Of a stretch of DNA of 39,258 bases, positions 1 through 39,258 are shown one piece after another. This DNA is from Pirellulales bacterium. Its GTDB lineage: Bacteria; Planctomycetota; Planctomycetia; Pirellulales; UBA1268. Where the stretch lies: assembly GCA_044337015.1 (NCBI GenBank), contig JBIIOJ010000003.1:1-39258 (forward strand), given 5' to 3'. A program made the translations under genes and the position numbers. Within the stretch, counting starts at the first letter, position 1; each line of letters opens with the position of its first letter. Below the pieces are notes generated by a model that worked only from the letters and a program-made list of their open reading frames with translations, did no database searches and had not been told where the DNA came from.

Positions 1-21
1 GGTTTGGCGCCCCCCCCCCCA

Positions 22-60
22 CGTCCGGCGAGCGGCATACGGGCAGCCCCGAACCCAGCA
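22..60 (+). repeat. Right end of dispersed hairpin-rich repeat element (partial, window edge)
   Basis: cgtccggcgagcggcatacgggcagccccgaacccagca matches 34265-34304 apart from two substitutions and a 1-nt indel; contains the core GCAYACGGGCAGCCCCGAACC at 35-55. Confidence 0.85.
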
Positions 61-120
61 GAGCCGACGAACCGAAAAAGCGTTGCAAAACGCCGGACTC
101 GAACGCGGCCGCACAAGAAA

Positions 121-2313
121 CTACGGCGCGATCGGCGTCACGGGCACTGGCGGCCGCCGGCCCGGGTCGAGAGCCTCGGTCTTCAGCGGCGCGATCGCCC
201 CTCCTCGGCCGGCGGTCACGTTCGCCGCGGGATCGAGCCGGGCGAGGCTCGCCACGCCCTTGTCGAGGGCCTGGAGGTAGTCGAGCGTCACCCGCATCGC
301 CTCGTTGAAGTAGAAATCACGCTTCACGACCGGCCGCTTCGGGTCCGCCGACTCCTCGAGTTTCTTCTCCTCGTCGTCGGCCGCCTTGGAGTCGTTCCAG
401 AACTTCGTGAAGTCGTCCTCGACGAGCGAGATCGTCTTCTGGTTCTTCCGAGACTTGTACCGCTCAATCTCGCGGCCGACCTTTCGAAACTCTTCGTCAG
501 CGCCGACGCGGCCCTCGGAACGGCTGCGGAGCATCGAGACCAATTCGTCGGAGACCTTCTCGCTCGAGGCATGGGCGGCCCGCGGCACCCGGTCGAAGGC
601 GAGCGCGTAGTCGAGATCCGATTCACCCACCTCCAGGTGCGTCGTGATGCTCGGCAACTCCACGTCGCTGCCGACGCCCTCGTTTTGCGTGCTGTCGCCG
701 CTCGGGCGGTAGAACTGCTGCATCGTGATCTTGATGGCCCCGAGCGACGGCCCCGGAAGCTGGCGGAAGACCTTGATCTCCTGGAGGCTCTGGACGGTTC
801 CCTTGCCGTGCGTCGCCTTGTCACCCACCACGAGGCCCCGCTTGTAGTCCTGGATCGCGCCGGCGACGATCTCGCTGGCGCTGGCGCTGAACTTGTTGAT
901 CATCACGACCAGCGGTCCTTTCCACTCCAAGCCCGGTTCGACCGCGTCATACTGCTGCACCCGCTTGTCGGCGTCCTTTACCTGAACGACCGGCCCGGTG
1001 TCGACGAACAGGTCGGTGAGCGAGATCGCCTCCGGCAGGGAGCCGCCCCCGTTGTTGCGGAGATCGAGCACGACGCAGTCGACCCCCTTGCCCTTGAAAT
1101 CCTGGAGGATCCGCCTGCAGTCCCGGGTCGTGCTCTTGTATTCGGCCTGCCCCTGCCGGGCGCCGGCCATGTCCATGTAGAAGCTCGGCAGGTTGATGAC
1201 GCCGATGCGATAGGGGGTTCCGTCGGCCTTCTTCCCCTCCTCGATCACCTCGCCGCGGGCCTCGCTGTCCTTCAGCTCGATGCTCGCGCGGGTGATGTCG
1301 TAGACCTTCGGCTCGGTCTGGCCGAACGGGATCACCTTCAGCCGCACGATCGTGCCTCGCTTGCCCCGGATCAGCTTCACAACCTCGTTGAGGTTCATGT
1401 CGACGACGTCGACGATCTCGCCGTCGAGCCCCTGCCCGACGCCGATCACGCGATCCTTCGCCTTGAGGCGGCCGTCCTTGTCGGCCGCGCCGTTCGGCAC
1501 GAGGCTGGCGACCGTGGTGTAGCCGTCCTCGCCCTTGAGCGAAGCGCCGATGCCGTCGAGCTGCAGACGCATCTGGATCTCGAAGTTCTCGAGCGTGCCG
1601 GGGCTCATGTAGCTCGTGTGCGGGTCGAGGCTTGCCGTGAGCGTCGAGAGGTAGGTTTCGAGCAGTTCGTCGGCCGTCATCTGGTGCATCCGCTTGGCGA
1701 AGCTGCGGTACCGCCGCAGGAGCTTCTCCTTCGCCTCCTTTTCCGGTGTCTTCTCCATCTTCTGCACGAGCAGGTCGTACTTGATCCTCCGCCGCCAGAC
1801 CGCCTCGGCCTCGGCGTCGCTGGCGGCCCAGGTCGTCTCCTTCCGGTCCACCACGATCGACTCGGGCACCGTGAAATCCTGGGGCGACTCGATGAGCCGC
1901 TCGATCATCGGCAGCCGCTGGTCGACGCGGTCGAGGAACCGGCCGAAGACGTCGTAGGCGAACGTGACGTCGCCCCGCCTGACCATGTCGTCGAGGCCGC
2001 CGACCCTCGCCGTGAAACCGTCGATGTCCCCCTGCAGGAAGTAGACCTTCATCGGGTCGAGCGCCTCGATGAACATCTTGAACCACCGCGTGGCGATCTC
2101 GTCGTCGATCGACCGGCGGGTGAGATGCTCCCGCTCGAGGTAGCTCCGCACGGCCAGGGCGATCTGGCGGTCGTTCGGACCGGGGGTGACGACGTTCGGG
2201 GCCGGCTCCGCCAGGGCGACCTTCGTCGTCATCGGCTCCGACAGGCAGACCACGAGGGCGGCCCACGCTGCGAGTGCTCCGCCGACGCCACCATGCTGCC
2301 TGATCCAATCCAC
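121..2313 (-). CDS. prc: Carboxy-terminal processing (tail-specific) protease, S41A family, with PDZ domain
   Basis: Motifs LDPHTSYM, GIGASL (PDZ), VLDLRNNGGGSL, SASASEI (catalytic Ser), GKGTVQ (catalytic Lys); GTG at 2313 has AGGAGGT 5 nt upstream; signal-like N-terminus. Confidence 0.9.
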   Translation of the reverse strand: MDWIRQHGGVGGALAAWAALVVCLSEPMTTKVALAEPAPNVVTPGPNDRQIALAVRSYLEREHLTRRSIDDEIATRWFKMFIEALDPMKVYFLQGDIDGFTARVGGLDDMVRRGDVTFAYDVFGRFLDRVDQRLPMIERLIESPQDFTVPESIVVDRKETTWAASDAEAEAVWRRRIKYDLLVQKMEKTPEKEAKEKLLRRYRSFAKRMHQMTADELLETYLSTLTASLDPHTSYMSPGTLENFEIQMRLQLDGIGASLKGEDGYTTVASLVPNGAADKDGRLKAKDRVIGVGQGLDGEIVDVVDMNLNEVVKLIRGKRGTIVRLKVIPFGQTEPKVYDITRASIELKDSEARGEVIEEGKKADGTPYRIGVINLPSFYMDMAGARQGQAEYKSTTRDCRRILQDFKGKGVDCVVLDLRNNGGGSLPEAISLTDLFVDTGPVVQVKDADKRVQQYDAVEPGLEWKGPLVVMINKFSASASEIVAGAIQDYKRGLVVGDKATHGKGTVQSLQEIKVFRQLPGPSLGAIKITMQQFYRPSGDSTQNEGVGSDVELPSITTHLEVGESDLDYALAFDRVPRAAHASSEKVSDELVSMLRSRSEGRVGADEEFRKVGREIERYKSRKNQKTISLVEDDFTKFWNDSKAADDEEKKLEESADPKRPVVKRDFYFNEAMRVTLDYLQALDKGVASLARLDPAANVTAGRGGAIAPLKTEALDPGRRPPVPVTPIAP

Positions 2314-2515
2314 GTCGCACCTCCTGACCCGGGACCGCTCGTGCCTGCCATGCCGGCATCCCAAAAGTCTACGCGGCTCGCGGGCTTTCGGCACGCGCGA
2401 GGGACGAAAATTTCCGGGACCGGCGGAAGACATCCTGACAGCTTGCCGGGTTTCGTGCGAGGCCGAAAGTGCCCGGGCGATGCCGCCGCGGCGATACGCC
2501 GACGGACCTCGGCAT

Positions 2516-3289
2516 TCAGCCGTCCCCCGCGATCGCCTCCCTTGCCCGCTCCGCGACCGCCGTCGCCACGCGACGGTCGGCCCCGAGCCGCCCCACCACG
2601 ACCCAGTCGATCGACGGATGCTCGCGCCTCGCCCGATCCACCCGCTCGGCCACCTGCGTCTCGACGTGACCATGGAAGAGGAGATGGGGATGCACGACGA
2701 CGCGGCCCTCGCCTCCCTCTGCGGCAGCGGCGATCGCCTCGTCGAGCGTCGGCCTGGCGGCGGCGACGAACCCCAGCCCGATCGCCGCCGGCCCGTCGGC
2801 AGCTTCGGCGAACGCCAACTCGGCGAAACCCCTCAACTGCGACTCCGCGGTGGGATCGCTCGAACCTCGTCCGACCACCATGATCCGTGTCCGTGCGGCC
2901 GGCGGCCGGCCCGCGACCGCCTCGCTATGACGCAGCCGCGCGAGCTCCACCACCGCCTCGTGGCAGCCGATGACGTTCGCCTGGCGCACGACGATGCCGT
3001 GAGCCTCGGCCGCCCGGAGCACGGCCTCCGGAACATCCCGCATCGCATGACCGGCCGCGAACAAAAGGATGGGCACCACGACCGCCTCGCGGCACCCGGC
3101 CGTCGCCAGGGCGGCCACCGCCTCGTCGATCGAAGGCTCGATCAGCTCCAGGAATCCGAGTTCGACGCGATGCCCGGGGAGGAGCTCCGCCGCCATCGCC
3201 GCGACCCGGCGGCACTCTTCGGCGCCGACGGCGCTCGTCGTGCCGTGGCCAACGATCAGGACGCCCTGGGTGAAAACGTTGTCGTGCAT
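2516..3289 (-). CDS. cbiX: Sirohydrochlorin chelatase, CbiX/SirB family (two-domain)
   Basis: LIVGHG, FLELIEPSI, PILLFAAGHAMRD, second domain VVGRGSSD and PHLLFHG. Confidence 0.8.
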   Translation of the reverse strand: MHDNVFTQGVLIVGHGTTSAVGAEECRRVAAMAAELLPGHRVELGFLELIEPSIDEAVAALATAGCREAVVVPILLFAAGHAMRDVPEAVLRAAEAHGIVVRQANVIGCHEAVVELARLRHSEAVAGRPPAARTRIMVVGRGSSDPTAESQLRGFAELAFAEAADGPAAIGLGFVAAARPTLDEAIAAAAEGGEGRVVVHPHLLFHGHVETQVAERVDRARREHPSIDWVVVGRLGADRRVATAVAERAREAIAGDG

Positions 3290-3298
3290 GGCATGAGT

Positions 3299-4657
3299 CT
3301 ATTCACTCCCAGCGGTCGACGAAGAACGACGGCCGGCGAGCGACAGGGCGAGAAGCAGCGTCCCCACCGCGACGGCGTAGGGGGCCGCGTGCGACGCATG
3401 GGCCGTGAAGAGCACCGATCCGACGAAGGGGCCGAGGATGCGGCCGAGCGACGCGAACGACTGGTTGACGCCGAGCACCTCCCCTTGGCGGGCCGGATCG
3501 GCCGACCGCGAGATGATGGCCGAGATCGAGGGGTTCACGCAGGCGAAACCGACCACGGCCGCGGCGGCGGCCGCGTAGAACCACGCGAGCGTCACCGCCG
3601 GAGGACCGCCGGCCTGCCCCGCTTCCGTTGCGCCGAGCCCGTGGATCCGCAAGGCGACGAGCCCGACACCACCCAGGCCGAGCACCATCAGAAAGAGCCC
3701 AGCTCTCAGGAGGCTCGATTCGCTCCAGCGTTTGGCAATCGCGCGGTATCCGCCGCCGGCGATCACGAGCACGACGCCGATCATCGCGAAGACGAGGAAG
3801 TTGTCGTCGTCGGTCATGCCGAAGGCGTGCCGCGTGAAGAGCGCGAGCGTGGCCTCGAAATTGGCGAAGGAGAAGATCGACAGGAAATAGACGAGCACGC
3901 AGGTGCCGATCGCGGGCATCGCGAGTACCGAAGCGGTGCGGCCGAGGCTGAAGAACTCCCTGCCCGCCTTGTTCGCCGGGTTGCGGGTCTCGCGGAAGAC
4001 GGCGATCGCGATCACGAGGGCCACGAGCGACAACAGCGACGCGAGCACTCCCACCCCCCACGGCCGACGGTCGAAGATGGCGAGGCCGAAGTAGGCGATG
4101 AGCGGCCCGAGCGTGAACCCCGCGCCGAACGCGATCCCGATCAGGGCCATGCCCCGGGCCCGGTTCTCCGACGTCGTGCAGTCGGCGATCACGGCCGCGG
4201 CCGTGCCGACGCTCGCGCCTGCGATCCCCGCGCCGATCCGAGACAGGAACATGACCGCGATGGCCGCCGCCGCCTGCTCGGTCGGAAACGTCACGGCCAG
4301 CCCGTAGAGGGCGTAGAAGACCACCGATCCGGCGAGGCTCAGAATGAGGATCGGACGGCGGCCGAGGCGGTCGGAAACGCGTCCCCAAACGGGACTGAAG
4401 AGGAATTGCATGAGCGAGAACGAGGAGAAGAGCAGTCCGAGCGTCGCACCGCGGAGGGCGGTCGGAAGCTCCAGCGCCGCGAGGTACGGCTCGGCCTGCC
4501 GGGGCATCACCGGTAGCACGATGCCGAAGCCCAGGAGGTCGATGAATACGGTCAGGAAAATGACCGCGAGCGCCGACCGCGGGGGGGCCGATGGCGACGC
4601 ATCCGTAGCCGCATCGATCCCGTCCCGCAGCGTTCGATCGGTCGGTGCCATCGGCAT
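3299..4657 (-). CDS. MFS transporter, TetA/DHA1-like
   Basis: IFLTVFIDLLGFGIVLP, motif A GRVSDRLGRRP, GFTLGP; about 12 hydrophobic segments; start at 4657 or 4651. Confidence 0.85.
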   Translation of the reverse strand: MPMAPTDRTLRDGIDAATDASPSAPPRSALAVIFLTVFIDLLGFGIVLPVMPRQAEPYLAALELPTALRGATLGLLFSSFSLMQFLFSPVWGRVSDRLGRRPILILSLAGSVVFYALYGLAVTFPTEQAAAAIAVMFLSRIGAGIAGASVGTAAAVIADCTTSENRARGMALIGIAFGAGFTLGPLIAYFGLAIFDRRPWGVGVLASLLSLVALVIAIAVFRETRNPANKAGREFFSLGRTASVLAMPAIGTCVLVYFLSIFSFANFEATLALFTRHAFGMTDDDNFLVFAMIGVVLVIAGGGYRAIAKRWSESSLLRAGLFLMVLGLGGVGLVALRIHGLGATEAGQAGGPPAVTLAWFYAAAAAAVVGFACVNPSISAIISRSADPARQGEVLGVNQSFASLGRILGPFVGSVLFTAHASHAAPYAVAVGTLLLALSLAGRRSSSTAGSE

Positions 4658-4811
4658 GAGACTGTCGCAGCGATCCTCGGCCGTCAAGGCGTGCGGCGCG
4701 ACGCGGGGAAGCGGAGTCGGTTCGATCCAAACGTCAGCCCCTCCCCTCCGGCCTGCTACACTCTCCGCGAATTCGGACCCAAGGAAGAAATTGCACGAGG
4801 CAGGGCCGCCC

Positions 4812-5732
4812 ATGTCGCCGAAAGACACCATCTCCGAGCCGTCCCTTTCCGAGTCGCTCGAACGCGCGAGGGCCTTCGTCGATCCGCTCCTGCAGGCTGC
4901 GATCGAGCGGCTTCCCGATCCACCGGCGAGGCTCGCCGAGGCGATGCGGTATTCGCTGCTCGCTCCGGGCAAGCGGCTGCGGCCGGCGCTCGTGCTCTGG
5001 GCTTCCCAGGCCTGCGGCGGCTCGTGGGAATCGGCCGGCCCCTGTGCGGCGGCCGTGGAAATGATCCACGCCTACTCGCTCGTACACGACGACCTGCCGG
5101 CGATGGACGACGACGACCTGCGCCGCGGCCGCCCGACCTGCCACCGCCAGTTCGACGAGGCCACGGCGATCCTCTGCGGCGACGCGCTGCAGCCCCTCGC
5201 GTTCGAGACCTTGGCCTCCGGGCTGCCCCCTACGATCGCCGCACGTGCCTGCCTCGTGCTCGCGCAGGCGGCCGGCGGAGCGGCCCTCGTCGGCGGGCAG
5301 GCCGAAGATCTCGCCGCCGAGCGGCAGGCGGGATGGGGCGAGCACGAGGAACCGGCCGCGCTCCTCGAGCGGATCCACGCGAGGAAGACCGGGGCGCTCT
5401 TCCTCGCGTCGCTCCACTTGGGAGGGCTCGCCGCCGGAGCCACCGCCAAGCAGCTCGCGACGCTCGAGGCCTACGGCCGCGACTTCGGCCTCGCGTTCCA
5501 GATCGCCGACGACCTGCTCGATGCCGAGGGCTCCGAGGAGATGACGGGCAAGCGGGTGGGCAAGGACGTCGGCCGCGGCAAGCTCACGTTTCCCGCGCTC
5601 CACGGCATCGACGGCAGCCGCCAGCGGGCCGTTCGGCTCGCCGAGGAGGCCGCCGCCGCGGCCGGCGAACTGGGGGCGGGTGGCCGGGAACTGGCCCTTC
5701 TGGCCCGCTGGATCGTCCGCCGCGACCACTGA
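4812..5732 (+). CDS. ispA: Polyprenyl (farnesyl/geranylgeranyl) diphosphate synthase
   Basis: GKRLRP, FARM VHDDLPAMDDDDLRRGRPT, KTGALF, SARM FQIADDLLD, GKLTFP; directly upstream of dxs. Confidence 0.92.
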   Translation: MSPKDTISEPSLSESLERARAFVDPLLQAAIERLPDPPARLAEAMRYSLLAPGKRLRPALVLWASQACGGSWESAGPCAAAVEMIHAYSLVHDDLPAMDDDDLRRGRPTCHRQFDEATAILCGDALQPLAFETLASGLPPTIAARACLVLAQAAGGAALVGGQAEDLAAERQAGWGEHEEPAALLERIHARKTGALFLASLHLGGLAAGATAKQLATLEAYGRDFGLAFQIADDLLDAEGSEEMTGKRVGKDVGRGKLTFPALHGIDGSRQRAVRLAEEAAAAAGELGAGGRELALLARWIVRRDH

Positions 5733-5870
5733 GCCGCCTCACGCGGTTCCACGGGGTTCGCGCCGTTCCGCGGGGCCGCGGGCCCTGGCGGGCAGAATCG
5801 CCGCCATCGGCTACGATAAGAAGGTGGAAATCCCGTTGGCGACCTCGGTTTCGCGATCGCAAAACCGCCG

Positions 5871-5904
5871 CTAGAGCAGCAGGAATCCTAGATCAGCAGG
5901 AATC
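5871..5904 (+). repeat. 17-bp tandem duplication containing the dxs ribosome-binding site
   Basis: ctagagcagcaggaatc / ctagatcagcaggaatc (1 mismatch), ending 2 nt before the dxs ATG. Confidence 0.85.
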
Positions 5905-5906
5905 TC

Positions 5907-7853
5907 ATGGAAGAAATCCTCCCCTCGATCCTCTCCCCCCGGCAGTTGGCTGGGCTGTCGATCGACCAACTCGAACGGCTGGCCTCCGAGATGCGGAGGG
6001 CCCTCTGCGAGGTGGCGACGACCCGCACCGCCCATTTTGCATCCAACCTGGGCGTGGTCGAACTCTGCCTCGCCCTCCACCGCGTCTTCGACTTCAGCCA
6101 CGACCGGCTGATCTGGGACACCGGCCACCAGATCTATCCTCACAAGCTCGTGACGGGTCGTTTTGCTCGGTTCGGAACGATCCGGACCAAGGGCGGCCTG
6201 ATGGGCTATCCGAACCCGGAAGAGAGCCCCTACGACCTCTTCATGACCGGCCACGCCGGCTCGAGCGTCTCGACGGCGCTCGGCCTGGCCAGCGGGGACG
6301 GGCTTCGCGGGCAGCACGATCGGCGGAGCGTCGCCGTGATCGGCGACGGGGCGTTTCCTTCGGGGATCGTCTTCGAGGCGCTCAACAACGCCGGTTTTCT
6401 GAAGGACCGCCTGCTCATCATCCTCAACGACAACAAGATGTCGATCTGCCCGCGCGTGGGGGCGCTCGCGGAATACCTCGACATGGTGCGGACCAATTCC
6501 TGGTACCGCGGGCTCAAGCAGGAGATGGGGGATCTCATCAAGGGCGTCCCGATGGTCGGCGGGCAGGTGGAGCGGATGCTCTCCAACGTCAAGGACTCGA
6601 TCAAGACGACGCTCCACGGCGGCGCTCTCTTCGAGGCGATGGGGGTCCGCTACTTCGGTCCGGTGGACGGCCACTCGCTGCCGCAGCTCATCCGGTACCT
6701 GGAACTCGTGAAGGACGAAAAGGGGCCGGTGCTCCTGCACGTCCTCACGGAGAAGGGGCATGGATTCAAGCCGGCGGAGGCCGACCCCGTTTTCTTCCAC
6801 ACCCCCGCCCCGTTCGAGTGCGACAACGACGACTGCGTCGTGTCGGTCCGCAAGTCCTCCGCTCGGGCCTACACGGACGTCGCGAGCGACTCGATCCTCG
6901 AAGCCATGAAGCGGGATGATCGGGTCACGGTGATCACCGCGGCGATGTGCCAGGGCAATAAGCTCGAGAAGGTCCGCGAGGCCTTTCCGAAGCGGTTCTT
7001 CGATGTCGGTATCTGCGAGTCGCACGCGGTCGCCTTCGCCGCCGGACAGGCGAAGGTGGGCTGCCGTCCGATCGTCGACATCTACAGCACGTTCCTACAG
7101 CGGTCGTACGACCAGATCTTCCAGGAGGTCTCCCTGCAAAACCTGCCCGTGGTGTTCATGATCGACCGCGCCGGCCTCACGGGCCCCGACGGCCCCACCC
7201 ACCACGGCTGCTTCGACCTCGGCTACCTCCGGGTGTTTCCGAACATGACCGTCCTCGCCCCGGGCGACGAGGCCGACCTCGTGGCAATGCTCGACTGGGC
7301 CCTCGCGCAGGACGGACCGGTGGCGATCCGCTATCCGAAGGCCGGCGTGGAGCGGCACGACCGCCTCCCCCGCGTGCCGATCGCCCGGTGCCGTGCCGAG
7401 CGGCTCGTGCGCGGGGGCGACGGGCTCGTCATTGCCTGCGGCACGCTCCTTGGCGCGGCCCTCGAGGCATCGGCCCGACTCCGCGAGGAGGGGCTCGAGG
7501 TGGGCGTGATCAACGCCCGGTTCGTGAAGCCGCTCGACGAGGCGACGCTGCTCGAGGCGATCGAGGCGGCGCCATGGGTCGTGACGGTCGAGGAGGCGTC
7601 GCTCCCCGGCGGCTTCGGTTCGGCCCTGCTCGAGGCCGTGGCCGACGCACGAGCAACGCAGACCGGCTCGTCGACGTCCGCGACGCCGATCGAGCGGCTG
7701 GGCATCGCCGACCGGTTCATCGAGCACGGCGAGCGGGGAGAACTGCTCGCGGATCTCGGTCTCGATGCCTCCGGGATTGCAGCCTGCTGCAGGAAGCTCG
7801 CCGGTCGATCGGCGAAAGGTCCTGCGACGGCCGACGCCGTCGAAATCGCCTGA
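5907..7853 (+). CDS. dxs: 1-deoxy-D-xylulose-5-phosphate synthase
   Basis: HFASNLGVVEL, WDTGHQIYPHK, TPP motif GDGA...LNDN, DVGICESHAV, YSTFLQRSYDQ, DRAG..GPDGPTHHG, IRYPK. Confidence 0.97.
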   Translation: MEEILPSILSPRQLAGLSIDQLERLASEMRRALCEVATTRTAHFASNLGVVELCLALHRVFDFSHDRLIWDTGHQIYPHKLVTGRFARFGTIRTKGGLMGYPNPEESPYDLFMTGHAGSSVSTALGLASGDGLRGQHDRRSVAVIGDGAFPSGIVFEALNNAGFLKDRLLIILNDNKMSICPRVGALAEYLDMVRTNSWYRGLKQEMGDLIKGVPMVGGQVERMLSNVKDSIKTTLHGGALFEAMGVRYFGPVDGHSLPQLIRYLELVKDEKGPVLLHVLTEKGHGFKPAEADPVFFHTPAPFECDNDDCVVSVRKSSARAYTDVASDSILEAMKRDDRVTVITAAMCQGNKLEKVREAFPKRFFDVGICESHAVAFAAGQAKVGCRPIVDIYSTFLQRSYDQIFQEVSLQNLPVVFMIDRAGLTGPDGPTHHGCFDLGYLRVFPNMTVLAPGDEADLVAMLDWALAQDGPVAIRYPKAGVERHDRLPRVPIARCRAERLVRGGDGLVIACGTLLGAALEASARLREEGLEVGVINARFVKPLDEATLLEAIEAAPWVVTVEEASLPGGFGSALLEAVADARATQTGSSTSATPIERLGIADRFIEHGERGELLADLGLDASGIAACCRKLAGRSAKGPATADAVEIA

Positions 7854-7863
7854 GCCACGCGAC

Positions 7864-7900
7864 GTTCCCTGAACCCCTAGTGTTCCCTGAACCCCTAGTG
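7864..7900 (+). repeat. Perfect 18-bp tandem duplication at the dxs/nadK junction
   Basis: gttccctgaacccctagt twice (7864-7881, 7882-7899). Confidence 0.9.
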
Positions 7901-8803
7901 CCTGAGCCCGCCGTGGCCTCCTCCGCCATCCGTATCGTTCCCGGGCGGCCCGTCGCCTCGCCACTGTCGGTGGCAATCGTCGGCGCGTCGTCGGTGAGCC
8001 GCGTGCCAGCCGAGGCTTCTCGCCTCGAGGGCATCCTCCGGCGTGCGGGGCAGGAGGCCGTCGTGCGATCGCTCGACGAGTCGTGGGAGATCGAGGCCGA
8101 CGACGACCTCGTGATCGTCCTTGGCGGCGACGGCTCCATCCTGCGGACAGCGCGTCGCATGGGCTACCAGCAGCGGCCCGTGCTCGGAGTGAACCTCGGC
8201 CGGCTCGGCTTCCTCACGCACTGCGCGCCCGCGGAGTGCGAACAGGCGATCGGGGAGATCCTCGCGGGCCGCTTCCGACTGGTCGAGCATCTCATGTTCG
8301 AGTGCGAGGTGGTCCGCGGCGGTGAAATCGTCTGCCGCGAGCTCGGCCTCAACGAGACGTCGATCCTCGCGGGCCCCCCCTTCTCGATGATCGAGGTCGA
8401 CCTCGTGGTCGACGGCGAGGAAGCGGCCTCGTACCGCGGCGACGGGCTCATCGCGAGCACGCCGGTCGGCTCGACGGCCCACAGCCTCTCCGCGGGCGGA
8501 CCGATCCTGCGGGAGGATCTCGACGCATTCCTGTTCACGCCGCTCAACCCGCACACGCTCACGAACCGGCCGGTCATCGACTCGGCGTCGCGGATCTACG
8601 AGTTGGTCGTCCCGAAGCCCAACGCGGGCACGGCCTGCGTCGTGGACGGCCGCGTCGTCGCCCAACTGGCCGCCGGCGACCGTGTCCGCATCCGCCGCGC
8701 GGCTCCCCGGTTCATGCTCATCGAGACCGGCGGCCACGGCTACTACCGCACGCTGCGGGAAAAGTTGCAGTGGGGCGGCGGCTTCCGGGCCGCGCCAGGC
8801 TGA
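7898..8803 (+). CDS. nadK: NAD(+) kinase
   Basis: GGDGSIL, GVNLGRLGFL, LNE, DGLIASTPVGSTAHSLSAGGPI; start uncertain (GTG at 7880, 7898 or 7913). Confidence 0.92.
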   Translation: MPEPAVASSAIRIVPGRPVASPLSVAIVGASSVSRVPAEASRLEGILRRAGQEAVVRSLDESWEIEADDDLVIVLGGDGSILRTARRMGYQQRPVLGVNLGRLGFLTHCAPAECEQAIGEILAGRFRLVEHLMFECEVVRGGEIVCRELGLNETSILAGPPFSMIEVDLVVDGEEAASYRGDGLIASTPVGSTAHSLSAGGPILREDLDAFLFTPLNPHTLTNRPVIDSASRIYELVVPKPNAGTACVVDGRVVAQLAAGDRVRIRRAAPRFMLIETGGHGYYRTLREKLQWGGGFRAAPG

Positions 8804-8835
8804 CCGGCATCCACGCGGCCGCACGAGGAGAACCC

Positions 8836-9705
8836 ATGGAGGAGACCGGCTCACGACGACGCGTCATGGCGGGCCTTCTCGCCGCGACTCTGACGCTGTT
8901 CGCGGGATCGCCGCTCGTCGCCGAGGAACGGACCGTCCGGCTGCGTTATGCCTTCACGTCGGGCGAGAAGCTCACGATGGAGGTGGAGCACCGCGCCGTG
9001 ACCGATACGACGATCTCCGGAGCGAGGCAGTCGGTGGAGACCTCGACCGACTCCCGCAAGATCTGGACCGTCGTCGACGTGGAGGACGACGGCAGCACGA
9101 CGCTCGAGAACTCCGTCGACGGGGTATCGATGACCTCGCGGTCGAGCGACCGCGGAGAGCTCCGCTGGAAGAGCGGCGACGGCACGCCTCCCCCGCCCGG
9201 TTACGAGGGTGTGGCCGAGAGCCTCGGTGTGCCACTCTCCCGGACCGTGATCGACGCCTTCGGTCGCATCCTCAAGCGGCAGGATCTCCGGCCGGCGGCC
9301 GCCTCGAATACGGGCGATTTCCCGGTGGTGCCGCTGCCCGACCATCCGGTGAAGGTTGGCGACGAGTGGACCGTGCCACAGGAGGTGGTCGTCGAGGTGC
9401 CCAACGGCCCGAGACGGGCGGTGAAGACGCGGCTCCGCTACCGCCTCGCGGCGGTCGAGGACGGCCTCGCGAAGATCGATGTCGACACGACGGTCCTGAC
9501 GCCCGTCGACGACCCGCGGCTGGAGGCTCGCCTCCTCGAGCGGATCTGGGACGGCCGCATCCTCTTCGACATCGCCCGCGGACGGGTGGACCGTCGCACC
9601 ACCGGCACCGACCGCCACGTCGTCGGCTTCAGCGGACCCCAGTCGAGCATCCACTACAAGGCCAAGCTCGACGAACGCCTCGTCGACACGACGAAGGCCG
9701 AGTGA
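8836..9705 (+). CDS. Exported hypothetical protein, beta-rich (possibly DUF6263-like)
   Basis: GAGGAG RBS before ATG; signal peptide SRRRVMAGLLAATLTLFAG; LRYAF..GE N-terminal pattern and PDHPVKVGDEW; coding-like codon pattern. Confidence 0.7.
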   Translation: MEETGSRRRVMAGLLAATLTLFAGSPLVAEERTVRLRYAFTSGEKLTMEVEHRAVTDTTISGARQSVETSTDSRKIWTVVDVEDDGSTTLENSVDGVSMTSRSSDRGELRWKSGDGTPPPPGYEGVAESLGVPLSRTVIDAFGRILKRQDLRPAAASNTGDFPVVPLPDHPVKVGDEWTVPQEVVVEVPNGPRRAVKTRLRYRLAAVEDGLAKIDVDTTVLTPVDDPRLEARLLERIWDGRILFDIARGRVDRRTTGTDRHVVGFSGPQSSIHYKAKLDERLVDTTKAE

Positions 9706-9721
9706 CGGACAGCCCCGAACC
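9705..9721 (+). repeat. Isolated degenerate copy of the dispersed repeat core
   Basis: acggacagccccgaacc is 16/17 identical to acgggcagccccgaacc; lies in the short gap between convergent stop codons. Confidence 0.6.
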
Positions 9722-9729
9722 CCGGGGAA

Positions 9730-11280
9730 TCACGAGCCCGTGCGGAGCAGGTCTTCGACGCGGCGGATCGCCTCGTCGGCATCCCAGCGGGCGTCGGCCA
9801 TCTGGAGTTGGGATCGGCTCGAAACCCATGAAGCGACGGTTTTGTGGGCGGCGATCACGGTCGAGTGGCTGCGACGGCCGAAGTAGCTGCCGATCTCCGT
9901 GAGGGCCGCCGGGGTGTGCTTCCGCGCGAGGAACATCGCGAGCATCCGCGGGTGGTTCACCCGCTTGGCCCGGCGGGAAGATTGCAGCGAGCCCGTCTCG
10001 AGGCCGAACGCGGAGCAGACCGCCTTCTCGATATCGGCGAGACGGACGCTGCGGACGCTTGCTCGCACGAGGTCGGCGAGCGATTCCTCCGCGAGTCCCC
10101 GGGTCACGGGGACGCCGAGCATGTGGCTCGTGGCCTCGAGCCGGTTCACGGCTCCGGCGAGTTCCCGGGCGGTCCGCGTCATGTGCGTCACGACGAACTC
10201 GACGACGTCTTCCGGCAACCGGAGCCGCTTGCGGTCGGCGATCGCGAGCACGATGCCGCGGCGAACCTCGGCATCTGGCGGGGCGATCCGGGCCGACATG
10301 CCGCCGGAGAGCCTCTGCACGAGGTCTTCCCCGAGGTCGCCGAGGTCGGCGATGTCACGGTCGCAGGAGACGACCAACTGCCGGCCCTGCCGCTGGAGGG
10401 CGTCGATGGTCTGCTGAAACTCCACCGTCGTCGCCCGCTTCCCGAGAAAGAACTGCAGGTCGTCGATGACGAGCAGGTCGACGTTGCGGCAGTTGCGGCG
10501 GAATGCCGGGAGCCCGCCACCATGAAGCGCCTGGAGGAAACTCGTGGTGAACTGCTCGGCCGAAAGGAACAACGCCGAGATGCCAGGATGGCGTTCCCGG
10601 GCCCGATGGCAGCAATGATCGAGCAGGTGCGTCTTTCCCACGCCGCTCGGCCCCTGGACCAGAAGAGGCGAAATTTCCCCGGGACGCTGCACCATGAGGT
10701 CGATCGCGGCGATCGCCATCCGGTTGCTCTCGCCGGCGATGAACGGGCCGAACCGAGGCCCCTGCTTGCGGCCGCTTCGAGGCACTGCTGGATCTCGAGA
10801 CACTGCTGGATCTCGAGACACTGCTGGATTCCGGGCGGGTTCCTCCTGGGCGGACTCCTTGGCCGCCGCGGACGCCGTCCGCTCCTCGCCGGCTGGTCGG
10901 GCCCCACGGCGTTGGACGGGGACGGCATTCACGGCGACTGCGACGGGTTCCCCGGTCTCAGCGTGGCTCTCGGCGGGCTTCGGAGTGGCTGCGTGCTCGG
11001 GACGGGCTTCAGCGGCAGCCGGCAGTGACTTGACCGATTCGGTATCGTCGCAGCGAAACAACACGCCTGCCTCCGCACCGCAGATCGACCTTGCCACCGC
11101 CTCCAACTCGCTCCTGAACGTCTTCCGGATCCAATCGAGCACGAACCCATCGCCCGATTCGACGACGATTCCGCATTCGATCAGACGGAGCCGAACAGAG
11201 CCCCCGAACCACACCTCGAAACGCTGCTGCCCGATCCTCGCTACGAGTTCCGATTCAACCGAAATCCCGCACGACGACAT
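9730..11280 (-). CDS. dnaA: Chromosomal replication initiator DnaA (paralogue not linked to dnaN)
   Basis: Domain I RFEVWF; Walker A GPSGVGKTHL; Walker B LLVIDDLQ; sensor II ARELAG; domain IV PRMLAMFLARKHT...IGSYFGRRSHSTV; start at 11280 or 11295. Confidence 0.9.
   Translation of the reverse strand: MSSCGISVESELVARIGQQRFEVWFGGSVRLRLIECGIVVESGDGFVLDWIRKTFRSELEAVARSICGAEAGVLFRCDDTESVKSLPAAAEARPEHAATPKPAESHAETGEPVAVAVNAVPVQRRGARPAGEERTASAAAKESAQEEPARNPAVSRDPAVSRDPAVPRSGRKQGPRFGPFIAGESNRMAIAAIDLMVQRPGEISPLLVQGPSGVGKTHLLDHCCHRARERHPGISALFLSAEQFTTSFLQALHGGGLPAFRRNCRNVDLLVIDDLQFFLGKRATTVEFQQTIDALQRQGRQLVVSCDRDIADLGDLGEDLVQRLSGGMSARIAPPDAEVRRGIVLAIADRKRLRLPEDVVEFVVTHMTRTARELAGAVNRLEATSHMLGVPVTRGLAEESLADLVRASVRSVRLADIEKAVCSAFGLETGSLQSSRRAKRVNHPRMLAMFLARKHTPAALTEIGSYFGRRSHSTVIAAHKTVASWVSSRSQLQMADARWDADEAIRRVEDLLRTGS
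10777..10829. repeat. In-frame 18-bp tandem repeat (about 2.9 units) in the DnaA domain II linker
   Basis: cactgctggatctcgaga at 10783-10800 and 10801-10818 plus partial units; encodes NPAVSR-DPAVSR-DPAVPR. Confidence 0.9.
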
Positions 11281-11390
11281 CGCGGAGCCTCGCATCCATG
11301 CACGACCCGGCTTCCCTGCCGGCTTTCCCTCCTCAGCGGACGATCCTTCGAACGCGACGGCTGGTCACCGTCCGTCCGTGAGTGAGGCGG

Positions 11391-11418
11391 ATTGTAGGAG
11401 TGCTTGCAGTGCTGTCAA
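11391..11418 (-). promoter_or_regulatory. Near-consensus sigma70 promoter for dnaA
   Basis: Minus strand TTGACA (11418-11413), 16 nt spacer, TACAAT (11396-11391), about 110 nt upstream of the dnaA start. Confidence 0.7.
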
Positions 11419-11588
11419 ACCTCCACGCGTTCGCTTCGGGACCACGTCGCATGCCTCTTCAAACGCGATCGATTTTCCGCGACTGCGGCGGTCGAAGACG
11501 GTGGAAAACCTGTCCGGAGGCACCCTTCGTGCCGAACCCTGTCGCAACGTATACTGCTGGCCGTAACTTCCTTTGAAGGGCGGCTCCC

Positions 11589-12656
11589 ATGACGGCGAAT
11601 TTCTCCATAAGCGGCCGATCTTTTCGCAGACTTCGGGACGGATTCCGATTCGCCGTGGCGGTCGTGATCTTCACCTTTCCATGCGACCGGGGCCGCGGGG
11701 AAGAGAATTCCTCGAAAGCCTTCGGGCCCCCGGGCTGGCTTGGGCTCGCGATCGACGATTCGCTCGTGCCCGGAAGGCTCGTCGTCGTCGAGGTCGACGC
11801 CTCCGGTCCGGCCGCCAAGTCGGGCGTGCGAGTGCAGGATATGGTGCTCGCGATCGACGGCGAGCCGACACTCGATGCAGAGCGTTTCGCCGCGGCGATC
11901 GCGACGATCGGTCCGGGTGACACCGTGCGGTTCTCCATCGGCAGGGGCGGCACGGTCGAGGAAATCACAATGACCGCCGACGATCCGCCCCCGGCCCCCC
12001 CTTCCCCGCCCCGTTCGTCATTCGGCCAGCCCCCTTCCCAGTTTCCAAGTGGGATCGACCCCGCAGCAACGACACTGGACCCCGCAGCCGCGGCCGCTGC
12101 TCCGCAGTCCGCAGGCGTGGTACCGCCCTCCGTGTCCGTGCCGGCGTTTTCCGAACCAAGGCCGTCCGAACTGAAACCGGCCCAGGATCGGTGGCAGGGC
12201 TCGATGGGCAGCGTCCCGCCCGCCCGAACGCCTCCGTCGGAAAGCGGCCGGGGCAAGACCGCGCTGGGAGTCAGGACCGTGCCAGTCGACCCGGTCGTTC
12301 AAGCCCGCTACAGCCTGCCCGAACCCATTGGGGCGCTCGTCGTCGGCCTCGTGGAAGACCTGCCCGCCTCCCGCGCCGGCCTGCCGACGGGGAGCGTGAT
12401 CGTGGCGTTCGACCGACAGCCCGTGCGTTCGCCGATGGAACTCACAAAGCTCGTCAGCGAGGGACCGACAGACCGGCCCGTGACGCTCGAGTACATCTTG
12501 CCGGGAGGTGAATCGAGGGCCGCCGATGTTTCGCTCGTGAGCGTGGCTGGCGCAGGAAACGGCATCAGTGCGGAGATCCACGAACTGCGTCGCGCGATCG
12601 AGTCGTTCACGAAGCGGCTCGACGAACTCGAAAGGCGAGCCATTGAGAACCGCTGA
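11589..12656 (+). CDS. Exported protein with two PDZ domains, Pro-rich linker and C-terminal coiled-coil-like tail
   Basis: GWLGL..VVVEVDASGPAAKSGVRVQDMVLAIDG and ALGVR..VVGLVEDLPASRAGLPTGSVIVAFD PDZ patterns; no protease motif seen. Confidence 0.75.
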   Translation: MTANFSISGRSFRRLRDGFRFAVAVVIFTFPCDRGRGEENSSKAFGPPGWLGLAIDDSLVPGRLVVVEVDASGPAAKSGVRVQDMVLAIDGEPTLDAERFAAAIATIGPGDTVRFSIGRGGTVEEITMTADDPPPAPPSPPRSSFGQPPSQFPSGIDPAATTLDPAAAAAAPQSAGVVPPSVSVPAFSEPRPSELKPAQDRWQGSMGSVPPARTPPSESGRGKTALGVRTVPVDPVVQARYSLPEPIGALVVGLVEDLPASRAGLPTGSVIVAFDRQPVRSPMELTKLVSEGPTDRPVTLEYILPGGESRAADVSLVSVAGAGNGISAEIHELRRAIESFTKRLDELERRAIENR

Positions 12657-12683
12657 CGACCCTGAGAACCGCTGACGACCCTG
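12644..12683 (+). repeat. Perfect 19-bp tandem duplication spanning the PDZ gene stop codon
   Basis: tgagaaccgctgacgaccc twice (12644-12662, 12663-12681). Confidence 0.9.
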
Positions 12684-12705
12684 TCGCGACCGACAGATTT
12701 CTCTA

Positions 12706-12734
12706 CTGACAATCCCGCGGGCGTAGTTCATACT
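12706..12734 (+). promoter_or_regulatory. Candidate sigma70-type promoter for the leader ORF / dab operon
   Basis: CTGACA (12706-12711), 17 nt spacer, CATACT (12729-12734), about 30 nt upstream of the leader ORF GTG. Confidence 0.45.
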
Positions 12735-12766
12735 CGATCGGTCCAGGAAATCTCTGGGACGGTTTC

Positions 12767-13102
12767 GTGACAGCCTGTCGCACAACTCTTTTGCTCACCG
12801 TGGTGGCGGCGACGTTGCTCGCCGGGCTCTTCAAGGCCGCCTCTGTTGACGACCAACGCGCGGGCGTTGGTCGGTCGCAGTCCTACGACCTCGACGCGGC
12901 GGCCCTTGAGAAGTCGGTCGATGTCGAGGTCGATGCCGACGACGACGGCTCCCATGACCGAGCGTGGGATTCCTTCGGCCCAACCGTAGCGCTGCCGGCG
13001 AAGGCCTCGAGTGGCCGACTCACACTCGCCCAGGCGGACGCCGCTCCGCGGCAGCCCCTTCTCGCGACCTCTTCCGTCCGCGGCCCTCCCTGCCGCGGTT
13101 GA
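12767..13102 (+). CDS. Putative leader / ribosome-arrest peptide (N-terminal hydrophobic segment, C-terminal RGPP)
   Basis: 111 aa ORF filling the gap before dabA; TLLLTVVAATLLAGLF, acidic DVEVDADDD spacer, ends SSVRGPPCRG-stop. Confidence 0.6.
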   Translation: MTACRTTLLLTVVAATLLAGLFKAASVDDQRAGVGRSQSYDLDAAALEKSVDVEVDADDDGSHDRAWDSFGPTVALPAKASSGRLTLAQADAAPRQPLLATSSVRGPPCRG

Positions 13103-13208
13103 GCCTCCGGCGCCGCCCCACGCATCGGTCCGCGTGGATGCAGCGTCCGTTTTCCGGGGCGGCCGCGCGCCCGGATTCTTCGGCACACCACTGGACGTTT
13201 CCGCCCGC

Positions 13209-16200
13209 ATGCCCTCCCTCGACGACAAACGCGACGAAGTGGCTCGGCTCATCGCCGAGGCGGCGAGATTCCTGCCGCCACAGGGGCCGATCGACGCGTT
13301 CGTCGCACAGAACACTCTGCAGGGCTTCGAGGACCTGCCATTCGAGGAGGCCGTCATCCGGGCGGCGACGCTCCATGACACGGAGCCCTTCCTTCCCGAG
13401 AGCCGCTACCGCGAAGAACTCGCCCGGGGCCGGATTCGCGCCGCCGACATCGACGCGGTACTCGCCGCGGACCTCGGCGACCGTCGGTTCGAACCCCTGG
13501 CCGGCGGCCGGATCACGCTCGGCGAACTCTGCCGCCAGATTCTCCTGCACGGCGTGCGGCTGGAGAGCGACGCCGCCGTCCGCTGGACGCTCACGGAGAG
13601 CCCGGCCATCGAGCGACTGCGGCCCGACCTCGACGAGACCGCGCGCGAGAGACTCATGGGCGTCGGCCACGCCGCCGGGGCGGCGACCGACATCGATGCC
13701 GAAAGGAACGTCACCAGCGAACTGTGGCATGCCTGCGTCGAGACAACGTCGCGGACCCGCCCTTCGGTCGTGCACGGCCGCCCGCCGGTCCGGCATCGCG
13801 ACCTGCTCCTCGCCGTCGATCCCTCGCTCGACACCGACGCCCTCGTGCATCCGCTGCTTATCCGTCTCGTGGCGGCGTATCTCGACCAGGGCGTGGCGGC
13901 GTGGGCGATGCCGGACCGGGATCGCGGCCTGCTGTCAGCCGTGGCGGACCTCGTGGGTCGCGGAGGCGTGCTGCCGGAGGGATGGACGCGGCCGCTGCCA
14001 GATCGCATGCGGGCGGTTTCCGCCGCGTGCGGTCCCGGACTGCCGCCCGAGTCGATCTCGCTCGACGTGATCGCAGCGGAGCTCGAGGTCCTGGGCATCC
14101 CGCGACCATCGTGGCCCGACCACATCGCTCGATCGCTCGTGGCGCTGCGTGGCTGGGCCGGCATGGTGCGGCAGCTGGAGATCCGCCCCGACCGCGCGCC
14201 GGTCGTCCGGTTGCCGGTCAGGCTCGCCGACTTCCTCGCGCTGCGACTCCTGCTCGACCGTGCGGCCACCGAGTGGGCGCTCGGGCGTCGTGGCTTCCCG
14301 ATCGCCGCTGACGGTGCCGGCGACACCGGCCTCGGTGCGGCATGGGTCGAACTCCGCGACCGCCATCCTCCGCGACGTGGGCCGGGCAGCCTGGCCCGTG
14401 GGCTATTGCTTCACCAAGTATCGCAGCTCGTGGGGCTCACCCCGGCGGACATCCAGTCGCTCGACGACGACGATCTCGTCGATCTCGAGCGGGCGATCGC
14501 CGCCTTCGACGCGGTCTCGCGACGGCGACTCTTCCACATCGCCTACGAGCGGCGGCACGCGACCGAGGTGCTCGACGCACTGGCCGCGCATGCCACCACC
14601 GGCAACGCCTCGCGGAGCGGCCGGCCCCGGGTGCAGGCGGTGCTGTGCATCGACGACCGCTGCGAGTCGTTCCGACGCTATCTCGAGGAGGCGGATCCCG
14701 CGGTCGAGACCTTCGGTGCGGCCGGATTTTTCTCCGTGCCGATGTACTACCGCGGCATCGATGACTGGCACACGATCCCGCTCTGCCCGATCGTGATTCG
14801 TCCAGCGCACACCGTGACCGAGGTGCCCAAGGAAGGAGCGGCGGCGCTCAACCGCCGAAGGCAGTCGCGGCGGCGACTGCTCGCACGACTTCGCGGCGGC
14901 GCGGAAAGCGGCAGCCGCACGCTCTTCCGCGGAGGCCTGTTCACGTCGATCGGCGGAGCGCTCGCGGCCGTGCCGCTCGTGGCCCGGGTCGTCTTCCCGC
15001 GGCTCACGGCCCGCGCCGCGAGTCATGCCGCCGACGTCGCCCGGCGTGGGATCCGCACGCGACTGGAGCTGTTGCGGCAGGTCGATGTCCGCCTGCCCGA
15101 TGGCACCCTCGCCGGCTTCGAGGTCGCCGAGATGGCGGCCATGGTCCGTCGCCTACTGGAGGACATCGGGCTCACGCGAGGGTTCGCGCCGCTCGTTGCC
15201 GTGATCGGCCACGGCTCGACGAGCCTCAACAACCCGCACGAAAGCGCCTACGATTGCGGAGCCTGCGGCGGCGGCCGCGGTGGCCCCAACGCCCGGGCAT
15301 TCGCGCTGATGGCCAACGACCCGGCCGTCCGCACGGCGCTCGCGGCCGGCGGACTGGAGATCCCCACCCACACGGTGTTCCTGGGCGGCATGCTCGACAC
15401 CTGCACGAGCCGCGTGCAGTGGTTTGATCTCGATCGCGTTCCGCCCAGCCACGCCGAGGCCTTGTCGCGCTGGCTGGCCGATTGCACCCGCGCCGGATCG
15501 CTCGACGCCCGGGAGCGATGCCGCCGGTTCGATTCGGTGCCGCTCGACGTGTCGCCCGACGAAGCGCTTCGCCGCGTCGAGGGACGAGCCGGTGACCTCG
15601 CCCAGGTGCGGCCCGAGTACGGCCATGCGACCACCGCCGTCTGCATCGTCGGCCCGCGGAGCCTGACCCGCGGCCTCTACCTCGACCGCCGCGCGTTCCT
15701 GGTTTCCTACGATCCGTCCGCCGACGCCGACGGTGCGGTCCTCGAGCGGTCGCTCGCGGCGGTGGGGCCCGTCTGCGGCGGCATCAACCTCGCCTACCTG
15801 TTCTCCCGCGTCGATCCAGTGGGCTACGGCGCCGGCACGAAGCTGCCGCACAACATCACGGGGCTCATCGGCGTCATGGACGGTCATTGCAGCGACCTGC
15901 GGACCGGTCTGCCGCTGCAGGGCGTCGAGATCCACGAGCCGGTGAGGCTCCTGCTCGTGATCGACGCGCCCACGGACCGCATCCGCGACGCGATCGGCCG
16001 CTTGCCCGCGGTGCGGCGACTTGTCGAGAACCAGTGGGTGCGCACCGTGGCACGTGATCCGGCAACCGGTCGGCTGGCCACGTTCTCTGCGACGAACGGC
16101 GGCAGGTTCGTGCCTTACGAGCCCGAGAGCCTCACGATCGCGACGGCACCTGACTCGACCTCCTGGTATCGCGGCCGTCGCGACAACGTCCCGCCAGCCC

Positions 16201-16241
16201 GGATCATCGCCGGCTCGATCACCCCGGACACCGCACCATGA
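13209..16241 (+). CDS. dabA: DabA / DUF2309 (UPF0753, MpsB-like) beta-carbonic-anhydrase-like subunit of an inorganic carbon pump
   Basis: LPPQGPIDAFVAQNTLQGFE, GWAGM, CIDDRCESFRRYLE, ETFGAAGFF, GHGSTSLNNPHESAYDCGACGG, AQVRPEYG, LDRRAFLVSYD, DLRTGLP, HEPVRL; putative Zn ligands C480, D482, H668, C683. Confidence 0.92.
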   Translation: MPSLDDKRDEVARLIAEAARFLPPQGPIDAFVAQNTLQGFEDLPFEEAVIRAATLHDTEPFLPESRYREELARGRIRAADIDAVLAADLGDRRFEPLAGGRITLGELCRQILLHGVRLESDAAVRWTLTESPAIERLRPDLDETARERLMGVGHAAGAATDIDAERNVTSELWHACVETTSRTRPSVVHGRPPVRHRDLLLAVDPSLDTDALVHPLLIRLVAAYLDQGVAAWAMPDRDRGLLSAVADLVGRGGVLPEGWTRPLPDRMRAVSAACGPGLPPESISLDVIAAELEVLGIPRPSWPDHIARSLVALRGWAGMVRQLEIRPDRAPVVRLPVRLADFLALRLLLDRAATEWALGRRGFPIAADGAGDTGLGAAWVELRDRHPPRRGPGSLARGLLLHQVSQLVGLTPADIQSLDDDDLVDLERAIAAFDAVSRRRLFHIAYERRHATEVLDALAAHATTGNASRSGRPRVQAVLCIDDRCESFRRYLEEADPAVETFGAAGFFSVPMYYRGIDDWHTIPLCPIVIRPAHTVTEVPKEGAAALNRRRQSRRRLLARLRGGAESGSRTLFRGGLFTSIGGALAAVPLVARVVFPRLTARAASHAADVARRGIRTRLELLRQVDVRLPDGTLAGFEVAEMAAMVRRLLEDIGLTRGFAPLVAVIGHGSTSLNNPHESAYDCGACGGGRGGPNARAFALMANDPAVRTALAAGGLEIPTHTVFLGGMLDTCTSRVQWFDLDRVPPSHAEALSRWLADCTRAGSLDARERCRRFDSVPLDVSPDEALRRVEGRAGDLAQVRPEYGHATTAVCIVGPRSLTRGLYLDRRAFLVSYDPSADADGAVLERSLAAVGPVCGGINLAYLFSRVDPVGYGAGTKLPHNITGLIGVMDGHCSDLRTGLPLQGVEIHEPVRLLLVIDAPTDRIRDAIGRLPAVRRLVENQWVRTVARDPATGRLATFSATNGGRFVPYEPESLTIATAPDSTSWYRGRRDNVPPARIIAGSITPDTAP

Positions 16242-17623
16242 CAGCCGCCGAGATTGCCTTCCTCCACGACGCGGTCGCCGGCCTCGTCATCTGGCAGCTT
16301 GCCGCCCCCGCCGCGGCGCTCGTGGCGATCGGCCTGCCGGCCCTGATCGGGCGGCCGCTGCCCGAGCGGGCGACGACCTGGATTGTCGGTGCCGGCTTCA
16401 CGACCGGTTTCCTCGCGGCCGTCGCCACGCTCGCCGCGCTCGCCGCCCGTGGCTTCGTGCCCGAGGTGGTGCACCTCGGCAGCCTCTTCACCGCCAATCA
16501 CCACGCCGCCACGATCGAACTCGTGGCCGACAGCCTTTCGGTGCCCTACGTCTGCTTCGCGACCGGCCTCTGCGGGCTCGTCAACGCCTTCGCCGGCAAG
16601 TACCTGCACCGCGAGCCCGGTTTCACCAGATTCTTCATCCTTCTGGCGCTCTTCGGAACCGGCATGAACCTGATGGTGCTCGCCGGGAGCATCGACGTGT
16701 TGTTCGCCGGCTGGGAGTTTCTGGGGATCTCGTCGGCCCTCCTGATCGGGTTTTTCCACGAGCGGCGCAACGCCGTCGATGCAGCCCTGCGGGCCTTCAC
16801 GACCTATCGCGTCTGCGACGTCGGCCTGCTCGCCGCCGGCGTGGTCATCCACCAAGCGGCAGGCAGCGGCGACTTCACCCAGGTCTTCGCCGGCACGTGG
16901 CCGAACGCCAGCTGCCTCCTGCCCCACGCCACGGCGACGCTCCTCGGCCTGCTCCTGGTCTTCGCGGCGCTTGGCAAGAGCGGCCAGGTGCCGTTCACGG
17001 GCTGGCTGCCGCGGGCCATGGAGGGTCCCACGCCGTCGAGCGCCATCTTCTACGGCGCCCTGTCGATCCACGCCGGTGCCTACTTGCTCCTGCGGTGCGA
17101 GGCGGTGCTCGACGCGGCGCCGGTGGTGGCGTGGCTGCTCCTGGCGATCGGCGTTGCCACGGCCATCCACGGCGCGGTCGTGGGCAGCGTGCAGACCGAC
17201 CTCAAGGGCATGCTCGCCTATGCGTCGATGACGCAGGCGGGGATCATCCTCGCCGAGATCGGACTCGGCCTGCGCTTGGTGCCTCTCGTCCACGTGGTGA
17301 GCCACGCGATCCTCCGCAGCCTGCAGATCCTGCGGTCGCCGTCGGCGATGCACGACCGCCACGAACTCGCCGCCGCGCTCGGCGGGCATCCCGGGCCATC
17401 GACATCGACCGTGCTCCGGCTCTTGCCCGCGGGCGTGGTGAAGCGGCTCTACCGGGTGGCGCTCGACCGCGGGCTCGACGAGCCGCTGGTCGCCAGGTTC
17501 GTGGTGCGGCCGGTGCGGGCCACGCTCGAGGCCGCCGCGGCCGCGGAGCGTCGCTGGGTGGAGTTCCTCGGCGGGGCGGCGGTCGGCTCCCCGCACCGCG
17601 GCGACGACGGAGGTCCAGCATGA
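16238..17623 (+). CDS. dabB: DabB / NuoL(ND5)-like proton-conducting membrane subunit
   Basis: KYLHREPGFTRF, FAGWEFLGISS, YRVCDVG, GKSGQVPFTGWLPRAMEGPTPSSA, DLKGMLAYASMTQ; ATGA overlap with dabA; 461 aa. Confidence 0.88.
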   Translation: MTAAEIAFLHDAVAGLVIWQLAAPAAALVAIGLPALIGRPLPERATTWIVGAGFTTGFLAAVATLAALAARGFVPEVVHLGSLFTANHHAATIELVADSLSVPYVCFATGLCGLVNAFAGKYLHREPGFTRFFILLALFGTGMNLMVLAGSIDVLFAGWEFLGISSALLIGFFHERRNAVDAALRAFTTYRVCDVGLLAAGVVIHQAAGSGDFTQVFAGTWPNASCLLPHATATLLGLLLVFAALGKSGQVPFTGWLPRAMEGPTPSSAIFYGALSIHAGAYLLLRCEAVLDAAPVVAWLLLAIGVATAIHGAVVGSVQTDLKGMLAYASMTQAGIILAEIGLGLRLVPLVHVVSHAILRSLQILRSPSAMHDRHELAAALGGHPGPSTSTVLRLLPAGVVKRLYRVALDRGLDEPLVARFVVRPVRATLEAAAAAERRWVEFLGGAAVGSPHRGDDGGPA

Positions 17624-19074
17624 GCCAGTTCGACACCACCGCCATAGCGGCAGCGGGCGTTGCGGTCGGTGCGCCCCTCGCGGCCGCGGCCGTGCTGCGG
17701 TCTGCCGGCTCCCGTCTGGGTCCGCGGGCAGTCGCGGGCACCACGCTTGGCGGCGTTCTCGTGGCGGCGGCCGTCGTGGCCTGGTGCTGGCACGCGGGTG
17801 GGGCGCGCACATTGATCTGGGGTGACCGCCTCGCCGGCGGTGCCATCGTCACGATCGACGGCCTGTCGGCGCTCCTCATGCCGTTCATCGCGGTGGTCGA
17901 TCTTGCAATACTGCTGGCCGCCCCCCGGCGGGCTCTCTCGCCGGAGGGTGTCTCGCGGACGCTCTGCGGAGTCGCCGCCACGTTCGCGATGCTCGCCACG
18001 TCCCATCCCGTGGCGCTCGTCGTGCTCTGGATCGTCTCATCGACGGCAACCTGGGCGGCCGTCCGTGGCACGCTCGGCGGACGGCCCACCGCCCGGGTCT
18101 ACGCGCTGGCGATCGGCGTGGCCGTCGTGCTCATGGCCGTCGGAACGGCCCTGCTCGTCGCGGATCCGCCCTGGCTGCGGTCGCACGGCGCGGTTGGCGC
18201 GGTGGGGGGCTGGCTCGTGGCCGTGGCGGTGATGATCCGCAAGGGGCTCGTGCCGTTTCACTCGTGGTATCCCGCGCTCTTCACGGGCGGCCCGCTCGCC
18301 TCGGCACTCACCGCGACCATGCCGCAGGTGGCCTCCTACACGGCCGTGCGGCTCCTCGTCGGCCACGCCGACGGCGTGGGACCCGAACTCGTCTTTCTGT
18401 CGAACGCCGCGCTCGTTACGGCCGCCTACGGCGCGGCCCTCGCCGTCGTGCAGCGCGACGCCCGTGGGCTCCTCGGTTACCTGGCCATGAGCCAGTCGGC
18501 GATGGTGCTCGCCGGCATCGCGGCGACGGTGCCGATGGAACTCATGGGAGCGCTTGCCGTCTGGGTGTCGAGTGGGCTTGCGCTCACGGGAATCGGCCTC
18601 GTCATCTGGGCACTCGAGAGCCGGGCGGGCCGTATCTCGCTCGATTCGCTCCAGGGCCGCTTCGCCGACGCGCCCGCCCTTGCCGCCTTCTTCCTGCTTT
18701 TCGGGCTGGCGAGCCTCGGCTTCCCGGGCACGTTGTCGTTCGTGGCCGACGACCTGATCATCTCCGGGGCCCTCGGATCCCAGACCCACGCGGGCATCCT
18801 CGTGATCCTAACGACTGTCTTCTCCGGCATCGCCGTGATCCGTGGCTGGTTTCGTATCTTCGGCGGGCCGGTGACCGTGGATGCCCCCCGGCACGAGATC
18901 CTTCCGCGGGAGCGGCTTGTGTTCACGGCGCTTCTGGCCATCATCTTCGGGCTGGGGCTGTGGCCCGGCCCGTTCGTGCGATCGCTCGACGCGGTCGCCC
19001 GGTCGATCCTCGTCTCTTCTGAGCCGGCTTCCGAGCATGCGCCCACTTCCCTTCCCCAAGGAGCCCATCCATGA
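17620..19074 (+). CDS. Second proton-antiporter-like membrane subunit (NuoM/ND4-like, divergent)
   Basis: IDGLSALL, IRKGLVPFHSWYP, LASLGFPGTLSFVAD, LGLWPGP; GGAGG RBS and ATGA overlap with dabB. Confidence 0.82.
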   Translation: MSQFDTTAIAAAGVAVGAPLAAAAVLRSAGSRLGPRAVAGTTLGGVLVAAAVVAWCWHAGGARTLIWGDRLAGGAIVTIDGLSALLMPFIAVVDLAILLAAPRRALSPEGVSRTLCGVAATFAMLATSHPVALVVLWIVSSTATWAAVRGTLGGRPTARVYALAIGVAVVLMAVGTALLVADPPWLRSHGAVGAVGGWLVAVAVMIRKGLVPFHSWYPALFTGGPLASALTATMPQVASYTAVRLLVGHADGVGPELVFLSNAALVTAAYGAALAVVQRDARGLLGYLAMSQSAMVLAGIAATVPMELMGALAVWVSSGLALTGIGLVIWALESRAGRISLDSLQGRFADAPALAAFFLLFGLASLGFPGTLSFVADDLIISGALGSQTHAGILVILTTVFSGIAVIRGWFRIFGGPVTVDAPRHEILPRERLVFTALLAIIFGLGLWPGPFVRSLDAVARSILVSSEPASEHAPTSLPQGAHP

Positions 19075-20993
19075 CCGCCGACGCTTCCGCTCCGCGGCCT
19101 GCCATGACCGCCGGAGAGGTGCCGCATGGCACGCCCGCCGGCTTCCTCCACTACCTGAAGCAGGACGCCACGAGCGGCTTCCTCGTGTTCCTCATCGCGC
19201 TGCCCCTGTGCCTCGGCATCTCGCTGGCCAGCGGCTTTCCGCCCGTCGCGGGCGTGTTCACGGCGATCGTCGGCGCCGTCGTCACGTCGCTGATCTCGAA
19301 CTCCGAGCTCACGATCAAAGGCCCCGCCGCGGGCCTCATCGTGATCGTGCTCGGGGCGATGCAGTCGTTCGGTTACACCGGCGGCTCCGACCCGGCGGCC
19401 GATTTGCAGGCCTACCGGATGGCGCTCGCGGTGGGCTGCGTGGCCGGCGTCGTGCAGGTGGCTTTCGGCCTGCTACGGGCGGGAGCCTTGAGCGAGTTCT
19501 TTCCCACGGCCGTGGTACACGGCATGCTCGCGGCGATCGGCTTCATCATCTGCCTCAAGCAGATCCCCGTCGTGTTCGGCCAGAAGGCCTCGGGTGAGCC
19601 GCTCGAGATCCTCCGTGAACTCCCGGAGAAGATCGCGCACTTCAATCCCCATATCACCGTGATCGGCCTGGTGAGCCTGGCGATCCTGTTCGGCCTCCCG
19701 CTCGTGAAGACGCGTCTGCGGCCGGCCTGGCTGCGGATGATCCCCGCCCAGCTGCTCGTGCTGGCGGTGGCGGTGCCGCTGGGCATCTGGTTGGGGATCG
19801 GCGAGTCATTCCTCGTCAACGTCCCCGGCAACCTCGCGGCCGCCGTGACGACTCCCGACTTTTCCGTCTTCACCTCGGCCGCCACCCGCACGTCCGGCGT
19901 CTGGTGGGTCGTGATGTTCGCACTGGTGGGCAGCGTGGAGTCGTTGCTCTCGGCCAAGGCGATCGACCTGCTCGACCCCTGGCGCCGCAAGACCGACATG
20001 AACCGCGACCTGCTCGCCGTGGGCGTGGCGAATGTCGCCGCCTCATCGCTGGGCGGCCTGCCGATGATCTCGGAAATCGTCCGGAGCAAGGCAAATATCG
20101 ACAACGGCGCCCGCACGCGGTTCGCCGACCTCTGGCACGGCTTGTTCCTCCTCGCCTTCGTGGCACTCGTCCCCTGGGCGATCCACCGCATCCCGCTCTC
20201 GGCGCTCGCCGCGATGCTCGTGTACACGGGCTTCCGGCTCGCCTCGCCCCGGGAATTCATCAATGTGTTCAAGATCGGCTCCGAGCAGCTCCTCATCTTC
20301 GTGGCGACGATCGTGGGTGTGCTCGCCACCGACCTGCTCGTGGGCGTGGGGATCGGCATCGCGCTGAAGTTCGTGATCCACGCCCTCAACGGCGTGCCAC
20401 TCTCGTCGTTCTTCAAGCCATTCCTCAAGGTGACCGCGTTGGACGACCACACCGTCCAGATCGACGCCGGCGGCTCCGCGGTATTCAGCAACTGGATTCC
20501 GTTCCGCCGGCAGATCGTGCAGCTCGGCCTGGCCCAGGGCCACAATGTGGTCGTGAACCTCGCCGGCGCGAGGGTCGTCGACTCGAGCGTGATGGAGAAG
20601 CTGGAGGGTCTCGGCCACGACTTCGAGCAGGCGGGGCTGAAGCTCGACGTGGTGGGCCTCGAGTCGCACCGCGGCGCATCGACCCACCCCCATGCCACTC
20701 GCCACCGGTCGCTCACACGCCTTCGCCGGGTGACGGTCGTGGCGGAGGCCGCCCTCGAGACGCGGCTCGCACGGCGTTTTCGCGAGCTCGCCGCCTCGGG
20801 TCACACGGCGATGCCCTGCCACGGCGCCGGCCGCAGCGGCACAGGCGGCGACGGCTTCGTGCGGATCGAGGCCATCGTGCCGCACGACGCCGCCGATCGG
20901 ATCCTAGACGCGATCCAGGCCGAGTTCGCGCCGGCCCACCGCGTGACCGTCTGCATCGAGACCGTGGAGGTGCTGCGGCCGGAGAAGTTCTGA
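19071..20993 (+). CDS. SulP/SLC26 anion (probably bicarbonate) transporter with STAS-like domain, fused to a C-terminal PII-like (SbtB-like) domain
   Basis: DATSGFLVFLIALPLCLGISLASG, IKGPAAGL, ESLLSAKAID, GGLPMISEIVRSKAN, IPLSALAAML; STAS-like VVNLAGARVVDSSVMEKL; residues 551-640 PII-like, ending VEVLRPEKF; AAGGAG RBS, ATGA overlap. Confidence 0.88.
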   Translation: MTADASAPRPAMTAGEVPHGTPAGFLHYLKQDATSGFLVFLIALPLCLGISLASGFPPVAGVFTAIVGAVVTSLISNSELTIKGPAAGLIVIVLGAMQSFGYTGGSDPAADLQAYRMALAVGCVAGVVQVAFGLLRAGALSEFFPTAVVHGMLAAIGFIICLKQIPVVFGQKASGEPLEILRELPEKIAHFNPHITVIGLVSLAILFGLPLVKTRLRPAWLRMIPAQLLVLAVAVPLGIWLGIGESFLVNVPGNLAAAVTTPDFSVFTSAATRTSGVWWVVMFALVGSVESLLSAKAIDLLDPWRRKTDMNRDLLAVGVANVAASSLGGLPMISEIVRSKANIDNGARTRFADLWHGLFLLAFVALVPWAIHRIPLSALAAMLVYTGFRLASPREFINVFKIGSEQLLIFVATIVGVLATDLLVGVGIGIALKFVIHALNGVPLSSFFKPFLKVTALDDHTVQIDAGGSAVFSNWIPFRRQIVQLGLAQGHNVVVNLAGARVVDSSVMEKLEGLGHDFEQAGLKLDVVGLESHRGASTHPHATRHRSLTRLRRVTVVAEAALETRLARRFRELAASGHTAMPCHGAGRSGTGGDGFVRIEAIVPHDAADRILDAIQAEFAPAHRVTVCIETVEVLRPEKF

Positions 20994-21135
20994 GCGTCAG
21001 TGACGCTGCCCCCTGCACCACCAACTTCAGCGCCTCTTCCCCGTCGATTCGACGTATTCTGGGAAGATGGCCAGCGTGGTGATGTCGAGGAAGTACCGGT
21101 TGTCAATTGGGAGCGGGCAGTCGTGCCAGGCTCGC

Positions 21136-21969
21136 TCATGCGGCGGGTCTTCCGCGGCCGTCGCCCGGTGCGACCCCTCCGGCGGCGGCCTCTAACAATC
21201 GCGCGAGTTCTTCCTCGATCGGCACTCCGGCCGGCCCCTGGAGCGACGCCGCCCAGCTCGCATGCCGCGACGGCTCCCGACGGGCGGGCTTCTGCCCCTT
21301 CCGACGCTTTCCCGACCAGGCCCAATCCTCGGCGTCGTCGGTGAGCCGCGTGAGGATCCGCTCGACACCCTCGCGGTGGATCTCTATCCCCTCGCGGTCG
21401 AGGTCCGGCGGCACGGCGATCGGCCGGCTCACGACCGCGCGGGCCCGCGAGAAGGGCCGCGGCAGGGCGAACTGGTCCCAGGTGTTGAACCGCCAGGGCC
21501 GGTCGTAGCCGAACCCCATCGCCACGATCGGGATGCGGAGCGTGCTCGCGAGGAACACGCATCCCGGCGCGAGCCGGCGACGCGGACCGCGGGGTCCGTC
21601 GGGGGTGATCGTAAGGTTCGATCGTGCCGCCCGGTCGGCCAGCTGCCGCAGCACGACCGAACCTCCCTCGAACGTGCTCCCGCGGACGACCCCGAAGCCC
21701 ATCATCCCGGCGACGCTGCCGAGGACGTTGGCGTCGAAGTGCCGCGAGAGCAGCATGAAGATGTTGGAGTGCCCGCGGAGCGCGAGCGGAAAGAGGATGT
21801 TTTCGTGCCAGAAGACGTAGATCTTCGACCCGCGATACCGAGGATCGACCGGATCGACCGAAGGATCTTCGTAGGCGACCGCGTAGTCGAGCGATCCCAT
21901 CCAGTGCCGGATCGTGGCGGTCGCCGCGAGCGACACGGCACCGATCGCGAGGGGGCTTGAGAGCTTCAC
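21136..21969 (-). CDS. DUF374 / lysophospholipid acyltransferase family protein (LpxJ-like)
   Basis: YVFWHENI, LLSRHFDA, VRGST, ITPDGPRGPRR, WDQFALPRPFSR; GTG start overlaps the dapF stop (GTGA). Confidence 0.85.
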   Translation of the reverse strand: MKLSSPLAIGAVSLAATATIRHWMGSLDYAVAYEDPSVDPVDPRYRGSKIYVFWHENILFPLALRGHSNIFMLLSRHFDANVLGSVAGMMGFGVVRGSTFEGGSVVLRQLADRAARSNLTITPDGPRGPRRRLAPGCVFLASTLRIPIVAMGFGYDRPWRFNTWDQFALPRPFSRARAVVSRPIAVPPDLDREGIEIHREGVERILTRLTDDAEDWAWSGKRRKGQKPARREPSRHASWAASLQGPAGVPIEEELARLLEAAAGGVAPGDGRGRPAA

Positions 21970-22937
21970 CGGGCGGCTCCTTCCGGGGCCGGCTCGGCGG
22001 CGGTCGCCGGCCAGACTCCCTCGAACACCTCCTCGGCGGGCCCCGTCATGTGGACCGGCCCCGTCCCCGGCCACTCGAGCACGAGCTCGCCACCGGGCAG
22101 CTCCGCCGTGATCCGCGGCCCGCTCCTTCCGGTGAGCACGCCGGCGACGCAGACAGCCGACGCGCCCGTGCCACAGGCCTGCGTGATGCCGCTGCCGCGC
22201 TCCCATGTCCGCATCCTCACACGGTCCGGGGCGAGCACCTGCACGAAGTGCACGTTCGTCCGCTTCGGGAAGCTCGGATGCCGTTCGACGAGAGGACCGA
22301 TCGTCGAAAGCGGCACGGCCTCCACGCGGTCGCAGTACCAGATCGCGTGGGGATTCCCCATCGAGACGCAGGTCATCCGCGGATCGAGGCCCGCCTCGCG
22401 CCACCAGGGCGTCGCCTCGCCGATCGCCGGACTCGCGGCGAGCACGACCGGCCCGTCACCGCATCCGGTCACGGGCACGTCCGCCGCCGCGAGCAGCGGC
22501 TCCCCCATGTCGACCCGCACCATCGAGCTGCGCGGGCCGGTCCGCTCGACCTCCAGCTCGAGCACTCCCCGGCCCGTTTCGATCGTGATCGTGCTGCGGC
22601 CGGCAGCGGGAGGCGTGCGGGCGTGCCCTCTGGCCACGACGAGGTGGGCGACGCAGCGGACGCCGTTGCCGCACATCTCCGACTCGCTACCGTCGGCGTT
22701 GAACATCCGCATCCTCGCGTCGGCCCGGTTCGACGGCACGACGAGCACGAGCCCGTCGCCGCCGACGCCGCGGTGCCGATCGGCGACCAGGGCCGCGAGC
22801 GACTCCGGGTGGGCGGGGACCGGATTCCGGAAACAGTCGACGTAGACGTAATCGTTCCCGGCGCCGTGCATCTTCACGAACGGCATCGGCTCGGCGGTGA
22901 CGGGGGGAATCGGCATCAGGAGCTCCGGGAGGATCAT
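21966..22937 (-). CDS. dapF: Diaminopimelate epimerase
   Basis: FVKMHGAGNDY, DRHRGVGGDG, NADGSESEMCGNGVRC, SMGNPH, WERGSGITQACGTGA, LPGGEL; start at 22937 (ATGA overlap), 22916 or 22886. Confidence 0.95.
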   Translation of the reverse strand: MILPELLMPIPPVTAEPMPFVKMHGAGNDYVYVDCFRNPVPAHPESLAALVADRHRGVGGDGLVLVVPSNRADARMRMFNADGSESEMCGNGVRCVAHLVVARGHARTPPAAGRSTITIETGRGVLELEVERTGPRSSMVRVDMGEPLLAAADVPVTGCGDGPVVLAASPAIGEATPWWREAGLDPRMTCVSMGNPHAIWYCDRVEAVPLSTIGPLVERHPSFPKRTNVHFVQVLAPDRVRMRTWERGSGITQACGTGASAVCVAGVLTGRSGPRITAELPGGELVLEWPGTGPVHMTGPAEEVFEGVWPATAAEPAPEGAAR

Positions 22938-25900
22938 TGGACGTTCGAGGGGCCGATTCCGTCGAGGCCGAGCGCCGCCCTGCGTTCTCCACGCTGCGAC
23001 TGCAGCTTCTGGATCGCCGCATTGAGGGTGGGGAACGCCTCGCTCGTCATCTTCGGGTCCGCCAGCGTACCGTCGACGTGGATGAGCATGAACTGGCCGC
23101 TCGCGCCGCCGAGCATCCGCTTCATCACCGGAAGCTGCAGCTGGGAGTCGCCCATGATCGACCGAAACGTCATGTGCGTGTTGCCGTCGAAGTCGAGCTC
23201 CCCGTTGCCGACGAGGCTGATGGCGTCGCCGGAAAGCTCGATGTTGTCGAGGTAGAACCGTGGGCCTTCGACGCGGAAATCGACGAAGCTCGAGCCGAAC
23301 GCGTTGCGGTCGGGGGCCTTCACCCGCAGCATCTTCAGCAGCGCGAGCACGAGCGGCAGCTCGTAGATATCGGCATCCCGAAGCCTCAGGTTCCCTTTCC
23401 CGGAGAGCGAATGGGATCCGGCCCGCGACCCCGAGATGTCGATCGCCCCTTGAACCCGTCCGCGGTGACGGTGGGAGGTTCCAAGCCACTCGGCCGAGAG
23501 TCGCGCGAGGTCCGCATCCGACACCTCCGCCGACATTCGGAACGAGCCCGATGGGCCCGACGCCACGACGCCGTCGGCCTGGAGCGTTCCACCGGCGACC
23601 CGCGCGACGAGCCGCCGCCCGCGGGCCGTGGCCGAGGGAGCGGCCGCTGCGCCGATCCGCAGTCCCTCCGGGTCGACGGAGAGCGGGCCCGTCACCCCGG
23701 TCAACTGCACTCCCCGGTAGATGAGGCTGTCGATCGCGAGCTCCCCGGTCGACTGCCAGCGTCGGCCGTCCGACTGCCCGACGATGTGGACGCCGCCGTG
23801 AACGTGTTCGAGGGGCGCACCGACGTCGAGCGTGCCCTGCTCGATGTCGAGGTGCATGTCCCAGGCCGCGGAGACGCGGCCGGGCGGCTCGGGCGGGGCG
23901 GTCGAGGCCGCCTGCACCTCTGCCGCCGGGGTCGCCGGGGTCGAATAGATGTCGAGCGACCCGGCGAGGGACATCATGCCCCGCGGCCGGACCGATTGGA
24001 TCGCCTCCTGCAGGCCGTCCGGCAACGCCGTGAGCAGCTCGTGGTCGGTGCGGAAGCGGTCGGCGGAGAGCTTCGTGAATGCGACGTGCCAGCCGCCGTC
24101 GGGCTGGAAGCGGCATGTTCCCTCGGTGGCGACTGTCGTCCGCGCGTGCACCCCGCGGATTCCCTCAAATCGCATCAGCCCCTTGTGCCAGAGCAGTTTG
24201 CCCGTGAGCCGCTCGAGACGGTATGGAAACCATGACGGCTCGATCGACACCGTGTCGCCGCTGGGCGTGGCCTCCATCTCCACGTCGGTGGACCTCGCCT
24301 TGACGCGATGCCGAACCGTCGCCTTCACGTCGACGAGGCCGCGCGGGTCGACGTCGTTCCAGATCCGCCGCATGCTCCCCGGCAGGCTGTCGCGAAGCTC
24401 GTCCTCGAGCACCATCCGCTCGCCGGTCAGCCGCAGCTCGAGCTGTCCGTCCCCGTCGGGCAGGGGCTCCAGTTCGCCGGAGCAGCGAACGACGCCGGAG
24501 TCGTTCGAGCCCGACACGTCGCGGATGAGCCAACGGCCATCCCGCATGTGAACCTGCCCGCTCACGCCGGAGAGCGGGTAGGGGAAGCCGGCATACGCCA
24601 TGCTGCACTGCGCGAGGCGGATCCCCAGCGAGTTGGCATGGCCCGCCTCCAGGTCGGGAGACCGCTCGTGACGGAAGACGAAGCCGAACCTGCCGCTCGC
24701 CCGCAGGGCTCGAACGATGTCGGCGCTTCGCGGCGGCATCGCGGCGAGCAGCCCCTCGTCGATCCCCATGTCGTCCGCTCGCACCTCGAGCACTCCCCTG
24801 CCACCGGAGCCCATGTCCTGGAACGAGCCGTCGACCTGCACGGGATGGCTTCCCGCCTGGCCGGTGAGGTGGAGCGTGAGCGACGATCCGTCGAGCACCA
24901 CCGTGCCGACGGTCCGATCGAGCCGGTAGGGAAACCGGTAGTGCGTGATGGAGACGTTGCGACACCGCAGCGAGACCTTCGGCTCGATCCGTGATTCCTT
25001 CCGCACGACCTGCGCCCGCACGTCGACCTCACCCGCCGGCAGGAGCTTGCGCCACTGGGCCGCCGTGGGCTCCGGCAGGAGCGGCTCCCAGTGACGGCCG
25101 ACGAGCAGCCGCTCGGCGTCGACGACGAGTTCGAAGTCTGTGGCGGGATCCCAGCGGCTCCACCGAGCCGATCCCTTGAGGAGCGTCGTCCCCGAGTGGG
25201 CGCGAAGCTCGCTGATCTGCCCGCCCGACGGGCCGGCCGTGAACGAAGCCGCAATGTCGCTCACGGCGAAGGGGAGCGAACCGTGCTCGTAGCGGCCGGC
25301 CTCCACCCGTCCGGTGACCTCGTAGTCGACGGCCGCGAGGTCCGACCGGTTGCCGCGGGCCCGCCACTCGAGGTCGCAGCGGCCGCGGAATCCCCTCGCC
25401 CAGTCGAGGGCCGCGGCTCCCGCGCTACCGGCCGCAGATCCCGAAGTGCCGGCCGTGACCATGGCGACCACCGACTCCGAAAGCTCGAAGGATCCGATCG
25501 TGCCGGCGAGGTCGAAGCCGCCGTCCGCGAGCCCGACGCGGCCCTGGAACCCTCCCTCGGAGAACAGGTCGCCCGACATGCTTCCGCGGATCGCGATCGT
25601 CGCCGTCGCCGGCTCGACCGCCACCTCGGCATGAATCCGCCGCAGCGATGTCCGCACGGCGGAGGACGCATCCTCCACGAGCACCGTCGCATCCTCGATC
25701 ACCAGTGGCGGCGGAGCGGACGGCTGCCCGCGGCCGAGCAGCCGGGCGATCGTCCAGGCTTTCCCTTCCAGCCGCACCGCGTGAACGACGGGCCGCCTGA
25801 CCCTCACGTGCGCGATCTCGATCCGTCCCGACGCCAGGTCGGAAAGACTCGTGCTGCACGCAAGCCGGACCTCCTCGACGTGCAGGATCGTGCGGATCGC

Positions 25901-26194
25901 CTGGGGCAGTTCCGGGGCGGCGAAGGAGACGCCCCGGACGACGATCCCCTCCCCTTCCACGACCTGTGCCGACTGGACCTGCACGTCGATCGACGGAAAC
26001 GCCTCGCGGAGCCGAAGTTCGACCCGCGCGCGGACCTCCTCGCCGAGACGGCTCGATCCGATGGCGGCCGCCGCGATGACGCCGGCGACCGTGATCGGCA
26101 CGGTCCAGCGGACGATGGTCCAGAGCGTGTCGGAGATGGTGCTCAAGGCTGTCGGCGTTGATGGACGGTCCGCGGGATTTTGGGGGCGGGACAC
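22934..26194 (-). CDS. Large AsmA-like (repeating beta-groove) envelope protein
   Basis: 1086 aa, single N-terminal TM anchor, repeated beta-rich units ([29 protein letters not shown]), AsmA-type C-terminus ([21 protein letters not shown]). Confidence 0.75.
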
Positions 26195-26339
26195 TAGATC
26201 GGCCGACGGCGGAAGGTCAAGACGCCCCCGCTGCGGCGGCCAGCCCCCCGGCCGCCCCGAAAGATTCCCCGTCCCGCAGCCTGCCGGGACCTGCTATGCT
26301 CCCCCGTCTTCTCAAGGGAACCATCCGGAGAAACCCGCT

Positions 26340-27941
26340 ATGCAGGCGAAGGAACGGGGCGGCAACGCCACAAACGGCTCGAACGACACCCCCTCGAACG
26401 CCCACCGACTCCTCTGGGCAGGCTTCATGGCGATCCTCGCCGCCGGCGTGGGCTTCGCCATCCGCGGCGGCATCCTCGACAACTGGGTTGAGCAGTTCGG
26501 CTTCACGCAGGAGCAGGTCGGGAAGATCACCGGCGGAGGGCTCTCCGGTTTCTGCTTCGGGATCATCATCGGCGGCGTCATCGTCGACAAGATCGGTTAC
26601 GGCAAGCTCGTCGCCCTCGCGCTCGCCGGTCACGTGCTCTCGGCCCTCGTGACCTTCAGCGCCTCGGAGCAAGCCACTGCCTACCAGCTGCTGTTCTGGG
26701 GCTCGTTCATCTTCGCCTTCGCGAACGGCACGCTCGAGGCGGTGGCCAATCCGCTCGTGGCCACGGTATTCCCGCACAATCGCACCCACTACCTCAACAT
26801 CCTCCATGCCAGCTGGCCGGCCGGCATGGTGCTCGGCTCGGTGGCAGGCTGGTACCTCGACGACAAGCTCCACTTGGACTGGAAGTACCAGCTGGCGCTC
26901 TATCTGGTGCCGACCGTCATCTACGCGCTCATGTTCCTCGGCCAGAAATTTCCCAAGTCGGAGGCGGCGGCGAAGGGGGCCAGCTTCGTCGACATGTTCC
27001 GCGACGTCGGCATCCTCGGGGCGGCGGTGGCCTGCTTCCTGCTCGCCCTGTTCTTCGGCGACATCCTCAAGGACTTCATTCCCGAGCAGGCGGCGGCCGC
27101 CGGCTACGTGCTCGGCGGCGTCCTGCTCCTCGCCGTGGCCTTCATGACCCGCTTCTCGATCGGCTCGCTCGTGCTCTTCATCCTCTTCGTGACCCATGCC
27201 CTCGTCGGGGCGGTCGAACTCGGCACGGACAGTTGGATCCAGAACATCACCGGCAACCTCTTCACCTCCGAGCAGGGCAAGTGGCTGTTCATCTGGACAT
27301 CGGCCATCATGTTCGGCCTCCGGTTCTGTGCCCACTTCATCGAGACGAAGCTGGGGCTGTCGCCGATCGGCCTGCTCCTCGTTTCGGCGGTGCTCGCCTT
27401 CCTCGGTCTGCGGTTCGCAAGCGGCATGAACACCTTCCCGGCAGCGCTCGCGGCGCTCGGCATCTACGCGCTGGGCAAGACGTTCTTCTGGCCGACGATG
27501 CTGGCCGTGGTCGGCGACCGGTTTCCACAGACCGGCGCCGTGGCCATGTCGATCATGGGTGGCATCGGGATGCTCTCCGCCGGATTGATCGGCGGACCCG
27601 GCCTCGGCTACTGCAAGGACCGCTTCGCCGGTGCGGCCCTCGAGAAGGCCGCTCCGGCGGTCTACGCGGAGTTCAGGTCGGAGAAGCCGAGCCGGTTCCT
27701 CAACGTCGCCAGCACCGAGGCCTTCGGGCTTGACGGCCAGAAGGTGGCGGAGGCCCGCAAGGCGGGCGACGCGGCGACGGAGTCGCAGAAGGCCGCGGTC
27801 GCCGCCGATCAGCAGGGCGACCGCGACACTCTCAAGGCCGACTCGATGATTCCGGCGACGATGGCCGTGGTCTATCTCGGGCTGATGCTCTACTTCGCGA
27901 GCATCGGCGGCTACCGCCGGGTCGAGATGCGGGGCGACTGA
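26340..27941 (+). CDS. MFS transporter (sugar/fucose-permease-like)
   Basis: DKIGYGK motif A variant, [37 protein letters not shown]; many TM segments. Confidence 0.85.
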
Positions 27942-29050
27942 ACCGGGGCGACGACGACCTGAACCGGCCCGACGATGACACGGCCCTCCGGGCTCGTCCG
28001 GCAGCGAATCCCGTCGGGAAGGTCGATCGGCCGTGCCGTGCCTTGTCCGCCGATCAGGTCCGCAAGCCGCAGGTAGTGGCGGGCCGTCATGTCCCGGCGC
28101 GGCCATCCCTCCCGCTTCCAGAGCTGGACGAACAGTTCCCCGAGCAGATGGCGGTCGAGGCGGGCGAGCCGTCGAGGGTCGATGACGATCGAGCCGTCGG
28201 CCTCCCGGCGGGAATGGTCGTCGAGGAGGAGGTCGGCGGCGGCCGCCACGGCCCCGGCGATGCCGGCCGCCTGGCGACCGAGCCGCCGGATCGATGCCAC
28301 CGCGGCCGGATACGGTCCTTCCACGAGAGACGGCAGGATCGCGTGGCGGAGGAAGTTCCTCGCGAACGTCTCGTCGGCGTTGGTCAGGTCGTCCCGCCAG
28401 GCCTGCCCGCAGGCGGCGAGATAGCCACGCACCACCGATCGCAAGATGCCGAGCATCGGACGCGCAAGTGCGATGCCCTCGGCGAGTTCGCGAACGACGG
28501 GCATGCCGGCGAGGCCGGCGAGGCCGGTCCCCCGCAGGATGGCGTGGAGGATCGTCTCGGCCTGGTCGTCCGCCGAGTGGGCTACGACGACGGCTCTCGC
28601 CCCGGCCGCGCCCGCCGCCTCCACGAGGAAAGCGTACCGCAGCCTCCTCGCCGCGGCCTCGATCCCCTCGCCAGTCTCCCTCGCCACGTCGCGGCAGGCG
28701 ATTCTCCGCGAGACGAACTCGAGGCCCATGTCGCGGGCGACGGCCGCGGTGAACTCGCGGTCGAGCGGAGCATCCTCCCGGAGGTCGTGCTCGGCATGGG
28801 CCACGATGATCGGCCGCCGCCTGCCGGGACCGACGCTCGGCAGCACGTCGCCGTGGACCATGGCGTGAAGCAATCCGACGCTGTCGGCGCCGCCGGACAC
28901 TGCCACCACGATCGGGCCACCCGAGAACGCCACGAGTCGGCACGCCTCGCGAAGCGGTTCGAGCATCTCTTCGCGGGCCGCAGCCCGGTCGTCTGGGATC
29001 TCCCGGTGGCCCACGGTCTTGGTTCGCGGCTCTCCGGGCGGCGATTTCAT
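27911..29050 (-). CDS. tilS: tRNA(Ile)-lysidine synthase
   Basis: PP-loop [40 protein letters not shown]....ARNFLRH; start at 29050 or 28966. Confidence 0.92.
27938..27979. repeat. Degenerate 21-bp tandem duplication at the convergent MFS/tilS ends
   Basis: ctgaaccggggcgacgacgac / ctgaaccggcccgacgatgac (3 mismatches); encodes Til[15 protein letters not shown]. Confidence 0.65.
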
Positions 29051-29192
29051 CCGATGTCTCCGGTGATTCCCACCCACTCTACCCCGGTTTCCCGGCGTCG
29101 GAAACGGGATTGAGCGGCCGGCGGGCGGGGCCTACTCTCCTGCCGCCGCTGGACCGATCTCCGGCCGGCCGTTCGTCACGGAGGTTCGAGGA

Positions 29193-29843
29193 ATGGATCG
29201 CTCACGCCTGGGTTCTGGCTCCGTCCTTCTCGCCCTCGCGGGCCTCGTCGTCACGGCCGCGGCGGGCGGCTGCTCGACGCTCGGCGGACTCGCCTACCTC
29301 GTCAATCCCGACGACGTGCCGGCCGAGTCGACGGCGCTCAAGGGCAAACACGTCGCCGTCGTCTGCCGCCCCGTGGTCGAACTGGAATACAGCGACGCCG
29401 GATCATCCCGCGAACTCGCCCGTCTCGTCGGTGAATCGCTCGCGGAGAACGTGCGTCGCTGCCGAGTCATCGGCAACACGGAAGTGGCCCGATGGCTCGA
29501 CGAGAACGACTGGGTCGACTATCCCACGCTCGGCAAGGCCGTTGATGGGAACATCGTGGTCGGAATCGACCTCGAGGAGTTCCGTCTCCACGAGGGCTCG
29601 ACGCTCCTGAAGGGGCGGGCGAAGTTCCGCATCCGGGCGTTCGACATCGACGAGGGGAAGGTCGTCTTCGACAAGCGGGTGGACGACTTCGCCTACCCCG
29701 CGGACGGAGCGATTCCGGCGAGCGACTGCTCGGAGTCGCAGTTTCGCGAGACGTTCCTCAGGCTTCTCTCGCGGCGGATCGCCCGCTGCTTCCACGCGCA
29801 CGACAGCCGCGAGCATTTCGCCGAGGAAAACCTCACCTTCTGA
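29193..29843 (+). CDS. Putative lipoprotein
   Basis: GGAGG and GAGGA upstream of ATG; hydrophobic signal followed by lipobox-like AAGG-C. Confidence 0.75.
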   Translation: MDRSRLGSGSVLLALAGLVVTAAAGGCSTLGGLAYLVNPDDVPAESTALKGKHVAVVCRPVVELEYSDAGSSRELARLVGESLAENVRRCRVIGNTEVARWLDENDWVDYPTLGKAVDGNIVVGIDLEEFRLHEGSTLLKGRAKFRIRAFDIDEGKVVFDKRVDDFAYPADGAIPASDCSESQFRETFLRLLSRRIARCFHAHDSREHFAEENLTF

Positions 29844-29862
29844 GCCGGCCGAAGGCGTTCGG

Positions 29863-29901
29863 TCAGGGCGGCGACCGTTCAGAGCGGCGACCATTCAGAG
29901 C
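29863..29901. repeat. 16-bp tandem duplication (about 2.4 units) overlapping the VWA gene stop codon
   Basis: tcagggcggcgaccgt / tcagagcggcgaccat / tcagagc. Confidence 0.75.
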
Positions 29902-31871
29902 TTTGTGAGATCCCGCTTCTTCGGCGGCCGGGCGAGCATCCGCTTCTGGTCGTCGTTGGGCGCCATGGCGACGCCGTTGCCGGCCCCGGGCGGCGGATCG
30001 TTGACGCCCGTGTGGGCCTCGGTCCACCGGTAGCCCAGCGGCATGCGGAGTTCGTCGGCGGCGATCATCGCCCAGGGCGTTCCAGGATGCTCCTGCACGA
30101 CCCGCTCGAGGTACGTCTTCGCCTGCTTGGCAAGCTTCTCAACCTGCGAGCCGACGCTGATCTCGTCCGCCGGCTCGAGCACCCAGGTGTCGTTCCCGGC
30201 GGTCTTGAAGACCATTCCGGTCTTTGCCTTGGCGAGCATCTGGTTGTAGGCCTCCGTGCGGATCTTCGTCGCGAGCACCCGCCCCATCGCGAGGTCGTAG
30301 CCCGCCTGCCAACGCTTTTCCCGGATCTTCGCCCGATCCCCCTCGCCCTTGGCAAGGATGGAGTAGAGGTTGTTGATCTTCGGCTCGAGGACCGCTGCCA
30401 CCTTCTGGGCTTCGCTGAGGAGGTTCACGAGATCCCCCTCGTTCTTCTTGGGAAACGTCATTTCAGGGGATTCCATCGGCTGGACTTCCGCCTGCATCGA
30501 AGCCTCGAGCAGCGATGCCACCGCCTTATTGGCGGCGACCTTCTGCTTGAGCTTGGGAAGCGACAGGTATTCCGGAGCGTAGGGCCGCATCGCCTGTGGA
30601 TCGAAGAAATGCCGGAGCTGCGACGACATCGCCGCCACGCTCCGGTCGTCCACCCGGCCCGTCGCGCCACGGTTCGCATGGACGGCAAAGTAGATCCCGC
30701 CCGACTCCGCGCACAGCCGCGACAACGCGTACGGGCCGAAGCCTGAATCGATCGCGTCGTCGGCGTAGCGGCCCGAACGCACCCGGACGACCTCCGGGAA
30801 ATACGACTCCGGCCCCTGCTCGATCTGGGCCCACTGCGGCTCCTGGGCGTACGCGGGGTCGGGATCGATGAACTTGAACCTCACCTCCCGCATCCCGAAG
30901 GGCGCGGGCACGCCGACCACGTAGACGGGCATCGCGAAGTCGCGGCAGATCTTGCAAGTCTGGTCGACCTTCTCCTGGTCGTTTCCCACCTCGTCGGTGA
31001 ACGCGATGATCATCACGTTTCGCATCGGCTGCGTCGTCCTGAAGACCCGGGTCGCTTCCGCAGCCCGCTGAATGGCCTCGAAGGTCATCTCGGCGCCAGA
31101 ATCGTCGATCGGGATCGAACGGATCGCACCGACGACGTCGCTCACCTCCGCCGTGGGCTTTTCGGTGACCTTGTGCACCGATTTGCCATAGGCGATGACG
31201 ATGTTGAGCAGCTCCTTCTTCGCCTTTTCCGAGCCGATCAGGCCGAGCTCCGCGAAGACGCGATCGAGGCGGCCGGCGATCGCTTCCCGCTGGCCGGCGA
31301 GACTGACGGACTGGTCGAACAGCCAGCAGACGACCGTCGGGCCCCGCTCGAGCGTGTTCTTGATCTCCAGCGTGAGCCTGTCCACCGCGCCCGAGGCCCC
31401 GGTCGAAGCCTCGGTGCCGCGACCCTTCGCCATCGCCTGCGCGGCGACCACCGGCGCGGCCGCGTCGAAATCGAGCGGCTCGAAAGATACATCCGCCGAG
31501 ATGTCCTCGACCATCGCCACGTCCACCTTTGGCAGCTCGTTGAACGTGGGGGCCACCGCCTCCAGTGCCGCCGATTCACTCTCCTTGCTCTGCGACCCCA
31601 GTTCCGGCTGCAACTCGGACGTGACGAAAACCTCCTGCGGAATGACGATCGGCTTCTCGCGTTCCATGGGGGCCGTGATCGTGACGAGCGGCTCCGACCG
31701 TGGCAGTTCCACGATGCCGACGAGCGCAAGAGCGAGCAGCACGGCGACGTGGAGCACGAGGCTCACCAGCCAGGCCGGCGAATCGCCATCGACGGGGAGG
31801 TCCTCCTCGCCGGAGAACTCCTGCCAGCGACGTTTCAGCCGTTCGACGATCGACACGCTGCGTTTTTCCAT
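29895..31871 (-). CDS. Membrane-anchored VWA-domain protein
   Basis: N-terminal TM SPAWLVSLVLHVAVLLAL; MIDAS-like WLFDQSVS, E.TF, IIAFTDE; helical C-terminal region ending EHPGTPWA. Confidence 0.8.
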   Translation of the reverse strand: MEKRSVSIVERLKRRWQEFSGEEDLPVDGDSPAWLVSLVLHVAVLLALALVGIVELPRSEPLVTITAPMEREKPIVIPQEVFVTSELQPELGSQSKESESAALEAVAPTFNELPKVDVAMVEDISADVSFEPLDFDAAAPVVAAQAMAKGRGTEASTGASGAVDRLTLEIKNTLERGPTVVCWLFDQSVSLAGQREAIAGRLDRVFAELGLIGSEKAKKELLNIVIAYGKSVHKVTEKPTAEVSDVVGAIRSIPIDDSGAEMTFEAIQRAAEATRVFRTTQPMRNVMIIAFTDEVGNDQEKVDQTCKICRDFAMPVYVVGVPAPFGMREVRFKFIDPDPAYAQEPQWAQIEQGPESYFPEVVRVRSGRYADDAIDSGFGPYALSRLCAESGGIYFAVHANRGATGRVDDRSVAAMSSQLRHFFDPQAMRPYAPEYLSLPKLKQKVAANKAVASLLEASMQAEVQPMESPEMTFPKKNEGDLVNLLSEAQKVAAVLEPKINNLYSILAKGEGDRAKIREKRWQAGYDLAMGRVLATKIRTEAYNQMLAKAKTGMVFKTAGNDTWVLEPADEISVGSQVEKLAKQAKTYLERVVQEHPGTPWAMIAADELRMPLGYRWTEAHTGVNDPPPGAGNGVAMAPNDDQKRMLARPPKKRDLTKL

Positions 31872-32044
31872 GGGCCGGACTCCGGGCGAACCCTCGAAAA
31901 CAAGACCTTCAACCTATCCGGAGAGTTCGACTCCGGCCACTCCTATTATTCCCGGCCGATTGCCGCCCGGGACGGAACGCATTTTTCCGGGATCGGCGGT
32001 TTTTCGTACAATTCTCCAGGATGTCGCGGCCCGCAGGACTTTCC

Positions 32045-33052
32045 ATGAAACGAACCTGTTCCATGCTCCGAGTGGCGATGGTTTCCCTGGTCCTGGCGGT
32101 GCCCCTTGCGGCCGGACGGAACGCCCACGGGGAGGACGACGGCGAGGCCGCGGAGGGTCCGCCCGAGGCGGAGATCGTCGAGCTTTTGCCCAGCGACGGG
32201 CTCGCGGTCACCGCCTGGTACTACCCACCATGGGCCGGCTCGGAGGAGGAGCCGCCGAAGGGGGTGACGCCGGTCATCGTCGTGCACGACCTGCTCGGAT
32301 CGCACGAGTCGATCGAGCCCCTCGCGCTCGCCCTGCAGCAGAAAGGGATGGCGGTCATCGCGCCGGATCTCCGCGGGCATGGCGAGAGCCGCCGGAGAGC
32401 CGACTCTTCGACGAAGGAGAATCTCGACGCCGGCCAGTTCCGCAAGGCCGATCTCGAAGCGATCGCAGCGGTCGCGGGCGGCACCGTCCGCGAGCAGGCG
32501 GCCGTCCAGGGAGATCTCGAAGTCGTGCGACGATGGCTGGCCGACAAGGCTGAAGACGGCTCGATCGACATGAAGAAGCTTTGCGTCGTCGGCTCCGGCA
32601 TGGGAGCCACCCTCGCGGCGTACTGGGTCGCCAACGACTGGGCATGGGGCGAACGGCCGCTCGCCTCCGGGCCGCAGGGAAGATTCGTCCGGGGACTCGT
32701 CCTCGTCAGCCCGGTCTGGTCCGGCAAGGGCGTGTCGCTCACCCCCGCGCTCGCCTCGCCGGCGATGCGGGGTGGCGTGCCACTGCTGCTCATCGCGGGT
32801 TCGGCCGACCGCGATGCGGCGAGGCTCTTCGACCAGCTGAAGCGATTCCAGCCGGACTCGTGGTTCGAGCAGAAGGCCGGCCAGGAACCGAAGTCGGCTC
32901 CTCAACTGGGCAAACCCGCCGATGCCGACCTCTTCTCGATCCAGCTGGCGACGCCGCTCTCCGCCGACAAGATACTGGCGGATCCGACCGTCTCGCCGGC
33001 CGAACGGATCGCCGGGTTCATTGGCCTCGCGACGAGCCGTCGTGGCAAGTGA
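32045..33052 (+). CDS. Exported alpha/beta-hydrolase-fold protein, probably non-catalytic
   Basis: Signal peptide; SDGLAVTAWYY, PVIVVHD, APDLRGHGES, elbow region VVGSGMGA, LVLVSP. Confidence 0.75.
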   Translation: MKRTCSMLRVAMVSLVLAVPLAAGRNAHGEDDGEAAEGPPEAEIVELLPSDGLAVTAWYYPPWAGSEEEPPKGVTPVIVVHDLLGSHESIEPLALALQQKGMAVIAPDLRGHGESRRRADSSTKENLDAGQFRKADLEAIAAVAGGTVREQAAVQGDLEVVRRWLADKAEDGSIDMKKLCVVGSGMGATLAAYWVANDWAWGERPLASGPQGRFVRGLVLVSPVWSGKGVSLTPALASPAMRGGVPLLLIAGSADRDAARLFDQLKRFQPDSWFEQKAGQEPKSAPQLGKPADADLFSIQLATPLSADKILADPTVSPAERIAGFIGLATSRRGK

Positions 33053-33084
33053 TCCGGCCGGTTCACCCGGCTGCGGAATCCCGG

Positions 33085-33801
33085 CTACAGCGGTTCGATG
33101 ACGCGGTCGCGCTGCCCCGACGGCACGCCCGCCGAGCCTGGCGGCAGTTGGAGTGCGAGGCCGATCGGCAGGATCTTGGGATCCGCCAGACGGTCGCGAT
33201 TGGCCGAGAAGATCGCTTCCGCCGCCGCGGGGTTCCCGTAGAACCGTATCGCGATGCCCGTCAGGTCGTCGCCATCCCTGACAACGTAGTGCTGCGGCAC
33301 GCCGGAGGACGGCCGAAGCTCGGCTCCCCGCGGCCGGAAGTCCGCCCTGGGGCGGGCCACCGACAATGGCGGCGGCGAGTGGGCGTCGAGCAGCGGCGGC
33401 GGCGGAATCTCCACGGTCGAACGGTAGGTGGCGTCGAGGGCCGGCGGCCGGCCTGCGAATGCCGGCGGCAGCGGCGGCAGCGGCTCGGCGAGCGTCGCGG
33501 GGGCAAGGGGCGGGCTCACGACCGCCGGATCCGAGAGCCCGATGCCTGCTGGCGGCGCCGACTTTTCGAACTCGTCCTTCCAGATCGCCTCCTCCGAACG
33601 CGGCTCGGGGGCTTCCTCGCGGATGACGTGCCTCGGCGGCTCCGACGCCCGGCGTTCCAGCGGCGCGGCGCGGGGCGGATCGTCACGATCGCGGCCGCCG
33701 TCGCCGAAGATCAACTGCACCGCCGGCATCGAGACCCAGGCGGCGGCGCAGAGACAGAGACAGGCGAAGGTGAGCCTTGGAAGTCGCGATAGCGAGGGCA
33801 T
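33085..33801 (-). CDS. LysM peptidoglycan-binding domain protein with N-terminal anchor and Pro-rich linker
   Basis: C-terminal YVVRDGDDLTGIAIRFYG...IFSANRDRLADPKILPIGLALQLP. Confidence 0.82.
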   Translation of the reverse strand: MPSLSRLPRLTFACLCLCAAAWVSMPAVQLIFGDGGRDRDDPPRAAPLERRASEPPRHVIREEAPEPRSEEAIWKDEFEKSAPPAGIGLSDPAVVSPPLAPATLAEPLPPLPPAFAGRPPALDATYRSTVEIPPPPLLDAHSPPPLSVARPRADFRPRGAELRPSSGVPQHYVVRDGDDLTGIAIRFYGNPAAAEAIFSANRDRLADPKILPIGLALQLPPGSAGVPSGQRDRVIEPL

Positions 33802-33934
33802 GAAGAGCTTCCGCCACGAAGAGAGTTCTCCCAAGTATTCCCCCGCCCAGGCACCCGCGCTGCCCGATCCCCGACCGCGGCCGACCACAGCCCATCGACC
33901 GCGCCGTTACACGCCGCACGACCGTCAGGGTCGA

Positions 33935-34304
33935 GCACGGGCAGCCCCTTACAAGCAGAGCAGAGCAGACTGAAGGAGACCGCATTGGCTTGCGGAAGGG
34001 AAACCGCTCCGGCGCATTTGAAGGACACCGCATTGCCGCCGCGGGAGCGGACGCATCGTCGCTACGGTGAGGATACACCTGATGCTCCTCAACGTCCGCT
34101 CCCGCGGCGTTCAGCATCGAAGTTCGTGTGTGACGCATTCAGTGCCACGTTTGACCGCGAGGGGTTGCCCGTGTGCCCGAGACGGCGTATGCAGACAAGC
34201 GAAGCAAGGATTGCGGAGCGAAGTCTGCATCCGAGCGAGCGAAGGACAGGATGTCCGCAGCGAGCGTCCGGCGAGCGGCACACGGGCAGTCCCGAACCCC
34301 AGCA
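33935..34304. repeat. Composite non-coding repeat element (most complete copy): conserved block, inserted hairpin, and inverted-repeat-bounded hairpin module
   Basis: 33980-34040 is 56/61 identical to 39045-39105; similarity to the 39 kb copy resumes after 34105; imperfect terminal inverted repeats at 34161-34177 and 34277-34298. Confidence 0.88.
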
Positions 34305-34341
34305 CACTTGACGAGCCCTGAACAGCCGGCAGTCCGCGAAG

Positions 34342-37278
34342 TCAGGTCGGCGTGAGCGACGGCCGACCCGCCGGGGCCGCGGACCGCTGCTGCAGCCAGA
34401 GCACGATCGGCGACGCGATGAAGATCGTGCTGTAAGAGCCCGTGACGATGCCGACGAGCATCGTGAAGGCGAAGGCGTGGATGCCCTGCCCGCCGAACAG
34501 GTAGAGAATGAACGTCGCGATGAACGCCGTTCCCGACGTCAGGATCGTGCGGCTGAGCGTTTGGTTGACCGCCTTGTCGATCATCGCCGCGCTCACCGTG
34601 GGGCTCTTGCCCCGGATCTCGCGGAGCCTGTCGAAGATCACGATCGTGTCGTTGATCGAGAAGCCGACGATCGTGAGCAGGGCCGCCACGACGTCGAGGC
34701 TGATCTTGAAGTCGTCCACCAGGGCCCAGCCGAGGTAGGGGGAGAGGTACTGGCTCATCGCGATCAGGGCGACCGTCACGAGGACGTCGTGCACGAGCGC
34801 GACGACCGCCGCGAGGCCGAAGGCCACGTTCTGGAACCGCAGCCAGACGTAGAGCACGATCATGACGACGCTTGCGACGAGGGCGTAGACCGCCGTCACC
34901 TGCGTGTTGCCGGCGACCTTGCCGCCGATGGCGTTCGACGAAAGGTAGACCGGCACGTCGGCCATCTCCTTTGCCATCCGGTCGACGACCTTGCCGAGCG
35001 GCTCCGGCCCGACCGCCGTGGCGAGCGTCCAGGTCCTGTAGGGCTTCGAACGCGTTGTCATCTCCTCCGCTTCGAGCTGGAATGGGGAGCCCCCGAGCCC
35101 CTCGGCTGCCATCGCCGCCTCGACGGCGGCCTGCAGCCGCGGCAGGCTGATCCTCTCCGGGAAATCGAGGACGACGGTCGTCGGCATGAGCCCCGTCTCG
35201 GACTTCTCGCCCTGCGGCCCGCCCTCGGCGGCCGGCTTGGCCGCGGACGACTCGATCTTGCCGTAGCCCATCGACTGCGTCTTGAGCCGGCCGGGAAACG
35301 CCTCCTGCAGCAGATTCTCGACCGCCTTCTGGTCCTTGACGGAGGTGTCGATTTTGTAGCGACTGCCCTCGGGCACGTCGGGGGACTGCATCGAGCTGAC
35401 GGCGGCGTCGGGCAACGTTGCGACGGCCTTCCGGACGTCGGCGGACGAGAGCTCCTGCCCTTCGCGGAACTCGACCTGCACGCTGCTGCCCCCGGTGAAG
35501 TCGATGTCGAAGAGCCCCTGGCCGCGGAAGTAGGCGGCCGCGCCACCGAGCACCAAAAGCGCCAGCGAGAAGGCCATCGCCGTTCCCATCCAGGAGACGA
35601 ACGGAATGTCGGTCTTGCCGAAGAGCCGGGCCATCGAGAGCCGCTTGATCCAGCCGGTCCTCTCGGCGAGATCGAAGAGCACTCTCGAGCAGAAGACCGC
35701 GGTGAAGAGGTTGAGCGTGAGGCCCAGGATGAGCGTGACGGCGAAGCCCTTGAGCTGATCCGTGCCGATCGCGAAGAGCACGAAGCCCGTGATGAGCGTC
35801 GTGAGGTTGGAGTCGACGATCGTGGAGAAGGCCCGCTGGAAGCCGTTGCGGATCGCCATCCGGAGCGCCGCGCCGCGGTCGAGCTCCTCTCGGATCCGCT
35901 CGTAGATCAGCACGTTGGCATCGACGGCCATGCCGACCGAGAGGACCAGGCCGGCGAGGCCGGCGAGCGTGAGCGCCGCCTTGAGGCTGATTACGAACGC
36001 GAGCACGAGCACCACGTTGAGCAGCACGGCGAGGTCGGCCACGAATCCCGCGAACCGGTAGTAGGCGAGCATGAACAGGAGCACGGCGGCCGTCGCCAGC
36101 AGCATGGCGCGGGCGCCGGACCGGATCGTGTCGACGCCCAACTGCGGGCTGATCGACTGCTCGCTCACCGGCTCGCTGACGAGCGCCGCCGGCAGGCTCC
36201 CCGCGTTGAGCACGCCCACCAGGAAATTGACGTCTTCCTGCTTGAAGCTGCCGGTAATCTGGCCGCTCGAGCTGATGGCGCTGCGGATGGTCGGGGCCGA
36301 GAGCAGGACGTCGTCGAGAACGATGCCGAGGCGGCTCGTCAGCTGGTTCGCCGGGTCGGGCAGGTTGGCGCCCGTGAGGGCTCCGAAGAGCGACGAGCCA
36401 GCCGAGTTGAAGCTGAAGTTGACGCAGGGCTGGAGGTTCTGGTCGTAGCTCGAAAGCGCTCGGGTCAGGAATCCGCCGGTCACGTTGAACCGGTCGAGGA
36501 CGACGAGCGCCTCCGTGCGGCCATCGGGCGTTGAACGCGTGACGAGCCCCCGCTGCTCGGCCGACCCCATCTTCCCGGCGTCGAGTTCAACCCACCGGCC
36601 GACCGGCCGGCCCGCTTCGCTCACGGTGGAGCCGGTCGCCCGCGTGCCCGCCTCGATGACCTGCTTGTGCCTCGGGTCGTCGGGGTTGGCCGTGATGCGG
36701 AACTCCAGCACCCCGGCGCTCGACACCACCCGCTTGATAAGGTCGGTCTCCGCCTGGTCAACGGCCGGAACGATCACCTCGATCTGGTCCAGTCCGTACT
36801 GGCGGACGGTGACTTCCTTCTGCCCGCCCGGATTCACGCGGCGGCTCACAGCGGCCACGAGTTTGTCCATATCGATCCGGCCCGCGGGCATTCCCGCCTC
36901 GCCAGCGGTCTCTCCCTCACCATCGGCGGCCGCCCCCTCGCCCTCAGCGGCTTCGCGGGCCGTCGCGGCCTGCTTCGCGGTGTCGACCTCGTAGACGAGG
37001 ATCACGCCCCCCTTCAGGTCGATGCCAAGCCGTGGCGGCCAGCCAAGCGCGATCACGACCGCGGCGACGGCGAGCGACGTCAGGACGACGGCAATGCGGC
37101 CCCACATGTCCGACACCCGCAGGGCCCGGGCGAGCAGCCATGCCACGACCGAGGGCACGACCACCGTCGCGATCGCGATCGGCCACGCGGCCCAGCCTTC
37201 CCGCCACCAGGGCATCGCGGCGGCGGCGGCAGCCGGCTCGGTGACGGCGGCGGCAAGGAGGAGAAGGGAACCGTTCAT
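34342..37278 (-). CDS. secDF: Protein translocase SecD-SecF fusion
   Basis: LGIDLKGG, VLNAGSLP, LAGLAGLVLSVGMAVDANVLIYERIREE, IVDSNLTT, IDFTGG, FSINDTIVIFDRLRE, GSYSTIFIA. Confidence 0.96.
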   Translation of the reverse strand: MNGSLLLLAAAVTEPAAAAAAMPWWREGWAAWPIAIATVVVPSVVAWLLARALRVSDMWGRIAVVLTSLAVAAVVIALGWPPRLGIDLKGGVILVYEVDTAKQAATAREAAEGEGAAADGEGETAGEAGMPAGRIDMDKLVAAVSRRVNPGGQKEVTVRQYGLDQIEVIVPAVDQAETDLIKRVVSSAGVLEFRITANPDDPRHKQVIEAGTRATGSTVSEAGRPVGRWVELDAGKMGSAEQRGLVTRSTPDGRTEALVVLDRFNVTGGFLTRALSSYDQNLQPCVNFSFNSAGSSLFGALTGANLPDPANQLTSRLGIVLDDVLLSAPTIRSAISSSGQITGSFKQEDVNFLVGVLNAGSLPAALVSEPVSEQSISPQLGVDTIRSGARAMLLATAAVLLFMLAYYRFAGFVADLAVLLNVVLVLAFVISLKAALTLAGLAGLVLSVGMAVDANVLIYERIREELDRGAALRMAIRNGFQRAFSTIVDSNLTTLITGFVLFAIGTDQLKGFAVTLILGLTLNLFTAVFCSRVLFDLAERTGWIKRLSMARLFGKTDIPFVSWMGTAMAFSLALLVLGGAAAYFRGQGLFDIDFTGGSSVQVEFREGQELSSADVRKAVATLPDAAVSSMQSPDVPEGSRYKIDTSVKDQKAVENLLQEAFPGRLKTQSMGYGKIESSAAKPAAEGGPQGEKSETGLMPTTVVLDFPERISLPRLQAAVEAAMAAEGLGGSPFQLEAEEMTTRSKPYRTWTLATAVGPEPLGKVVDRMAKEMADVPVYLSSNAIGGKVAGNTQVTAVYALVASVVMIVLYVWLRFQNVAFGLAAVVALVHDVLVTVALIAMSQYLSPYLGWALVDDFKISLDVVAALLTIVGFSINDTIVIFDRLREIRGKSPTVSAAMIDKAVNQTLSRTILTSGTAFIATFILYLFGGQGIHAFAFTMLVGIVTGSYSTIFIASPIVLWLQQRSAAPAGRPSLTPT

Positions 37279-37286
37279 GCTCGTGC

Positions 37287-37715
37287 TCAATCCTGGGCCT
37301 GGTTTTGCTTGGTGGGGTCCGCCGGTCCGCCGAGCACGCGGCCGATGCTCGCGAGCGTGACGTCCATCTTCACGTTGTTCGTCTCGTCGACCTTGATCGT
37401 CACCCGGTCGTTGTCGCGGTCCACCGCGGCCACGATGCCGTAGATGCCGGCGGACGTCACGACCCGGTCGTTCCGCTTGAGGCCTTCGCGAAGACGCTGC
37501 GACTCGAGTTGCCGCTGCCGCTCGGGTCGGTAGAGCAGGAGCCACGCGAAGAGGACGACGAACGCCAGCGGGGCGTATTGCAGGAGGAGTTCCGGCAGCG
37601 CGGGGGGCTTCCCCTGAACGCCGCCAGGCTGTGCCTGGGCGAGGAAAATCCACGCCTGCGGCGCGGCCGCCAACAGGATCGATGGTACGGAGGCGACTGG
37701 GAGGAACGTGATCAC
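37287..37715 (-). CDS. yajC: Preprotein translocase subunit YajC
   Basis: TM ending LLYRPE, then LKRNDRVVTSAGIYG; lies between tgt and secDF; GTG start estimated. Confidence 0.9.
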   Translation of the reverse strand: MITFLPVASVPSILLAAAPQAWIFLAQAQPGGVQGKPPALPELLLQYAPLAFVVLFAWLLLYRPERQRQLESQRLREGLKRNDRVVTSAGIYGIVAAVDRDNDRVTIKVDETNNVKMDVTLASIGRVLGGPADPTKQNQAQD

Positions 37716-37818
37716 GGCGACGGCGGCATCCTCTCTCGAGAGGAGGCCGGAAAGGCTCCCTCGGGAAAAACCGGGATGATAAGGGGCTTGGAACCGTGCG
37801 GACAAGCCCGGAAGCGGA

Positions 37819-38964
37819 TCAGCCCGCTTCCGGCGCCGTTCCCGCCGGCGCATCCTCCCCCTCGCCGAGCCCGGCGAGGATGGCGGAGCGTTCCGCTTCG
37901 AACCGGCGTTCGACGATCGCGGCCCGCAGCCGGCGGACGAGCCTCGCGTAGAACGTGAGGTTGTGGATCGACACGAGGATCGGCCCGAGCATCTCCCCGG
38001 CGTTGAAGAGATGGCGCAGGTAGCCTCGCCCGTGACGGCAGCCGGGACAGGGGCAGCCTTCCTGGATCGGGCCCCGGTCGGATGCGTGGCGGGCGTTCTT
38101 CAGGCGGACGAGGCCGTCGAACGTGTACGCAAGGCCGTTGCGGCCGCACCGCGTCGGAAGCACGCAGTCGAACATGTCGACCCCGAGCGACACCGCGCGG
38201 ACGATGTCCTGCGGAGTGCCGACCCCCATGAGATACCGCGGACTCGCGGCGGGCATGTGACCGATCGTGGCCTCGAGCGCCGCCGCCATCGCCTCGGGCC
38301 CCTCCCCCACCGACAGCCCGCCGATGGCAAGGCCGTCGAACGGCATCTCGGCGAGCGCAACCGCGCTCTCCCGCCGCAGGTCCGGCTCGAGGCCCCCCTG
38401 CACGATGCCGAACACCGCCTGGTCGGCCTTCGTGTGGGCGGCCAGGCACCGCCTCGCCCAGTCGAGCGACCGCCGCATGGCCTGGGCCACCCGCTCCCGG
38501 GCGGCCGGCAACGGCACCACGTCGTCGAGTTGCATCGCGATGTCGGCCCCGAGCGACTGCTGGATCCGCATTGATTCCTCCGGCGTCAGCGCGACCGGGC
38601 TGCCGTCGATGTGGGACTGGAAGAACGCCCCCTCGTCGGTGATCCTCGCCCGGTGCGCGAGGCTGAACACCTGGAAGCCGCCACTGTCGGTGAGCGTGGG
38701 CCCCCGCCAGCCCATGAACGCGGCGAGCCCGCCGGCCTCCTCCACGATCCGCTCGCCCGGCCTTAGATGCAGGTGATACGTGTTGCCGAGCACGATCGTC
38801 GCCCCGGTCTCCGCGAGCCGGCCGACGTCGACCCCCTTCACCGTCGCCGCCGTGCCCACCGGCATGAACACCGGCGTCTCCGCAGCACCGTGCGGCGTCA
38901 CGAGCCGCCCGGCCCGCGCCGCCCCGTCCGTCGCCTCGACCGTGAACGAAAAGCCGCTTTTCAT
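37819..38964 (-). CDS. tgt: tRNA-guanine transglycosylase (queuine tRNA-ribosyltransferase)
   Basis: ETPVFMPVGT, NTYHLHLRPG, LTDSGGFQVFSL, GIVQGG, PRYLMGVG, DMFDCVLPTR, Zn motif C.C..C...HN. Confidence 0.97.
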   Translation of the reverse strand: MKSGFSFTVEATDGAARAGRLVTPHGAAETPVFMPVGTAATVKGVDVGRLAETGATIVLGNTYHLHLRPGERIVEEAGGLAAFMGWRGPTLTDSGGFQVFSLAHRARITDEGAFFQSHIDGSPVALTPEESMRIQQSLGADIAMQLDDVVPLPAARERVAQAMRRSLDWARRCLAAHTKADQAVFGIVQGGLEPDLRRESAVALAEMPFDGLAIGGLSVGEGPEAMAAALEATIGHMPAASPRYLMGVGTPQDIVRAVSLGVDMFDCVLPTRCGRNGLAYTFDGLVRLKNARHASDRGPIQEGCPCPGCRHGRGYLRHLFNAGEMLGPILVSIHNLTFYARLVRRLRAAIVERRFEAERSAILAGLGEGEDAPAGTAPEAG

Positions 38965-38971
38965 GCCGAGA

Positions 38972-39258
38972 GCATACTGCGGCCCCGAACCCTCACGTTT
39001 GACCGGTTCGGGGCTGCCCGTATGCAAGAGGCAACTGCGGCAGTCCGCATTGGCTTGCGGGAGGGAAACCGCTCCGGTGCATTTGGTGGATACCGCATTG
39101 CCGCCGGGGCGGCGTTCAGCATCGGAGTGCCTGTGTGCCCCAATCAGTGCCACGCTTGACGGTTCGGGGCTGCCCGTGTGCCCGAGACGGCGTAGGTGGC
39201 CAGCGAAGCCCGGAGGGCGAGAGCGCAGACACCTCCGAGCGAGCGGAGGGCATGGATG
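38972..39258. repeat. Second copy of the composite repeat element, truncated by the window end
   Basis: Inverted core pair 38972-38991 / 39005-39025; conserved block 39045-39160; core 39161-39181 followed by the hairpin module. Confidence 0.88.

Follow-up and report, generated by a model that had tools for sequence, protein, structure and literature searches.

The window analysed here is a 39,258-nt stretch of DNA (positions 1–39,258 of contig JBIIOJ010000003.1) from a Pirellulales bacterium, and all features described below lie on its plus strand. Directly upstream of dabA we identified a small open reading frame (ORF; 12767–13102), referred to below as the leader, that starts with GTG at 12767, contains 111 sense codons and terminates with TGA at 13100–13102. 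Residues R105, G106, P107 and P108 of its 111 residues are spelled CGC GGC CCT CCC at 13079–13090 and are followed by C-R-G-stop, which places an RGPP motif three codons ahead of the stop, where a first-pass annotation of this DNA had read it. The dabA ATG lies at 13209, leaving a leader–dabA gap of 106 nt (13103–13208). The presumed regulated gene, dabA (DUF2309; 13209–16241), matched the Pfam family DabA (PF10070) with an E value of 1.4e-228 and is followed by a dabB-like gene for a NuoL/MrpA-type membrane subunit (16238–17623), the start of which overlaps the dabA stop, by a gene for a second antiporter-like subunit of the NuoM/MrpD type (17623–19074; start approximate), and by a gene for a SulP/BicA-like permease fused to a P-II-like C-terminal domain (19071–20993), the start of which overlaps the preceding stop. 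DAB complexes are widespread energy-coupled CO2-hydrating pumps.

Upstream of the leader, a terminator-like hairpin with a T-rich tail (12681–12696) was detected after a PDZ-domain gene (one found vs. 0.5 expected in shuffles), and this weak evidence suggests that the leader and dabA open a new transcription unit. A sigma-70-like promoter candidate (CTGACA-17 nt-CATACT; 12706–12734), identified by consensus match only, lies about 33 nt ahead of the leader start codon; one such element was found, with 0.0 expected in 50 shuffles. Both the 111-residue ORF and the promoter-like element that the first-pass annotation had placed before dabA were therefore recovered. The GC content of the leader by codon position (0.73/0.57/0.76) resembled that of the adjacent PDZ gene, and the leader matched no Pfam and no NCBIfam family, including the SecM family model. 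When the window leader was used as the sole query in a protein search of relatives, only a copy in genome G001 (89% identical) was recovered, all other matches (E ≥ 0.05) being spurious, which indicated that the N-termini of other leaders have diverged beyond recognition. Contigs from four DNA runs were identical over the leader and thus uninformative on variation or expression; beyond position 13269, these contigs matched only conserved parts of dabA from other organisms.

Regions upstream of dabA were compared across related genomes, with 120 regions being evaluable. In 59 of these 120, a same-strand ORF with the terminal motif ended 80–192 nt before dabA (RGPP in 53 leaders, RAPP in 1 and GRSPP in 5), and all 59 leader-bearing loci belonged to one family of freshwater planctomycetes, with carriers in genera g1 (4/4), g4 (42/46), g10 (8/10), g11 (3/4) and g8 (2/12). 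Two further loci had RGPP 8 or 10 residues before the stop, and two relatives had RDPP or RGSP in place of the motif. The leader was missing at 55 of the 114 dabA loci within the family, at many of which an MpsC gene occupied its place; thus, dabA does not require the leader. When the 59 leader sequences, including that of the window, were aligned (alignment A3), R105, P107 and P108 were the sole invariant columns, mean column identity was 27%, and 57 of the 58 other members were only 14–26% identical to the window leader. Small ORFs before DUF2309 genes that share a terminal R[AG]PP despite divergent N-termini, which had been put forward as a check on the initial reading, are therefore present at about half of the loci sampled.

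Chance had to be weighed at this point, since DNA of 69% G+C contains long ORFs in every frame and the codons of RGPP are themselves GC-rich, a caveat already attached to the initial reading. Among six-frame ORFs of at least 60 codons in this genome, R[AG]PP occurred within the last nine residues in 49 of 27,569 (0.18%). By comparison, 55 of 1,122 such ORFs in the 120 upstream regions ended in the motif, of which 54 directly preceded dabA, and when only same-strand ORFs were counted the motif terminated 54 of 594, all 54 of them immediately before dabA. The motif was also written in many ways. Across 54 loci the Arg codons were CGC (47), CGT (5), CGA (1) and CGG (1), the first Pro codons CCG (27), CCT (10), CCC (9) and CCA (8), and the second Pro codons CCC (22), CCG (20), CCT (11) and CCA (1), while Gly at the second motif position was encoded by GGC (26), GGG (12), GGT (10) or GGA (5), giving 32 distinct synonymous spellings of the motif 12-mer in the 54 loci. 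Because these codons vary synonymously while the residues stay invariant, selection acts on the peptide. Together, the contrast with the genome background and the synonymous turnover refuted an origin of the ORF and its motif by chance and, in the absence of RNA data, we regard the leader ORF as almost certainly real and translated.

Profile searches with A3 yielded full-length matches that were confined to family f1. Six weak partial matches in 268 other genomes of the order and a single match in 400 other genomes of the phylum were taken as noise. A protein database search with the same alignment (8,000 candidates scored) returned at least 23 proteins, unnamed or annotated as hypothetical and without a Pfam domain. 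No leader-like ORF was found at 15 dabA loci of other phyla or families (L215–L230 without L224). The sole motif match among those 15 loci fell in an out-of-frame ORF rich in R and P, whose end lies 364 nt upstream.

The leader peptide combines an N-terminal hydrophobic segment with an acidic cluster, two elements that the first-pass annotation had described as a signal- or TM-like stretch and an acidic spacer and that were both borne out. The hydrophobic segment (residues 8–24; 12788–12838) has 13 hydrophobic residues of 17 and is predicted, from this hydrophobicity count only, to be a signal peptide or signal anchor; a corresponding segment was found in all 59 leaders (11–15 of 17 residues). 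In the window leader it is followed by about 85 mostly hydrophilic residues, among which the acidic cluster (E48–D60; 12908–12946) lies 59 to 47 residues before the proline predicted to occupy the P site of a stalled ribosome (P107), with 7 D/E in the 15-residue stretch from residue 46 to 60. Over the 59 leaders, the P-site proline followed the end of the hydrophobic segment by 89 ± 4.8 residues, the first acidic residue by 58.0 ± 3.7 residues and the last acidic residue by 45.3 ± 3.6 residues, and position −50 from the stall proline fell inside the acidic cluster in 56 of 59. The linker was conserved in length and variable in sequence, and the motif was separated from the stop by 1–3 residues in 59/59 leaders.

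Clear peptide-level selection on the ORF would also be seen if the leader were an acidic protein of small size, secreted or anchored in the membrane, that had an independent function, for instance as a DAB accessory or periplasmic partner, and in which RGPP served as a binding or sorting tail and any pausing was incidental. The function of such a mature protein could account for the conservation of the acidic cluster and of its spacing, the paralogous operon type has a real small protein gene, MpsC, at the same position, and no RNA switch has been demonstrated. However, conservation of three invariant residues only, in a peptide otherwise 27% identical, would be unusual for a folded partner, and the 1–3-residue tail and the length-conserved but variable linker better fit the geometry of the tunnel and ribosome than that of a binding tail. 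Furthermore, the invariant residues are exactly those of the motif that, according to the main text of PMC12992588, is depleted in proteomes and is the strongest of the stallers that EF-P fails to relieve. For these reasons we consider an independent protein function improbable.

RAPP/RGPP arrest peptides have been described upstream of diverse genes beyond sec and yidC (Fujiwara et al. 2025, EMBO J, PMC12992588). According to the main text of that study, RGPP gave the most robust arrest among the variants tested, the motif Arg was irreplaceable, position 2 was fully permissive for Gly/Ala and partially permissive for Ser/Asp/Pro, and EF-P failed to rescue the arrest (PMC12992588). Although depleted from proteomes, the motifs were over-represented close to the C-terminus of small membrane or secretory proteins encoded upstream of diverse genes, and the validated set included seven Streptomyces lividans peptides (7/7 tested examples stalled) and Bordetella pertussis CruR (PMC12992588). 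As presented there, these peptides resemble the leader in several respects: they are shorter than 300 aa, have a signal or TM segment at the N-terminus and R-[AG]-P-P only a few residues from the stop, immediately precede a functional gene that is encoded on their own strand, and combine a conserved motif with an otherwise divergent sequence. They differ in that the downstream genes named in the main text are sec genes and genes for TonB-dependent receptors, YcnI, PCu(A)C, PepSY, DsbA/thioredoxin, ECF sigma factors and others, rather than dabA, and in that the sensors proposed for them are Cys/His metal sites, whereas the leader, for which arrest is inferred, has an acidic cluster at a fixed distance (PMC12992588).

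The leader similarly resembles ApdA, ApdP and ApcA (Sakiyama et al. 2021, NAR, PMC7897499), which have an RAPP or RAPG core with an essential Arg, comparable to its RGPP, and which stall with the third motif codon in the P site, the same geometry being predicted for the leader. As far as the text of that paper goes, no hairpin sequestering a downstream Shine-Dalgarno sequence was found for these peptides either, and RAPP alone was insufficient for stable arrest, upstream residues also being important (PMC7897499). ApdA, ApdP and ApcA precede sec/yidC genes in Actinobacteria and alpha-Proteobacteria, in contrast to the leader, which precedes dabA in planctomycetes, and they have no sequence homology to it beyond the motif (Pfam and NCBIfam, none). 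The leader has the size and shape given for the class in PMC7897499 (80–200 aa, a topogenic signal and a hydrophilic domain of ≥40 aa, by hydrophobicity count), together with a C-terminal R-[A/G]-P-P, a same-strand position directly upstream, and a conserved motif with a divergent N-terminal part. The leader does not qualify as a Sec/YidC monitor, the downstream genes encoding DabA, NuoL-like, NuoM-like and SulP-PII proteins and no Sec or YidC component. Escherichia coli SecM likewise pairs a signal sequence with a C-terminal arrest that is relieved by the pull of translocation, controls the next gene, and ends in I-R-A-G-P; Ile or Val precedes the motif Arg in 42 of 54 leaders, cf. Ile in SecM. 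Unlike the leader, SecM carries its RAGP within a long FxxxxWIxxxxGIRAGP element (PMC7897499). TnaC and classical attenuators resemble what we propose for the leader in that the behaviour of the downstream RNA depends on a ribosome halted where the leader ORF ends. TnaC requires free tryptophan and Rho, and trp-type attenuators use codon runs; no trp-type codon runs were seen in the leader.

We propose that the leader is a translated, membrane-targeted arrest peptide of the RAPP/RGPP class that regulates dabA-dabB in cis, a reading that we consider probable in the absence of data on stalling or expression. From the published behaviour of the motif, it is likely that the ribosome would stall at RGP/P, with R-G-P-tRNA in the P site (P107) and Pro-tRNA in the A site (P108), and EF-P would be expected to have no relieving effect. 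Arrest on a planctomycete ribosome is, to our knowledge, without experimental precedent. The N-terminal segment would engage the Sec translocon, and pull on the nascent chain would then terminate the stall, during which the acidic cluster would be situated 44–58 residues from the peptidyl-transferase centre. That the leader controls dabA in cis is reasonably likely, with no expression data at hand. The first-pass annotation was not aware of any described arrest leader of a carbon-uptake operon; leaders beyond sec/yidC are already in print (PMC12992588), but the link between an arrest-type leader and an inorganic-carbon pump appears to be new. The terms 'DabA', 'DUF2309' and 'carbon' do not occur in the main text of PMC12992588, the Figure 4 lists and supplements of which were outside this comparison and may name them, and no connection to a leader or to arrest peptides was found in the literature searched on DAB pump regulation. 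The position of the leader before dabAB suggests that a stalled ribosome may help to switch CO2 uptake on or off, which would extend the RAPP/RGPP class to carbon acquisition and to Planctomycetota, and makes the leader a concrete and cheaply testable regulatory element.

How a stall might be conveyed to dabA was considered at the level of the RNA. The leader–dabA spacer (13103–13208) is C-rich and without a Shine-Dalgarno sequence: as noted from the outset, no Shine-Dalgarno-like purine run precedes the dabA ATG, and the start regions of the 59 related loci were also pyrimidine-rich. Rfam searches of the window and five loci at gathering thresholds gave no matches. The first-pass annotation had also suggested hairpins in the 106-nt gap, and all six complementary words that it listed were present (13118–13123/13132–13137, 13153–13158/13170–13175 and 13144–13148/13193–13197), but the 171-nt segment 13070–13240 folded no better than shuffles (−67.9 vs. 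a shuffle mean of −68.2 kcal/mol, z 0.07), and these hairpins were therefore not above chance at this locus. SecM opens a stem in which the secA Shine-Dalgarno sequence is sequestered (PMC7897499), and a comparable unmasking of the dabA start was evaluated by partition-function folding of each of the 59 spacers in two states, free and with the RGPP codons covered by a 30-nt ribosome footprint. The unpaired probability of the dabA start changed from 0.45 to 0.47 with the modelled ribosome (mean +0.016), going up by >0.1 in 8 of 59 loci and down in 5. As there was no general opening of the start region, SecM-like unmasking was unsupported for the leader and was rejected as a generic mechanism.

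The lack of unmasking, like the presence of a localisation signal and an arrest motif directly ahead of genes for a membrane complex, would be compatible with an arrest that is real but that is not an expression switch, and that instead anchors the dabAB mRNA at the membrane for insertion of DabB and assembly of DabA. Targeting of an mRNA by arrest is the role of XBP1u. For the leader we consider such a role very unlikely, as the leader stop lies 80–192 nt from dabA, dabB has hydrophobic targeting of its own, and the characterised bacterial examples of the class all regulate expression, according to the main text of PMC12992588.

For an arrest leader that acts on expression, a candidate attenuator or terminator is located at 13108–13157, where a hairpin (13108–13149; −21.1 kcal/mol) is followed directly by TTTTCCGG (13150–13157). 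The inner stem of this hairpin is the 13118–13123/13132–13137 pair mentioned above, the hairpin starts 5–6 nt past the expected edge of a stalled ribosome, and shuffles of the window spacer averaged −9.4 kcal/mol compared to its −21.1 kcal/mol. A hairpin followed by a T-rich octamer was found in 42 of the 59 spacers (none in 17), with a mean best energy of −11.9 vs. −7.9 kcal/mol in dinucleotide shuffles (weaker in 20/20 replicates). Enrichment was modest, in that 31 of 59 loci had such an element at ≤ −12 kcal/mol vs. 36% of shuffles; the start of 24 of these 31 strong hairpins fell between −6 and +18 nt relative to the last base of the leader stop. A stricter terminator scan of the window spacer found none. 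Consensus folding was limited to two alignable spacer subgroups (6 and 9 of the 59 sequences), the rest being too divergent, and gave hairpins in both with few compensatory changes and a positive covariation term in one; with so little covariation, no claim of a conserved RNA fold is made. Overall, a hairpin plus T-tract attenuator by the leader stop is weakly supported, without 3'-end data.

The geometry of the proposed arrest can be compared with this arrangement. The leader stop ends 18 nt downstream of where the P-site codon begins, and toeprints of 15–17 nt from the P-site codon were described in PMC7897499, so the leading edge of a stalled ribosome would roughly coincide with the leader stop codon. 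In that position, it would obstruct the hairpin plus T-tract that starts at or shortly after the stop, allowing transcription or translation to proceed into dabA (stall = ON). Control through such a stop-proximal hairpin or attenuator is possible, although we lean against it.

Alternatively, the wiring could be Rho-dependent or inverted, with the stall shielding a C-rich spacer from Rho (TnaC-like, ON without a hairpin) or blocking downstream events (OFF). A predicted stall 1–3 codons before the stop, ahead of spacers that remain untranslated for 80–192 nt and are C-rich and G-poor (C 0.41, G 0.32; C>G in 50/59), would suit this arrangement. However, the first 150 nt of dabA had a similar C excess (0.37/0.30), and the skew is therefore not specific to the spacer and was discarded as a Rho-site signal. 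Moreover, Rho loading would be disfavoured by the stable GC hairpins that are abundant in the spacers, and we judge wiring of this kind to be quite unlikely.

The discussion of PMC12992588 asks where the pulling force on arrest peptides comes from when these do not serve as Sec or YidC monitors, and the acidic cluster of the leader, fixed around position −50, makes this question directly testable. A D5 segment was reported to experience a membrane-potential-dependent pull that was strongest at a distance of about 50 residues to the arrest point (bioRxiv 10.1101/310698). Because, during a stall, the acidic cluster would sit at the distance at which negative charges in E. coli SecYEG feel the potential, the lifetime of the stall may report membrane potential or translocation capacity. 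In its strongest form, the leader would be a nascent-chain voltmeter, in which 7–11 acidic residues, 44–58 back from the stall, would be pulled by the membrane potential inside SecYEG, which would set the duration of the stall and hence the amount of DabAB made; the co-transcribed BicA-like/P-II transporter would be set along with the ion-gradient-driven CO2 pump DabAB. This extension, by analogy, is speculative and we think it unlikely; it carries E. coli distances over to an uncultured planctomycete. If true, it would represent the first arrest peptide to sense how strongly the membrane is energised and not a translocase, a metal or a metabolite, and the first known post-transcriptional regulator of a DAB carbon pump. 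The 59 natural variants constitute a ready mutational series, the fixed and drifting parts of which point to what matters. Kept constant among them were the stall core, the 1–3-residue tail, a linker of ~42 residues and the acidic cluster, while the rest drifts.

The leader ORF occupies positions 12767-13102 of the forward strand (GTG start, 111 codons, TGA stop), and its motif codons, CGC GGC CCT CCC (R105 G106 P107 P108, 13079-13090), are followed only by Cys-Arg-Gly and the stop. Both this ORF with its RGPP motif and the 106-nt gap to dabA (ATG at 13209, forward strand; PF10070, E 1.4e-228), as described in the first-pass annotation, were confirmed. Genes with overlapping starts and stops extend 3' of dabA on the same strand (16238-20993) in an apparent operon. 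These are the NuoL-like dabB (16238-17623, 461 aa), a second antiporter-like subunit resembling NuoM/MrpD (~17623-19074, start approximate, ~483 aa) and, last, a SulP/BicA-like permease fused to a C-terminal P-II-like domain (19071-20993; PF00543, E 3.3e-9). The permease matched the NCBIfam BicA model with an E of 2.7e-38, below the model's cut-off; a fusion of a transporter to a signal-transduction domain would thus be co-transcribed with the carbon pump. Two antiporter-like genes, not one, follow dabA (16238-19074), and the first ~190 residues of the second have no family match. Upstream of the leader lie a PDZ-domain gene (11589-12656), a terminator-like hairpin (12681-12696) and then a promoter-like CTGACA-17-CATACT (12706-12734). 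A 19-nt unit, perfectly duplicated in tandem (12645-12682), covers the PDZ-gene stop codon just 5' of the hairpin. A DnaA gene (9730-11295) is encoded on the reverse strand ~1.5 kb upstream of the leader, and the dab operon may therefore be close to the replication origin.

The window has a G+C content of 69% and long ORFs fill all frames of this GC-rich genome; the leader ORF by itself therefore proves nothing. Among 27,569 six-frame ORFs of at least 60 codons in the window's genome, R[AG]PP was found in the last nine residues of 49 (0.18%), and only the dabA leader combined it with a convincing hydrophobic stretch. The first-pass annotation had proposed looking for conserved ORFs ending in R[AG]PP upstream of dabA. 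We placed the dabA 5' end in 124 loci of related genomes, 120 of which were evaluable, having 450 nt or more of sequence upstream. A same-strand ORF with the terminal motif ended 80-192 nt before dabA in 59 of these 120 loci, the motif being RGPP in 53, RAPP in 1 and GRSPP in 5, with 1-3 residues before the stop. Across the 120 upstream regions, 55 of 1,122 six-frame ORFs of at least 60 codons ended in R[AG]PP, and 54 of them were the leader, the remaining one lying on the opposite strand. Chance origin of the ORF and its motif is refuted by these counts set against the genomic background. Beyond the 59, two loci had RGPP 8 or 10 residues from the stop, and two variant leaders in genus g4 (L053 and L133) ended in RDPP in one case and had RGSP in the other, with the stop lost and the frame continuing towards dabA. 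Decay of the gene copy or an assembly error may account for these two variants.

A search with the window's leader protein returned a single relative, with 89% identity. In an alignment of the 59 leaders, 57 of the other 58 were 14-26% identical to it, mean column identity was 27%, and exactly three columns were invariant: R105, P107 and P108. Codon usage of the motif was mixed in the 54 loci compared: Arg was CGC in 47, CGT in 5, CGA in 1 and CGG in 1; Gly was GGC (26), GGG (12), GGT (10) or GGA (5); the first Pro was CCG (27), CCT (10), CCC (9) or CCA (8); and the second was CCC (22), CCG (20), CCT (11) or CCA (1). Third positions varied freely, giving 32 different motif 12-mers. Invariant residues combined with synonymous turnover indicate that the frame is read as protein and, on this comparative evidence, that selection is acting on the leader peptide.

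The 59 leaders share an N-terminal hydrophobic segment (11-15 of 17 residues hydrophobic), an acidic cluster (5-11 D/E per 15 residues, median 8), and a linker of ~42 residues that is variable in sequence and nearly gap-free. Ile or Val precedes the motif Arg in 42 of 54, and R-G-P-P is followed by 1-3 residues and the stop. Measured to the first Pro of PP, the hydrophobic segment ends at 89.2 ± 4.8 residues, the first acidic residue lies at 58.0 ± 3.7 and the last at 45.3 ± 3.6; the distance from hydrophobic stretch to acidic cluster is more variable (31.1 ± 5.9). The GRSPP subgroup (L040, L147, L148, L149 and L150) ends in [H/R]-G-R-S-P-P plus 1-2 residues. It shares the hydrophobic start, its acidic cluster is weaker (5-6 D/E), and the spacer before dabA is longer (183-191 nt). 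The acidic cluster could also belong to a small, acidic exported protein with a role of its own that merely happens to end in RGPP; we consider this quite unlikely, with the invariant residues of that tail standing against it.

Our preferred reading is that the leader is an arrest peptide. Fujiwara et al. 2025 (PMC12992588) show in their main text that both RAPP and RGPP serve as versatile cores for arrest, with RGPP the most robust, and that EF-P fails to relieve it. The motif Arg is reported there as irreplaceable, and position 2 as fully permissive for Gly/Ala and partially for Ser/Asp/Pro, with RSPP a partially active core; this tolerance would accommodate both the GRSPP leaders and the variant with RDPP. 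The same text describes RAPP/RGPP as depleted in proteomes overall, yet enriched close to the C-termini of those small secretory/membrane proteins whose genes lie upstream of a diverse set of other genes. DabA, DUF2309 and carbon are not mentioned in that main text, which excludes figure lists and supplements, and a full-text literature search found no paper linking DabA/DUF2309 to arrest or leader peptides. Judged by the available text of Sakiyama et al. 2021 (PMC7897499), whose search criteria for arrest peptides include location upstream of sec/yidC, the dabA leader meets all except that location. Within its limits, sequence comparison supports membership of the recently defined RAPP/RGPP class, with stalling inferred. 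Two features of this leader stand out: its target is an inorganic-carbon pump, and its acidic cluster lies at the distance of membrane-potential pull.

From the literature, the ribosome would stall at RGP/P, and the arrest-peptide class together with the N-terminal signal suggests release by translocation pull. In E. coli, the available text of 10.1101/310698 reports that pull on a nascent chain carrying a five-aspartate segment peaks ~50 residues from the arrest point, and that this peak is smaller once membrane potential is dissipated and gone in simulations without potential. The acidic cluster covers position -50 from the first Pro in 56 of 59 leaders. We infer from this that how long the stall lasts may reflect membrane potential, from which the DAB pump draws its energy. 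The initial interpretation, that an arrest leader controls the carbon-pump operon, gains support from the conserved architecture, but stalling, regulation and the sensed signal remain without demonstration. It is very unlikely, in our estimate, that arrest holds the mRNA at the membrane instead of regulating expression, a role to which the hydrophobic start would lend itself.

How a stall would reach dabA is less clear. The leading edge of a ribosome stalled on P107/P108 would fall at about the leader stop, which lies 12-18 nt from the P-site codon according to the number of tail residues (1-3); toeprints in the available text of PMC7897499 lie 15-17 nt from that codon. The six complementary words previously proposed to form hairpins are present at their places, but 13070-13240 folds no better than shuffles (z 0.07). 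A general SecM-like unmasking of the dabA start was not supported: its predicted unpaired probability was 0.45 free versus 0.47 stalled, and across loci it rose by >0.1 in 8 of 59 and fell in 5 of 59. For ApcA, ApdA and ApdP, the text of PMC7897499 reports the absence of any identified hairpin that would sequester the ribosome-binding site downstream. Of the 59 spacers here, 42 carry a hairpin with a T-rich octamer after it, with mean best energy -11.9 versus -7.9 kcal/mol for dinucleotide shuffles (20 of 20 replicates weaker). Enrichment is modest. An energy of ≤-12 kcal/mol was reached in 31 of 59 spacers versus 36% of shuffles, and 24 of these 31 hairpins begin between -6 and +18 nt relative to the stop end. 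In the window it spans 13108-13149 (-21.1 kcal/mol) and precedes TTTT at 13150-13153. An attenuator is suggested that a stalled ribosome would hinder, such that stall means ON; we hold this tentatively, at clearly less than an even chance. Covariation is lacking for the spacer hairpins and the element is absent in 17 loci; a Rho-dependent or inverted wiring, which would be a variant of the main reading, is unlikely though not negligible. The codon before the motif Arg mostly ends in C, which with CGC GG forms the palindrome CCGCGG (59 loci; 13078-13083 in the window), and CCGCGG also turns up in many of the spacer-hairpin stems. A TTCC-N4-GGAA mini-hairpin is common to nine aligned spacers. 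Alternative pairings between stall site and spacer are possible, not shown.

Among sampled genomes, the leader is limited to one family. By genus it was present at 4/4 loci in g1, 42/46 in g4 (plus 3 variants), 8/10 in g10, 3/4 in g11 (plus 1 variant) and 2/12 in g8, and absent from g9 (0/20), g12 (0/13), g5 (0/3), g2 (0/1) and g6 (0/1). It was found at 0/6 dabA loci in other families of the order; in Acidobacteriota, Myxococcota, Isosphaeraceae and others, fifteen dabA loci showed no leader-like ORF. A profile of the 59 leaders gave full-length matches only in the leader-bearing family, with weak partial matches in 6/268 other genomes of the order and 1/400 of the phylum. Leader-bearing DNA was found in lake-water metagenomes, and at least 23 relatives in public protein sets are unnamed or 'hypothetical' and lack a Pfam domain. 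In many leaderless family members, including L023, L028, L033, L068, L110, L115, L117, L120 and others (genera g9 and g12), an MpsC-family gene (PF10057; E 1.6e-28 at L023:502-1161) takes the place of the leader at 100-370 nt before dabA, suggestive of a second dab operon type that is paralogous. The window's genome has five MpsC-family matches elsewhere, on contigs C32 and C103 (best E 1.9e-33), none adjoining this dabA. An Rfam search of L023, L028 and L110 gave no match. Out-of-frame 'peptides' recur across genomes in the mpsC-dabA spacer, suggesting a conserved nucleotide element.
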